This document shows, one piece after another, positions 1 through 64,000 of a stretch of 64,000 bases of DNA (its first letter is position 1; each line of letters opens with the position of its first letter). The notes under the pieces were generated by a model. The model made no database searches. It saw only the letters and a list, made by a program, of their open reading frames with translations, and was not told where the DNA came from. Both the position numbers and the translations under genes were made by a program. Source of the DNA: an uncultured Planctomycetota bacterium (lineage in GTDB: Bacteria > Planctomycetota > Planctomycetia > Gemmatales > Gemmataceae); assembly GCA_963849325.1 (NCBI GenBank), contig CAWKHF010000005.1, positions 512,001 through 576,000 on the forward strand, read 5' to 3'.

Positions 1-461
1 TCGGCCACCTGGATCAGCAGCACGTCGAGCGGCTCGATGCGGTAGGGCGGCTTCGGGATGATCCGCACGGCGTCAATAAAGAGGACGTCGGGCGGTTCGA
101 TAATGTAAGGCGGCAACGTGGTCTTGGCCAGTTCGCGCGGCAGGGGCGGCGGCGGTGGTGGACCGATGGGAGCGCCGTCCATGATTCCCGGCGGCGCGGG
201 CGGGGCGGACTCGCTGCCGCGATTGGGTGCCGCGGAGCGGCCCGAAGGGTTCCCTCCCCAGCCGCGCTCCTCGTCGGTGAAATCGCCCTTGGCGCGGGCG
301 GTGTCGGCGCCGGTCCTCCCCGTCGTGTTCTCGGGTCCGCCGGGCGAAGCGGGCTCGTCGGCCCGACCAACGACCGGGGCCGAACAGGCCAACAGACCCA
401 AGCCGAGAACCGCCGCCAGCCAGCTCCCCGAAGCCGGCCTGCCAACCCTGTTCCTTGCCAT
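1..461 (-). CDS. Polysaccharide biosynthesis/export (Wza-like) protein, 5' part; runs off the window
   Basis: Manual translation from ATG 461: signal peptide MARNRVGRPASGSWLAAVLGLGLLAC..., then PLPRELAKTTLPPYIIEPPDVLFIDAVRIIPKPPYRIEPLDVLLIQVA, typical of planctomycete Poly_export proteins. Not in the ORF track because it has no stop in the window. Confidence 0.8.
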   Translation of the reverse strand, partial: MARNRVGRPASGSWLAAVLGLGLLACSAPVVGRADEPASPGGPENTTGRTGADTARAKGDFTDEERGWGGNPSGRSAAPNRGSESAPPAPPGIMDGAPIGPPPPPPLPRELAKTTLPPYIIEPPDVLFIDAVRIIPKPPYRIEPLDVLLIQVA

Positions 462-925
462 CTCCCCACTCCTTGGTTTGTGGATGCCCCAGTCCATGGG
501 CCTGGAGACTAAACGTCCCAAGCCAAGCAGCCCCCGGCGCCGTCGCCGGCCTGACCGGCGGACGCCCCGCCGCTCCCCGTGCCGTCCTCAACCGATACCG
601 AAGTATCCAGCCGTGCGGCGGCCGCGGTGGGGCCTCTCTGCTCCCCGGCCCGGAAAGCCAACCCCCGGCCACGAAGGTCGAGGAACGCGGGTCTTCCGAG
701 CCGGCACGTGGAATATCCATCCGGGATGCCGGATCGACTTCCGAGCGCCTGATTGATCTGCATGTCGAGGGTGAGGGCTATATCCAGGGGACCACAAAAA
801 AACAAGAGGAGTTTTTGCTCCTCATCCCCATAAGGACGGGTTGTGCGGGTTCCAACGAGTCTGTCAATTCTTATGGATATTCACTCGGACGATGGCCGAT
901 GAAACCTAGCGAACATCCCATGCGG

Positions 926-989
926 GTTTCGCCACGACGCGCCGCAGAGCGCGGGACAGACCCGCGCTCCGCGGCGCGTCGCGGCTAAA
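926..989. repeat. REP-like palindrome, family A (second copy at 58167-58233)
   Basis: GTTTCGCCACGACGCGCCGCAGAGCGCGGG-ACAGA-CCCGCGCTCCGCGGCGCGTCGCGGCTAAA, an imperfect inverted repeat closely similar to 58167-58233. Confidence 0.8.
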
Positions 990-1243
990 GGGGGAACGAA
1001 AAGGGAAATCGTGTGAACATTGGGCTTGACTTGGAAGTTCGGCCCGTGTATCACCCCTCGCCGAATCGTGATAGTGCGAGCCAGCAGCAACAGGTCCGGG
1101 GTTTGTCCGGGAAGCAGCCCTTGGGACACTCGCGGCAGCGAGAGGGCTGCCCGTGCGGAGCACAGAGAAATTTGGGGGTTCTTGTCTCTCGGCGTCGCGG
1201 ACCAGCCCAGTTGGCTGCCGTCGCCGGAGAGGGGGAGAGGTAG

Positions 1244-2461
1244 ATGAACCGATTCACGGTATCTTTCGTCGTGCTGGCCGCAGCGGGCGGCTGCCTCGGG
1301 GTCGATCGGGATGATGCGTATTATGACGCGCCCCCGAAGACGATGGCCCAACCTTGGGTCAGCTCGCAATCGAGTTGGCGCAACTCGGATGGCAAGTCCC
1401 TTCAGGGCGGAGCTATAAACAGCGGATCGAGTACGACCGCCTACGCGCCCGCGACGACCTCGACGTCCCGAACGAGTGCCGCTTGGTCCGGCTCGTCCAC
1501 GACGACGGCGGCCAACTCTTCGTCGTCGTCGAAGCAGACGGCTTCCAAAGTCGATTACAATTCCGAACTGGTGCGGGCCACGTACACGACGGCGCCGACG
1601 GCGAAAAAAGCAAAGCGCGACGACCGCGGCGCGACGACCGCGACCGGCGGTGCTTCGACGGCGAAAAAGAGCGCGGACGTGCTGCCGCGGACGGTCGAGG
1701 CCAAGCTGCCCGCCGTCAACCTCGGCGTCTTGCGGCTGCTCAACAGCAAGCGCGTGACCTTCCATTACGAGGTCAAGGACCCCGGCACGTCCGGAGTGTC
1801 CACACTGGAATTGTGGGGCACCAAGGACCTGCGCACCTGGAAGAAGTATGAGCCGGTCGAGCGCAAGCCGGGTGCTCTGATCGTTGAGGTCAAGGACGAA
1901 GGGGTGTACGGCTTCTCGATGGTGGCGCGCGGCAAGGGCGAGGCGGCCAAGGACCAGCCGCCGCACGCCGGCGAGGCGCCGCAGGTGTGGGTGGCCGTCG
2001 ATACCACCAAGCCCGACGTTCGCCTGCTCGGCGCCGAGTTGAACATCATGTCCTCGGCACCGGGCCTGGTCATCCGCTGGACGGCCAAGGACCGCAACCT
2101 CGGGCCGCGTCCGATCACGCTGCTGTATGCGGAGCGCGCCGAAGGCCCGTGGTCGCCCATCGCGGCCAACGTGGACAACAGCGGCCGCTACGAGTGGTCG
2201 ATGCCGCCCTGCGTGCCGGGCAACGTCTACGTCCGCGTGCAGGCGACCGACCTGATGGGCAACGCCGGCCTGGCGCAGACGACGGTGTTGCACATCCCCG
2301 GCCGACCGACGGCGAGCGCTCATCGCAAGGAGTCGGCGACCACGGAGCCACCGCGACTGGTCAGCGTGCCGGAGCCGCCGACTGTCGAGCCGATGCTTCG
2401 TCCCGTCGCCGCCACCATGATCTGCCCGTCCGTGTCGATCCTGTCCGTGGACGGCGAGTAA
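1244..2461 (+). CDS. Putative lipoprotein with a Ser/Thr-rich linker and C-terminal beta-sandwich-like domains (planctomycete-type hypothetical)
   Basis: Intact 405-aa ORF with a GGAGAGG RBS, lipobox-like VLAAAGGC and an S/T-rich stretch; C-terminal EGVYGF...VDTTKP...IRWTAKD...GRYEW...VRVQATDLMGN. Confidence 0.7.
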   Translation: MNRFTVSFVVLAAAGGCLGVDRDDAYYDAPPKTMAQPWVSSQSSWRNSDGKSLQGGAINSGSSTTAYAPATTSTSRTSAAWSGSSTTTAANSSSSSKQTASKVDYNSELVRATYTTAPTAKKAKRDDRGATTATGGASTAKKSADVLPRTVEAKLPAVNLGVLRLLNSKRVTFHYEVKDPGTSGVSTLELWGTKDLRTWKKYEPVERKPGALIVEVKDEGVYGFSMVARGKGEAAKDQPPHAGEAPQVWVAVDTTKPDVRLLGAELNIMSSAPGLVIRWTAKDRNLGPRPITLLYAERAEGPWSPIAANVDNSGRYEWSMPPCVPGNVYVRVQATDLMGNAGLAQTTVLHIPGRPTASAHRKESATTEPPRLVSVPEPPTVEPMLRPVAATMICPSVSILSVDGE

Positions 2462-2467
2462 CGGTAT

Positions 2468-2536
2468 GGCGAACGGCCGGCGTCAGCCGGCTGGTTGAGG
2501 CGTACTCAACCAGCCGGCTGACGCCGGCCGTTCGCC
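2468..2536. repeat. Perfect 32-bp-stem palindrome (family B) between convergent genes
   Basis: GGCGAACGGCCGGCGTCAGCCGGCTGGTTGAG-GCGTA-CTCAACCAGCCGGCTGACGCCGGCCGTTCGCC. Confidence 0.9.
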
Positions 2537-5500
2537 GTTAGTTTGTGCAGACGAACGATCCAGGGCCGGGCCTCGTCGTTCCGGCCGCGCCGCCGCAAGC
2601 GGTCGATGTGGTGGGCCAGGTATTCCGGGTTGTCTCGGTCCAACCCCAGCAAATCGAGCATTTTTTCGTGGGCCGCGTCTTCGTTGCCGTCCATCTCATA
2701 CAGCTGCACCAGGCGGAGCAGTTCCTCGGAAGTGAACGGCTCGATTCGGCCCGACTCCTCTAGCTGTCGCAGGGCCGCGCTCCTCTCTCCCGCTCGGGTC
2801 GCATGTACGAGGAGACGGGCGCGGCGGCCGAAAACGGTGTCTTTCTCTGGTCGGGAATGGTCATCGAGCAGGGCCAGCGCCCGATCGTAGCCCCCCCTCA
2901 CCCTGCCCTCTCCCCCCGAGGGGGGAGAGGGTTGGGGTGAGGGGCCAAAGGCGAGGAGCAGGGCGAGCTGACGGCGGGCCCATGCCTGGTTCCCGGCGGC
3001 CACGTTCGCCTCCGAGGCGATCATGCGGCGCAACAGCGGCTCGGCCCGCGCGGGCTGGTTCAGACGCAAATGGAACTGCGCCGCGCGCTGAAGGACCAAG
3101 CCGTCCTCCGGCGTCTGCGCCAGCGCTCGGGAATAATGCTCGCCGGCGACGTCGCGTTGTCCCAACGTCTCGGCGCAGACGGCCAGGGCCAGGGGCATCT
3201 GGTCCGGCGGCAAGCGGCGCCGCATCTGCTCTCGAACATCCTCTGCCTCGGCTCGCTGCTCCGCTCGGGCCAGATGGGCGACCAGGGCGATCCACGTTTC
3301 GGCGAGGTCATCGCGTCGCCGCACCGCCTGGCGCAGCGCTTCTTCGGCCTCGGTCGGCTGTCCGGCCAGGGCCAGCGTCTGACCCAGCCAGATGAGTTTC
3401 GGATAATCGTTGCTGTCGGCCGGCACCGCCAGGCGCGCCAGTTCGGCCGCTCGCTCCGCATGGTGTTGCCGCAGGGCGATCTCCGCGCCGAGCCGAGCCA
3501 GTCCGGCCGGCGGCGCCTGCCGCTGCTGGAACTTGCGAATCACCTCGTCGGCGTCGTCGAGCCGGCCCTGCCCGACAAGGAGGCCGACCAGACGCTCGAC
3601 GACGCCCGGCCGTCGCTCGCCGGCGCGGAACGCACGCAGGTAGGCGTCGGCGGCGAGGGCCGACTCACCGTCCAACTCCCGGACATACGCCTCCAGCAAG
3701 GCGCCGCGCGACCAGTCCGGCCGGCGGCGGCGGATGTCCGCCACCAGTGATCGTGCCGCGTTCAAGCCGCTCGGATCGTCGCGCCGCGCGCAAGAGGAGC
3801 CGGGCCGCCTCGCCATAGCGCCACCATGTCCCCTCCTCGCCTTCCAGGCGGCGCACGTCCGCCGTCACCTCGGCGAGCAGGGTTTCGTCGCCGCCCTCCA
3901 GCGCCAATTCCAGCAGCGTCCGGCGCGAAGCAAGGTCCGCCGGCGCCCGTCCGGCGAGCAACCGGCATACTCTCTGTCCGTCCGCCGGCTCGCCGAGTTG
4001 AAAGTACGTCGCCGCCATCTGCTCCAGCAGGCGCGTCTGCTCGTCCGCCGGCAATCGATCCAGCTCCTTCTCGCGCTTCCGCAGAGACTCCCGCGCCGGA
4101 CGCGGGTCGCGCCCCGCCATCAATTCAACCTCCGCCCGGTACAGTTCGGGCCGCGAACCGAGACGGTGGCGCGCTTCGTCCAGGATGTGGGCGGAGCGCG
4201 CCGCCTGCCCCTGCTGCAGGGTCAGGTCGGCCAGGGCCATCGACAGCTCGGCTTGCTCCGGATGAGCGGCGATGGCCTGTTCGAGCAGGGTCTTGGGCCT
4301 CCTCGGGGCGGCCGTCGTCCACGAGGAGGTCGGCCCGCAGGATCGTGAGAGGGACTTCCAGGACCGGCAGACGCGCGGCGTGCTCCAGTACGCGCTGCAC
4401 TTCCGCGTGCGGCCGCTTGCGCGGCGGCAGCGAGCGGTTGCGTTGCACGAGGAGCCGGCCGAACAAGACCCAGCTCTCGTCCGGCGCCTGCGGCAGCTGG
4501 ACCGCCGCCCGGTACTGCTCCAGGGCGTCGTCGATCTGCCCAGCGTTTCGCAGTGCCGCGGCCAGACCCAGGCGGGCCGGCGCGGAGGACGGGTCCAGGA
4601 CGACGGCCTGGCGCAGCACGGCCAACTGACGGTCGCTATCGCCCAGCTGCTCGTGGCAGCGGCCGAGGGCGAGTCCTGCGCGACTGGCCACGGCCGGCGC
4701 TGGCGGGCGACTGCACGACTTCCTCCAGCGTGCGGATCGCCTCGTTCCATTGCCGTCGAGTCATCCGGAGTCGGCCGTCGAGATAATGGGCCAACCCCGG
4801 CGGAGCGCCGGCGCGGCGGAGTCGCTGAATCACCTCCTCGGCCGCGTGCTCGTCGCCGCTCTCCAGGAGCGTCTCGGCCAACAGGTGCAGCAATTCCGGC
4901 TGATCGGGCAGCGTCTCCAATCCCTGTCGCAGGCAGGCGACGGCATCGGATGGTTTATCGCACCTCAGCTCCAGCGCGGCCAGGGCAAGATGCAGGGCGA
5001 CGTGGCGCGGATTTTTCTCGCGACCATGCCGCAGACAGCGGCGTGCCTCGTCGAATTGGCCGCGCCGTCGCGCCAGCTCCGCCGCCGCCAGCAGGACGCG
5101 CGGCTCGTCGGGCGCCAGTTCGCGGGCGCGGTCCATGTCCCGGCCGGCGTCGGCCGGCGAGCCGTGATTCATGCGATGCCGTGCCCGCGCCAGGTACGCC
5201 TCGACGGAACGGCCATTGTTGGTCACCAGGTCGTCGAGGACACGGCCGACCTTCTCCGGTTGATCGACGCGGTACTGGAGCAGATCCGCCAGGCGAAGGT
5301 AAGCTCCCACCTGCGCCGGGTCATCGCGGAGGGCGTTCTGATAGGACGCGACCGCCCGCGGATAGTCTCCGGCCGCTTCCTGACATTGGCCGAGTAGCGT
5401 TTCGAGTTCGGCCTGCCCCGGCTGTTCGCGGAGCAGCACTTCCAGATGCCGGCTCGCCTCGGTGTACCAGCCCAGCCGCGCCGCCAGAAGCGCCAATCGC

Positions 5501-5835
5501 CGGCGGATGTCGTGGCGCGACGGCTCTTGATACAGGGCTTGCTCGTACACCGCCACGGTGCGCCAGCGCTCGTGGTTGGAAGTGGCGAGTTGTTCCAGGA
5601 TTTCGCCGTAGCGGACCCGTGTCGCGTTGTCCTTCGGCGCGAACACGAGATAGCGCCGCAGACGAACGATGGCCTGGTCGAGCCGTCCGTCCGCCTCGGC
5701 CTGGCACGCCTGGGCCAGCAGGGTGCGGGCGTGGCGCCGCATCTGCCAGGAGTGCAGCAGGAAGGTGGCGCCGGCCGTGACGGCCAGCGCGGCGAACAGG
5801 ATCGCCAGGAGCCGGTAATTGATCTGTTTTTTCAT
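2506..5835 (-). CDS. Large TPR-repeat protein with N-terminal membrane anchor (PrsT-like, PEP-CTERM-associated); frameshifted
   Basis: Successive frames 4636..5835, 4125..4691, 3665..4750 and 2506..3816 carry TPR helices (e.g. LLGQCQEAAGDYPRAVASYQNALRDDP); N-terminal TM; directly downstream of the PEP-CTERM gene. Confidence 0.8.
2894..2944. repeat. CCCTCTCCCCC..GGGGGAGAGGG palindrome (family C), in-frame inside the TPR gene
   Basis: Same element as the intergenic copies at 19713, 29023 and 55681; here it encodes PSPQPSPPSGGEGRVRG. Confidence 0.75.
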
Positions 5836-5843
5836 TGTGCGCG

Positions 5844-5947
5844 AGGGAATAGGGAATAGGGAATAGGGAATAGGGAATAGGGAATAGGGAATAGGGAATA
5901 GGGAATAGGCTTCTTCTCTATTCCCTATTCCCTATTCCCTATTCCCT
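5844..5947. repeat. Inverted heptamer arrays (AGGGAAT)x9 ... (ATTCCCT)x4
   Basis: Counted directly; fills the intergenic space between the PEP-CTERM and TPR genes. Confidence 0.95.
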
Positions 5948-5955
5948 CTTTCAAG

Positions 5956-7588
5956 TCAGGCGGTCGCGGCCATCGCCGTCTTGCGCCGCCACGCCAGCCA
6001 GAGCAACACCGGCACGCCGAGCAGGGCCGGCACCACGGCGGCGGGTTCGGGGACCACGTGGCCGTGTTGAGGATGCTGGTGCTGGTGCTGGTGCTGCTGC
6101 TGTTGCTGTTGTTGGATCTGTTGCTGCTCCAGGACAGCCTGTTGGGCTTGCTGGACATTCACCGTGACGGCGCCGGTTTGAACGGTTGTCGTCGGCACCT
6201 GCTGCTGAGCCTGTTGCTGGGCCTGTTGCTGGGCCGGCGTGCTGGAACTGGTGCCGGTGCTGTTGCCCATGCCGGCGCCGAAGGGGAAGAAGCCGAAGCC
6301 GCCGCCACCGCCGCCGCCACCGAAGCCGCCGCCGCCACCGCCGCCGCCGAAGCCACGGAGCAGACCGTTGCTGCCCGCGCCGATGGCGCCGACCCGTCCG
6401 CCCAGGGTGCCGGGCGCGGGCGGCAGACACGGCTCGCAACACAACGGCGTCGGCACCTGACCGTCCGCCAGCAGGTTGGACGCCCGGCCGTCCGCCACCG
6501 GCGCCGCCGCGCCGCGAGCCGGCGGCACGTTGCCGCGCACGCGCACGTCATCGTAGGCCGGCGGGCAGTTGGACGTGAAACCGAACAACGTGCTCCGCTG
6601 TCCCGGATGGGTGCCCGCCACGCCGGGCAGCAGGGGTTCCTCGGTCCAGTAGGCCACCACCGCCGGAGCGCGCCGCAGACCTTCCATCATGCCCACCGGA
6701 CCCATGCCGGCCATCGGTCCCAGTGGGCGGAAGGGACTGTAAAAGGGACTGGCGAGGTTGGCGGACGGCGCCATCGGCCCCATGATCGGCAGCATCCCCG
6801 GCAACATGCCTCCCGGTGCCATCAGGATCGGTGCTCCTTCAAAATTGGCCATCATTTGCAGCACGACCCGTTCCGGCTCGCGGCCGGTGTCCTCGCCGTC
6901 GGTCAAGGGCGCCGGCTTGTTGTTCAGTTGGATGCCCGAGACGCCGTAGGGCTTCGGCGGATGGAAGAACGGAGCGGGATTGCGATACAGTCCGTCCGAC
7001 ACGCCCGGATGATCGGTGGACACCGGCAGGACCATGCTTTTAGTTTTAGGATTTTTCGGGTCGAGTTGGTCGAATTCCATCGTGAAGCCCAGACCTCGCG
7101 TCGCCGCTTCGCCCTTCTTTTCCGCCTTTTCCGCGAAATGGCCCCAGGAAGTAATCAGGTGCGGCGGGATCAACAATCGAATGGCCGCGCTCTTGATCTG
7201 GGCATCGCGGTAGCTGTCGTTGATGACCTGGTAGGTGTACAGGAAACGCGCCGTCGTATCGAGCTTATCGGAGCCGCGGCCGCGCGACGCCTGCCCCGGC
7301 ACGAAGGCACGGGTGAAGTTTTTCACGCCGGTGCCCCACGGATCGTTGCCGTCGTCGCCGCCCAGCTCGTAGACGCGGAAATAAACCGTCGCGCCGATGG
7401 GCATGCCGTCCGCGCTCGTGGTCGGCGTCCTTGATGGGACCGGCCGGCCCGGTGGGCACGCCCGGCCGTGTATATCCGGTGAACTTCGTTAGCTCTTCCG
7501 CCCGCGCCGCGGACGGCGCCAGAGCGAGGACCAGGCCGAGCGCCAGTGCCCCACCCCTCCTCGACCGCTCTGCATTCATTGTTTTCAT
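5956..7588 (-). CDS. PEP-CTERM sorted surface protein; frameshift near 7410
   Basis: Signal peptide MKTMNAERSRRGGALALGLVLALAPSAARA-EE (frame 7265..7753) joins frame 5956..7404, which ends VPEP + hydrophobic helix + WRRK. Confidence 0.88.
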
Positions 7589-7752
7589 GGCCGCCGTTCT
7601 TTCTCGCAAGGTACACATGGGATGACCGGATTCGCTTCGCTCCCCGAGGAAAAGCCGTCTCCCGATTCCTGCCCCACCCGAATGATCCGTGCAACCTCCT
7701 GGGGCGACTGCCGGGACGGCACATCGACAGTCTGGTATCATTGGACACCCCA

Positions 7753-9147
7753 TTAGAGCACTTGCTGTTCCTTAACGTCTGTCAAGTAATATTTTGAACC
7801 CACCGACTCTACTTTTTTCTCTTCGCGCCGGTTTGGTGCCTCCCTCTGCACCACACATCCGTTTGGGGTGTACAGGTTCACTTGCGGAGTTAGTAAACCG
7901 CGCTTCGGTTCGTTAACATTTTGACGTCGCCATAATTTCGTCCATCCCAGAGCGGCGTAAATCATCAGGAAGGAGAGATTTGCGTCCCGGAAACGCGGAC
8001 TGCCCCAGAAAACAAGGGCCGTCCCGAGCGTCGCCAACATGACGCCATGCACGACCAGCCAGGCCGGTTGCCGGTACACGCGCTGACGCACGCATCCGGC
8101 CATGCCTATCAGGATCAACAGCAGAAAGGGCACATAACCGAGTATGCGCCAACACAAAAACCAGCGCGAACCACCATCGAAGTCCGGCAGCCACAAACAC
8201 AGCCGCGCCACCTTGTACACACCCAACAGCGGTACGGAACCGGGATGTTCGCGCAGCCAGTCGATTCCAAGCTTCCATTCCATCTGATCGTGGGCCACCT
8301 CCGTCGGCGTGGCCTCGACCCAATCGCGGTGCGGCAGTTCAGTCGTGGAGATCCAGCTGCCCAGCCGGCGGAATTCGTGGGCCACGCGCTCGTTGTTGCC
8401 GCCGTAGAAGGTGGAGCCGCCATTGGTGGCGACGAGCACGAACCGGCCGTGTACCTGCTGATTGCGGAGTGTCCACGGGGCAACACAGGCAAAAAAGGCG
8501 AACGAGAACACCATCGCCGGCAGCAGGCGCGGTCCCTTCCGCCGCCCCTGCGCGATGACGAGGACGGCGAGCAGAATGGGCCACAACAGAAGGGCAAACG
8601 GTCGTGTCAATGTCGCCCAGCTGAACGCCAGCCCCGCCAGAATCAGCAAGCTCCGCGAGTCGCGCCTCAAGGACAACAGGAACAGCCATCCTCCGAGCGT
8701 CAAGCATGGCACGAACAATCCTTCGGAGAGGAAGCCGGCGGAGAAATAAACGTGCGGCAAATAAAACGCCGCCATCACTCCGGCGATGCGGGCCGTGCCC
8801 TCTGGGACCAGTTCGCGCGCCAGCAGATACGTCAGCACGCATGCCAGCGCTCCGAGACCACACAACGCCACGTAGACCAGCGGAATGCAGGGACCGGCCA
8901 GTGTGTAGACGCCGGCCAGGAACAGCGGCCAACCCGGTGCCCGAAAGGACGTCGGCAAGCCCTGGTCGTTGACGTATCCCTCGCCCCGACTGACGCGCAG
9001 AGCGAGGTTGTTAAATTCCACATCGTCGGCCGAGGCGATGCCGCACGGCCCCTTGTTTGGGTCGCGCATCGCACAGACGAACGCCGCCCGCACGGCGAAC
9101 GAGACGACGAAAAGCAGCACGAGAAACGTCGAGGTCTTCCGGCACAT
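7753..9147 (-). CDS. GT39/ArnT-like polytopic membrane glycosyltransferase
   Basis: Multiple TM helices; SADDVEF, TSFRAPGWP, LSEGLF, LTRP, PWTLRN and PRFR motifs. Confidence 0.8.
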   Translation of the reverse strand: MCRKTSTFLVLLFVVSFAVRAAFVCAMRDPNKGPCGIASADDVEFNNLALRVSRGEGYVNDQGLPTSFRAPGWPLFLAGVYTLAGPCIPLVYVALCGLGALACVLTYLLARELVPEGTARIAGVMAAFYLPHVYFSAGFLSEGLFVPCLTLGGWLFLLSLRRDSRSLLILAGLAFSWATLTRPFALLLWPILLAVLVIAQGRRKGPRLLPAMVFSFAFFACVAPWTLRNQQVHGRFVLVATNGGSTFYGGNNERVAHEFRRLGSWISTTELPHRDWVEATPTEVAHDQMEWKLGIDWLREHPGSVPLLGVYKVARLCLWLPDFDGGSRWFLCWRILGYVPFLLLILIGMAGCVRQRVYRQPAWLVVHGVMLATLGTALVFWGSPRFRDANLSFLMIYAALGWTKLWRRQNVNEPKRGLLTPQVNLYTPNGCVVQREAPNRREEKKVESVGSKYYLTDVKEQQVL

Positions 9148-9166
9148 GATTATTCCCCATATTTGA

Positions 9167-9246
9167 ACCACGGATAACACGGATAAGAAAAACCGATTTG
9201 GTTATCTCTTGTTTTTTATCCGTGTTATCCGTGTAATCCGTGGTTA
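9167..9246. repeat. Inverted nonamer-repeat element (CACGGATAA units ... ATCCGTG units)
   Basis: AACCACGGATAACACGGATAAG...TTATCCGTGTTATCCGTGTAATCCGTGGTT; a related arm starts at 63981. Confidence 0.85.
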
Positions 9247-10400
9247 AATTATTAGAGTGAAGTCGAGCGCGTCGGCGATGCGACCACGCCAGTCGGCCTC
9301 GGCGGCCTTGACGAGGTTGTACATCTCGCGGGCCGTGACGTAGTGATAGTGAAAGCGCGGGTTCTCGCGGGCGCGGCGAGCCAGGTCTTCGTGGAAGCGG
9401 ACCATCGGCTCGCCGAGCAGGACGTCGTGATTGGCCTCGTCGCCGCCGTGCGTGTGCAGCTTGACGAAGAACCAATCCGGCCGCGACGGCACCTGCACGC
9501 GCGCTTGCAGCCAGCGGTCGAGCCGTTCGATGCACGCCGGCTGGCTGCCCTGGATGCAAGCGTTTTCCAGGCGCGGCAACAGGCCGAACTTGCGCCGGCC
9601 CCAATCCAGCAGCAGCGGACCTTGAATGAGCATCAGGGATCGCTCCGGCGCCGGCCCGGTCCCCACATCGATGCCGGTATCATGCGACTTCGGCTGGCAG
9701 GGATCATCGATTGCATAATAGATGCTGTTGATCTTGCGCGTCTGTGCCGCACTGGGGGCCGAGGGCAGCGTGAAGTCAGCGTAGCAGCCTGTTTCGCGTA
9801 GCACGTCCAATTCGTTGTTGACGCCGCAAAATCGGCCGTTCGGCTGCGAGTTGTCCAGCGCCCAGTTGCCGTGGATAAAGCCGTAGAGCAGTTCGCCCGT
9901 GAGGCGGTGGCGCGACAACAGACCGTGACGCTCGTGCAGCAACTTCTTGAAGGACAGCAGCGTTTGCCGCAAATTGTCGGCTGTGTCGCCGTCGTGGTGC
10001 AGATGGATTTCCACCTCGCCGAAACCTCGGCGGCATAGGTCCGCCAGGGCGTCGAGATACTCCGGCTCGTATTCCTCAATGGGGTAGAAGAAGGTGTGCC
10101 GCGGCGTGCGGCCGTCGCTGTCGCGGAAGCGGCCGAACTGTCGAGGATAGTCCTCGACCCAGCGGCGGACACGGGCGCGGCTGACGTCCGCGGCGCGGCC
10201 GATACTGCTTGGGTTCGTAATGGTCGGCGATGCACAGCAGCAGATGGACTTCCTCGTCCGGCCGCGGCCGGCGGCGGCGAGGTCTCTCGTTCAGATACGG
10301 CACCAGCCAGCGATCCACGCCGCGCCGGCGCAGCTTGCCACGACAGGCAGCCAAGCACGAGCGCCAGGACCGAGACCACACCAAGAAGGGCGATAAGCAT
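9244..10400 (-). CDS. Conserved EPS-cluster hypothetical protein, probable metal-dependent carbohydrate esterase/deacetylase-like; frameshifted
   Basis: N-terminal TM ([17 protein letters not shown]), then [35 protein letters not shown] and KLHTHG motifs across frames. Confidence 0.6.
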
Positions 10401-10418
10401 GATGATTGTTCCCTTCCA

Positions 10419-10499
10419 TTGAAAAATGAAAATTAAAAATTGAAAAATCAAAGACAGCTGGTGTTTTCATTCGGCATTCGGCATTCGGCATTCGGCATT
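10419..10499. repeat. Heptamer arrays: degenerate (TTGAAAA)n and (CATTCGG)x4
   Basis: Visible directly; the CATTCGG array overlaps the 3' end of the GT2 gene and translates as NAECRMP repeats. Confidence 0.85.
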
Positions 10500-11638
10500 G
10501 AATAAGCGGTCTTGTGCCAACTCTGTTCTGCCTTGCCCGACATCCAGACCCAGAACGCCAGCCAGGCGGCGCTGTTGAGGACCAGGAACGACCCGGCCGC
10601 CGAGGCCAGCCGCGACCGCGCAGCCACGGCCGGACACAAACCCAGAAGACCCAGCAGATAGAAGGCAGTCTGGGCGACGACGGTCATCCGGTAGAGTGGA
10701 CCCGGCAGCAGAGCACTGGCGATGAAAAGACCGGCGAGGGCCCACGGCACCAACAGACGGAGCAGCTTGTGCGAAACGAACTGGAGCCAGATCGGATTGC
10801 GTCCGGGCAGCAGTGCCACCGGCAGCCGCGTCGAGCAGCTGGAAGTTGCCGCTCAGCGTCCGTACCTTGCGGCGAAACTCGTCGCGCGTCCTCGACGGCA
10901 GCCGATCGTAAGCGATGGCGCGGCGGTCGTGGATGACGCGGAAACCTTGCAGCGCGACGCACAGCGGCCAGTAAACGTCATCGAGCAGCGTGCCCGGCGG
11001 GATGGCGCAGAACAGCTGCCGGCGCACGGCGCTGATTGCCCCGGTCGCGCCGACGACGGACCAGACGCGGCCCTCCAGCCGCCGCAGCATTTTCTCATAG
11101 CGCCAGTACAGCGCCACGCCGGCCAGCACGCCGTCGGCGTCGCGCAACAGCAGATCGCCGCTGACCGCGCCGACGCTCGGGTCGGCGAAGTTCTCCAGCA
11201 GCAAAAGCAAGGCGTCCGCCTCCCAGGTCTGCCGAATGTCGGCGAAGACAATGATTTCGTGCTCGGCCAGAGCGCAGCCCGCGTTCAGCGCCGCCGCCTT
11301 GCCCACGCGAGCCGGCAACTCGCGCACACGCACGTTGCTCTTGGTGTGCGCCGCGCCAGCGGCGCCGTGCCGTCGGTCGAGCCGTCCGAAACCACGATCA
11401 CCTCGCCGCTCAACCCGGATGCTTCCAGTAGGCCGGTCAACTCGGTCAAGCGCCGATCGACGTTTTTTTCCTCATTGTGAGCGGCGATAACGATCGACAC
11501 GGAGCGCGGCGGTGGGCCCAACGCACACACCGGCCGGCCGCGCCACCGGGCCAGCAGCGCCAGCAATAACGGATAGGCGACGTAGGTATAGACCACGCAG
11601 GCCGCACACAGCCAAAAGGCGATCTCGACGAAGCGCAT
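10448..11638 (-). CDS. GT2 family glycosyltransferase (membrane-bound); frameshifted
   Basis: VSIVIAAHNEE, VSDGSTDGT, GKAAALN, FADI, LLDD and EFRRKVR motifs; C-terminal TMs with SHKLLRL. Confidence 0.9.
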
Positions 11639-11667
11639 CACTGTTCCATCCGGGTGAGGTCCGGCCA

Positions 11668-12968
11668 TCACGCGGGAAAGGCCGAACCGATCTCGATGTT
11701 GAAGCGCTGGCGCAGGTCCGTGTGCGCGATTTCCATGCGCCGCCGATCCTCGGACGACACGAGGCATGGATCGGGCTGCCAACACAGGGGCGCCAGATCG
11801 CAAGTCCATTCCTCGCCGACCGCGAGCTGGTGTTGCTTGATGATCTCGTTGAGGACGGCGCTGCTGCGAAAGCAGGAAATGTGTTGTTCCGCCCAGGCCC
11901 GCGGCGAGTAGCGGTCGGATTGGGCGATGAACTCCACGAGTTGCCCGGCCAGGTCGTCGTCGCGCAGCAGGCGTCCCGTGCGCGGATTGATGAAGGCGCG
12001 CGAGCCGATCTCGGCATGTTCCAGCAATGCCGCTGGCGTATCGGCGAACAGCGATTCGGCCACGACGACGCACGAACCTTCCCGCCGCGACAGGATCACG
12101 CTGGCCCGCGAACGACACAGGGCGTCCACCACTTCTTCGTAGCGAGCGTTGCTCAAAAGCCGGAAGCGGTCGCGCACGCCGTAGCAGTCGGCCGCCGACC
12201 GGATCGTCTCCGCCGTGCGCGAATCCTGGTCCTGGCCAATCAAGAGGATGCGCAGATCAGCCGGCATGTTGCGGATGGCCTTGAACAGCGCGTAATGCCG
12301 TTTGAACTTGGCGAAGTTGGCGACCATCACCAGGTCGATGTCGCGCTGCGAACGCGGCCGCGGCTGGAACAGGTCGGGGTGGACCCAGCTGGAGGCGTAC
12401 AACGGAACGACCGCGTAATTGGGGGCGATGCGCGGAAGAATGTCTTCCTCTTCTTGATGGCTAATCAGGGTAAAGATGGTGGAAGGATAAACCGTGGGGA
12501 AAACATAGTTAATGATATTGTGGGGATCGCCGCTGGGTGCGACGACGAGATTATAGCGACGGGCGAATTCTTCCAGTTTGCAATGGATAAATAACTTGAA
12601 CCACTCACCCTCGAAGGAAATGAACAGAACGCCCTTCTCGCGTTCGCTGATGCAGGGTTTGAGGAGGACCGCCTTGGCGATGTGACGATTGTCCAGGTCG
12701 GGCACGAATTCGGTCCAGTCCACGCGCTCGGGCGCATCCGCCAAACCTGTTCCCGAATGCGGCCGATGCGTCGCTGTCCCTCCTCCGGTGAGGCCAGGCG
12801 AGCGGCGGCGCACAGGGCGCGGACGGAGCGGGCGAGGGTCTGGTCGTCGCCGGGGTTGGCGCCGGCGTGGCGCAGCCAGGCCCAGCTGCTCAGCCAACGA
12901 CGCACGCGCGGATGGTAACGAAGGTGGTCCTCCCCTTCGATCGCACAGCGTTTGAGCCAGGAAATCAT
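11668..12968 (-). CDS. Glycosyltransferase (GT-B/GT4-like); frameshifted near the N-terminus
   Basis: ATGA overlap with the upstream gene at 12965-12968; VANFAKFKRH and SRREGSCVVVAESL (EX7E motif). Confidence 0.75.
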
Positions 12969-14140
12969 TGAGCTTGTCCACAGTCCACAGTCGGAGCCGT
13001 TCGCGGCTGGGCGCCAAGCCGCAAGCCTCTCGAACCGCGAACGGCGTTGAATAACCGTTGATACTCCCGCGCCTGGGCCGCGAAGGTAAATTCCTCGCGG
13101 ATGAGCTGCCGGCCACACTCGCCCATGACACGGCGCAGCGGCTCGTCACTGAGAACATCGCGGATGCGCCGTGCCAGCGCTGCCGGATCGCCCGGCGGCA
13201 CCAAGTAACCGTTGATGCCATCGCGGACGACCTCGGGCGTCCCGCCCACGGCCGTCGCCACGACCGGCACTCCCGACGCCAAGGCTTCTAGCACGATGAC
13301 CGGCAGTCCCTCCGTCCACGAAGACAGCACGGCCAGGTCGCAGCTCGGCAAGAAACGCTGGACGTCCGTGCGGAAGCCGGCCAGCACGAACGTCCCCGTC
13401 AACCCACGCGCGGCGATCTGCTCGGCCAGCGTCTCGCGTAGCGGGCCGTCGCCGAAGAGCACGAAGCCGGCGCTCGGGTCTTGCCGCGCTACCAGCGCCG
13501 CCGCGGCGATGAACTGGTCGAAGCCTTTCTCGGGACTGAGACGCCCCGCTGCCGCGATGATGCGTATGCGCGGTTGGGCGAACCACGATTGCATCGCATG
13601 GCGATAAGACGGATCGATTTTTTCGCATGATTCGGGATCGATGGCGTTGCGAATGACGACGATGCGCTCCGGGGCGACGCCGGCACGGCGCACCCGCGCC
13701 GCCTGCGCTGCGGAGACGCACACCGTTCGATCCATCCAGCGCAGCACCAGCCGGTCGAGCAGTTCGTTGAGGCGCACCTTCCACGTCGCCGCCGTCCAGC
13801 CGTGCGAGATGGAGACGACCGGCACGCCGGCCCGGCGAGCCGCCCGCCAGCCAATCACGTCCGGCTTGTAGCCGCTGCAACACAGCACGTCGGCGCCGAG
13901 GCGGCGCAGGTGCTCGGCTACCTCTCGCACCGCCCGGCCGAGGCGCGGGGCGTTCGCGCTCAGTTCGATGGCCTCGAATCCTTGTCGCCGGGCCGTCTCC
14001 AGAAACGGCCGGCACAGTCCGCGCTCCGCGAACGACAGAAATACCGACTCGTACTCCGCCGACAGGGCGCCGGCGAGGCCGAGGACTTGTCGCTCCGGGC
14101 CGCCGACGAACGGCGAGGCCATCAGATGGACGATACGCAT
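12965..14140 (-). CDS. GT4 glycosyltransferase
   Basis: GGPERQ, AGRLSPEKG, SSWTEGLPVIVLEALASGVPVVATAVGG. Confidence 0.92.
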   Translation of the reverse strand: MRIVHLMASPFVGGPERQVLGLAGALSAEYESVFLSFAERGLCRPFLETARRQGFEAIELSANAPRLGRAVREVAEHLRRLGADVLCCSGYKPDVIGWRAARRAGVPVVSISHGWTAATWKVRLNELLDRLVLRWMDRTVCVSAAQAARVRRAGVAPERIVVIRNAIDPESCEKIDPSYRHAMQSWFAQPRIRIIAAAGRLSPEKGFDQFIAAAALVARQDPSAGFVLFGDGPLRETLAEQIAARGLTGTFVLAGFRTDVQRFLPSCDLAVLSSWTEGLPVIVLEALASGVPVVATAVGGTPEVVRDGINGYLVPPGDPAALARRIRDVLSDEPLRRVMGECGRQLIREEFTFAAQAREYQRLFNAVRGSRGLRLGAQPRTAPTVDCGQAQ

Positions 14141-15378
14141 GCCTCTCCCTCGCACCGCCGACGCTCTTCGCCGAGAACACACTTCTCCCACACTTCTTCG
14201 AGCTTGCCGGCCAGGACGTCCCAGTCGTAGCGCTCGTGTACGACCTGCCGCCCCTGACGCGCCTTCGCCCGCGCCTCCGCTGGATCGCGGAGGCACTCGA
14301 TCAGGGCCGCGGCCATGCCGGCCTCATCCTCGACGACGACAAGGTCTTCGCCGGGCCGCAACGACAATCCCTCGGCGCCGATGCGCGTCGAGACCACGGG
14401 CAGACCGCAGGCCAGGGCTTCGAGGATCTTCAAGCGCGAGCCGCCGCCGATGCGCAGCGGCACGGCCAGGACACCGCTGTCGGCCAGGTACGGCCGCACA
14501 TCGGCGACATCGGCGTGCAGTTCAACGTTGTCCATCGCGGCGACACGCCGCGTCAGCCAGTCGGGAGCATTGCGACCGACAATGCACAGACGGGCGGACG
14601 GCTCGGCGCGGCGGACGGCGGGGAAAATGTCGTCGAGCAGCAGACGCACGGCGTCGAGATTGGGACGCCAATCGAGACTGCCCAGGAACAGGATCGTCTC
14701 GGGCTTGCCTCCGCCGCGAACGCCCTCGAAGAAAGGCCGATCGATGCCGTTATCGACCACGTCCACGCGCTCGACGCCGAACTGACGCCGCACGAGCGCG
14801 GCATCTTCGGGACTGACGGCGACGACGCGATCGACCTCGGCGAACACGCGCCGCTCGAAGCGCTCGAACTTGCGCCATTGCTGCCGGATGTAAAAGCGCT
14901 TCAAGGGATGGCTTTCGTTCTCGTGATAGCGCTGCCAGATCAGCGAATCGACGTTGTGGGCGATGAGCAGACGGCGAGCGGTCGGGTCTGCCGGCAAGGC
15001 GGCGACGTAGGGCGTCCACTCGAACTGCCACAAGTCAACCGAGTGCCAGGCGGCGTAGGAGCGAACCGCCTCGCGCATGCGCCGGCTGCGGTGCGAGGCG
15101 GCCGAGTAGGGCAGAGACGAAAGGAGATTGCCGGCCAGCCGGGCGTAAAAGCCCGGCCCTGTTTTGCGCGGCAGCGGATCTTCGACGAGAATCGGCTCGA
15201 TGCCGTGATCGCCGAGGAAGGCGACGGCCTGGCGTGCCTCGGCCGCCCCGCCCTGGGCGCGGGCGATGTAGGTGAGACGATGACGCCTGGCCAGGCGCAG
15301 CATCAGGTGCAGCGTCCGCAGGCGCTTGCCCGAGGACGGCGGATACGACACGTCTCCATCCACCACGACCGCGTGCAT
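14122..15378 (-). CDS. GT4 glycosyltransferase
   Basis: YPPSSGKRLRT, HNVD, FLGSLDWRPN, GGGSRLKILEALACGLPVVST. Confidence 0.92.
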   Translation of the reverse strand: MHAVVVDGDVSYPPSSGKRLRTLHLMLRLARRHRLTYIARAQGGAAEARQAVAFLGDHGIEPILVEDPLPRKTGPGFYARLAGNLLSSLPYSAASHRSRRMREAVRSYAAWHSVDLWQFEWTPYVAALPADPTARRLLIAHNVDSLIWQRYHENESHPLKRFYIRQQWRKFERFERRVFAEVDRVVAVSPEDAALVRRQFGVERVDVVDNGIDRPFFEGVRGGGKPETILFLGSLDWRPNLDAVRLLLDDIFPAVRRAEPSARLCIVGRNAPDWLTRRVAAMDNVELHADVADVRPYLADSGVLAVPLRIGGGSRLKILEALACGLPVVSTRIGAEGLSLRPGEDLVVVEDEAGMAAALIECLRDPAEARAKARQGRQVVHERYDWDVLAGKLEEVWEKCVLGEERRRCEGEACVSSI

Positions 15379-15456
15379 GGCTGGCTCGTCTTTCCTCGTG
15401 GGACCGGCACCGGGCACCCACCGAAGTTTACGTCACGAAACGCGGCGACGCGGAAG

Positions 15457-16248
15457 TCATTCCTCGTTCGCCGGGAGCGGTTCGCGGGCCGTCGTGAGGA
15501 AAGCGCGGCACAGATCATGACAGGGAATGCCCGACAGATGCAGGACCGTGCAGGCCAGGATGCGCAGGTCGAGCCAGCCGCTGAAATGACGGATGTAGTA
15601 GAGATCGTGAGCCAGTTTGCGACGGACGCCGGGGATGTCCGTATCGGGAGGCAACTGCACCTGCGCCAGCCCGGTGATGCCGGGACGGACGAGCAGTCGG
15701 CCGCGATAGTTGGGGATGGCCCGTTCCAGCGCCGGCACGAACTCCGGCCGTTCCGGTCGCGGCCCGACCAGGCTCATGTCGCCGCGCAGAATGTTCCACA
15801 GTTGCGGCAGTTCGTCCAGGTGCGTGGCGCGGAGGATGCGGCCCAGCGGCGTCACGCGCGGGTCGCCCGGTGTGGACCAGCGGGCGCCGCTGGCTCGTTC
15901 GCAGTTGTGGTACATGGTGCGGACCTTGTACATCGCGAACGGCCGGCCGTGGCGTCCGAGACGCACCTGCGAGTACAGCACCGGGCCGCGCGACGTCAGC
16001 TTGACGAGCAGTGCCGTCACGAGCAGGATCGGCAGGGCCGGCACGACCAGGACCACGGCGATCGTGAAATCGAGGATGGCTTTGCCAGCGACGTACCACG
16101 ATTGCGGACGGGGCTGGACCGCCGGCGTGCGGGTCGGGGCGGATCGAGGCGTCGCGGGCCTTGGCGGCGCCGGGATGCGAGCGACGTCCCGCGTCAAGGA
16201 ATCCGGAGGAGGCAGCGTGGCCGCTTGCGTACCGGGGTGCGCAAACAT
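15457..16248 (-). CDS. Priming sugar transferase (Bac_transf, undecaprenyl-phosphate glycosylphosphotransferase)
   Basis: YKVRTM, DPRVTPLGRILRATHLDELPQLWNILRGDMSLVGPRPERP, PGITGLAQV. Confidence 0.95.
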   Translation of the reverse strand: MFAHPGTQAATLPPPDSLTRDVARIPAPPRPATPRSAPTRTPAVQPRPQSWYVAGKAILDFTIAVVLVVPALPILLVTALLVKLTSRGPVLYSQVRLGRHGRPFAMYKVRTMYHNCERASGARWSTPGDPRVTPLGRILRATHLDELPQLWNILRGDMSLVGPRPERPEFVPALERAIPNYRGRLLVRPGITGLAQVQLPPDTDIPGVRRKLAHDLYYIRHFSGWLDLRILACTVLHLSGIPCHDLCRAFLTTAREPLPANEE

Positions 16249-16407
16249 CTCTTCACCGTGAAAAAATGGAAGGTTCTGTGGACCCGGCCGCGTGAGGGGA
16301 GGGCTACGGCCAGGAGAGCTTTACCCGTATCCGGAGTCAGGGAGGAGACCTGACCGGCGAAGGCACCGCTTCCGCCGTTGGAAGGGCTCACTTCGTATGC
16401 ACGTTTA

Positions 16408-16423
16408 AGCAAACTCGATGCCG
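16408..16423 (-). promoter_or_regulatory. Putative sigma-54 (-24/-12) promoter
   Basis: Minus strand CGGCATCGAGTTTGCT = GG-N10-GC with TTGC, ~160 nt upstream of the sugar transferase. Confidence 0.65.
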
Positions 16424-16544
16424 TTTGCTCGGAAGTACGCTGGCAGTGACAAATAGTTGTCAGTTGTTGGTCATTCCGCCGCCGGCAGGGTCCGCTGGGA
16501 GGGCCATGCGGGCAGACCCACACGAAAGCCGCCGCCGGATCGTA

Positions 16545-17678
16545 TCAGGGATGAACGCCCACGGTGTTAAGAGCGTTAACGCCCTGATACAACTGCTCGT
16601 ATTCGGCGACCATGCGACGCACGTCGAAGTGGGTTTCGACGCGACGGCGGCCGGCCATCCCCAGGCGGACGACTTCGGCACCATCGCGGCACAGCCGCAA
16701 CAGGGCGGCGGCCAACGCCGCCGGGTTTTGCGCCGGCACGAGAATTCCCGTCTCGCCCTCGGCGACCACCTCGGGGTTGCCGCCGACGCGCGTGGCGACG
16801 ATGGGCAGTCCGCTCGCCATCGCTTCCAGCAGCGTCAGCGAAATGCCTTCGGACAGCGAGGACAGGACGAACAGTCCCGCCCGCGCCAGCAGGCCGGCCA
16901 CGTCGCGCACTTGGCCCAGGAAACGAACGTGCGTTTGCAGTCCCAGTTCCGACGCGGTTTGTCGCAGAGCAGGCAGGCACGGCCCGTCGCCGGCGATTTC
17001 CAGGCGGAAGGCCGGATCCTCGCGGACGACGAGGGCCGTCGCCCGCAGCAACGTGTCGATGTCCTTCTCGGGACTTAGCCGGGCCACGAGGACAGCCGGT
17101 CCGTCCGGGCGCGGCCCGGTGCAGGGGAAGCGCTGCACGTCGATGCCGTTGCGGATGGTCCGCACCTTGCGCGGACGCACGCCTTGCCGCACGGCCAGGC
17201 GGCCGCTGTCGTCGGAGACGCACACAAAGCGATCGATCAGGCGGGACGCCGTGCCGACCAGCATCCTCTGGCGCCGGCTCAGGTGCGGGCTGCGGCCGTG
17301 GCGCGTGTGGAGGATGCGCGGCACGTTCGCCAGACGGCCGGCGAAGGTGCCGTAAAGGTGGGCGCGGTCGTCGTGCGTGTGAATGACATCGGCCTGCCAG
17401 CTGGCGGAAGCAGCCGGGCCAGGCGCACGACCAACCGAGGACGAAGACCGTCCGGCTCGTCCAGCGCCGTCACCGGCCAGCCGCACGCCTCGACTTCCTC
17501 GGCCAGTACGCCGCGCCGCCCAGGGCGACAAATCGCAGGGCGAAGCGACGGCGGTCGGCGTGACGGGCGAACTCGACGAGCAGTTTCTCCAGCCCGCCCA
17601 TGTCCAGCCCCGGCGTGACGTGGACCACGCGCAGCCGGCGTTCCGGTGACACCAGGATGCCCAAAGGGAAAACTCCAT
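16545..17678 (-). CDS. GT4 glycosyltransferase; frameshifted
   Basis: LRVVHVTPGLDMGGLEKLL (frame 17470..17664) joins VARLSPEKD...SSLSEGISLTLLEAMASGLPIVATRVGG. Confidence 0.88.
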   Translation of the reverse strand: MEFSLWASWCHRNAGCAWSTSRRGWTWAGWRNCSSSSPVTPTAVASPCDLSPWAARRTGRGSRGVRLAGDGAGRAGRSSSSVGRAPGPAASASWQADVIHTHDDRAHLYGTFAGRLANVPRILHTRHGRSPHLSRRQRMLVGTASRLIDRFVCVSDDSGRLAVRQGVRPRKVRTIRNGIDVQRFPCTGPRPDGPAVLVARLSPEKDIDTLLRATALVVREDPAFRLEIAGDGPCLPALRQTASELGLQTHVRFLGQVRDVAGLLARAGLFVLSSLSEGISLTLLEAMASGLPIVATRVGGNPEVVAEGETGILVPAQNPAALAAALLRLCRDGAEVVRLGMAGRRRVETHFDVRRMVAEYEQLYQGVNALNTVGVHP

Positions 17679-17699
17679 AGTTGCAGAGTATTACCAGCC

Positions 17700-18695
17700 C
17701 GGATCGCAGCGACGGGTGAGACCCGTCGCTGCGCTCCGGGCTGGTAATGCCTCACGATCACGTCAACCCTACCGGGGCGCGGTTTGCGTCCCGTGGCCCA
17801 GGATTGGCCGGCCCAGGCCGTCGATTTCAGCAGGATCCACCAGGCCCGCGGCGACCACGGCTGGCCGGCGACGCGCAGCCACGCCGGACGAATCGCCTCG
17901 CGCGGCTCGCCGTTGCCCAAGTGGCTCGCCGCCCACTCGCGATAGACGCGCCTCTCCCAGGCGCGCACGCCGGCGCGGCCGAGGATCGATCGCGTGTCGG
18001 CGCACGACAGTGAGCATGTTGCGCGAATCGGCCGCCACGTCCGAGCGCGACAGCGAACCCGCCTCCAGCACCGCCGTGGCCAGCGGCTCCGCGAGGAAAT
18101 ACACCGGGGCGATCAGGACCAGGCGGACCCACAAGTCCACGTCCTCGGCGGTGGCCAGGGTCGTGTCGAAGCGACGATCGCCCAGCACCGTCCGCCGCAC
18201 AAGTACCGTCGAGGTCCAGATCTTGCGGGCGACGGCCAGCGTCTCCGGTCCCTGGACCGTCAGTACACGGTCGAGGTGTTGCGGCGGCGGCAGACTGTTC
18301 GGATAGCGCGGTTTACCGGGAGGTTCGAGGTAATAATGGGCCGCGACCAGGCCGACCTTGGGATGGCTCTGAAGGACGGCCAGCTGGCGCTCCAGCTTGC
18401 CGCGTTCCCAGTAATCGTCGGCGTCGAGGAAGGCAATCCATTCGCCTGTCGCCAGGTCGATGCCGCGATTGCGGGCGCTGGCGGCGCCGCCGTTGGCCTG
18501 GCGGACCAATCGCACGCGCTCTCCGTAGGGCGTCAGCGCCGCCGCTAGGTCGTCGGGGCTGCCGTCGTCGATGACGAGGATCTCGTCCGGGGTCCGTGTT
18601 TGTGACAACAGGCTGTCAACGGCCCGGCCGACGGTGCGGGCCGCCCGGTAGGCCGGGATGATGACGCTCACCGTCGGATGCGGGTCGCTGCTCAC
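17700..18695 (-). CDS. GT2 family glycosyltransferase; 3' end uncertain (frameshift)
   Basis: VSVIIPAY, IDDGSPD, NGGAASARNRG, FLDADD, AEDVDLW. Confidence 0.88.
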
Positions 18696-19679
18696 GAGTT
18701 GAGCCTCCAGGAAGCCGTGTCGAGCGCTTGCGGCGGCCGGATGTTCAGTGTACGCACCGCGAAGGCCCGCAGACGCTCGGCGCGGGCATAGCCGAGCACG
18801 CGAGCCATCAGGCGGAAGCGCCAACCGTAATTGCCGAACCCTTCGCGGGCCTGCAATTCCTTGATGCGTCGCAGCAGGCCGTCGAGCAGCGCCGGCTCGC
18901 GGACGCCCAGGCGCACCAGCCCCTCATAAGCGCCCTGCTCGAATTTCAGCAAGTCGAGTCCGAACCAGTCGCGCCGGCCGCGCCGACGCAATTCGTCGTG
19001 CAGCTGCATCACCAGGCGCGACTGCGAACGTACCCAGGCGGAACGGTCGGCGCTGGCCGAACCCGCCCGCTGGCGGTAGTAACAGCCCACGCGCGGATCG
19101 ACCTTGAAGATGGGAGCGAGCAAACCAACGCGGCAGGCGAAGTACCAGTCCTCGGCGTGCGTCACGCCCTCGGCGAAGCCGCCGGCCTCGCGCACCAGGC
19201 GGGCCGGGAACAAAAAGCCGAGGATGCTGCCCCAATCGAACGGCTTGAACAGGTCCGGCAACAGGGCGGTTGCCGGCGGTACGTGATCGAGGTATTCCTC
19301 GGGATGACCGTCGCGGAAGAGGCGAACGCCGGTGAATGACACACAACTGTCACTGTCTCCGGTCAATTCCATCTGCCGGGCGATCTGCTCGGGATGCAGG
19401 TAGTCGTCGGCGTCGAGGAACTTCAGGTAGGCGCCGCGCGCATGCTCGATGCCGGTGTTGCGCGCCGCCGAGATGCCGCCGTTGGGCCGTCCATACGTAG
19501 CGGATGCGGTCGCCGTAGCCGTGGGCGACAGCCTCGGTATCGTCGTCGGAGCCGTCGTTGACGACGACGGCCTCGACGGCCGGATAGCTCTGGGCCAGCA
19601 CACTGTCGATCGCTTCCGGCAGATAGCGGGCCTGCCGATAGCACGGAATGATGACGGAAACCAACGGCGTATCGCGCAC
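18692..19679 (-). CDS. GT2 family glycosyltransferase; frameshift near 19490
   Basis: AGGAGG RBS before GTG 19679; [36 protein letters not shown]. Confidence 0.88.
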
Positions 19680-19712
19680 AACTCGCCTCCTGACACGGGC
19701 ACAGAGGCCATT

Positions 19713-19816
19713 TTTCTCCCCTCTCCCCCGCTTCGGGGGAGAGGGGTAGGGGGTGAGGGGGGACACCGCCCCCTCACCCCCTACCCCTCTCCCCCGAAGC
19801 GGGGGAGAGGGGAGAA
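19713..19816. repeat. Composite nested palindrome (family C)
   Basis: CTCCCCTCTCCCCCGCTTCGGGGGAGAGGGGTAGGGGGTGAGGGG followed by its reverse complement. Confidence 0.9.
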
Positions 19817-19819
19817 GAA

Positions 19820-21120
19820 GGATGCCTCCCGATACGGATACGGGGGCGGCGGCGCCCCAGTGCTGCGGGATCATGCAATAACCGTTCTTGTCCGTCACCG
19901 GCGAACGAGCGTCCTGGAAATTGCGGAAGTAGTTGCCCGGCTCGACGCGCAGCACGGCGCCGTCGAGGATGTAATCTTCCGTCTCGCCCATGATGCCGCA
20001 CCACAGATCGAGCCGATACTGGCTGGGCAGAAGCGGCAGGCGCGGGACGTAACACGTTACCTCACGGGCGGCGGCGCCGGTCGTTGGACTTTCGCCGGTG
20101 AAATGCGAGCCGACCTCGGTGATGCGCAGTCCCTGCGGCTCACGGATGGCAATACCGATTTCCAGCGGAGCCGGCAGTGGGCCGTCGTCGGGTGTGCTCA
20201 GCCGCAAGCGCAGGTACAGGTCTTCGCCGGTGACGGCGTAGGGCCGCGGCCGGCCGCCGGCGTCGAGCAGGGTCAGTTCCTCGAAGCGAAAACGCCCCTC
20301 GCCGGCGCGGTCGTGCCGCTCGCTCAGCGGAGTATGGGCGGCGGCATCGCCGGCCTTGAGGTACTCCGTCACCACGTCGCGGCTCGAACCGACCTGTTTG
20401 ACTCGGCCGCGTTCCAGCAGGACGGCTCGTTTGCACAGCGTTTGCACCGCGCCCATGTTGTGACTGACGAACAGCACCGTCCGCCCCTGCCCAGCCACGT
20501 CGCCCATCTTGCTCATGCACTTGCGCTGAAACTCCGCGTCGCCGACGGCCAGCACCTCATCGACAATAAGTATCTCCGGTTCCAGGTGAGCGGCCACGGC
20601 GAACGCCAGGCGGACGTACATGCCGCTGGAGTAGTGCTTGACCGGCGTATCGAGAAACTTCTCGACCTCGGCGAAAGCCACGATTTCGTCGAACTTGCGC
20701 GCGATCTCGGCCCGGCTCATGCCGAGAATGGCACCGTTGAGGTAGACGTTCTCGCGGCCGGTCAATTCCGGGTGGAAGCCGGTGCCGACCTCCAGCAGAC
20801 TGCCGACTCGTCCGCGCAGCTCGACCTCGCCGGTGGTCGGCTTGGTGATGCGCGACAGCACTTTCAGCAGCGTGGATTTGCCCGCGCCGTTGCGGCCGAC
20901 GATGCCCAGCGCCTCGCCCGCTTGCAGCTCGAAGCTGACGTCTCGCAGCGCCCAGAATTCCTCGCGTCCGTGGCCGGTGGTTCGTAAAGCGGCGCAGCGG
21001 CGAACGCAGCACGCTCATCACGTCCTCGCGCAGACTGCGGTAGCTGTAGCCGCCGCGCGGCCCGGCGGTTTGCAGGCGATAACATTTTCCCAGCTGTGCG
21101 ACACGGATCACGGGAAGCAT
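19820..21120 (-). CDS. wzt: Polysaccharide ABC transporter ATP-binding protein with Wzt C-terminal domain; frameshifted, stop uncertain
   Basis: [65 protein letters not shown]. Confidence 0.92.
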
Positions 21121-21125
21121 ATTTC

Positions 21126-21197
21126 AGTTCTGAGTTCTGAGTTCTGAGTTCTGAGTGCCTGGCTCTGATTTTCACTCAGAACTCAGAACTCAGAACT
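21126..21197. repeat. Inverted heptamer arrays (AGTTCTG)x4 ... (CAGAACT)x3
   Basis: Counted directly; fills the wzm-wzt gap. Confidence 0.92.
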
Positions 21198-21201
21198 TCG
21201 G

Positions 21202-22111
21202 TTAAATCACGTCGGCGAACGAATCCTCGACGCGGCGGAAATACAGGCATCCGGCCAAAAACAGCGACACGCTCAGCACGGCGGCGAGGGCGACGTGGCC
21301 CCAGGCGATCGGCCCGGCCGCTTCGCCGAGCACGGCGGCACGAAAGGCGGCGATGAGGCTGGTCATCGGGTTCAGCGCCAGGAACACTTGCAGGGCCGCG
21401 GAAGCGTCCGAGTCCGGCTGCATGTACACCGTCGGCGTGGCGAACATCCAGAATTGCGTCAAAAACGGTATCACATAGCGAAAATCACGGTAAGTGACGT
21501 TGAGGGCCGCCATGAGCGTGCCGACGCCGACCGCCGCCAGCAGGATCAGCCCCAGGAACAGCGGGGCGAGCACGATCCGCGCATCCGGCGCGATGCCGTG
21601 GCACAGCATCAGCACGAACAGCAGGCCGAAGGCGATCAGGCAATCGACCAGGGCGGCGCCGACCGAGGCGAGCGGCACGGCCAGGCGCGGGAAGTATACC
21701 TTGGTAATGAGCCGTTCCGAGCCGACCACGCTGTTGCCGGCGCTGGTGATGGCCGTGGCGAAGAAGGTCCAGGGCAATAGGCCGGCGTAGACGAACACGG
21801 AGTAGTCCACGCCGCCGGAAGAGACGTGGGCCAGGCGGCCGAAGAAGATGGTGAAGACCACCATCATCAAGGCCGGGTTGCAGCACCGCCCAGGCGGCGC
21901 CGAGCAGGGTCTGCTTGTAGCGCACCTTCACGTCGCGCCAGGCCAGGATGAAGATCAACTCGCGGTACTGCCACAGCTCGCGGAGATTGATAAGCTGCCA
22001 GGCGCGGGCCGGGCGAATGAGCGTGAGCACCGGCGGCGGGCCGGAGGGCAACACGTCCGGTTCGCAACCCGTTTGCGGGACTTCCTCGACAACGGCTTGA
22101 CTGCTCATCAT
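21202..22111 (-). CDS. wzm: Polysaccharide ABC transporter permease; frameshift near 21870
   Basis: [67 protein letters not shown]. Confidence 0.92.
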
Positions 22112-22114
22112 CAA

Positions 22115-23503
22115 CCTCATCCTCAGACCGCGGAACAGGCGGAGAAACACGTACAGGGCGATCAGGGCGGCGACGGCGATGCCGGCCAGTCGCGCCAGCA
22201 GGCGAGCGTCGAAGCGCGGCGCCGGCGCCGGCGGCGTCGTCGCGGTCATGCGCAGGTAGACGCCGGCCAGGGCCAGGATGGTGTAGGTCGGAATGATGTA
22301 GCACAGCGTCAGCGACATCATGCTGACCGCGTAGCCGCCGACGACGCCCATCACGATACGGATGCATGCGGCGCAGGTCGGGATCGAGGATGTGCCGACC
22401 ATCCGCGCTCAGACGATACAACGACCCCAGGGCGAGGACGAAGGCGCCGACGAAGAACATGCCGCCCAGAAAGCCCAGCTCCGCGAAGGCGTGAACGTAG
22501 GAATTATGGGCGACCAGGCCCACTTCCTGGTCGAAGCGGTCGCGGCCGATGCCGAACAACGGCGATTGCCGAAACTGCACCAGTCCCTCGCTCCACAGCT
22601 GAATGCGCTCCTGTCCGGTGCCGCCGGACGTGCTCAGGTCGGTCTGCCGGCCGGCGAAGAACACGAACAACACCGGCAGCAACGCCGCGCCGATCAGCAC
22701 GGCCATGCGCCAGCCGAAGCGCGTCCGCAGCAGCAGAAACAGGCCGGCCATCAGCGCCAGCAGTGCCGCCGCGCGACTGGGTTAGAGATAAGCGCATATA
22801 GAAAAAGGAGCAATGAACCGACCCAGAGGAAACGAAGCGGGCCGGAGGCGCGGTCGGTTATCCAGTACAGGGCGAGCACGACCGAGATCACGAGCAGAGA
22901 TGCCGAGGTCGTTGGGATCCTGGAAGATGCCGCTGCCGCGCAGGCGACACGGCCACCACGGCCGCCCCGGTGATCTTGTCCTCGCCCTGCTCCTTCAGCG
23001 GGTTGAGGTTGGGCAGCGTGATGGCGCCGTGATACTGCAGCACGGCCAGGAGGGCGACGACGGAGGCGAACAGCAGCAGCCACCACAGCATCCAGCGCAG
23101 GCGAACCGGCGTGTTGACCAGGCCGACGAAAAGCAGGAAATACAGCACCATCTTGAAAAAGTCCCAGCCCAACTGGGCCGTTTCGTCGAAGCGGAAGGCG
23201 GTCAGGTGCGACAGGACCACGGCCAGCAACAGGCCGAGGACGCAGACCGTGATCGGCCGCGCTTCCAGGTCTTTCGGCTGAAACTGTTCGAGGAGGACTG
23301 GGAAACAGGTCAGCAGGCAGGCCAGGATGCAGACCTGGTAGATCTCCCAGCCCGAGCAGGGCCGGGACGATCTCCGCCGGCCGGACGAAGAGCATGGCGT
23401 TGAGGATGACGAAGAGGGCAAAGCCCAGTCCGTAGCGCGGCACCAGCGAACCCGGCTCGTCAACGGGAGCGAAACGTGGATCAGGTGCGGCCAGCGAAGA
23501 CAT
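22115..23503 (-). CDS. O-antigen ligase/polymerase (Wzy_C/WaaL) family protein; frameshifted
   Basis: Polytopic; [41 protein letters not shown]. Confidence 0.85.
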
Positions 23504-23625
23504 CGATTCTCACGGAACAATCCGAGGTTCCGATCGCGCGGCGTCTCTCTGTGCAAACATAGCCCACGACTGCGGGCGACTGCCTGCGATCGCGCGAAGT
23601 TTCGATTGGGCCGCAAGGACCGCAT

Positions 23626-24271
23626 TCATGGACGGGCGAGCACGGTGGCCAGCGCGGGGAGAAGCTGCTGCAGCAGGTCGAGGGAGGGATCCTGTTCGAG
23701 CCGTTCCGGACGCGGCGGCAGTTCGCGGACGACGTAGAGCTTGTACAGGGCGGGCAGGTGAGCGAAGCGTCAGACGCGGACTGTCCGGGGCCATGCCAGG
23801 ACTCCATCGCCGAACCACGTCCAGAAGATGCGCAGCTGCACGTCGCCGGTCGGTTCCTCCTTGCGGAACTTGGCCGTCCAGCATTCGGCGGAGGGATCGC
23901 CGGACGCCTGCCAGTGCATCGGAACGGCCATCATCTCGTAGCCGGCCCCGCGGTAGCAATGTTCCGGCCGATGGACGCTCATCTTGCCGGAGCGGCCGCA
24001 CAGCAGAATGACCAGCACGGAGGCGCCGCTGCGCGCGTCGGTGTAGCGCCGCACCCACGAACCCTCGGCGCCGGCCGCGGCCAGCGCCTCGGCGTCGAGT
24101 ACTCGCCGGCTCCGCCTTCCAGCTGCCCAGGTCGCCGGGTGCCTGGTCCAGACGCGCGACGGCCGCCTCCAGGTCGGCGGACTTTTGCCAGCGCTGCGTC
24201 CACACGCCCTGCACGACGGCGGCGCCGGCCACGACGAGCAGACCGGCCAGTAGGGGGATGCTGCGGTTCAT
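23626..24271 (-). CDS. epsI: Exosortase-associated EpsI family protein; frameshifted
   Basis: N-terminal TM, GVWTQRW, LGSW, SVHRPEHCYRGAGY, IFWTW, LYKLYVVRE; located in the exosortase operon. Confidence 0.82.
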
Positions 24272-24283
24272 GCGAGTCCTCCG

Positions 24284-24352
24284 TTCTGGCGAGCGGGGGC
24301 GTAAGCCCCCTGTTGGAAGCAACAGGGGGCTTACGCCCCCCGCTCGCCAGAA
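24284..24352. repeat. Palindrome (family B)
   Basis: TTCTGGCGAGCGGGGGCGTAAGCCCCCTGTTG..CAACAGGGGGCTTACGCCCCCCGCTCGCCAGAA; relatives at 2468 and 50113. Confidence 0.88.
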
Positions 24353-24357
24353 TGCGC

Positions 24358-26587
24358 TTACGGTTTCATCTCGGCCAGGTAACGCTCGACGCCGTAGCTG
24401 TCGGTGGTCTCGCCGAGGACGACGGCGCCCAGCATGGGGATGTCCAGCGACGCCAGACGCCGCTGCGCCTCGTAGACGGCCGGCAGACGGCTGAAGTTGC
24501 GCAGCACAGCCAGCACCACCGCGTCGGCGTGCTGGCCGAGCAGCAGCGCGTCGGCCACCGGCAGCACCGGGCAGACGTCGAGGATGATGAAGTCGTACTC
24601 GGCCCGGAGACGTTCGAGAATCGTCTTCACACCGTCCTGCGCCAGCGCCTGGATGGCCCGGCGGTCGCAGCGGCCGGCGGTCAGGATCGACAGTCCCTCG
24701 ACCGGGTGGCCCGCACGAGTCTGCTCGACCGTCGCCTCGCCGCGCAGAGCTTCGGCGAGGCCCGGCTGCACCGGCAGGCCGAAGCGGCGATGGACGGCTG
24801 GATTGCGCAGATCGCCGTCGATCAGCAGCGTCTTGTGCGCGCCGCGGGCCAGGCTGGCGGCGAGGTGGCTGGCCAGCGACGTCTTGCCCTCCCCGGCGAC
24901 GGCGCTGGCCACCATCACCACTTGTCGTCGCCTCGTGGCGAGCGGCGTGCAGCAGCCGAGTGCGAACGCCGTCCACCGCCTCCGTCAACCGGGTCTGCTC
25001 GACCGTCGTCCCGCCGCGCCGCCGGCCGGCACCAGGTAGCAAGCGTGTTCCGGCGCGTCCGGCAGCGTGCCCAGCAGGTTCAGGCCCAGGCCGCGCGCCA
25101 CGTCCTCCGAGGTGTAAACGCGGCGATTGCGGAACTCCAGCAGGCCGACACCGAGGAACACCAGACCGAACAGACCCAGGCCGGCGGCCCCGGCGACCTT
25201 GAACTGGCGGTCGCGCTTGCGGGCGGGCGGCGGCTTGGCCGGCTCCAGCTGCGTCACCCGCGACGTGGCCGGCAGCTCGGCTTGCAGGTTGCCCAGCTCC
25301 TCGCCGACCTTCTTGACCACCAGCTCCATCTGCGCCACCTCGTCGCGCAGCGCCTCGACGCCGGAGGTGGTTTTCTCCAGCGGCCGGCCCACGCCGCGCA
25401 GCGACGACACCAGGCTCTCCAGCCGCTTGACCTCGCCGTCCAGCGAACGCTCCTGTTCCTTGACGGACTGCAAGGTCCGCTCCAGCTTGACGATGTTGTC
25501 CCTGCGCCTCGGCCACCTGCTTGCGAACGCAGCCGGGCCACGACCGCCTCCTGCACCGATTTCTGATAATCGCCCATCGCCTTCAGCAAGATGGTGCGTT
25601 CCTTCTCGTAGCCCGTCGAGTCGCGGCTCTTGGAGCCGGCGGGGACCAGGCGGCGAATTTTTTGCATCTGCGCCTCGATCTCGGTCAGCCGATCGAAGTG
25701 CTTTTTCATCACGCCGTCCAGTTTCAGCTCCTCGATGACGGCGAAATCGGAGATGGCGATGCTCTCGGGATCGTGCGACGAGCTCGCGCAGGCCGGCCAG
25801 CTCGATCTCGGTGTCCTTGCGCTTGCAGTTGCACCTGCACGCGCTGGCGTCTGCACGGCGGCCAACTGCTGCATGGTCGTCGCCTGCCGCAGCCGCACCG
25901 TCTCCGGGTCGTCCAGGCCGAACTCCTCCTCGCGGGCCAGCAGCGTCTGCCGCCGCTCGCGCAGCTTCTCGGCACATTCGCGGTAGTTCTCCTGCAACTG
26001 CTTGATGCGGGCGACGATCTTGGCCTCTTCCTTGCTGGCACATTCTTTCATGTAAACACGTACCAGTTCGTTGAGGAGGACGGCCACGTCCTCGGCGCGG
26101 TCGCCGTTGAGCGAGACGCGGAGGATCTCCGGGACCGAGCAGCGTATCGGTGACGAGCGCCTTGCATCAGCCATTGCGGTCGGGTCGGACTGGGCGCGAA
26201 CCTCGGCGAGATCGGCGACGTTGGGCCGTTCCAGCGTGCCCTGGACGACGGCGTAGCTCTTGACCAGAGCCGCCTGGGTGCGCTGGTAGGTGAGCAGGTT
26301 GTCCTCGCCTTCCGCCGTTGCGGCTGGCCCGCGGCGCCAGCTGCAGGAGCGTCTGGGCCGTGTACTGCGCGGGCATCACGAACCAGGCGATGCCGCCGCC
26401 GAGCAGTCCGGCCAGCACGGCCAGGCCGAGGGCCAGCACCCAGCGGCGGCGCACGGCGTGCCACAGCGATTCGAGGCTGGGCGGCGCGGACAGACCCGGA
26501 GGGCCGGCCGCTGTCGCCGCGGGAGTGGGCGCGACGCTCGCCTCGGACGGACGGTTCGGCGAAGGAGCTTCGAGCGAGCGATGCCAT
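24358..26587 (-). CDS. wzc: Polysaccharide co-polymerase/tyrosine autokinase; multiply frameshifted
   Basis: N-terminal RRRWVLAL TM, coiled coil, second TM, Walker A SAVAGEGKTS, LLIDGDLRNP, YDFIILD, C-terminal Tyr residues. Confidence 0.88.
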
Positions 26588-26649
26588 GATGATCTCCTTT
26601 TGGGTGATACCGAGCCGCGACCGTTACGGAGCGGAGATTTCCCGCTCGC

Positions 26650-27535
26650 CTAAGCGGTCGCGGCTGCCACGAACAGCCGGCCGAGCAGGTAAAGTTCGAG
26701 TCCCAGGGCGGCGAGGGCGAGCGGCATCATCAGCCAGCCGGCCAGGTCGTGAAAGAACGCCTGCGCCGCCGGAGCGCCGACCACCGCGTACACCAGGCCG
26801 GTCGCCGTCACGCGGACCAGGTTCATCAGCACGCCGATGGGGATGGCGCTGAGGAAGACGACGACGCGATCCGCCAGCGGCCGCTCGAATCACCAGGGCG
26901 ACGGTGGTGGAGATGGCGAAGAAGGCCGACAACATGCCCAGGCCGTTGCACGCCTCCAGAACGCCGATGCTCAGATCGTCGATGAGGATGATGTTGCCTT
27001 CCGAGACGGCGGGCAGGCCGAGCGTTTGCAGGGCGAAGGTGCTGACCACGGTGCCCAGTCGCTGCAAGCGGCGCCGACAGGGTGCCCTCGATCTGGTAGG
27101 GCAGCGGCAGCATGAAGAACAGCACGCCGATGGCCGGTCCCATCTGCCGGCACAGCGGCCAACCGCCGATGAGCAGGGCCAGTCCCAGCAGCACCGGCAG
27201 CAGCGACAGGCCATCGAACCAGTCGAGATAGTAGTAGCGCGCCGACCAACCGCAGCACCGCGCCGGCCGAGAGGACCGGCAGCCCCCACCAACTCGGCTG
27301 CGCTGTCGTCACGGGGTACGACCGGCGGCGCACCCACCACACGACCAGCGCCAGCACCGGCACGACGTAGCCGTGCGAGTAGCGGGAATCGTGCGCCCAG
27401 CGCTGCGACAGGCCGGCCAACGCCGGCCAGTACGCCCAGCCCAGGACCGGCAGCGCGACGGCCAGCGACACGTGCCAGCCGCGGGCGGCTGGCGTCCGGT
27501 CCGGCGGTCGGCGAGTTGGCGGTCGGTCGGGTCAT
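26650..27535 (-). CDS. Exosortase (EpsH/Xrt family); frameshifted
   Basis: RWAHDSRYSHGYVVP, SEGNIILI, catalytic Cys in VLEACNGLGML, Arg in NLVRV, His in FFHDLAGW. Confidence 0.92.
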
Positions 27536-27646
27536 GGTTTGCGAGCCGGCTCCCTCGGTGCGCGTTCGATCCGTGCTTCCCAGGCGGAGTGTGGTACAAG
27601 GGGATGTGGTTGCCTGAATGGGGGAGAGGCAAGCCGGCCGGCCTAA

Positions 27647-27663
27647 AGCAAGTAGCATACCAG
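27647..27663 (-). promoter_or_regulatory. Putative sigma-54 (-24/-12) promoter of the exosortase operon
   Basis: Minus strand CTGGTATGCTACTTGCT = TGG-N10-GC with TTGCT, ~110 nt upstream of the exosortase ATG. Confidence 0.7.
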
Positions 27664-27726
27664 ACATTCACAGGCAAACTTATTGTCTCATGAGAATACG
27701 TTGTTGTCTCAATCTCCCCCGTCGTG

Positions 27727-27771
27727 GCCCGCGGCGTGAGCGAGGGACCATCTCCCTCGCTCATGCCGCGG
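27727..27771. repeat. Degenerate palindrome (family D)
   Basis: CCGCGGCGTGAGCGAGGGA..TCCCTCGCTCATGCCGCGG; similar to 58278-58342 and 32937-33013. Confidence 0.65.
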
Positions 27772-27970
27772 AACCCGACGGCCATTCCTGCCGGACCCTA
27801 ATGCCGGAGTGGCGAAGGCGTACAAGCGACTGTTTCGAGCGGTTTACACGGTTTACGCTCCGCGTTTACGCCGGAAACCTCGACAATCCGCCGAGGCGCT
27901 CATAGGGTAATCTTGACCGGCGCTGTGTGGGACGCCGGCCGATGCCTCCCCGTTGGGAAAGTGTACTGCC

Positions 27971-29017
27971 GTGACTCTGCCTCCGCTGAGCGTCCCTCCG
28001 CTGGACCCGACGCCGATCTTCGATCACTTCCGCGGCCACTACGGCTCCGAGCTGCTGACCGCCGCCGTCGCTCATTTCCGGGTCTTCGAGCACCTGGCGA
28101 AAGGGCCGCGTTCCTTCGACGCGCTGCGCGGCGACCTCGGCCTGGCGGAGCGTCCCGCCATCGTGCTGTGACGGCGCTGCGGGCGATGGGACTGCTGGCC
28201 GCGGACGCCTCGGGCCGGCTGGAATTGACGGCCGCTGAGCCGCGAGTTCCTCGTCGGCCCGCCGTTCGACATCAGCGGCTACGTCGGCCTGAACGCGGAC
28301 AGTCCCGGCGTGCTGGGCATGGTCGAGCGCCTGCGGACGAACCGGCCGGCCGGCATGAAGCCGGAAGAGGCCGGCGCCGCCTTCATCTACCGCGAGGGCG
28401 TCGCCTCGGCGATGGAGAAGGAGGCGGAGGCGCGGCGGCTGACCCTGGCGCTGGCCGGCCGCGCGCGCAACGTCGCGCCGGTGCTGGCCGAGCGCCTGCC
28501 GCTGGCCGAGGCGCGCGTGCTGCTCGACGTCGGCGGCGGCACCGGCCTGTTCAGCATCGCCTGCCTGCGCAAGAACCCCGAGCTGCGCGCCATCGTCTGG
28601 GACCGTCCCGAGGTGCTCAAGGTCGCCGCCGAGATGGCCGCACGTTCACGGCGTCAGCGATCGCCTGGAGTGCCGCCCCGGCGACATGTTCGCCGACGCC
28701 GTGCCCGCCGCGGACGTGGTGCTGCTGTCCAACGTCCTGCACGACTGGGACGTGCCGCAGTGCCAGCGAACTGATCGGCCGCTGCGCCGCCGCCCTGCCC
28801 GTCGGCGGCCGGCTGATCGTCCATGATGTGTTTCTCAACGACGCCCTGGATGGTCCGCTGCCGATCGCGCTGTATTCCGCCGCCCTGTTCTGCATGACCG
28901 AGGGCCGCGCCTACAGCGCCGCCGAGTACCGCGATTGGCTGACCGCCGCCGGGCTGACGACCGCGGACGATCGTCCCGACCCTGGTTCATTGCGGCGCGC
29001 TGCCGGCGGAGAAATGA
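27971..29017 (+). CDS. SAM-dependent O-methyltransferase (Methyltransf_2 with dimerisation domain); frameshifted
   Basis: LLDVGGGTG, GDMF, LSNVLHDW, GGRLIVHD, TEGRAYS. Confidence 0.88.
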
Positions 29018-29022
29018 CCCGT

Positions 29023-29104
29023 TCTCCCCTCTCCCCGCTTCGGGGGAGAGGGGTAGGGGGTGAGGGGGAGAGCCGCCTCCCCCCGCTTCGGGGAGAGGGG
29101 AGAA
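29023..29104. repeat. Family C palindrome
   Basis: Near-identical to the left arm of 19713-19816. Confidence 0.85.
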
Positions 29105-29229
29105 AGGCCGCGAACTTCTCTCTTTCGCGGACGCTCTTCCTGGCGGATAATCAGGCGATGCCACATCCTTCGAACAAGGCGATCCCAGGCTCGGGATGGG
29201 GGCCGGGTTCGAGGACGGGGACGACGGAC

Positions 29230-31494
29230 ATGAGCGAGGCCGGCACCACCTACGAAGGCTCCCTGCTGCTCACGCTCGAAGAGATCAGCCAGCTGGTCGC
29301 CCACAGCCACAACTCCAGCGAGACGCTGGCCAACATCGTCCGCCTCATCCAGGGCCGCTTCCACACCGCCGTCTGTTCCGTCTACTTCTTCGTGCCCGAG
29401 CGCGGCGAGCTGGTCCTGGGCGCCACGGTCGGACTCCAGGCCGAGGCGATCGGCCGGGTGCGCATGCGCCTGGACGAAGGGTTGACGGGCCTGGTGGCGC
29501 AGAAGATGGCGCCCGTGGCGGTGGCCGACGCCTTCGAGCATCCGCGCTTCAAGTATTTCCCGGAGGCGGGCGAAGACCCGTATCACTCGTTCCTGGGCGT
29601 GCCGCTGGTCGAGGGCGGCACGCTGCAAGGCGTGCTGGTGGTGCAGACGCGCGAGCCGCGGCAGTTCTCGCCCAGCGAAGTGCGCATGCTGGTGACGGTG
29701 GCGGCCCAGCTGGCCGCCCTGGTCGGCGACGCGCTGCTGCTGGAACAGGTGTCCGCCGTCGCCCATCCCCTCGCCGCGCCGACGCCGCCGACCGAGGCCG
29801 CACCGCGACGGCCGTGCTGCAGGGAGCGGCCCTCAGTCCCGGCATCGGCCTGGGCCAGGCTTACGTCGTCGATGCGCATCGAGGAATGGCGGCGCGACGT
29901 GCCGCTACGCAGGCCGCGACCTCGACGCCGAGCGACGCCGCCTCGCCGAGGCGATGGAGCGCGCCCGCGAGGAGATCACCCGCCTCAGCCAGCGCATCTC
30001 CGAGCTGGTCGGCGAGGATCACGGCGCCATCCTGCAAGCGCAGCTGATGATCATGCAGGACCGCACCATCGAGCAGCGATCTCGACGCCTGCCTGGAGCG
30101 GCGGCGCGACCGCCGAGGCCGCCCTGCTGACCACGCTCGACAAGTACGTCGCCGCCTTGCAAAAAGTGGCGACGCCGTTCTTCCACGAGCGCATCTACGA
30201 CATCAAGGATGTCTTTCATCGTATTTTGTGGCAGCTGCGGCCGCGCCAGCCGGCGGACCCGGCCGGCGATCGGCTCGTGCTGGTGGCGCGCGAGGCGTCG
30301 GTGATGGAGCTGTTCGCCGTCGATCTGGACCGGCTGGCGGCGGTGGTCGTCGAGCACGGCGGGCCGCAGAGCCACGCCGCCATCCTGGCCCGCAGCCTGG
30401 GCATCCCGATGGTCGGCCAGGTCGCCGACTTCGCCGCCGCTGCTGCACTCCGGCCGCCGTCTGCTCGTCGATGGCACCGCCGGCACCGTGGTCCTCGATC
30501 CCGCGCCGCTGTGCGTGGTGCCGCCCAGCGGCGTCGGCGCCGATCGGCAGGCGCAGGCCGCCGCCGCGCCGCCGACGCCGGGCCTGCCCGGCGTCGAGGT
30601 CAACATCAATCTGCTCTACGAGGCGCGCTCCGCCGTCGCGCCAGGGGGCCGGCGGCGTCGGCCTGTATCGCAGCGAGTTCCTCTTCCTGGCCCGCCGCAC
30701 GCTGCCGACCGAGGAAGAGCAGGTCGAGCATCTATCGCAAGCTGCTGCAGATGATGGCCGGCCGGCCGGTCACCATCCGCACCTTCGACCTGCGGCCGGA
30801 CAAGCTGGCGGCCTACTCGCACCTCGGCTCGGCGGCGGCCCGGCCGTTCGACTGGCGGCTGGTGCTGGAGTCGCCGCCCTTGCAGCAGCTCTTTCCGCGA
30901 CCAGGTCCGCGCCATCCTCCGCGCCTCGACCGAGGGCCCGGTGCGCATCCTCATCCCGCTGGTGACCAGCAGCGAACTGCTCGATTTCGTGGTGGAGACG
31001 GTGGCGAAGGCGCGCGACGGCCTGACGCGCGAGGGGCTGGCGTTCGCCGCCGACGTGCCGCTGGGCGTGATGATCGAGGTGGCGGCGGCGGCGTCGCTGG
31101 TGCACGTCCTGGGCCGAACAGGTGGCGTTCTTCGCCATCGGCACCAACGACCTGACGGCCTCGGCCCTCGGCCTGGACCGCGACGACCCGCTGATCGCGC
31201 GGCAGGCCGACGCGCTGCATCCGGGCCTGGTGCGGCTGATCCACGACGTCGTCGGCCGACGCCCACGCCGCCGGCCGGCCGGTGTCCGTGTGCGGCGAGG
31301 TGGCCGCCGATCCGCTCGGCGCCCTCGCCCTCGCCGCCCTGGGCGTCGATACGCTCAGCGTGCCCGTCAACCAGTTCGCCGCCACGCGGCAGGCGCTGGC
31401 CGATTGCGACGCGGCGACGCTGCCGGAGCTGAAGCCGGACTTGCTGCGGCAGCGCACCACGACCGCTATCCGGACGCTGCTTCAAAACTGGTGA
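29230..31494 (+). CDS. ptsP: GAF-domain phosphoenolpyruvate-protein phosphotransferase (EI-Ntr-like); frameshifted
   Basis: N-terminal GAF (EGLTGLVA, HPRFKYFPEAGEDPYHSFLGVP), phospho-His GGPQSHAAILARS, GLYRSEF, MIEV, IGTNDL, VCGE. Confidence 0.88.
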
Positions 31495-31542
31495 AAGGGG
31501 AGAGGAAATATCTATGTTCGGTGGACCATCCAGGAGTTTCTC

Positions 31543-32889
31543 ATGACGTTGCAACGAAGTTCACGTCGCCGGTTTTTGCAGGGTCTCCTCGCGGCCGGCG
31601 GGGCGATGACTCTCTCGGCCCGCACCTGGGCCGCCGCGCCGGGGTCCAACGAGCGCCTGCGCGTCGCCTCGGTCGGCGTCAGCGGCAAGGGCTGGTCGGA
31701 CCACACGTCCGTGGCCGCCAGTCCCAAGGTTGAAATCGTCGCCCTCTGCGACGTGGACGAGGGGGCCGAACATCTCGGCCGCGCCGCCGAGAAGTATCCG
31801 CACGCCCGGCGCTTCGCCGACTGGCGCCGCCTGTTCGAGCAGGCGCACGACTTCGACGCCGTTATCGTGTCCACGCCGGACCACATGCACGCTCCGATCG
31901 CGCTGCCGGCCATGACGCTGGGCAAGCACGTCTTCTGTCAAAAGCCGCTGACGCATACCGTCTTCGAGGCGCGGCAGATGCGGCAAGCGGCCGAGAAATA
32001 TCGCGTCGTAACGCAGATGGGCAACCAGATCCAGTCGCACCCGGCGTACCGCACCGCCGTCAAACTGGTACACGATGGCGTCATCGGCCGCGTCAAGGAG
32101 GTCCACTCGTGGCAGAGCGGGCCGATGCGCTGGATGCTCGCCGACGACCGGCCGGCCGGGTCGGACCCCGTGCCGGAGAAGCTGCACTGGGACGATTGGC
32201 TCGGCGTCGCTCCGGAGCGGCCGTACAAGGCCCGCGTGTATCACCCCTTCAACTGGCGCGCCTGGCAGGACTACAGCAACGGCCAGCTCGGCGACTTCGG
32301 CTGTCACATCCTCGATCCGGTCTTTCTGGCCCTGGGTCTGACCGCGCCGACCACGGTGCGGGCCGAGGCACCGGCCATCAACCGCGAGGTGTGGACGAAG
32401 CGCTCCACGGTGCGTTACCAATTCCCCGCCACCGAACGAACCGCGGGCGAAGTGTTCGCGTTGACGTGGTACGACGGCGACGGCCATCTGCCGCCGCCGC
32501 AGGCGCACGGCTTGCCGCAGAATTACAAGTTGCCCGGCGCCGGCTCGGTACTGGTGGGCGAGAAAGGCTCGCTGGTCATCCCGCACGTCGCCATGCCGAA
32601 GCTGTTTCCCGAGGAGAAATTCGCCGACTTCAAGATCGAGGCGGTGCCGGCGCGCGACCATTACACGTCGTGGGCGGACGCCTGCCGCGGCGAGGGGCGG
32701 ACGACGTCGTCGTTCGCTTACGCCGGCCCGCTGACGGAGACGGTGCTGCTCGGCACCATCGCCATCCGCGTCCGTGGCGAGACGCTGCGCTGGGACAGTG
32801 CCCGCCTGGCGATCGCCAACACGGCCGCCGCCAACGCCCTGCTCCGCAAGCGCTATCGCAAGGGCTGGGAGCCGGCGTGGATCTCCTGA
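31543..32889 (+). CDS. Tat-exported Gfo/Idh/MocA oxidoreductase
   Basis: SRRRFL twin-arginine signal; STPDHMH, GKHVFCQKP, QMGNQ, GDFGCH. Confidence 0.92.
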   Translation: MTLQRSSRRRFLQGLLAAGGAMTLSARTWAAAPGSNERLRVASVGVSGKGWSDHTSVAASPKVEIVALCDVDEGAEHLGRAAEKYPHARRFADWRRLFEQAHDFDAVIVSTPDHMHAPIALPAMTLGKHVFCQKPLTHTVFEARQMRQAAEKYRVVTQMGNQIQSHPAYRTAVKLVHDGVIGRVKEVHSWQSGPMRWMLADDRPAGSDPVPEKLHWDDWLGVAPERPYKARVYHPFNWRAWQDYSNGQLGDFGCHILDPVFLALGLTAPTTVRAEAPAINREVWTKRSTVRYQFPATERTAGEVFALTWYDGDGHLPPPQAHGLPQNYKLPGAGSVLVGEKGSLVIPHVAMPKLFPEEKFADFKIEAVPARDHYTSWADACRGEGRTTSSFAYAGPLTETVLLGTIAIRVRGETLRWDSARLAIANTAAANALLRKRYRKGWEPAWIS

Positions 32890-32936
32890 TTCTCCGAGCC
32901 GCTTGCGGCTTAGCGCGAGCGGACCAAATGGTTTTG

Positions 32937-33013
32937 TCCGAGCCTGAAGCGTAAGCGAAGAGGAGCGGCAACCTTTGGTTGCCGTTCCTCTTCGCTTACG
33001 CTTCAGGCTCGGA
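32937..33013. repeat. Long palindrome (family D) between convergent genes
   Basis: TCCGAGCCTGAAGCGTAAGCGAAGAGGAGCGGCAACC-TTT-GGTTGCCGTTCCTCTTCGCTTACGCTTCAGGCTCGGA. Confidence 0.9.
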
Positions 33014-33041
33014 GGAGATTTGTCCGCCTGGGGAAAGGTAT

Positions 33042-34202
33042 TCACTTATTGACCGCGGCCACCACTTTCTGAACCAAATCGTCCTCCCAGTTTTTGGGGA
33101 ACTTGCGGCCATCGCCGAGGCGGACGAACACGAGATCGAGGCTCGGCACCACGAAACCGTGATTGTTGAAGGCGCCGGCCGTCTGCACCAGGTCGCGCGG
33201 CCCGTCCTTGTGGCGCGGAAACACCCACCACTGCGCTCCGTAGCTGGGGTTGGTCTTCGTGCTTCGCCAGGCGAAATCGTAGTGGGCCGACGGCACGACC
33301 TGTTTGTCGTCCCAGCGGCCCTTGTGCAGGGCCAGGTAGCAGAAGCGGGCGTGCTCGCGCGGCGTCGTCAGCACGCCGCTGTAACCCTGGCTGTACGGGC
33401 CGATCTTGCCGTCGCCGCCGATCGGCGTCCACTTGACGTTCTCCATGCCGACGCGCTTGAAAACACGCTTTTTCAGATACGGATACAGATCTTCTCCCGT
33501 CGCATGGTGAAAGACCAGTACGAGGTGGGCGACACCGGCATTGGAGTAGATGAACTTCGTGCCGGGGTCGGCCTGGAGTTTCTTGAAGGGCGATTTGTCC
33601 GTATGGCCCAGGGCGATCTCGAACGGCTCCTTATCGGTCGGCAAATTCTCGCCGCCCAGGCCGGAGGCCATGTTGAGCAGGTGGCGCAGCTTGATGTCGG
33701 CCTTGCGCGGATCGGGCAAGGGTAGCGATTCTTGCAGCCATTCCGTGTTGCAGACCTTGGTGTCCAGGGTCAGTCGCTTGCCGCCGGACAGCTTGCCGCC
33801 CTCGTGCTCGGCCAGGAGCAGGCCGAACGCTAGGCTCGTGTACGCCTTGGAGCTGGAGTAGATGTTGAAGGTCTTGTCGCGGCCGCCGTCCTTGTACCAT
33901 TCGCCGACAACGTAGCCGTGGCGGATGATGAGCAGACCACTGGCGCCGTCTATGGCGGCGTTGTGATCCCAGGCCAACTTGAGCTTGTCCCAATCGACGC
34001 CGCCCGTCTTGGCGAGGACGGCCTTCTGTTCGGCGCTGGGTTCGCCCTTGTCCGGCAGCAGACTGCGCCAACCGCCCTGGCTCTCGGGCGGCGGGAAGTA
34101 GTTGGCCAGGACGGCCTTCTGCGGGCGCGGCTCGTCGGCCCGCGCCGCGACAGGCGCGAGCAGTCCCAGGCCGAGAGCGACAATTCCGATCGTCATTCGC
34201 AT
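33042..34202 (-). CDS. Secreted serine hydrolase (beta-lactamase/AmpC-like fold)
   Basis: Signal peptide; SxxK (YSSSK), HLLNMASG, YSN. Confidence 0.88.
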   Translation of the reverse strand: MRMTIGIVALGLGLLAPVAARADEPRPQKAVLANYFPPPESQGGWRSLLPDKGEPSAEQKAVLAKTGGVDWDKLKLAWDHNAAIDGASGLLIIRHGYVVGEWYKDGGRDKTFNIYSSSKAYTSLAFGLLLAEHEGGKLSGGKRLTLDTKVCNTEWLQESLPLPDPRKADIKLRHLLNMASGLGGENLPTDKEPFEIALGHTDKSPFKKLQADPGTKFIYSNAGVAHLVLVFHHATGEDLYPYLKKRVFKRVGMENVKWTPIGGDGKIGPYSQGYSGVLTTPREHARFCYLALHKGRWDDKQVVPSAHYDFAWRSTKTNPSYGAQWWVFPRHKDGPRDLVQTAGAFNNHGFVVPSLDLVFVRLGDGRKFPKNWEDDLVQKVVAAVNK

Positions 34203-34218
34203 GATGTTCTCCTGACGC

Positions 34219-35355
34219 TCAACCGGACGAGATCACGGCGGCCCCATCGGTCGCCGCACAAACGTGGAGGACGGGGGAAAGGCCGGTCACGGACTGGTAG
34301 CTGGCCGCGACCACGGAGGCGAAGGCGTGTACGTCGTCCTCGCGGACCAGGGCGACGGCACAACCGCCGAAGCCGGCGCCGGTCATGCGAATGCCCAGGC
34401 AGGCCGGATGCAGCCGACCGTATTCGACTAGTACGTCCAGCTCGCGGCTGGACACGGCGAAGTCGTGGCGCAAACTGTCGTGACTGGCGTTCATGAGCCG
34501 GCCCAGGGCGACGGCATCGCCGCAGCGCATGGCCGCGGCCGCTTGCAGGGTGCGCTCGTTCTCGCTGACGACGTGCCGCGCCGCCGCCGTGTGACTTCAT
34601 CGAGCCGGCCCGCTTCCGCCTCGAAGCGGTCCGCGCTCACGTCGCGCAGAGCGGCCACGCCGAAGGCGCGAGCGGCGGACTCGCACTGGCCGCGCCGCTC
34701 GTTGTAGGCCGAATCGACCAGGCCGCGCCGCGTGGCGCTGTCGAGCACGACCACGACGGTGCCCGGCGGCAAGGGCACGGCCTCCGTGTGCAGGGTCCGG
34801 CAGTCGATGAGCAGGGCGTGTCCGGCTCGGCCCGTCGCCGAAATCATCTGATCCATGATGCCGCAGCGCACGCCGACCCACTCGTTCTCGGCGCGCTGGC
34901 CGAGCTTCGCCATCCGCGCCGCGTCCCAGGGCAAATCCGACACGGCGGCGAACGCCCGCGCCACGGCCAGTTCCAGCGCCGCCGAGGACGACAGGCCGGC
35001 GCCGACCGGCACGTCGCCGGCAATCACCCCCTCCCAGCCTCGCAGGACGTGGCGGGACTCTTGCAAGGCCCACGCTACCCCCTTGACGTACTCGGCCCAA
35101 TCTCCGTTCGTCCGCTCGATGCGATCGAGCGCGAACGTCACCGACGCGGCGAAGTCGAAGGAGTGCGCGAGCACTTGCCGATCCACGCGCGGCCGCAGGG
35201 CGATCCACACGGCACGGTCGATGGCCAGCGGCAACACGAAGCCGTCGTTGTAATCGGTGTGTTCGCCGATCAGGTTGACGCGGCCGGGAGCGCGGACCAC
35301 GAAGGTCGGCGGCGCTGAAAACGCTGCGCGAATTCGCGGCGGATAAGCGACTCAC
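34219..35355 (-). CDS. galK: Galactokinase; frameshifted
   Basis: RAPGRVNLIGEHTDYNDG, PVGAGLSSSAA, CGIMDQ, RMTGAGFGG. Confidence 0.95.
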
Positions 35356-35383
35356 CCCAACGCACCATGCGCTCTCCTGGACG

Positions 35384-36784
35384 TCATTGCGTCGGCTTGG
35401 CCTGCAACCCTTCGAGCAATCCCCAGGTATACTGGGCCTTTTTCCATTGCACCGTCACCCGCTCCTCCTGCGTGAGGGTGGTTGCCCTCAGAGGTGTCTT
35501 TCTCCCGCGCCGGAAATCGCCCACGTAACTGTTCACGGATTCGATGCCGGGACGGCCGTGACAGCCCCGGCACGAGGTGCCGATGACTTCGCGCTCGTCT
35601 CCGCCGCCGAGACCGTAAAAGAGCACATAGGCCCGTTCGCGCTCCTGTGCCCCGGCCGGAGTCAACCCACCGGCCTTGCCCGCCAGCAGGTCGCGGCGCC
35701 GCAGTCGGTGCTCGATGAACGTTTGCACGTCACCGCCGTCCGGTTGGGTGATCTGCTGCTTTGGGTCCAGATAGACGCGGACTTGCATCGTCTCGGTCAA
35801 CGGCGTCGGCACGATCTCGCCGCGTTCGTCGAGCAGCATGGTGCGGCGGACCAGCGCCACCTGCGTCCGCGGCGGCAAGGACGGGTTGGCCTGTACGCGC
35901 TTATCGGCGTCGTCGAGCAATTGATTCACGTAATCGAGGGTTTGTCGGCGTCCACCCGGCAAGCACAGGAACACCAGGAAAGCGGAGCGGCCGCCAAAAA
36001 AGCGCGCATGGGTGGAGGCCAGCGGCCCCTCCGAGGCTGCGCCGACAAGCACCCAGGGGCCGTCCACCTGCCACAGATCGCGCGGCAAGAACGCTGCCTT
36101 CGGTCGCTCCGGGTCGAATGCCGCGGGCACCGTGCCGGCCTTCACCGCGGCCGCGAAGTTGTCCGGCAACTGGCGGATTTGCTCGCCAGAGAGGGCCAGA
36201 CGCGGCAGGAGCTTCGCCAGGCGCGCCAGCAGCGGGCGCCGCGCCGGGGTAAACCGGGATGAATCCAAGAGCGGAAAGGCCGGATCGGCGAGGGTATCGA
36301 ACAGCGCCCACAGGTCGCGCTGGAGCAGGGCGCGCCGCAGCGGATCGCGGAGGAGCTTTTCCCCGTCTTTGCTGAGGAACTCATCGAGTACGGCGAGAGC
36401 TTCGCGGTGGGCGTCGCGCGACTTGCGGGGGAATTCTCGCAAGTGCGGCGCCTTGCGGACCAGTGCGTCATAGTGGGCATCCGCGGGACCAGTGAACAGA
36501 TACTTGCTGGGATGCCACAGCATCGGATCGAGGTCGTTGGCATTCTCTTCTTCATTTTCCGCCTCGACCAAAAACTCCTCGTCGGCTCGATTCGTCGTCA
36601 AACGAACACGCAGTGCATCGTGCAGCCGGTTCCACAGATGTTGGGGGTCTGGATCATACAGCGTGCTTCCCCGCGTCGCGGCCGGCGCCGACAGCGAATC
36701 GCCTCGAAACAGCGCCATCCCGAAGGAGACGAGGATCGCGACGATCAGGCCGACCGTTCGCGCCGCTCGTGGATTGGCGAACAT
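35384..36784 (-). CDS. Exported hypothetical protein with one CxxCH motif
   Basis: N-terminal hydrophobic segment; SCRGCH near the C-terminus; no family recognised. Confidence 0.6.
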   Translation of the reverse strand: MFANPRAARTVGLIVAILVSFGMALFRGDSLSAPAATRGSTLYDPDPQHLWNRLHDALRVRLTTNRADEEFLVEAENEEENANDLDPMLWHPSKYLFTGPADAHYDALVRKAPHLREFPRKSRDAHREALAVLDEFLSKDGEKLLRDPLRRALLQRDLWALFDTLADPAFPLLDSSRFTPARRPLLARLAKLLPRLALSGEQIRQLPDNFAAAVKAGTVPAAFDPERPKAAFLPRDLWQVDGPWVLVGAASEGPLASTHARFFGGRSAFLVFLCLPGGRRQTLDYVNQLLDDADKRVQANPSLPPRTQVALVRRTMLLDERGEIVPTPLTETMQVRVYLDPKQQITQPDGGDVQTFIEHRLRRRDLLAGKAGGLTPAGAQERERAYVLFYGLGGGDEREVIGTSCRGCHGRPGIESVNSYVGDFRRGRKTPLRATTLTQEERVTVQWKKAQYTWGLLEGLQAKPTQ

Positions 36785-36789
36785 GACGA

Positions 36790-37496
36790 TCACTCCTCCT
36801 CCACTCCGGGCACTGTCAACGACTTGCCATTGTCGCGCCGTCCCAGCCCGAGCAGGAAGGGTACAGCGCGTTCGGCCCATTCGTCGGCCGGCGGATAGCG
36901 GCCGGCGTCATCGCCGAAGCAGCCGCGCAGCATGTCCGTGTCAATGATGCCGGGATTGAGCGGCACGGCCGACAGACCGCGAGGCAATTCCTGCGCCAGC
37001 GCCTGCGTCAGCCCCTCGACGGCGAACTTGCTGGCGCAGTACGGCGCCACCTCCGGCGAGGTCGAGCGCCCCCAGGCCGAGCTGAAATTGACGAGGACAC
37101 CGCTGCCGCGCGCGATCATGGCCGGCACGAAACATCGCAGCACGTTGGCCACGCCCTTGACGTTGACGTCGATGAGTCGGTCGAACTCCTCGGCCGGAAC
37201 CTGCCACAGCACGGCATTGGCGTTCATCACCGCCGCGTTGTTGATAAGCAAGTCGGGCATCCGTACACAGCCAGCAATCGCTCGGCCCAGGCCGGGACCT
37301 GATCGGCCCTGGTCACGTCCACGGCGGCAAAGTCGTGCGGCGGGCCGAAGTGCTGCCGTAAGTCGGCCAGGTCGGATGCGGATCGACCGCAGCCGAGAAC
37401 GGTGTGGCCCAAAGCGATGAACTGCTCGGCCATCGCCCGACCCAGGCCGCGCGTGACGCCGGTGAGCACGATTCGCCGAGCGGATATCACCGCCAT
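36790..37496 (-). CDS. SDR family oxidoreductase; frameshifted
   Basis: TGVTRGLG, INNAA, NFSS, YCASK. Confidence 0.92.
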
Positions 37497-37519
37497 GCCG
37501 ATGTCTCCCTTTTCGTGCC

Positions 37520-38344
37520 TTAGCCGTTTCGCGTCCGCGCTTCCAGCTCGCGGATGCGCGCCTGCGCGGCGGCCAGGGCCGCCTCGGCGGCGGCGCGGGC
37601 TTGCGCTTCGGCGTTGCGCGCCTGGGCCATCGCGGTGAAGTCCTCAATCTCTTGTCCTGTGTCCGCGTCCCAACAAACGGCCCGTTCGTCGCGCAGACCC
37701 AACAGCAAGCCCAGCGGCTCCAGCAGTAGCCGGCCCCGACCATCCAGCGGCAGACGCTCGTACTTGCGCGCCCCACGCCAATAACCCACTACCTGCCGCA
37801 GACCCTCCTCCCGTTCCTGGTCCACCAGGGCGTACAACGGCACCCGCGCCCGATAATATTCGCGCACCTTCGTCACCACGTCATTGTCCCGCGCTTGCCG
37901 ATCGTGCGCGTCCGGCGAGACCACCTCCATCGTCAATATGGGGCGAGCACCTTCCCGCGCCACGCGGAAGGTCTTCCAGATACGCTTGGGATCCTGTACG
38001 CCCTCGAAGACGCTGATGTCGGGCGAATGATTGCGCAGGCCGCGGACGCCCCAGTTAATGAGGCAATCGCTCAGCACCACCGTCCGCGGGTTGCCGGACA
38101 GACGCCATTCCAGCACGCCGGCGAGATAGCGACGGTCTCTTTCTTGCTGGCTGCTTTCGGTAATGTGATCGCCCTCCTGGGGATGCAGGACGTCATCGAG
38201 AGTCAACGGCACTTGCACCGACACCTTGGCGCCGTCGGGTCCGATTTGCTGCACGTAACGCCAGCCGAAGCGAAACGGATCGGGTCGCTCCGCTCGGCGC
38301 GATGTGCCGTTGTTGGAGGTGGTGGAACGTCTTCGGTGGTTCAT
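37520..38344 (-). CDS. Uma2/DUF820 family PD-(D/E)xK endonuclease, copy 1
   Basis: HSPDISVF, MEVVSP, DVVTKVREYYRARVPLY, C-terminal Ala/Glu coiled coil. Confidence 0.88.
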   Translation of the reverse strand: MNHRRRSTTSNNGTSRRAERPDPFRFGWRYVQQIGPDGAKVSVQVPLTLDDVLHPQEGDHITESSQQERDRRYLAGVLEWRLSGNPRTVVLSDCLINWGVRGLRNHSPDISVFEGVQDPKRIWKTFRVAREGARPILTMEVVSPDAHDRQARDNDVVTKVREYYRARVPLYALVDQEREEGLRQVVGYWRGARKYERLPLDGRGRLLLEPLGLLLGLRDERAVCWDADTGQEIEDFTAMAQARNAEAQARAAAEAALAAAQARIRELEARTRNG

Positions 38345-38409
38345 GGCAGACCTCCATTCCCGAGGGACCGAATCGAGCCGCCCCAGGCCAATGTCTTCCC
38401 TGTTGCGCC

Positions 38410-39234
38410 TCAGCCGTTTCGCGTCCGCGCTTCCAGTTCGCGGATGCGTGCCTGCGCGGCGGCCAGGGCAGCCTCGGCGGCGGCGCGGGCGGACTCGGCG
38501 GCGCTGCGTGCCTGGGCCATCGCCGTGAAGTCCTGGATCTCTTCTCCCGTGTCCGCGTCCCAACAAACGACTCTCTCGTTGCGCAGGCCCAGTAGCAAGT
38601 TCAGCGGCCCCAGCAGTAGCCGGCCCTGACCATCCAGCGGCAGACGCTCGTACTTACGCACCCCACGTCGATAACCCACGATCTGCCGTGGGCTATCCTC
38701 CTGTTCCTGGTCCACCAGGACGTACAATGGCACACGCGCCCGGTAATATTCACGCACCTTCGTCACCACGTCATTGTCACGCGCCTGCCGATCGTGGGCG
38801 TCCGGCGATACGATTTCGATTACGAGAAGGGTGCGAGCGCCTTCCCGCGCCACGCGGAAGGTCTTCCAGTGACGGTTGCGGTCGGCAACGCCGTCGAAGA
38901 CGCTGATGTCGGGCGAATGATTGCGCAGGCCGCGGACGCCCCAGTTAATGAGGCAATCGCTCAGCACCACCGTCCGCGCATTGCTGGACAGGCGATAACG
39001 CAGCACGGACACCAGGTAAGTGCGGTCTTGTTCTTGCTGGCTGCTTTCGGTAATGCGATCGCCCTCCTGGGGATGCAGGACGTCATCGAGAGTCAACGGC
39101 ACTTGCACCGACACCTTGGAGCCATCGGGACCGATTTGCCGCACGTAACGCCAGCCGAAGCGAAACGGATCGGGTCGCTCCGCTCGGCGCGATGTGCCGT
39201 TCTTCGAGGCGGTGGAACGTCCTCGGTGGTTCAT
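38410..39234 (-). CDS. Uma2/DUF820 family endonuclease, copy 2 (tandem duplicate)
   Basis: Highly similar to copy 1 at both DNA and protein level. Confidence 0.88.
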   Translation of the reverse strand: MNHRGRSTASKNGTSRRAERPDPFRFGWRYVRQIGPDGSKVSVQVPLTLDDVLHPQEGDRITESSQQEQDRTYLVSVLRYRLSSNARTVVLSDCLINWGVRGLRNHSPDISVFDGVADRNRHWKTFRVAREGARTLLVIEIVSPDAHDRQARDNDVVTKVREYYRARVPLYVLVDQEQEDSPRQIVGYRRGVRKYERLPLDGQGRLLLGPLNLLLGLRNERVVCWDADTGEEIQDFTAMAQARSAAESARAAAEAALAAAQARIRELEARTRNG

Positions 39235-39331
39235 GGCAGACCTCCATTCCCGAAGGACCGAATCGAACCACCGTATTCTAGCCGAAGCGCAGAGATCGAG
39301 AAACGGTGACGCGAATCGTCTGCCGGTCCTG

Positions 39332-40336
39332 TCAAAACCAGCTTGTCTTATCGACGACGTTTTGAAGAGGCTCGCCGCGCACGAAGCGGCGTACATTCTC
39401 CAGCAACACACCGAGATGACGCTCGGCGATGCGCGGCGAATAGCCGGCGACGTGCGGCGTGAGGATGACTTTGCCGGCCATGCTCCACAGCGGATGCTCG
39501 GCCGGCAGCGGCTCGACCTCGAACACGTCCAGTCCCGCCCCCGCGATCTCGCCGGCCCGCAGCGCCGCCGTCAGGTCTTCCAGATCGACGATGGCCCCGC
39601 GTCCGACATTGATGAGATAAGCGGTCGGTTTCATCTGCTGAAACTGCGGTCGGCGAAACATTTTGACCGTTCGCGGCGTGTGCGGGGCGGCGATGACGAC
39701 GAAATCGCTCTGGGCCAGCAGATCGGGCAGGCGCTCGGCCGGCCACACCCCGGCGACCCCCGGCGGCGTCTCCTTCGGTACCGGATCGACGGCCAGCACG
39801 CGCATACCGAAGGCCAGGCCGCGGCGAGCGACCTCGGCGCCGATGCCGCCGAAGCCGACGATGCCGAGCGTGGCATCGCTCAGGTGCATGTGGGCGCGGT
39901 CGATGGCGTTGATGACGCCGGGTCCGGTGGCAAAACCGACGCGGGCGTCCTCGCCGCCGACCGGCGCCCAGTGGCCGCACATCTGTTGCAGGATGTACTG
40001 GTGCAGATTGCGGGCGAAGCAGAGGACGTAGCCGAACACCTGATCGGCGATGACGTCGGAGAACAGGCCGCGCATGTTGGTCAGGACGCAGGGGTGAGCG
40101 ATCAACTCGGGGAAGATGTAGTGTTCCAGGCTGGCCGTCGACGACTGCACCCAGCGCAGCCGCGGCGCGGCCGCCAGCAGCGGCGGCGTGATCTTACCGA
40201 AGAAGGCGTCCGCGTCCGCCATGTGGTCCCGCGCCTCGCTGTCGTCGGCGGCGTTGACCACTTCCATGCCGGCGGCTTCCGCCGTGATGCGGGTCAGGCG
40301 TGCTTCTTCGACCGGGGGATGGATGACCAGTTTCAT
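39332..40336 (-). CDS. D-2-hydroxyacid dehydrogenase
   Basis: GIVGFGGIG, INVGRG, AGLDVFEVEPL, TPHVAG. Confidence 0.93.
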   Translation of the reverse strand: MKLVIHPPVEEARLTRITAEAAGMEVVNAADDSEARDHMADADAFFGKITPPLLAAAPRLRWVQSSTASLEHYIFPELIAHPCVLTNMRGLFSDVIADQVFGYVLCFARNLHQYILQQMCGHWAPVGGEDARVGFATGPGVINAIDRAHMHLSDATLGIVGFGGIGAEVARRGLAFGMRVLAVDPVPKETPPGVAGVWPAERLPDLLAQSDFVVIAAPHTPRTVKMFRRPQFQQMKPTAYLINVGRGAIVDLEDLTAALRAGEIAGAGLDVFEVEPLPAEHPLWSMAGKVILTPHVAGYSPRIAERHLGVLLENVRRFVRGEPLQNVVDKTSWF

Positions 40337-40340
40337 CGGT

Positions 40341-42162
40341 TCACAGGGAGAGAAGGAAGGCGAGGAGGTCTTGTCGCTGGGACGGCGTCAGCGTCTGCCC
40401 GCCCAGCTTCTCCGGGGCGTGCGGCCCTTGCAGCAAGTCGTCGAGCGTTTCCGCCCGACCATCGTGCAGATAGGGGCCGCGCTGCCACAGACCCCGCAAT
40501 GACGGCGGGTTCCAGCGGCGGTACGGGCTGCCGTCCGCCTCCAATTTTACGTCGTAAGTGTGTTCCGAGGTGTACTCCGGCGGGGCGTGACAGCGCGAGC
40601 ACTTCGCCGCGCCCTCGAAAAGCACCTGACCGCGTTCCGCCGCGGGTGACAACCGATTGTCCGCGAGGCGATGCGGATTGGGTGGATGATCGAGCGTACC
40701 GAGGAAGGCGACGACGGCGCGGACCTCATTGGCCGTCGGCCGAGGGCCGAACATTGTCTGCACGTAGGATTTCTCGACGGCGGCCGCGAGGTCCGTCTGC
40801 CAGCCGTGCCACGTCCACGGAGCGGTGCGAGCGACGCCGCGCAGGCTCGGCGTCAGCTTGGGATTGCCGTAGGAGTCGTCGTTGAGCGTGTCGAAGGTCA
40901 GGCCGCAGGTGTGGCCGTCGCTGTGGCAGGTGTGGCAGCTGAACCATTGGTTGTGCGAGCGGCGAGCATCGTAAAACAGCGCCTCGCCCTGCCGAGCCGG
41001 CGACGGCCGTTCCGGGCCGCCCAGCGCGACCGTCCGTATCACCCGGCCGGCGCGGACATCGACGATTTGCAGAGCGTCGCGCAGGTAGTTGGCGACCACG
41101 GCCCGCGAGCCGCCGGGGAGGAAAGCGAGGGCGAGCGGCCGGCCCTCCAACGGCAGACGGCGCAGCTTGCCGTCATTGTTCGCCAGACTTTCGTGAAGGA
41201 AATCGCCCGGATCGCCGCCGCTCCACGGCAGCGCCGCCGCCTCGAACACCAGCATTTCGTGCGTGCCGCCCGCCGTGACGGCGAGATAGACGCCCCGACG
41301 GGTCGAAGGCGACGCCGTGTACGTCGCCGACCGCCTGCCCGTGCTTGTCGAGGGCGACTTGCTCCAGCGGCGGCACGGCTTTGGGGTCCAGCGGCAGCCG
41401 CGTCAGTCGGCTGTCCGTCACCCAGCCCTTGTCGATGTTCTCGCGCGATACCGGGAAGGAACGCCTGACCGCGTGAGCGCAGATCAGCGCCCGGCCGTCC
41501 GGCGTGAACGCCAGGCCGCGCAGATTGAAGGCGTCCTCGATTTTCCGCGTCCAGACGAGCTTGCCGGTCGTCACGTCCCACAGGCGCACCTGCGCCGAGC
41601 GGCTGCTGGCGGCGGCGAGAAAGCGGCCGTCCGATGACAGGGCCAGGTGGCGCGGTTCGCGCGGGGCGGGCCAGCGCTGCGTGATCTTCCGGCTGGCCCA
41701 GTCGAGGACGGCGATTTCGTCGCTGCCGGACAGCGCGACATAGAGCCGTCCGTTCGCCGCGAAAGCCAGGCCGCGCGGCTGCACGCCGACGGTAAGAACG
41801 CCGGCGGGTTTGATCGTGTCGCCATCGAGGTCGAACAGCGACAGGCTATCCGACCAGAGGTTGCTGACGGCGGCGTGCCGGCCGTCCGTAGAACAGGCCA
41901 CCGCCGTCGGTTTGCGGCCGCACGGCCGTTCCGCCAACACCTTGCCGGTATCGAGATCTACAAGGGATACCGAATCCGCCGTGTGGTTGGCCGTCAACGC
42001 CAGTCGGCCGCCCGGCAACAGGGCCACGTCCACCGGACTGCGATGGGGTCCAACCGATTCACCACAAAGACACAAAGAGCACAAAGAAGACAAGGAAAAC
42101 AGGGTCGCCGCGGCGACAACCGCCGAGACGACACCAAGGAAGGGGATCGGAAATCGATACAT
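40341..42162 (-). CDS. YVTN beta-propeller + di-heme cytochrome c peroxidase (MauG/bCcP-like) protein; frameshift near 41280
   Basis: Signal peptide, propeller blades, SCHTCH and CSRCH, TPSLRG/PPSLRG, PYLHDG. Confidence 0.85.
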
Positions 42163-42219
42163 AATCTTTCTCCTATCACCTTTATTTCTCTTCTTTGTGT
42201 TCTTTGTGTCTTTGTGGTG
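42060..42219. repeat. Inverted CACAAAGA-unit element straddling the start of the cytochrome c peroxidase gene
   Basis: CACCACAAAGACACAAAGAGCACAAAGAAG ... CTTCTTTGTGTTCTTTGTGTCTTTGTGGTG. Confidence 0.85.
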
Positions 42220-42221
42220 AA

Positions 42222-43238
42222 TTATTTCTCCGGCACGCCGACGACGAGCAGGCGTTTCGGCTCCTTGCCCGCCAGGACGCGGCCGATTACCTTCTTCGTC
42301 GCCGTATCGACCACGGCCACGGCGTTCGCTCCCCGCGCCGCCACGTAGCACGTCTTGCCATCAGGGCTGAACGTCAGCCAGTAGATGCGCGTGCCGATGG
42401 GAATAGTAGCGATCTGCTTCGGCGTCTCGCCGGTGATGTCGTAAACGTGTACGTCATAATGCTCGACGTCGCACTCCCACACTTCCTTCTGATCGGGCCG
42501 GATGCCCAGGCCGTGACTGCGACTGGCGACCTTGCCCTGTCCATCAGTCAGCTCGGCCGGCACGCGATGGACCATCTTGCGGCGAGCGACGTCGGCGACC
42601 TCGATGCCGACCAAGCCATCGACCTCGGCGAACAGACGCTTCTCGTCCGTCGTCAGGGCGACCGGCCGGACCACGTTGCTAAAGGGGATTTCGCCGAGGA
42701 TTTCGTGCGTGGTCGTGTCGGTAATCGTCACCTTCTTCGGCGAACCCATCGGCGCCAGGTACATGCGTTTGCCGTCGGGCGAGCAGAGCGTGTTGTGCGG
42801 CCGACCGCCGGTGAAGATGCGCTTGAGGATCTTACCGTTCTCCACGTCGATCACGTCCCAGTAGCCGTCGGCGCAGGGGACGTAGGCGGTCTTGCCGTCG
42901 GGCGTCACGGCCAACTGGTTCGGCGCGGGTCCGACGTCCATGCGGCGCGTGATACGGTCGGTTTGCGGATCGATCCACACCAGTTCGCCGGGCTTCTTGC
43001 CCTCGATGGTGACGAGGATGAAGTTCTGGGCGGCGGGCACGGCGATGCCGTGTGGATGCGGGCCGACCTCGATACGGCCAATCGGCTTGTTGTTGGCGAC
43101 GTCGATGACCGTCACGTCATCGCCGGCGCTGTTGGTGACGTAGAGCTTTTGACGGACCTTCGCATCGGCGGCAGCGGCGGGCGCGGCGCAGAGCAGACCG
43201 AGCAGGAAGGCGCACAGAGCAGCGGGACATGAGCACAT
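42222..43238 (-). CDS. Secreted YncE/YVTN-family beta-propeller protein
   Basis: Signal peptide; LYVTNSAGDDVTVID, IEVGPHPHGI, repeated SPDGK/TPDGK blades. Confidence 0.88.
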   Translation of the reverse strand: MCSCPAALCAFLLGLLCAAPAAAADAKVRQKLYVTNSAGDDVTVIDVANNKPIGRIEVGPHPHGIAVPAAQNFILVTIEGKKPGELVWIDPQTDRITRRMDVGPAPNQLAVTPDGKTAYVPCADGYWDVIDVENGKILKRIFTGGRPHNTLCSPDGKRMYLAPMGSPKKVTITDTTTHEILGEIPFSNVVRPVALTTDEKRLFAEVDGLVGIEVADVARRKMVHRVPAELTDGQGKVASRSHGLGIRPDQKEVWECDVEHYDVHVYDITGETPKQIATIPIGTRIYWLTFSPDGKTCYVAARGANAVAVVDTATKKVIGRVLAGKEPKRLLVVGVPEK

Positions 43239-43344
43239 CTCCTTGCGGATGTTGAGGCGGGATGGGCAGCTGGTTGCCAGCGTAACGACTCGAACTTCCG
43301 CAAGCAAGCGCGTGTCGTTAGACTGAGAAGGAAGGAGTAATCCT

Positions 43345-43554
43345 ATGAACACGACCGAGACCGCCGGCATCCCGCCCGATCTTGCCGCGGAGATCCAGGA
43401 AGCCCTGGAGGATCTGGCGAAGGACATCCGCCGTCCCGAGAAAATGCAGGCTGCTTGCGAGCGCATGGACCGCCTCCGCGAGGAAAATCGGCAGCTTTTC
43501 GGCGAGCAGGATCTCGCCGTCGAACTGGTTCGCCAAACCCGCGATGGGACATGA
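43345..43554 (+). CDS. Small helical protein, probable VapB-like antitoxin
   Basis: AGGAG RBS; 69 aa, acidic; C-terminal AVELVRQTRD resembles VapB-type tails; ATGA overlap with the next start. Confidence 0.55.
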   Translation: MNTTETAGIPPDLAAEIQEALEDLAKDIRRPEKMQAACERMDRLREENRQLFGEQDLAVELVRQTRDGT

Positions 43555-43568
43555 AATACATCCTCTAG
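43551..43568 (+). pseudogene. Truncated stub of a probable PIN/VapC toxin (MKYIL*)
   Basis: Translationally coupled ATG; MKYIL matches the first strand of PIN domains, and the stop falls where the catalytic Asp is expected. Confidence 0.4.
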
Positions 43569-43671
43569 GCGCTTAACCGCGCCTTCACATCCGCGACGGA
43601 AGCAATCTTCATCCCTCCACCTCCTCTCCCCCGAGCAACAGACGGTTCCGGTAGCGCCAGCCGAGGAATGT

Positions 43672-44460
43672 TTAACTCAATTTCGGCCATGCCCCCCGCA
43701 CGCTCCCGAAGTGCCGTATTGGTTCGGCGGTATCGGGGCGCCCAGGAACAGGTGTCACCGGAGTGTTGTCACCGAGGAGGTACAGACAGCCAACTTCCTC
43801 CACCGGCAACTGCGGGAAAAGTCCCTCCGCCTGCGTGACGGCGGCGAGCCACTGTTCCTTCAACTCCTTGAGGTCCAAGGGCCGAGCCAGATGTTCACTT
43901 TCCAGGTCTTCTTGCCTATAGCGAACGTGGCATTTCGCCATGTCCAGCAAGGACCAAGGCGTGAACCCCTGATCTTTGCCGCAAGCCGCCCAGACGATGG
44001 CGCCCAAACTCAAGTAATGGGCATTGAGATAAAGGATGTCAAGAAAATCTCGGATCTCGGATCGACCGGCGAGCGCCAGCGCCTTGTTGGTGGCGAGGTC
44101 GGCCGGATGTAAGCAGTAGCCGAAGACCTCATCCGGCTGGACCGGGAAGAAACGAAAGGCCGAGTCGAAACACCAATCCAAGCGAAGCGTATCCGTCCCT
44201 TGGCTGACGCGGGCACGGAACAATCCCGGTTGGCGGAGCAACCATTCGACGGCGTAGCCCCGTGCCAGCAATTCGCCCACGTCGGCTTCAGCGCAGACGG
44301 CGACGCTTTCGGCGGCGTCGTGGAACACGTCGAGGTCGTTGGAATAGCGAAGGCTGCTCTCGGCGCGATTGATGGCCGTGCCGCCCGCGAGGTAACTTTC
44401 GGGGTTGCGATGGGCCGCTAGAACGCGAGCGGCTTCTTTTTGGAAGGCAGTTAACGGCAT
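43672..44460 (-). CDS. AbiEii/AbiGii-like nucleotidyltransferase (type IV toxin-like)
   Basis: YLAGGTAI, RYSNDLDVF, DLATNKALAL, R-x3-RDFLD. Confidence 0.8.
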   Translation of the reverse strand: MPLTAFQKEAARVLAAHRNPESYLAGGTAINRAESSLRYSNDLDVFHDAAESVAVCAEADVGELLARGYAVEWLLRQPGLFRARVSQGTDTLRLDWCFDSAFRFFPVQPDEVFGYCLHPADLATNKALALAGRSEIRDFLDILYLNAHYLSLGAIVWAACGKDQGFTPWSLLDMAKCHVRYRQEDLESEHLARPLDLKELKEQWLAAVTQAEGLFPQLPVEEVGCLYLLGDNTPVTPVPGRPDTAEPIRHFGSVRGAWPKLS

Positions 44461-44695
44461 GAGTCGGACGATTCCCCCGGAGAGAGCAGCCGAGCCGCCG
44501 CCAAAAGCCCTCGCCTGCCGCCGTGGCTACGCAACCCCTTCACCACGAGCGGAATCGTGTCCTCGGTGATGAGCAGGTCCGGCCGACAGTGCCAAAAGCA
44601 CGACGAGTAAAATTCACGGAAAAGGCGATTCGCAAGTTCTAAGCGCGCTGCGCCACCGGAGTGGGGAGGTTCGACGGTAGAGGAGTCGTAGACAT
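44451..44695 (-). CDS. Small partner protein (putative antitoxin); probable frameshift near 44645
   Basis: MSTTPLPSN... joins LELANRLFREFYSSCFWHCRPDL...LRSHGGRRG; overlaps the NTase start. Confidence 0.6.
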
Positions 44696-44934
44696 GGTCG
44701 CTCTCCCGGTTCCGGAGCAATATCCTCCCTGGCACTCTGGAATTTTATCCACTTCCCCGTCTGAGTCAAAGAAGGCGGGGATGATCGGCCGCGTCCGGCT
44801 TGCGGTTCGCTTCGACAGCGACTTCCGAGAGGGAACCTTGGCACCCTTGCCGAAGCGGGCGGTGTCGAGTGTAATCGCTATATCGTCCCAATACACGGCA
44901 TCCACCCCGCCGACGTACTGCGAGGCCACCCATC

Positions 44935-47900
44935 ATGCACCTGTCTTCCCGACCGGCTCGATTCCGACATTACCTCTCCCTCGTGACCCTGACCGCGTCC
45001 CTGCCCCTCTTGACCTTCCTGCTACTCCATACGCCGGTGCAGTGCGCCGGCGATGCCAAGCCGGCCGCGAAATTCGAGGTCCGTCGCGGCGACCACATCT
45101 GCATCATCGGCAACACGCTGGCCGACCGCATGCAGCACGACGGCTGGCTGGAGACGATGTTGCACAGCCGATTCCCCAAGCACGAGTTGGTCGTTCCGCA
45201 ACCTCGGCTTCTCCGGCGACGAGCTGACCCTCCGTCTGCGCTCGCAGAATTTCGGCACGCCCGATCAATGGCTCGCCGGTGTGCAGCCCATTCCGGAGCC
45301 GGAGAAGCTCGTCACGCGCAAGGGGCTGACCGACAACCGCCTGGAGCGAACGAACACGCGGGCCGATGTTGTCTTCGCCTTCTTCGGCTACAACGAATCG
45401 TTCGCCGGCGAGGCCGGGTTGGACAAGTTCAAAAAAGACCTCGAAAACTTCATCAAGCACACCCTGGCCCAGAAGTACAACGGCAAGAGCGCTCCGCGTC
45501 TGGTTCTCTTCTCGCCCATCGCTCACGAAAACCTGCATGATCGCAACCTGCCCGACGGCAGCGCGAACAACAAGCGCCTGGAGCTGTACACCAAGGCGAT
45601 GGGCGAAGTCTGCCGGGCGAATGGCGTCGTCTTCGTGGACCTGTTTCGCCCCACGCGCGAGTTGTACGGTCAATCGCCGGACAAGCCACTGACCATCAAC
45701 GGCGTCCACCTCAATTCGCGCGGCAACGAGGCAGTGGCCCGCATCATCGACCAGGCATTGTTCGCCGGACGGCCCGAAGCGCAGCGCGAGTCGAAGCAGC
45801 TGGAGAAGCTGCGTCAGGCCGTACTCGACAAGAATTTCTACTGGTTCAATCGCTATCGCGTGCTGGACGGCTTCAACGTCTACGGCGGACGGGCCTTCGA
45901 GAAGTACGCCGACAAGCAGTCCAACTACGAGGACCAGCAGCGCGAGATGGAAGTCCTCGACGTCATGACCAGCAACCGCGACAAGCGCATCTGGGCGGTG
46001 GCGCAGGGCGGGGATTTGCAAGTCGAGGACAGCAACACGCCGCCGTTCATCCCCGTGAAGACGAACAAGCCCGGCAGCGGACCCGGCGGCACGCACATTT
46101 ACCTCGACGGCGAAGAGGCCATCGGCCGCATGACCGTCGGCAAGGGCATGAAAGTGACCCTGTTCGCTTCCGAGAAGGAGTTTCCCGAACTGGCCAAGCC
46201 GGTGCAGATGCAGTTCGACGCCAAGGGCCGGCTGTGGGTGGCGGCCTGGCCGAGCTATCCGCACTGGAAGCCCAAGGAGGAGATGAACGACAAGATCCTC
46301 ATCTTCGAGGACACCGACGGCGACGGCAAGGCCGACAAGATGACCGTCTTCGCCGACCATCTGCACTGTCCGACCGGCTTCGAGTTTTACAACGGCGGCG
46401 TGCTCGTCGCTCAGGCGCCGGACCTGATGTTCCTCAAGGACACCGACGGCGACGGCAAGGCCGACCTGCGCGTCCGCGTGCTGAGCGGCCTGGACTCGGC
46501 CGACTCGCACCACACGGCCAACAGCTTCGCCCTCGATCCGGGCGGAGCGCTGTACTTCCAGGAAGGCACCTTCCATCACACGCAGGTGGAAACGCCCTAT
46601 GGGCCGCCGCAGCGCTGCATCAACGGCGGCGTCTTCCGCTACGAGCCGCGCGGCGCAGAAGTTCGACGTCTACGTCAGCTTCGGCTTCGCCAATCCGCAC
46701 GGCCACGTCTGGGACCACTGGGGCCAGGATTTCGTCTACGACGGCACCGGGGCCAACCCCTATCACGGAGCGCCTGTTCTCCGGCCATCTGGACTTCCCC
46801 GCACAAGCACGCCCGGCCGCCGCAGGTCTATCAGCAGCGCACTCGGCCCTGTCCCGGCGTCGAAATCCTCTCCAGCCGTCACTTCCCCCAGGCCAACCAG
46901 GGCAACCTGCTGGTCGCCAACGTCATCGGCTTCCAGGGCATTCTGCAGTACAAGGTCCAGGACAAGGGCGCCAGCTTCACCGCCACCGAGACGGACCCGA
47001 TTGTCTACTCCAGCGATCCGAATTTCCGGCCGTCGGACCTCAAGATCGGGCCGGACGGGGCCATCTGGTTCATCGACTGGCACAACACGATCATCGGCCA
47101 CTTGCAGCACGCCCTGCGCGACCCCAGCCGCGACCGCACGCACGGCCGCATCTATCGCGTCACCTATGAGGACCGCCCGCTCCTGAAGCCGGCCAAGATC
47201 GCCGGCGAACCGATCGAGAAACTGCTCGACGTGCTCAAGGAGCCGGAAGACCGCGTTCGCTACCGCGCCCGCATCGAGCTGGGCGGCCGCAACAGCAACG
47301 AGGTCATCGCCGCCGTCAAGAAGTGGGTCGCCACATCTCGATAAAAAAGACCCGCAATACGAGCACAATCTGCTCGAAGCGCTGTGGATGCACCAGTATC
47401 ACAACGTCGTGGACGTGGATCTGCTCAAGCGCCTGCTCCACTCGCCGGAGTTCCGCGCTCGCGCCGCGGCCACGCGCGTGCTCTGCTACTGGCGCGACCG
47501 GGTGCCCGACTCTCTGGAGCTGCTCAAGAAGCTTGCCGCCGACCCGGCGCCGCGCGTGCGCCTGGAAGCGGTTCGCGCCGCCAGCTTCTTCACCGTGCCC
47601 GAGGCCATCGAGGTGCCGCTGATCTCCGCCGACCAGCCGGCGGACGAGTATCTCGATTTCATTCGCGGCGAGACGATGAAGGCGCTCGACCCCATCGTCA
47701 GCAAGGCCATCAAGGCCGGCAAGGAGATCCACTTCACGACCACGGCCGGCGCGCGCTTCTTCCTCAAGAACGTCAGCACCGACGACCTGCTGCGCATGAA
47801 GCGGACGCCGGCGGTGTACGTGGAGCTGCTGTTCCGCAAGGGCGTCCGCGACGAGTACCGCCGCGAGGCGCTGGCGGGGCTGGCCAAGGGACAGAACAAG

Positions 47901-50059
47901 AGCGAGCTGCGCGTGCTGCTCGACGCCATCCGCAACCAGGACGACCAGGCCGACAGCCGGCGCTCCTCCACGGACACGGACGAAAGCGTCGTCTTCGATC
48001 TCGTGCGTCTGCTGACCAGCCGTCCCGCGGCCGAGCTGACCGAGGCCCGCGGCGAGCTGGAGAAGATGGCCGTCGAGGCCAAGCTGCCGGTGACGCGGCA
48101 GCTCGGCTTCGTGGCCCTCATCGCCGCCGACGGCAACGTCGACAAGGCGTGGACGTTGGCCCTGAAGTCCACCGCCGGCCTGCGCGATCTACTCCGTGCC
48201 ATGCCGCTGATCCGCGATCCGAGCCAGAAGGCCGCCCTCTATCCCAGGGTCGAGCCGCTGCTGGCCGGTCTGCCGAAGGAGCTGGCCTCCTCGTCGGGCG
48301 ACGGCAAGAGTACGCTCGGCCGCTACGTCCGCATCGAGCTGCCCGGCAGGAGGAAGACGCTGACGCTGGCCGAGGTGCAGGTCTTCAGCGACGGCCAGCA
48401 ACATCGCTCTGCGCGGCAAGGCCAGGCAGAAGAACACCGCCTACGGCGGCGAGGCCCGCAGGGCCATCGACGGCAACACCAAGCGGCAGCTACTGCGGCG
48501 GCGGCCAGACCCACACGCGAGGAGGACACGACCAACCCCTGGTGGGAGGTCGATCTCGGCGGCGAGTCGCCCATCGACTCGATCGTGGTCTGGAACCGCA
48601 CCGACGACGGACTCGGCAAGCGTCTGGACGGCTTCACGCTCAAGGTGCTGGACAAAAATCACAAGGTCGTTTTCGAGAAGAAGAAGCTGCCGGCGCCGAA
48701 GGAGAAGGTGTCCATCGAGGTCGGCGGCGAAGCGCCGGAGCGCGGCATCCGCCGGGCGGCCATGATCGCCCTGACGTCGGTGCGCGGCAAGGAGGCCGAG
48801 GCGTTCAAGGCCATCGCCAAGTACGTCCGCAACGACGCCGACCGTCACGCCGCCATCCAGGCCCTGCAGCGCATCCCCTCCGTGCATCGGCCGAAGGAGG
48901 AGGCCCGGCCGCTGCTGGACGTCCTGCTGCCATACATCCGCACCATTCCCGTGGCCGAGCGCACGTCGCCAGCGGCGCTGGACGCGCTGCAGCTGGCCGA
49001 CTCCCTGGCGTCGCTGCTGCCGCTGGCCGAGGCGAAGCAAGTGCGCCACGAGCTGGGCGAGCTGGGCGTGCGCGTCATCCGCATGGGCACCGTGCCGGAC
49101 CAGATGCTCTTCGACAAGGAGCGCATCGTCGTCAAGGCCGGCAAGCCGGTGGAGATCCTCTTCGAGAACAACGACCTGATGCCGCACAATTTCGTGGTGA
49201 CGCAGCCGGGATCGCTGGAAGAGATCGGCACGCTCGCCGAGGCCACGGCCACGCAGCCGGGCGCCCTGGAGCGCGGCTACGTCCCGTCCTCGAACAAGGT
49301 GCTGCTCAAGAGCCGGCTGCTCCAGCCGCGCAACTCGCAGAAGCTCGAGTTACACCGCTCCGTCGAAGCCGGGCGTCTATCCCTACGTCTGCACCTACCC
49401 CGGCCACTGGCGGCGCATGTACGGCGCCATGTACGTCGTCGAGGACCTCGACGAGTACCTCGCCGACCCGGAGGGCTACCTGGCCAAGCATCCGCTGCCG
49501 GTCGCCGACGAATTGCTGAAGTTCGTGCGGCCGCGCAAGGAGTGGAAGTTCGAGGAGCTGGCCGGCTCGGTTGAACAGCTCGAAAGACGGCCGCTCGTTC
49601 AGCAACGGCAAGCAGATCTTCCAGGCGGCGATCTGCGTCTCCTGTCACAAGATGAACGGCGTCGGCAACGAGATCGGCCCGGACCTGACGAAGATCGATC
49701 CCAAGCAGGACAAACCCATCGAGATCCTGCGCGACATCCTCGACCCGTCGTTCCGCATCAACGAGAAGTACCAGACGTTCACTTTCGAGCTGGAGTCGGG
49801 CAAGGTCGTCACCGGCCTGGTCGTGGCGGAGACGCCGGACGTGGTGAAGGTGATGGAGAACCCGCTGGCCAAGGCGGAGCCGGTGGTCATCAAGAAGTCG
49901 GACATCGCCGAGCGCAAGAAAGCGCCGACGTCGATCATGCCCAAGGGCCTGCTCGACAAGCTGACGCGCGAGGAGATCCTCGATCTGATCGCGTACATCG
50001 CTGCCAAGGGCGATGCCCGCAGCCCGCTGTTCCAGGGGGGACATGAACATGGACACTGA
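44935..50059 (+). CDS. Large PVC-type heme-binding CxxCH protein (SGNH-like + dehydrogenase propeller + HEAT + discoidin + cupredoxin + cytochrome c); frameshifted
   Basis: IIGNTLADR/FGYNES/NGVHLN, FASEKEFPELAKPVQMQFDAKGRLWV, EDTDGDGKAD, HEAT repeats, LTLAEVQV..NPWWEVDLG..VWNRTD, MPHNFVV..CTYPGHWRRM, CVSCH..IGPDL..SIMPKGL. Confidence 0.85.
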
Positions 50060-50112
50060 CGTTGTGAGCCACGGAGCTTGAAAAGGTGGAGAGGTCATGG
50101 GAGGATAGCTTT

Positions 50113-50172
50113 GAGCGGGGGGCGTCAGCACCCTGAGAACTGCGGAACTCAGGGGGCTGACGCCCCGCTCAG
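50113..50172. repeat. Degenerate family B palindrome at the left edge of a lower-GC islet
   Basis: GAGCGGGGGGCGTCAGCACCCTGAG..CTCAGGGGGCTGACGCCCCGCTC. Confidence 0.7.
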
Positions 50173-50226
50173 GGATTTGGTCCGTCAGTTCTACTTATCT
50201 CTAGGCCACGAAGAGGGAGGAACGCG

Positions 50227-50385
50227 ATGAAGCATTTGAAGGAGATGATGCCAATCTTGATCGCGGAGTACAAGGAGCTTGCCGCTAGCTGCTACATCGA
50301 AGATGATTTCATCATCTTCCGTGGTCCGAAGAATGCTGTCGATGGAGAATATGAGATCGTCAAGACGCCTGAAAGAAGAGGTTAA
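50227..50385 (+). CDS. Small hypothetical protein (52 aa)
   Basis: Strong RBS GAGGGAGG; MKHLKEMMPILIAEYKELAASCYIEDDFIIFRGPKNAVDGEYEIVKTPERRG; too short for the ORF track. Confidence 0.45.
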   Translation: MKHLKEMMPILIAEYKELAASCYIEDDFIIFRGPKNAVDGEYEIVKTPERRG

Positions 50386-50536
50386 TTCAACAAAGAGTGC
50401 TCGATGAGATAACCGTGAACTCCCCCGCGCTTGCCATCAATTTCGCTGCGGATACGAAGGACTCCGTTGGAGGCGGCTTTGATCGGGAGAACGTCCTCAG
50501 TCGGGGCATATGTTCAGGCTAGTCGGAGGTCGAACA

Positions 50537-50839
50537 ATGGAAGTCGGAAGCTACTGTTTTCATCGGCGTGCCTTGGCGGCATTCCATCAACTGGCTGACG
50601 AGGAACAGGCGCAAGTACTGGAGGGCTTGGCCTCGCTCGTTGATGTTCCTGCCATCCAGTGGACTGCGGCACAGGCCAAGAGGTTGCCCGGCGATCAGTC
50701 GCTCTACCTCGTGCGGATCAACGACAGCCTGCGGATGATTGTTCGGGCCGTTGAGGGCCAGAAGCCCGAGGTGATGGACATGGTTCGACACGAGACACTG
50801 GAGTCTTTCACGAAAACCGCCGCCCAGACCGGCAGTTGA
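50537..50839 (+). CDS. RelE/ParE-fold-like small protein
   Basis: GGAGG RBS; pattern FHRRALAAFHQL..EQAQV..L..L...AKRLPG..LYLVRINDSLRMIV....VMDMVRH fits RelE/ParE topology. Confidence 0.6.
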   Translation: MEVGSYCFHRRALAAFHQLADEEQAQVLEGLASLVDVPAIQWTAAQAKRLPGDQSLYLVRINDSLRMIVRAVEGQKPEVMDMVRHETLESFTKTAAQTGS

Positions 50840-50852
50840 ATACGGGTGAGCG

Positions 50853-51488
50853 ATGCCCGATTTTCAGCCGCACGTCCTCGATTGGACCGTCTGCCGGGTT
50901 CAGGTGCAGGAACTCAAAGCCCTGCTTGATGGATCGTCCGATATTGCGGAAGCAGTTCTTCACGCCTTCTTCGAGCCGAGAGCGCATCTCCGGGCCTTGA
51001 TCGGCTCCTACAACCCGTCGCTCGCTTCGCCGGACCTTCTCGCCTGGGAGTACCCGATTTTCGGTGACTTCCGCTGTGATTTCGCCATCGGTGACTCGGC
51101 GCGGAAGGTGTACACGTTCGTGGAGTACGAGGACGCCGGCCCGAACAGCCTCTTCGTCAAGCAAGGGGAGAAGGCCACCCGTGCCTGGTCGCCGCGGTTT
51201 GACAGGGGGTATGGTCAGATCATCGACTGGTTCTACAAGTTGCACGTCATGACCGACACACCGGACATGGAGTCTCGGCTTGGCAAGCGATCCATTCGAT
51301 ACACGGGTGTACTGATTATTGGCCGCGATCAGCACATGCTGCCCGGCGAACGGCTGCGGCTGGAATGGCGGCAAGAACACGTCGTCGTGAACTCCAAGCA
51401 CATCCTCTGCGTTACCTACGACCAACTCCTCGAAGATTTGTTGTTCCGTCTCGAACAGTACACCCTGGCAGCGAATGCGGGTGGATAA
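50853..51488 (+). CDS. Shedu (SduA/DUF4263) nuclease-domain protein
   Basis: EYPIFGDFRCDF, FVEYED, F..GYGQIIDW, LIIGR and TYDQL motifs characteristic of DUF4263. Confidence 0.8.
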   Translation: MPDFQPHVLDWTVCRVQVQELKALLDGSSDIAEAVLHAFFEPRAHLRALIGSYNPSLASPDLLAWEYPIFGDFRCDFAIGDSARKVYTFVEYEDAGPNSLFVKQGEKATRAWSPRFDRGYGQIIDWFYKLHVMTDTPDMESRLGKRSIRYTGVLIIGRDQHMLPGERLRLEWRQEHVVVNSKHILCVTYDQLLEDLLFRLEQYTLAANAGG

Positions 51489-51515
51489 ATCCGAGAAGGC
51501 AAAAGGTCGTCTTCC

Positions 51516-51710
51516 TCAATCGGCTGTCTCTCCCCAGGTCAATCCCGCCGCTGCCAGTTCCTCGGCGGTGTGCCGCTGAAAGTGCTGCAACACATAATCG
51601 CGGCCCCAATCCTCGTTCTCGATGGCTTCCAGCGGCGGCAGCGGATGACCGAAATGCTCCGCCACCAACCGATACGCCTCCTCGGTCGTCAACTCGTAAA
51701 TACTTCGCAT
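51516..51710 (-). CDS. Small acidic hypothetical protein (64 aa)
   Basis: [39 protein letters not shown]...; plausible composition and RBS. Confidence 0.5.
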
Positions 51711-51807
51711 GGAATGGCTGTCCCTCAGGCGTCTTTTCGTCCAACCCACCTACAATAAACGCCCGTCAGCGTGTCCGCCAACGGCAGTCCTTCGAGGAGG
51801 GTCCGCC

Positions 51808-53113
51808 ATGAACGCATCGCCGCGTCTGCTGGTCCATCCGCGCGACGAGATCGTGCGGACGATGGAGCGCATCTACCGCTACCGCATGACGACCACCTCC
51901 GGCGGCAACCTGTCTGTCCGCGACGAGGACGGCGACGTGTGGATCACGCCGGCGCGGGTGGACAAGGGCAGCCTGCGCCGCGAGGACGTCGTCCGCGTCC
52001 GGGCCGACGGCGGCGTCGAGGGGCTGCACCGGCCGTCCTCGGAGCACCCCTTCCACCAGGGCGATCTACCAGGCGCGGCCCGACCTCCGCGCCGTCGTCC
52101 ACGCCCATCCGGTCGCCCTGGTGGCGTTCAGCATCTGCCGCCGCGTGCCGGACACGTCGCTGATGCCGCAGGCCGGACACGTCTGCGGCGCCGTCGGCTT
52201 CGCGCCGTACGCCCTGCCCGGCAGCGAGCAGCTCGGCCGCAACATCGCCGCCGTCTTCGGCCAGGGGTTCAACTGCGTGCTGCTGGAGAACCACGGCGTC
52301 GTCATCGGCGGGGCCAGCTTGGCCGAGGCGTTCCAGCGCTTCGAGACCCTGGAATTCACGGCCAAGACGATCATCAAGGCCAGCCTGCTCGGCCCGGTGC
52401 GCTACCTGACGCCGGAGCAGATCGCCCGGTCGCAGCCGCCGCGAGCCGCTGCCGGAGTTCGAGCCGGGACCGGCCGGCACGCACGAGAAGGAGCTGCGCC
52501 GAGCCGTCTGCGAATTCGTCCGTCGCGGCTACCGCCAGCGCCTGATGACCAGCACCGAGGGCAGCTTCTCCGCTCGCCTCGACGGCGACACCTTCCTCAT
52601 CACCTCCTACGGCATCGACCGGCAGGCACGTCGAGGTCGGATCAACTTGACGCTCGTCCACGACGGCCGCCGGGCCGTGGGCAACGCAGCCCAGCCGCGC
52701 CGTCCACATCCACCGGGCCATCTACCGCCGGCATCCCGAGGTCCACGCCATCGTCAACGCCATCCCGGTCAACGCCACGGCCTTCAGCGTCACCGCCACG
52801 CCGCTGGACAGCCGTACTATCCCCGAGAGTTACCTGCTGCTGCGCGACGTGGCCGCGGTGCCGTTCGGTTGGCAGTACGAGGACGGCGGACGCATCGCTG
52901 AGGCGGTCGTCGCCGGATCGGCCCATCGCCCTGCTCGAGAACGACGGCGTACTGGTCCTGGGCACGAGTCCGCTGGACGCCTTCGACCGGCTGGAAGTGC
53001 TGGAGTCCACGGCGGAGGCGATCATCAACAGCCGGGCCATCGGCGCGGTGCGGCGCATGGGCGACGACGTGATCGAGGAGCTGACCGAGGCGTTTTTGAG
53101 GAAGCAGGCATGA
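51808..53113 (+). CDS. Class II aldolase/adducin family protein with two tandem domains; frameshifted
   Basis: [29 protein letters not shown]; second domain STEGSFS, LLENDG. Confidence 0.88.
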
Positions 53114-53184
53114 GCTGGCTGCACGGGGCCTTGCTGTCGGCGCTGTTCGCCGGACGGATCGGAAGCCAGGCCGCTTTCAAATGA
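53110..53184 (+). pseudogene. 24-codon remnant resembling an EamA-family transporter N-terminus
   Basis: ATGA-coupled [15 protein letters not shown]..., cut off by the convergent ArnT gene. Confidence 0.45.
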
Positions 53185-54684
53185 CCTTCACCAGCACGAG
53201 AAGGGCGCCCTGTTCGTCGCGCAGTCGCAGGAGGATCTCGGCGCGGCGGGAGGAGGGCCACTGTCGATATTCGGACTCGACCAGGAGGCAATACGCCGTT
53301 TCGCCCTCCGGTAAGGACAACGATCCGGGCAAGCGCCGCGCCGGCCGGCCGTAATAGAACAGGATGCCCTCATCCTTGAGGCGAAAGAGATACAGCATCC
53401 GGCCGGGCGGCACCAGGGCGGCGATCTGTTCGCCCTTGCGCGCGGCTGGCGCGCCGGGTTCCGGCTCGGCAGGATCGCCTGCACGAAGACGAGCTTGACC
53501 GCCAGCCAAAGCACCAGCAGCGCGAGGAAGACGCGGCCCGGCCGCAGTCTGGGCACGGGCCAGCGCAAGCGGCCGTCGAGCCAGGCGACCCACACCAGGG
53601 CGGCCAGCCCGGCAAGGCCGGGTTGCAGTGGCATGGCATGACGCAGGTGATGTCCGGGCGCCAGACCCCAGAAGAGCAGATTCGGCCACGTCCAGCAGTG
53701 CAAGAACTGGAGCAGACGGCGGCCGCGCTCGTCCCACAGCCGCGCGAAGCCGGGATGCAGCGTCCTCAGCGCGAAGGCCGACCACGGCAGGTTCGCAGCC
53801 AGGAACGCGGCGGGGAAGGCGGCCAGTTCGTGCCAGGGATAGGGACGCGAATGATGAGCGGGCGACAGGCGCGGCAGCGCCTCGCGCCGCACGGCGTCCA
53901 AGAAGGTATCCCAGCCCATCCGTGTCGCCACCATCGCCGCCCAGGCGATGCACGGAGCCGCCGCCACGATCACGCTGAGTAGGTGGGATGGACGAAACAA
54001 CATCCGCAGCCGTCCACGCCACCAGAGAAGAGGCCCGACGGTGAGATAAAAGAATGCCGGAGCGGTCCACTTGGTCAGGACGCCGCCGGCCACGCACAAC
54101 AGGGCGAGTTGCCACCACAGCCATTCCCGCCCGAACGTGCGCTCCTCTGTCGATTCGCTAATCTCCAGGGCGCGGAGGAAGCACAGCAGCGCCGCCGTCA
54201 CCCAGGCGAGCTGTACCAGGTCGATCTCGGCGGAGGGAACGCGGCCCAACCACAGGGCCGAGGCGGGCAGCAGACCGGCGGCGATCAGGCCGGCGCGGCG
54301 GCCCAGGCGCCGCGCGAACGCCGTATAGAAGAGGAAGACCGTCGCCGTCGCGGCCAGCGCCGAGGGCAGGCGGGCCGTCGCGGCACTCACTCGCCCAGGC
54401 GGCCAACTGGCTGCGGCAATGGCCGCATACATCCCCGGCGGCTTGGTCAACAGCGGTTCGCCATACAAGGTGGGAACGATCCAATCGCCGTCGCGCAGCA
54501 ATTCCGCCGCCAGGATCGCCCGTAGACTCTCGGTCTGATACAGCTCGCCCGTGTTGAGGCCGAAAAAGAACAATACACCACACCACAGCGCCAACAACAG
54601 GGCGACCGCCATCCGTCGATGGCCGCTCAGCCGCAAGCGGTTTTCGGAACCGACTCGGAATGGAGACGATGCGAGCAGGGACAT
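53177..54684 (-). CDS. ArnT/GT39 family glycosyltransferase; frameshift near 53450
   Basis: [35 protein letters not shown], many TMs. Confidence 0.9.
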
Positions 54685-54797
54685 CCGCCACCTCGCTGCC
54701 GGGACCGGCGCGGCCCGCTCCTCGGGCGCGGCCAATCCGTGTGCGAGGCGAACTGTACCAGCGGAGGGCGGGGAGAGATAGGCGAGTCTGGGCGGCG

Positions 54798-55611
54798 TCA
54801 AGCGCCGAGGGCGCGCTTGATGTGCTGCACGAGATTTTTCATGACAAAGCCTTGCTCGGGGCAGATGGAGACGACCGCCCCGCGCTGGCGCAGGTGCTCG
54901 GCGAGCACCGGGCCAATCGCGGCGATGCGCGTGCGCGTCAGCCCTTTCCGCAGAGACGTCCTGCAATCCGCGATGCTGGGCGATCTCATACAAACGATCG
55001 ACCTGCGGCGAGCTGGTGAACAACAACACGTCCACCTCGCCGCGATCCAGGCGAGCGATCAGGTCGGCGACCCGCTCCTCATCGGCGGCGGGGGCATAGA
55101 CGTAAGGCAGGACCGTGCGCACCTGCGCCCCGGTCGAGGCGAGGAACTGCTCCAGCGCCGGGTTCGGCTCACCGTAGAGTGTGACGCCCACGGTCTGACC
55201 TGCGAGCGGCTCGCCGCGCAGCGTGGCGATGACGCCGTCCGTGGTGGGTGCCTGGGCAACGCGCGTCGGAGACAGACCGATCTCCTTGAGCACCTGACCG
55301 GGCTTGGGACCGCGCGTGAGGATTTTCGTCCGCCGCAGGGCGGCGATGACAGCGTCGCGCAACCCCTCGCGCTCGGCGAAGGCCAGCAAGCGGCGCAGGG
55401 CCTCGCCGGTCATCAGCACGACGTAGCCGAAGCGGTCGTCGCCCAGGTCGCGCAGCCAGTCCCGCACTGGATCGGGGTCCGGGGCGTCGAGGATGCTGAC
55501 CATCGGGCAGCGCAGCGTGGTTGCCCCTTCGCCTTCGAGCAGCTGCGCCAGCTCTTCGAGTTGGCGGGCTTCGGCCAGGGCGATGGTACGTCCTTCGAGG
55601 GGGCGCGACAT
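54798..55611 (-). CDS. hemD: Uroporphyrinogen-III synthase; frameshift near 54955
   Basis: LEGRTIALAEAR, LMTGEA, RGPKP, PYVY, FTSSPQV, AIGP. Confidence 0.88.
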
Positions 55612-55680
55612 GAGGTTCTCCCTGCTAGATGTATTTCCGAGCCGCTTGCGGCTTATAGGGTGTAAGAGTCTGTCCCACAA

Positions 55681-55714
55681 GCCCCCCTCTCCCCCGTACT
55701 CGGGGGAGAGGGGC
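55681..55714. repeat. Short family C palindrome
   Basis: CCCCTCTCCCCCGTACTCGGGGGAGAGGGG. Confidence 0.75.
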
Positions 55715-55740
55715 TTCCGGGACAGACGCTAAGACCCGCG

Positions 55741-57009
55741 CTAGCGCGGCCAATTTTTGACGGCGTCGGCGGCCCCATGCATCAGGGGGTCAATGGCCCC
55801 GGCCGGCTCCTCGTGTTTGGCGCTGTCGCGCGAATTGAACAGGACGGCCCAGGCCAGGCCGTCGTGGCGGCGTACCAGCAATGTCGAGGTGCCATCCAGC
55901 GCGCCGTTATGCCAGATGTTGGCGCCGACAGCGCCGATCGGACGCACCATCCAACCACACCCATAATAGGCGTCGCGCGGCCGGCCGTTTGGTTTATGTC
56001 CGGCCGTGCCCGGCGGAGGCTGCAACATGATGGCAATGCTTTCCGGCTTGAGGATCTGGCAATGTCGCGGGTCGTCGAAGGCGCTGACGAAGCGCACCAG
56101 GTCGGGCGCGGAGGCCAACCAACCGCCGTGGGCGTCCATCGCTTCCAGGCACCAGGCGCCATAAGGCAGCGGCACCGGCTGGCCTCGGCGCGGCCCCATC
56201 ACGGCGGGCGCGGTGGCGTCCTTGGCGACATGGTATTTCACTTCGCCGCAGACACGATGGGCGAGCAGGGTCGCGCCCAGCCGCATGTCCCCAATACCCA
56301 GCGGGGCCAGCACCTCCTTGCGAACGTACGCCTCATACGTTTGGCCGCTAACCTTGGCGATGACGCGGCCGAGCAGACAGTAGCCGAAATTGGAATAGGC
56401 GTATTGGCTGCCGGGATCGAAATCGAGAGGCCGCCGCAGCATGTAACGGATGATGTCTTGCGGCCCAGCCGGAGGCGGCACCTCCAACTCGTTGACGATC
56501 GCGGGGGAACGAAACATCGGATCGAACGAGTGGTCTCGGTCCCAGCCGCCGCGGTGCTGCAACAGGTGCAGGATCGTCACCTGCTTCCAGCGCGGATCGA
56601 AACGGCCGCCCGGCCCCTTCGGCCGTCGCAATTGCAATACGTCGAAGACCGGGGCGTCGAGCTTCAGCCGCCCTCGTTCCACCAATTGCAACACGGCCAC
56701 GGCCGTAAGAGGTTTGGAGATGCTGGCGATGCGGAACAGGGCGTCGGGCTGGACCGGCTCGGCGGTCGAGCGGTCGGCGTAGCCAAAGCCGCGGCCGTAG
56801 ACGAGCCGGCCGTTCTTGGCGACGGCCAGGGACGCTCCCGGCAATTGATGCTCGCGGAGAAAGCGCCTCATCAGATCGTCAAAGCTGGCCAGGCGCGGAT
56901 CGACGCGCCCCGTCGCCGGCATCTCGCGGGCCGGCGTGGACGCGGGATCGCTGACACCGGGGAGACAGCAAGCGGCCCAGACGGCGGCCAATCCGAATGC
57001 GATGCGCAC
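55741..57009 (-). CDS. Secreted serine hydrolase (beta-lactamase class C-like)
   Basis: FRIASISKP, LLQHRGG, YSNFGY, WHNG. Confidence 0.92.
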   Translation of the reverse strand: MRIAFGLAAVWAACCLPGVSDPASTPAREMPATGRVDPRLASFDDLMRRFLREHQLPGASLAVAKNGRLVYGRGFGYADRSTAEPVQPDALFRIASISKPLTAVAVLQLVERGRLKLDAPVFDVLQLRRPKGPGGRFDPRWKQVTILHLLQHRGGWDRDHSFDPMFRSPAIVNELEVPPPAGPQDIIRYMLRRPLDFDPGSQYAYSNFGYCLLGRVIAKVSGQTYEAYVRKEVLAPLGIGDMRLGATLLAHRVCGEVKYHVAKDATAPAVMGPRRGQPVPLPYGAWCLEAMDAHGGWLASAPDLVRFVSAFDDPRHCQILKPESIAIMLQPPPGTAGHKPNGRPRDAYYGCGWMVRPIGAVGANIWHNGALDGTSTLLVRRHDGLAWAVLFNSRDSAKHEEPAGAIDPLMHGAADAVKNWPR

Positions 57010-57176
57010 AGGTCCATCTCCCGCCAAGGGTATCAGGGCCGGGCCACCGAAGATTGGCCCGATCGCCCTCCCGGCCAACACCTTTCCGATTATGAAGGGC
57101 GCCAGGGTCCGGGGCAAGCGCAATCATCGGATGCCTTTCCGCCGATTCCTGCCGTGCATGAAAGTCGGTTGGACCG

Positions 57177-57238
57177 TTTGTCCAATCGATACATTTTATC
57201 TATTAACTGATTGCATTGGACAAAGACGGTTGTATGAT
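57177..57238 (+). promoter_or_regulatory. Sigma-70-like promoter overlapped by a 10-bp inverted repeat
   Basis: TTGCAT-N16-TATGAT (57211-57238); TTTGTCCAAT (57177-57186) and ATTGGACAAA (57215-57224) flank an AT-rich 28-nt core. Confidence 0.55.
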
Positions 57239-57374
57239 AGTCGTTAGTTGGTTGGCCGGCGGAGTGGGGGTTGGTCGCCCGAGATAGGCGGACGGGGCCG
57301 ACGAAACAGAGAAAGGTTAACCCAGCGGCGGATACAAACAATCCCAGAAGGTACTTGCAAGGGGAGACGACGAC

Positions 57375-57755
57375 ATGCCACGAGGTAGGCCGAACGGAGA
57401 TCAAGGGACCGACCCCAAGAAGAACAAAATGGAGGCCGTGCGGCGCGCCATGGATAGCCTGGGTTATGAGGCCCAGCCGCTGGAAATCCAGAAGTTCGTC
57501 AAGGACAACTTCGATCAGGACATGACCGCCAACATGGTGTCCTCATACAAGAGCAGCTTGCGGCGGAAAGCAGGCATGAAGGGACGGCGGAAAAAACGCG
57601 GTCGGCCGCGCAAGGCCGAAGGCGCGCCGGTCGCCGCCGCTCCCGCCACCATCTCCCACGACGTTGTGCCCTGGAAAGACCTTCGCACCATCAAGGACAT
57701 CGCCGGACGCATCGGCAAGAAGAACCTGCGCGATTTGGTGGAATGGCTGGATTGA
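57375..57755 (+). CDS. Small basic DNA-binding-like protein with AT-hook motifs
   Basis: GGGGAG RBS; MPRGRP and KKRGRPRK; helical N-terminal domain. Confidence 0.75.
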   Translation: MPRGRPNGDQGTDPKKNKMEAVRRAMDSLGYEAQPLEIQKFVKDNFDQDMTANMVSSYKSSLRRKAGMKGRRKKRGRPRKAEGAPVAAAPATISHDVVPWKDLRTIKDIAGRIGKKNLRDLVEWLD

Positions 57756-58166
57756 CCGAAGGGCCGAGATGGTCCTGGAAGTCGGCCGGGGCGGCGGAGG
57801 GGTGCGTTTGATCGGTCCTCGCGGAGGAGGCCGACCTCGTCTGCCCGTTCTCCCGCCCCGGCCGAGTGTATCCCCGGGAGCCGGGCGCGAAGGCCCGGCT
57901 CCCGGTCCGACATGAGTTCCACTGTGAAGCGCTCGCCGGAGTGGCCGACCCAGAAACCACTTGGCCCAGCGAGCTGATTGCCTCTACCCAGGAGGGCGGG
58001 TAGTGCTGGCATTCCCGCAAACCCCAGCACACAGCAGAACTCGGCTGTTGCTCACTTCGTTCGCCTCGCAGTCGTGTGTAACTGACGAGAGGGCGTATAA
58101 CGTCTAGCGCCCGTTTTGGGAAGAGCAATTTCCGGTTGCTAAGGAGCCGTCCAACAACAAGTTCCC

Positions 58167-58233
58167 CGTTTCGCCGCGACGCGCAGCGGAGCGCGGGAGC
58201 ACTCCCGCGCTCCCTGCGCGTCGCGGCGAAACG
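58167..58233. repeat. Family A palindrome
   Basis: CGTTTCGCCGCGACGCGCAGCGGAGCGCGGGAG-CA-CTCCCGCGCTCCCTGCGCGTCGCGGCGAAACG. Confidence 0.85.
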
Positions 58234-58277
58234 AAGTTATTTGTGGACGCGACCTAACTAACGGAAAAAGCCCTTCG

Positions 58278-58342
58278 GAGCCCGCAGCGTAAGCGAGGGA
58301 AAGGGCTTGGCATGCCACAACCCTCGCTCACGCTGCGGGCTC
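58278..58342. repeat. Family D palindrome directly after the LysM gene stop
   Basis: GAGCCCGCAGCGTAAGCGAGGG...CCCTCGCTCACGCTGCGGGCTC. Confidence 0.85.
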
Positions 58343-58343
58343 T

Positions 58344-60029
58344 TTAGCGTTGCGTCGCTGGCATGACCGCGGCAGGTGGCGAGCCAGCCGGAGGCACGAA
58401 TGACGCCGGCACCATTGGCAACGTCGCCGGCGATTGCGGTTTCACGATGGCGTCGCCGTAGCGCTGCTCCAGAATGTCGGCCGGGGGGATAAAGATTTTT
58501 TCGCCCGGTGTGATGGTGCCGCCGTTGGCCATCTGCGTACTGGCGCGGGCGTGACGACGATTGTGTCGCTGCAACGCCTTGGCGAACGCCTCGCTCATAT
58601 AGAAGTGCCCGCTGATCTTTTCAAACGTGTCGCCGGGCTGGCACACGTACTCCTGTTCGTCATAGACGATGACCTGCGGATTGGAGAGGGTCGCCGGCCG
58701 CGCCGTTGCCGACGCGCCGGCGGACGCCACGGGCTTGTCGCGCCCCGAGGACGAGGAAGACGCACTGCCGGTCGATAGCGAATCCGGCAGCGCTGGATAC
58801 GGCAGCGGCGGCGCGGGAGTTGTCCCCGCCGATCCGGACTTGTCGCGCGGCGTTGTTCCGCTCGCTGGATTGGCGGAAGTATGCGGATCGGGAATGAAAA
58901 AACTGTTGCCAGCGGGCGGTTTGGGATCCGACGAGGGTGAAGCCGGTGGAGGGGCGGAAGGGGCCGGCTTGCTTTCCGGCGGCGTTCCCACGATCGGAGC
59001 GAATGCGGGAGCCAGATTGTTGTTTGCCTTATTCTGGGCAGGCGGCGGCTCCGGCTTGGGCGGGGCGGATGTCGCCGAGCCTACGAGTCCAGGGCCGACG
59101 GCCATTGGCCCGGATGTTGAGGGAGAAGGTGCCGCACCCGTCAGAGGCGACGAAGGCGGGGGCGCGGGCGGTGTGGACGAGACGGATGGAGGATCGAATG
59201 TTGTAAAGCGAGGGCCACCCGTGGCCGTTAGCGGCGGCGCCGGAGTCGGTGGCGTCGCGGCGGCTTTCTCGGTCGGAGATGTCTTGGGGGGCTCCGGTGA
59301 GGTCGGCGCAGCGGCAGCCGGCGCGGTCGGTTTCGTGGCTTGCCCCGGCCCAAACAGCAACGACGGCGCGGGAGTGGCCTTCTCCCCGCCGGTGCTGGCC
59401 GGAGGAGGACCGTCTCGTCCGGAGGTGCCGCCCGAGACGGGAATGATCAGGGATGGGTTTACCGTCTTCGTGGATGGCCCAGCGGCGGGCGTCGGGCCAC
59501 CCGAGTTGGGCGATGTCATGGGACCGATACCCGGTGGGGCAGAAGTGGTCGCCGCCTTCCCTCCGGAAGTAGGGGGATCTTCTTTTTTTGGCGTGTCTAG
59601 CTTCTGCGTCTTCGTCTCAAGAGTCGATGCCGGAGCGGAGTCCCTGCCATCAAAGGAGAGGAAGCCGCCGGGCTCGACAGACGGTGGCGTCCGGGGAGGC
59701 TCCGGCGATTCGGTACTTCTCGAAGCGGTCGGGGGCGTCTCCTTGCCGGAATTAGATTCCGGCGTCTTTCTGTTGTTGCCCTCCCTAGGAGGCGGAGGTG
59801 TGTCCGAAGAGGATCGTTGGATTCCACTCCGGGTCAGCGCCTGTTCCGTCGTGCGACGTAGTGGCGGCGCGGCGGAGGACGCCTTGGATGAGGCTCCGTC
59901 CGCGTCCGCCGTCGTCGCATTCGCCGCCTTGGGGGCCGGCTGGTTCTGCATTTTCAGTCCAATCACGGCCCCGGTCAGGCACAGAAACGTACACGTGACC
60001 GCCACGCCGATTTTGTGCTCGCGTGTCAT
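58344..60029 (-). CDS. Membrane-anchored Pro/Ser/Thr-rich protein with C-terminal LysM domain
   Basis: GAGGAGG RBS; N-terminal TM (MTREHKIGVAV...), long disordered linker, EYVCQPGDTFEKISGHFY...ALQRHN...ITPGEKIFIP. Confidence 0.82.
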   Translation of the reverse strand: MTREHKIGVAVTCTFLCLTGAVIGLKMQNQPAPKAANATTADADGASSKASSAAPPLRRTTEQALTRSGIQRSSSDTPPPPREGNNRKTPESNSGKETPPTASRSTESPEPPRTPPSVEPGGFLSFDGRDSAPASTLETKTQKLDTPKKEDPPTSGGKAATTSAPPGIGPMTSPNSGGPTPAAGPSTKTVNPSLIIPVSGGTSGRDGPPPASTGGEKATPAPSLLFGPGQATKPTAPAAAAPTSPEPPKTSPTEKAAATPPTPAPPLTATGGPRFTTFDPPSVSSTPPAPPPSSPLTGAAPSPSTSGPMAVGPGLVGSATSAPPKPEPPPAQNKANNNLAPAFAPIVGTPPESKPAPSAPPPASPSSDPKPPAGNSFFIPDPHTSANPASGTTPRDKSGSAGTTPAPPLPYPALPDSLSTGSASSSSSGRDKPVASAGASATARPATLSNPQVIVYDEQEYVCQPGDTFEKISGHFYMSEAFAKALQRHNRRHARASTQMANGGTITPGEKIFIPPADILEQRYGDAIVKPQSPATLPMVPASFVPPAGSPPAAVMPATQR

Positions 60030-60130
60030 CCGCGTCCTCCTCTCGGACGATGGGTTGCACGAATCAAGAATCCCCCGCCGGCGGACATGGTTCCGTACAT
60101 GCCGGCCAACGGGGGATCGAAAGGGCGAAC

Positions 60131-60206
60131 TGTTTTCCCGACAAGCCCGGAGCGCCAGCGACGGGTTCTCACCCGTCGCTGGCGCTCCGGGCTTGTCGGG
60201 AAAACA
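60131..60206. repeat. Perfect 36-bp-stem palindrome between the two LysM genes
   Basis: TGTTTTCCCGACAAGCCCGGAGCGCCAGCGACGGGT-TCTC-exact reverse complement. Confidence 0.92.
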
Positions 60207-60209
60207 CGG

Positions 60210-61753
60210 TCACTCCTGTTCGGCCGTCGTCGTCGGACGGCTGGCGGCGGCGCTCTTCTGCTGCGTGTACTGACGCCAGCGCGCGGCGTCCCAGACCTCA
60301 AAGTGATCGTCAATGCCGACCAGCACCAGTTCCTGATGCAGTCCGGCGAACTGGGCCAACCGATCCGGGAGCGTGACCCGGCCGTCGGTGTTGACCGACA
60401 GCTTCTCCGTCTGGGCGAAGTACAGGCGTTTGAAGACGCGCACGTCGACTTCGTTGGCCTGCGACTGCTCCAGACGTTCGCCGAGGCGTTCCAGGTGCGG
60501 CTGGTTGGTCAGCCACAGGCACTTGTCCGGGCCGGGCGAGACCAGGACGGTATCGCTGCCGGATAGCTGATCGCGGATGGTGCGCGGCAAAGTGAGCTGG
60601 TTTTTCTCATCGAGGCTGCACTGGTAGGTGCCGGTCAGCGGCAGCACGCGGGCCTTGGGCGGCGCCGGCTTGGGCCGCAGCGCCGGCAGCGGCTTGACCG
60701 GCTCGGCCTCATCGCCCTGCATGCAGGCGTCGCCGGGCAGCCGAACCGTCGTGCCGGCGCCGAGCGGCGCATCCGGTTTCAGCGTGGGATTGAGCTTGTG
60801 GATGTCGGTCCAGCGCTCCGTGCTGCCGAGCGTGCGGCGCACGATGTCCTGCAACGTCTCGGAGCCGTGGACATGGTACAGCTGCACGGGTCCGGGCGCC
60901 GGGGCCAGCGGTGGCTCACCGGGCTGCGGCTTGCCCTCGTGGTCCACGCCGGGCGCGGCGCTGGCGCCAGCGGCCGTTGTCGTGGCATAGGACGTCGGAG
61001 CCACCTTGTCGGGATTGCTCGATGGCGGCGGTCCATCGAAAGGCATGAACGAGGAGGGTTTCGCCTCGGCCGGTTTCTCCGACGGCGGCCGAGGGTTAGA
61101 CCAGGCCGGTGGCATCGACGTGGACGGCGGCAATACCTTACTCGGCTTCGACTTGTCTGGGGTCATTGGAGGGGGTGCAGAAGAAGGCGCGAAAGCAGGG
61201 AAGCTGGGCGGGGTCCCAGCCGCCGGTGTGCTCGCCGACATCTTCCGATCTTCGTCCTTCTTCTGTCCCGCCTTCGCAGTTGTCTCTTCCTTCTTCGATG
61301 TAGGCGGCGCGGGCGTGTTGGGATTGAACGATACCGGCTGCACGGGGGGGATAGGCGGCAGTGGCGGAGTTGCGTTGGGCTTGGCGAGAGGTTCCGCCAT
61401 CGTGGGCATGCCGAGCAGGACCTTCGGCTCGGGCGCGTCTTTTTCGCCGTGGGTTTCTCTTTCGACTTGGCAGCCGCCGTCTTGGTATCGATCACCGGCG
61501 GCAGCACCTTCTCCGGCGTGGCCGAGTGCAGACCGAGGCTCCAGTCATTGACGGGTGTTCCTTTGTCCTTGCTCGTCTTGGGCGGGGGCGATGGTTCCTT
61601 GTCTTCCTTGCTCGAAGGCGGCATCTCGAACGGCTTGTCCGCCTGAGCGACGGCCTTGTTGCCGTCGTGGAGTTTGCAAGCGAGGACCAGGCCGAACAGG
61701 CAGATCAATCCGCCCAGGGCCATCCATGCGTACTGGGTCTTGCGGGTAAGCAT
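60210..61753 (-). CDS. TM + Pro-rich linker + LysM + MraZ fusion protein (~514 aa after correcting one indel at 61440-61444)
   Basis: N-terminal TM in frame 61163..61753; frame 60210..61409 has LysM (LYHVHGSETLQDIVRRTLGSTERWTDIHKLNP...LGAGTTVRLP) followed in-frame by MraZ (LTGTYQCSLDEKNQLTLP...DKCLWL...GRVTLP...LVGIDDHFEVWD). Confidence 0.85.
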
Positions 61754-61844
61754 CCTTGCTCCTCTTGTGAAGGCGAGCGGCCTGTTTTCGCGTCAGGCCG
61801 CACGCCGGATCTCCTGGGTCATCGCTATCCGGGTCCGGCCGCGT

Positions 61845-62775
61845 TCAGCGCGGATCTCGGCCGGCTTCCGGCAGCGCCGCCCGCAGCTTGGCGCTGCGGG
61901 CGCGCGGATTGTTCTTCATTTCGTCCTCGCCGGCCTGCACCGGCTTGCGCATCAGCGCCTCCCACACCGAGCGCTCGCGGAACGCCTGTTTGACCAGGCG
62001 ATCCTCCAGCGAATGAAAACTGATGAGGACGACTCGTCCTCCCGGCCGCACGCGCGCCGGCAACACCTTCAGTAAGCGCTCCAGCTCGTCCAGCTCGTCG
62101 TTGACGGCGATGCGGAGCGCCTGGAAGACGCGAGTGGCCGGATCGATGATCGGCCGTCGCCGTTTCGCCGAGCGCGGCGGCCGCGGTACACAGCGGCGCA
62201 CGAGGTCGGCCAACTCCTCGGTGGTCTCTAGCGGCTGACGGCGCCGCGCTTCGACAATCCGCCGCGCAATGCGCCGGCTGAAGCGCTCTTCGCCGTCAGC
62301 GCCAGATCAGGTCGGCGAGGTCGCGTTCGTTGAGGCGACGCAGCAGGGCGGCGGCCGGCTCGCCTTCCGTCGGGTCCAGCCGCATGTCCAACGGACCCGG
62401 CTGGGTGAAGCTCAAACCGCGACCGGCCTCGTCCAGCTGGTCCGAGCAGATGCCCAGGTCGGCCAGTACGCCATCGACGGCGGCAACGCCCAGTTCCTCA
62501 AGGACTTCGTCCAGCCGCGAGAACGGGGCGTGAATCCGCGTCACCGGCAGGTCCGCCAAGCGAGGGCGGGCCAACTCCAACATGCTCGCATCGCGGTCCA
62601 GTGCGATGAGCCGGCCGTCCGGTCCCAACTGCTCGGCGATCAGGCGAGCGTGACCGCCGGCGCCGACGGTGGCATCGACGAATACCTGGCCCGGCTCGGG
62701 CGCCAGTGCCGCCAGCACCTCGACCGGCAGGACCGACACGTGGCGCGGCGAGGCGCCGGAAACAGAATCACTCAT
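61845..62775 (-). CDS. rsmH: 16S rRNA m4C1402 methyltransferase RsmH (MraW); frameshifted
   Basis: HVSVL, VDATVGAGGH, ADLGICSDQLD, GPLDMRL, PATRVFQALRIAVNDEL, ISFHSLEDRLVK, NPRARSAKLR. Confidence 0.96.
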
Positions 62776-63124
62776 GAGGCACATCGAGATAAGACGCGAA
62801 GGGTAGGCAACGTGAGGGCTTCTTCTCCGTGCTCGCGCCCGTCTCCGGGAGCAAGAAGACTATACCCATTTCGGGCCGCGAATCAAGGCGAAGGACTTAC
62901 GACCGAAAATGCACCCTGTTCGGAAGGGCTGGGCTAACGAAAAAACACCAGACCCCAAACCATTCGCGCACCCCGCCCCGCCTTGAAGATGCGGCGAGTT
63001 GACGCTGCTGCGCCGGAGGGCGATGACTATAATGGCGAGGCTGGTCCGCCGCGTGTACGGATGCGCACCGCGAGAGGGCGGATCGGCCGTTTCCCTCTCG
63101 GAACTCGGCCAAGGGAGTATTCGC

Positions 63125-63967
63125 ATGTCGGCCCCCGTCAAGACGAGCAACGGTAGCGGTCTCACGCCCACCAATGAGCTACGCCAGGTAACCGTGCCCG
63201 ACTTCGTCGCCGCCAAGGCACGGGGGCATCGGCTGACCATGCTGACCGCTTACGACTACACCACGGCCCGGCTGCTCGACGACGCCGGCGTCGATAGTAT
63301 TCTGGTCGGCGATTCGCTGGGCATGGTCGTGCAGGGCCAACCCGATTCGCTGGGCGTCACTCTCGACGAGATGGTCTACCATACGCGCTTGGCGGCCCGC
63401 GGCGTGCGCCGCAGTCTGCTAGTGGCCGACCTGCCGTTCATGAGTTACCAGGTTAGTCCGCAGCAGGCGCTGGAGAGCGCCGGCCGACTCCTCAAGGAGG
63501 GCGGAGCGCACGCGGTCAAGCTGGAGGGCGGCGTTCGCAGCGCCGCCGCCATCGCCGCCGTCACCGCCGCCGAGATCCCGCTCATGGGCCACATCGGCCT
63601 GACGCCGCAGTCGGTTCGCCGCCTGGGCGGCTTCAAGGTGCAGCGCGACGCCGAGCGCCTGCTGGAGGATGCGTTGGCCGTCGAGGCCGCCGGCGCCTTC
63701 GCCGTCGTCGTCGAGTGCGTGCCGACCGACGTGGCCGAGCGCATCACCGCCGCGCTGAAGGTTCCGACCATTGGCATCGGCGCCGGCCCGGCCTGCGATG
63801 GCCAAATCCTCGTCACGCCCGACCTGCTCGGCCTGTTCGACGATCTGCGGCCGCGCTTCGTCAAGAACTACGCCGATCTCGGCCAGGCCGTTCGCCAGGC
63901 CGTCGAGAGCTATTGCCGCGAAGTACGCGACGGCGCCTTTCCCGGACCCGAACACAGCTTTCGCTGA
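63125..63967 (+). CDS. panB: 3-methyl-2-oxobutanoate hydroxymethyltransferase
   Basis: MLTAYD, ILVGDSLG, ADLPFMSY, VKLEGG, GHIGLTPQS, TIGIGAG, DGQILV. Confidence 0.97.
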   Translation: MSAPVKTSNGSGLTPTNELRQVTVPDFVAAKARGHRLTMLTAYDYTTARLLDDAGVDSILVGDSLGMVVQGQPDSLGVTLDEMVYHTRLAARGVRRSLLVADLPFMSYQVSPQQALESAGRLLKEGGAHAVKLEGGVRSAAAIAAVTAAEIPLMGHIGLTPQSVRRLGGFKVQRDAERLLEDALAVEAAGAFAVVVECVPTDVAERITAALKVPTIGIGAGPACDGQILVTPDLLGLFDDLRPRFVKNYADLGQAVRQAVESYCREVRDGAFPGPEHSFR

Positions 63968-64000
63968 AGAAGAAGAAAATCACCACGGAAAACACGGAAA

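Follow-up and report, generated by a model that had tools for sequence, protein, structure and literature searches.

MraZ is, to our knowledge, the most widely conserved gene of the division/cell-wall cluster (dcw) and has been described solely as a soluble repressor that binds an operator. Planctomycetes divide without FtsZ. Two further groups of described proteins bear on the locus discussed here: FtsN, DamX and DedD, which are bitopic and consist of a short tail, a transmembrane (TM) helix, a Pro/Gln-rich linker and a small C-terminal SPOR wall-binding domain, and the ToxR/CadC regulators, in which an N-terminal cytoplasmic DNA-binding domain is combined with a periplasmic sensor. For the MraZ fold itself, a cryo-EM report on the Mycoplasma genitalium protein (PMC12957436) describes Lys13, Arg15 and Arg86 as reading the GTG(T/G) box, with each alanine mutant failing to bind DNA, and Asp11 and Asp82 as positioning the arginines.

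Here we describe a Gemmataceae locus where a complete MraZ domain forms the C terminus of a protein that also carries a membrane helix and a LysM-type fold; we refer to it as the anchored protein, or anchored MraZ, and to the whole 64-kb stretch of DNA analyzed as the window. On the minus strand, the promoter is followed by rsmH, the anchored-MraZ gene, an inverted repeat and a gene for a 561-aa protein, with the following parts:

62859..62886, minus strand: promoter hexamers TTGATT (62886..62881) and TATAGT (62864..62859) with a 16-nt spacer, from sequence comparison with sister genera
61845..62784, minus strand: rsmH (MraW methylase family), in two ORFs of 162 aa and 122 aa with one frameshift near 62290, from ORFs and Pfam
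60210..61753, minus strand: anchored-MraZ gene, complete, as overlapping ORFs 61753..61163 and 61409..60210 with a one-base frame change at an A5 run, from ORFs and intact single-frame orthologues
61676..61732, minus strand: single TM helix, residues 8-26, from hydropathy and conservation
60888..61675, minus strand: Pro-rich stalk, weakly conserved (consensus largely undefined apart from Pro), with the frameshift inside it
60735..60887, minus strand: LysM-fold domain of "LysM-B" type, from AlphaFold2, Foldseek and homology to the terminal domain of an ancestral TM-Pro-LysM-LysM protein
60642..60734, minus strand: conserved linker, modeled as disordered, from the orthologue alignment and AlphaFold2
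60240..60641, minus strand: complete two-repeat MraZ domain with degenerate DXXXR motifs, from Pfam, phmmer, AlphaFold2 and Foldseek
60137..60200, no strand assigned: perfect 29-bp inverted repeat with a 6-nt loop, immediately after the anchored-MraZ stop codon, from sequence
58344..60029, minus strand: downstream paralogue of 561 aa with a short tail, TM helix, Pro-rich stalk and C-terminal LysM-A-like segment, from the ORF and comparison

A conserved gene behind a broken reading frame

In the window, the ORF that carries the N-terminal tail and hydrophobic helix and the 399-aa ORF that carries the remainder overlap out of frame, with the switch at the A5 run at 61440-61444; past this run the second frame goes on with a segment resembling the same region of intact orthologues. 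A first-pass annotation, made from the sequence alone, had placed the gene at these coordinates and joined its N-terminal segment at the A5 run, and both the overlapping ORFs and the intact orthologues bear this out. The break is probably an assembly indel error, because two more genes of the window are split too, rsmH and that for a class II aldolase (51709-53113). The source genome is held in 14 contigs at a completeness of just 84.7%, and two other few-contig, low-completeness relatives (G002 and G007) likewise show split genes at this locus, which further indicates indel errors. The heptanucleotide G AAA AAG at the break looks like a classical -1 slippery site, at which a -1 slip would yield the repaired-frame protein; since the orthologues need no shift, we regard this likeness as a coincidence.

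A homologue search across 5.8 billion proteins gave 329 matches. All 120 of those listed carry PF02381, most are 400-540 aa long, and the named ones belong to Gemmataceae. The N-terminal tail and helix are in frame with stalk, LysM and MraZ in 69 of these 120 (407-541 aa), the other 51 giving no match to the N-terminus pattern, many of them being 221-311 aa long and from contigs of 1-3 kb. A match is present in all 10 same-genus genomes, and in at least 8 of them helix and MraZ lie within one unbroken frame. Relatives therefore keep the fusion, and the proposal that a single protein joins the TM helix, the Pro-rich stalk, LysM and a full MraZ is confirmed by these single-frame orthologues. The gene lies directly 3' of rsmH in 10/10 same-genus genomes, all of which share the order rsmH, anchored MraZ, TM-Pro-LysM protein, as do genomes G014 and G023.

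The alignment of 78 orthologues further shows no conserved stop and no conserved internal start between LysM and MraZ, in keeping with the original claim of continuity, and the linker is conserved as protein: it holds an invariant, family-specific Cys just past LysM (78/78 orthologues), an acidic patch and a Pro/Lys-rich motif with an invariant Leu-Pro. Cys144 is invariant as well, but is uninformative on disulfides because most canonical MraZ proteins also carry Cys there. Independent production of MraZ from the GTG at ~60647 finds no support in the conservation of that codon position: the 78 orthologues have Val there in 64 cases and Ala, Thr, Ser, Leu or His in 14.

LysM was not detected by tblastn in the anchored gene of four genomes (G001, G005, G014 and G019); it therefore cannot be essential to the core function, and the constant core of the protein is accordingly made up of helix, spacer, linker and MraZ. 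Over 28 pairs among 8 genomes, median dN/dS comes to 0.107 in the MraZ domain and 0.232 in LysM, so that the MraZ domain is under strong purifying selection (dN/dS about 0.1). A functionless gene, whether a decaying pseudogene or an assembly chimera, might be suspected from the frameshift in the window; this idea is already largely refuted, and we hold it to be extremely unlikely in view of the intact single-frame orthologues in many genomes and metagenomes, the dN/dS value and the split rsmH and aldolase genes, together with the splits in G002 and G007, that speak for indel errors. The anchored-MraZ gene is a real, conserved Gemmataceae gene.

A profile of diverse MraZ domains, run against longer proteins, gave 237 matches, the 120 listed all belonging to the same anchored family; in a phylum sample of 301 genomes, only the window's gene, among the 150 MraZ matches listed (335 more exist), sits in an open frame longer than 252 aa. 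The LysM segment alone retrieved almost solely the same family and no other informative domain partner, and a search of the ESM Atlas returned no usable match. Public annotation names the family "MraZ protein" or "transcriptional repressor MraZ", a label that is probably misleading for the anchored proteins.

The MraZ domain, its lost operator and its ancestry

Pfam assigns two stretches of the 399-aa ORF to MraZ (PF02381; E 2.7e-21) and gives no other match at E<=0.1, and PF02381 is found in 78/78 orthologues. In a phmmer search of the PDB, residues 105-232 of the last 246 aa align to full-length Mycoplasma MraZ (E 1e-18). AlphaFold2 modeling of these last 246 residues with the 78 sequences gives a mean pLDDT of 83.7, with MraZ residues 104-237 above 90 and a disordered linker, and in a Foldseek search with this model the top matches are MraZ structures from Mycoplasma (E 2.9e-13, target TM-score 0.77).

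Within this well-preserved fold, the residues that read the operator have drifted. At the positions of Asp11, Lys13, Arg15, Asp82 and Arg86 the window has Asp, Lys, Gln, Asn and Arg, respectively. All 78 anchored orthologues retain Asp11, and most retain Lys13 (69) and Arg86 (76); the Arg15 position is occupied by Gln (29), Thr (19), Ala (11), Arg (10), Val (5), Gly (2), His (1) and Met (1), and the Asp82 position by Asn (42), Ser (21), Thr (10), Gly (4) and Asp (1). A cruder motif count finds Arg in 22 of 90 parsable sequences from the 120 listed homologues. Canonical controls keep both motifs in 15/15 Planctomycetota MraZ proteins and the first motif in 6/6 from Gemmataceae; the anchored MraZ does not carry the two DXXXR motifs by which the MraZ family is recognized. 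The subunit-interface helix, for its part, is highly conserved in the anchored family, and net charge of the domain does not differ (mean -2.5 vs. -3 in one canonical relative). A homo-oligomer prediction with four copies of the MraZ domain, run without controls, scored 0.21 against a mark of 0.42 and counts neither way. The retained Asp11, Lys13 and Arg86 make it possible that the domain binds DNA, or another anionic ligand, with altered specificity.

The surrounding regulatory DNA has changed as well. In sister genera, a TTGATT-16-TATAGT promoter is followed by three to four GTGGG-like boxes at 10-bp spacing and then by mraZ. The same promoter stands directly upstream of rsmH, and without GTGGG boxes, in the window and in 9/10 same-genus genomes. 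A degenerate three-box pattern recovers arrays behind the canonical mraZ promoter in 5/6 sister-genus loci; neither the 64-kb window nor any of 12 loci upstream of rsmH contains one. With the exact three-box pattern, 3/5 canonical genomes give one match each, at the mraZ promoter, and the window's own genome gives none. By sequence comparison, the former mraZ promoter now appears to drive rsmH directly in this genus. The anchored gene also does not occupy the place typical of the MraZ family, as the first dcw gene, upstream of rsmH and behind operator boxes. The first-pass annotation had called for a search for a separate canonical mraZ: no MraZ other than that of the anchored gene was found in the window's own genome (84.7% complete), and the anchored protein as query found no second MraZ locus in the 10 same-genus genomes.

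Where the domain may have come from is suggested by a maximum-likelihood tree of 32 MraZ domains, 14 of them from other Planctomycetota as outgroup, from which G002 (split gene) and G005 (missed by the pattern) were left out. All 12 anchored MraZ domains group in a single clade (support 99/95) that falls inside canonical Gemmataceae MraZ (100/99), a topology by which the anchored MraZ part arose once, via duplication of the family's own mraZ. In one genome, G019, a canonical mraZ with its operator boxes coexists with an anchored paralogue located after rsmH, the latter on a very long branch. The remainder of the protein has its own counterpart in an order-wide family encoded right after rsmH (18 loci in 18 genomes), whose members are built from a tail of six residues, a TM helix and a Pro-rich stalk, followed by the LysM segments LysM-A and LysM-B; seven of 10 C-termini from this ancestral family pass the Pfam LysM cut-off (six in the terminal LysM-B and one in LysM-A, best 2.5e-12). 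By inspection, the N-terminus and LysM of the anchored protein, to just past the last strand, resemble the N-terminus and LysM-B end of that family. The window's downstream 561-aa protein retains LysM-A only and shows neither an MraZ domain nor any Pfam match.

It is at this point that a precursor or dual-product gene has to be weighed, in which a soluble MraZ, freed by proteolysis in the linker or made from an internal start, would take the role of MraZ regulator in the cell. Points in its favor are a conserved linker, predicted to be disordered, whose invariant Leu-Pro and conserved Lys could mark a processing site, the GTG that the window has at the domain boundary, and a genome with no other mraZ. 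We nonetheless judge such an arrangement improbable: the putative start position is something other than Val in 14/78 orthologues, the freed domain would still be without Arg15 and Asp82 and would meet no GTGGG boxes to bind, and, if the C-terminus lies outside the membrane, its release would not reach DNA.

LysM fold, membrane anchor and topology

The first-pass annotation had placed a LysM domain at ~60735-60885, a call that holds for the fold; in the window's own sequence the segment has no Pfam match at E<=0.1. Among the orthologues, PF01476 matches 22/78 at E<=1 (best 3.6e-6) and Phage_tail_X (PF05489) matches 15/78. AlphaFold2 models the segment alone at a pLDDT of 80.6 as strand 10-13, helix 20-28, helix 31-40 and strand 55-58, and the same beta-alpha-alpha-beta unit spans residues 22-72 of the longer model with pLDDT above 90. 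With the LysM model, the top-ranked Foldseek matches whose titles can be placed are LysM-type, at a probability of 0.9-1.0 and a best E of 5.5e-3, none being <=0.001; they comprise phage baseplate proteins, the GINKO1 sensor and E. coli Kbp, which supplies the LysM-bearing part of that sensor, the LysM of an NlpC/P60 endopeptidase, chitin-binding LysM domains from plants and fungi, and MltD. Structurally nearest are 7VCM and 7PVC (29-30% identity, rmsd 1.7-1.8 Å) and 8KEA. On these models the LysM assignment appears correct as a fold, with a predicted subtype nearest to Kbp and the tail-X proteins. The classical role of LysM is to bind glycans containing GlcNAc, such as peptidoglycan and chitin, outside the cytoplasm, a role that is putative for the anchored protein. 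Kbp is cytoplasmic, and phage baseplate parts are assembled in the cytoplasm; the LysM fold alone therefore proves neither peptidoglycan binding nor a location outside the membrane.

The membrane anchor is clearer. The hydrophobic stretch spans 19 strongly conserved residues, with a mean Kyte-Doolittle hydropathy of 2.02 over 77 orthologues; a tail of 7-9 residues containing Arg and Lys lies in front of it, and a conserved juxtamembrane motif of Lys/Arg/Asp comes directly behind. A lipobox (VLAC) had been suggested here and is not borne out: the putative lipobox Cys is replaced in 5/70 parsed N-termini (Ser in three, Tyr in one, Phe in one), the -1 residue varies, and the stretch is a full 19 residues long, for which reasons we reject a lipoprotein. 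With only one TM helix available, LysM and MraZ necessarily share one side of the membrane, as the first-pass annotation had reasoned.

Which side this is can be approached from the charges that flank the helix. The N-tail has no acidic residue in 77/77 orthologues, and, compared with the 15 residues after the helix, its net charge is higher in 53 of them, equal in 23 and lower in one. Two or three Lys/Arg residues stand directly behind the helix, a placement that normally disfavors export of that side. The N-tail charge, homology to the order-wide TM-Pro-LysM family and a layout like that of wall-binding bitopic proteins favor an outside topology, which also fits the loss of both the DNA-reading residues and the boxes; counted against it are the Lys/Arg after the helix, the Kbp-like LysM and the retained Lys13 and Arg86. 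On balance, stalk, LysM and MraZ are probably outside the cytoplasmic membrane. A candidate relative, the 76-kDa LysM protein beside rsmH_2 in Tuwongella immobilis, is marked "SP(Sec/SPI)" in a published table, a label in line with an outside topology; the protein was not detected in the proteome of that study, and the table's PF02381 entries are in E. coli rows (PMC8567305).

The main rival to this arrangement is a protein tethered at the cytoplasmic face, with an N-out/C-in helix and an MraZ oligomer held at the membrane, where it would bind DNA with changed or relaxed specificity or sequester canonical MraZ in mixed oligomers. According to the M. genitalium report, the known MraZ proteins are all cytoplasmic DNA binders (PMC12957436). 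Asp11, Lys13 and Arg86 are largely retained in the anchored family, Lys/Arg directly behind the helix are what the positive-inside rule would predict if the C-terminal side were cytoplasmic, and the LysM subtype is structurally nearest to the cytoplasmic Kbp and to phage baseplate proteins; G019, moreover, holds the two partners that mixed oligomers would need. We nevertheless consider this tether doubtful: an N-tail with Arg and Lys and, in 77/77 orthologues, no acidic residue disfavors translocation of the tail, Arg15 is unconstrained and Asp82 lost, operator-like repeat arrays are absent from the operon promoter and from the rest of the window, and this genus has no canonical MraZ to sequester.

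A putative envelope role and its relation to known systems

Taken together, these data lead us to propose, at roughly even chances, that the MraZ fold has been repurposed, no longer reads the GTGGG operator, and is now part of a bitopic envelope protein that probably places it outside the cytoplasm. A duplicated mraZ would have been put to new use, with canonical mraZ and its operator boxes lost in this genus, and the product would be made from the former mraZ promoter along with rsmH and the paralogous TM-Pro-LysM protein. As predicted from its sequence, the anchored protein would comprise a very short N-terminal tail remaining in the cytoplasm, one TM helix, a long disordered Pro-rich stalk, LysM, the linker and the C-terminal MraZ fold, with stalk, LysM and MraZ positioned beyond the cytoplasmic membrane. 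There, the MraZ fold may act as a module for oligomerization or ligand binding, gathering several stalks with their LysM domains at the peptidoglycan. Of the two readings offered in the first-pass annotation, our analysis thus tends to favor an exported ring scaffold, while a membrane-tethered regulator that senses muropeptides is weakened by the loss of the DNA-reading residues and operator boxes. In either event, anchored MraZ probably has a new, putative role at the cell envelope.

A bolder extension, which we put forward as tentative and rather unlikely as a whole, is that an exported MraZ oligomer on Pro-rich stalks clusters LysM on peptidoglycan and, with the TM-Pro-LysM paralogue in the ftsL slot, forms part of an envelope-remodeling or budding machine that replaces missing divisome parts. 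It is important to note that the tie of anchored MraZ to FtsZ-less division is positional only, by way of its place after rsmH. Were an exported MraZ oligomer to prove true, the most conserved regulator of the dcw cluster would for the first time be seen to have become a structural envelope protein.

Our literature search on MraZ in Planctomycetes or Gemmata, with LysM, or in transmembrane or fusion forms, with most subscription journals outside its scope, found no description of this architecture, which we regard as a variant of the known MraZ family. In this FtsZ-less lineage MraZ has been replaced by a membrane-anchored paralogue that is without the residues and boxes of the known mechanism and yet is strongly constrained. 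This makes anchored MraZ a natural separation-of-function variant, able to show what the fold does without operator reading, and the locus offers planctomycete cell biology two concrete, conserved and uncharacterized envelope proteins beside rsmH.

Among known systems, canonical MraZ (PF02381; E. coli, M. genitalium and M. pneumoniae; 1N0E, 9QLG, 9R4J) has the complete two-repeat fold in common with the anchored domain. The canonical form, however, is a soluble cytoplasmic protein of ~150 aa that assembles into rings and is encoded before rsmH, whereas anchored MraZ is the C-terminal domain of a ~510-aa membrane protein (orthologues 407-541 aa) encoded after it; and where the former has Arg15, Asp82 and operator boxes, the latter conserves neither residue and its promoter is without boxes. 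The LysM segment has its closest structural counterparts in the Kbp/YgaU and phage-tail-X/baseplate LysM-like domains, although the anchored protein has neither a BON domain nor a phage context. Like the ToxR/CadC regulators it joins a DNA-binding fold to a single TM helix, but both of its folded domains are on one side of the membrane and its DNA-reading residues are degenerate. The layout of FtsN, DamX and DedD resembles that of the anchored protein and, still more, that of its ancestral neighbor family, the TM-Pro-LysM proteins, which occupy the slot after rsmH that ftsL holds in E. coli; unlike those division proteins, the anchored protein has a LysM-type rather than a SPOR module, shares no sequence relation with them, carries an additional MraZ domain behind that module, and has a division role that here is only putative.

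Split reading frames

The frameshift site of the anchored gene, which encodes a transmembrane helix, a Pro-rich stalk, a LysM-fold domain and a two-repeat MraZ domain, reads G AAA AAG (window 61434-61446, minus strand) and resembles the classical -1 slippery motif. A -1 slip at this position would give a protein identical to that of the intact orthologues' frame, and the likeness to a slippery motif is probably coincidental. Directly upstream, a single frameshift breaks rsmH in two (window 62213-62296, minus strand): one frame stops just past the conserved N-terminal half, and another carries on with the expected methyltransferase middle. The third broken gene of the window, of the class II aldolase/adducin family, is found as two overlapping ORFs (window 51709-53113, plus strand) matching profile positions 2-74 and 108-181. 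That the window holds three broken genes, this one included, is a sign of assembly indel errors.

Genes further downstream

Two ORFs downstream of the LysM paralogue that lacks MraZ, and on the same strand, lies the gene for a 460-aa protein of the beta-lactamase/transpeptidase family (PF00144, E 3e-69; window 55741-57123, minus strand), which may provide a further cell-wall link in the row formed by rsmH, the anchored gene and that paralogue. An 830-aa ORF (window 53188-55680, minus strand) carries a uroporphyrinogen-III synthase (HemD) domain together with a PMT-type glycosyltransferase domain, an unusual pairing within one ORF.

An anchored paralogue in a genome with canonical mraZ

L023 3804-5018, minus strand: anchored MraZ-like paralogue in genome G019, 404 aa, with a TM helix and no LysM

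Both DXXXR motifs, which carry the base-reading residues of canonical MraZ, are wholly gone from this paralogue, and the same genome retains a canonical mraZ with its operator boxes. Their co-occurrence suggests that the paralogue represents an intermediate stage or, possibly, an MraZ-sequestering partner.

Inverted repeats flanking the gene pair

Window 60137-60200: inverted repeat of perfectly matching 29-bp arms around a 6-nt loop, directly 3' of the anchored-gene stop codon
Window 62790-62858, minus strand: inverted repeat CTTCTT ... AAGAAG with a GC-rich core, shared with loci L025, L027 and L030

The first repeat lacks a T-run, and some same-genus genomes (L007, L026, L031) carry long palindromes resembling it in their rsmH leader; the repeat may represent a REP-like element or form a hairpin that stabilises the transcript. 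The second, common to several same-genus genomes, lies between the -10 box and the rsmH start and may act as a leader hairpin or as the operator of a different regulator, whereas in the sister genera this stretch is occupied by MraZ boxes.
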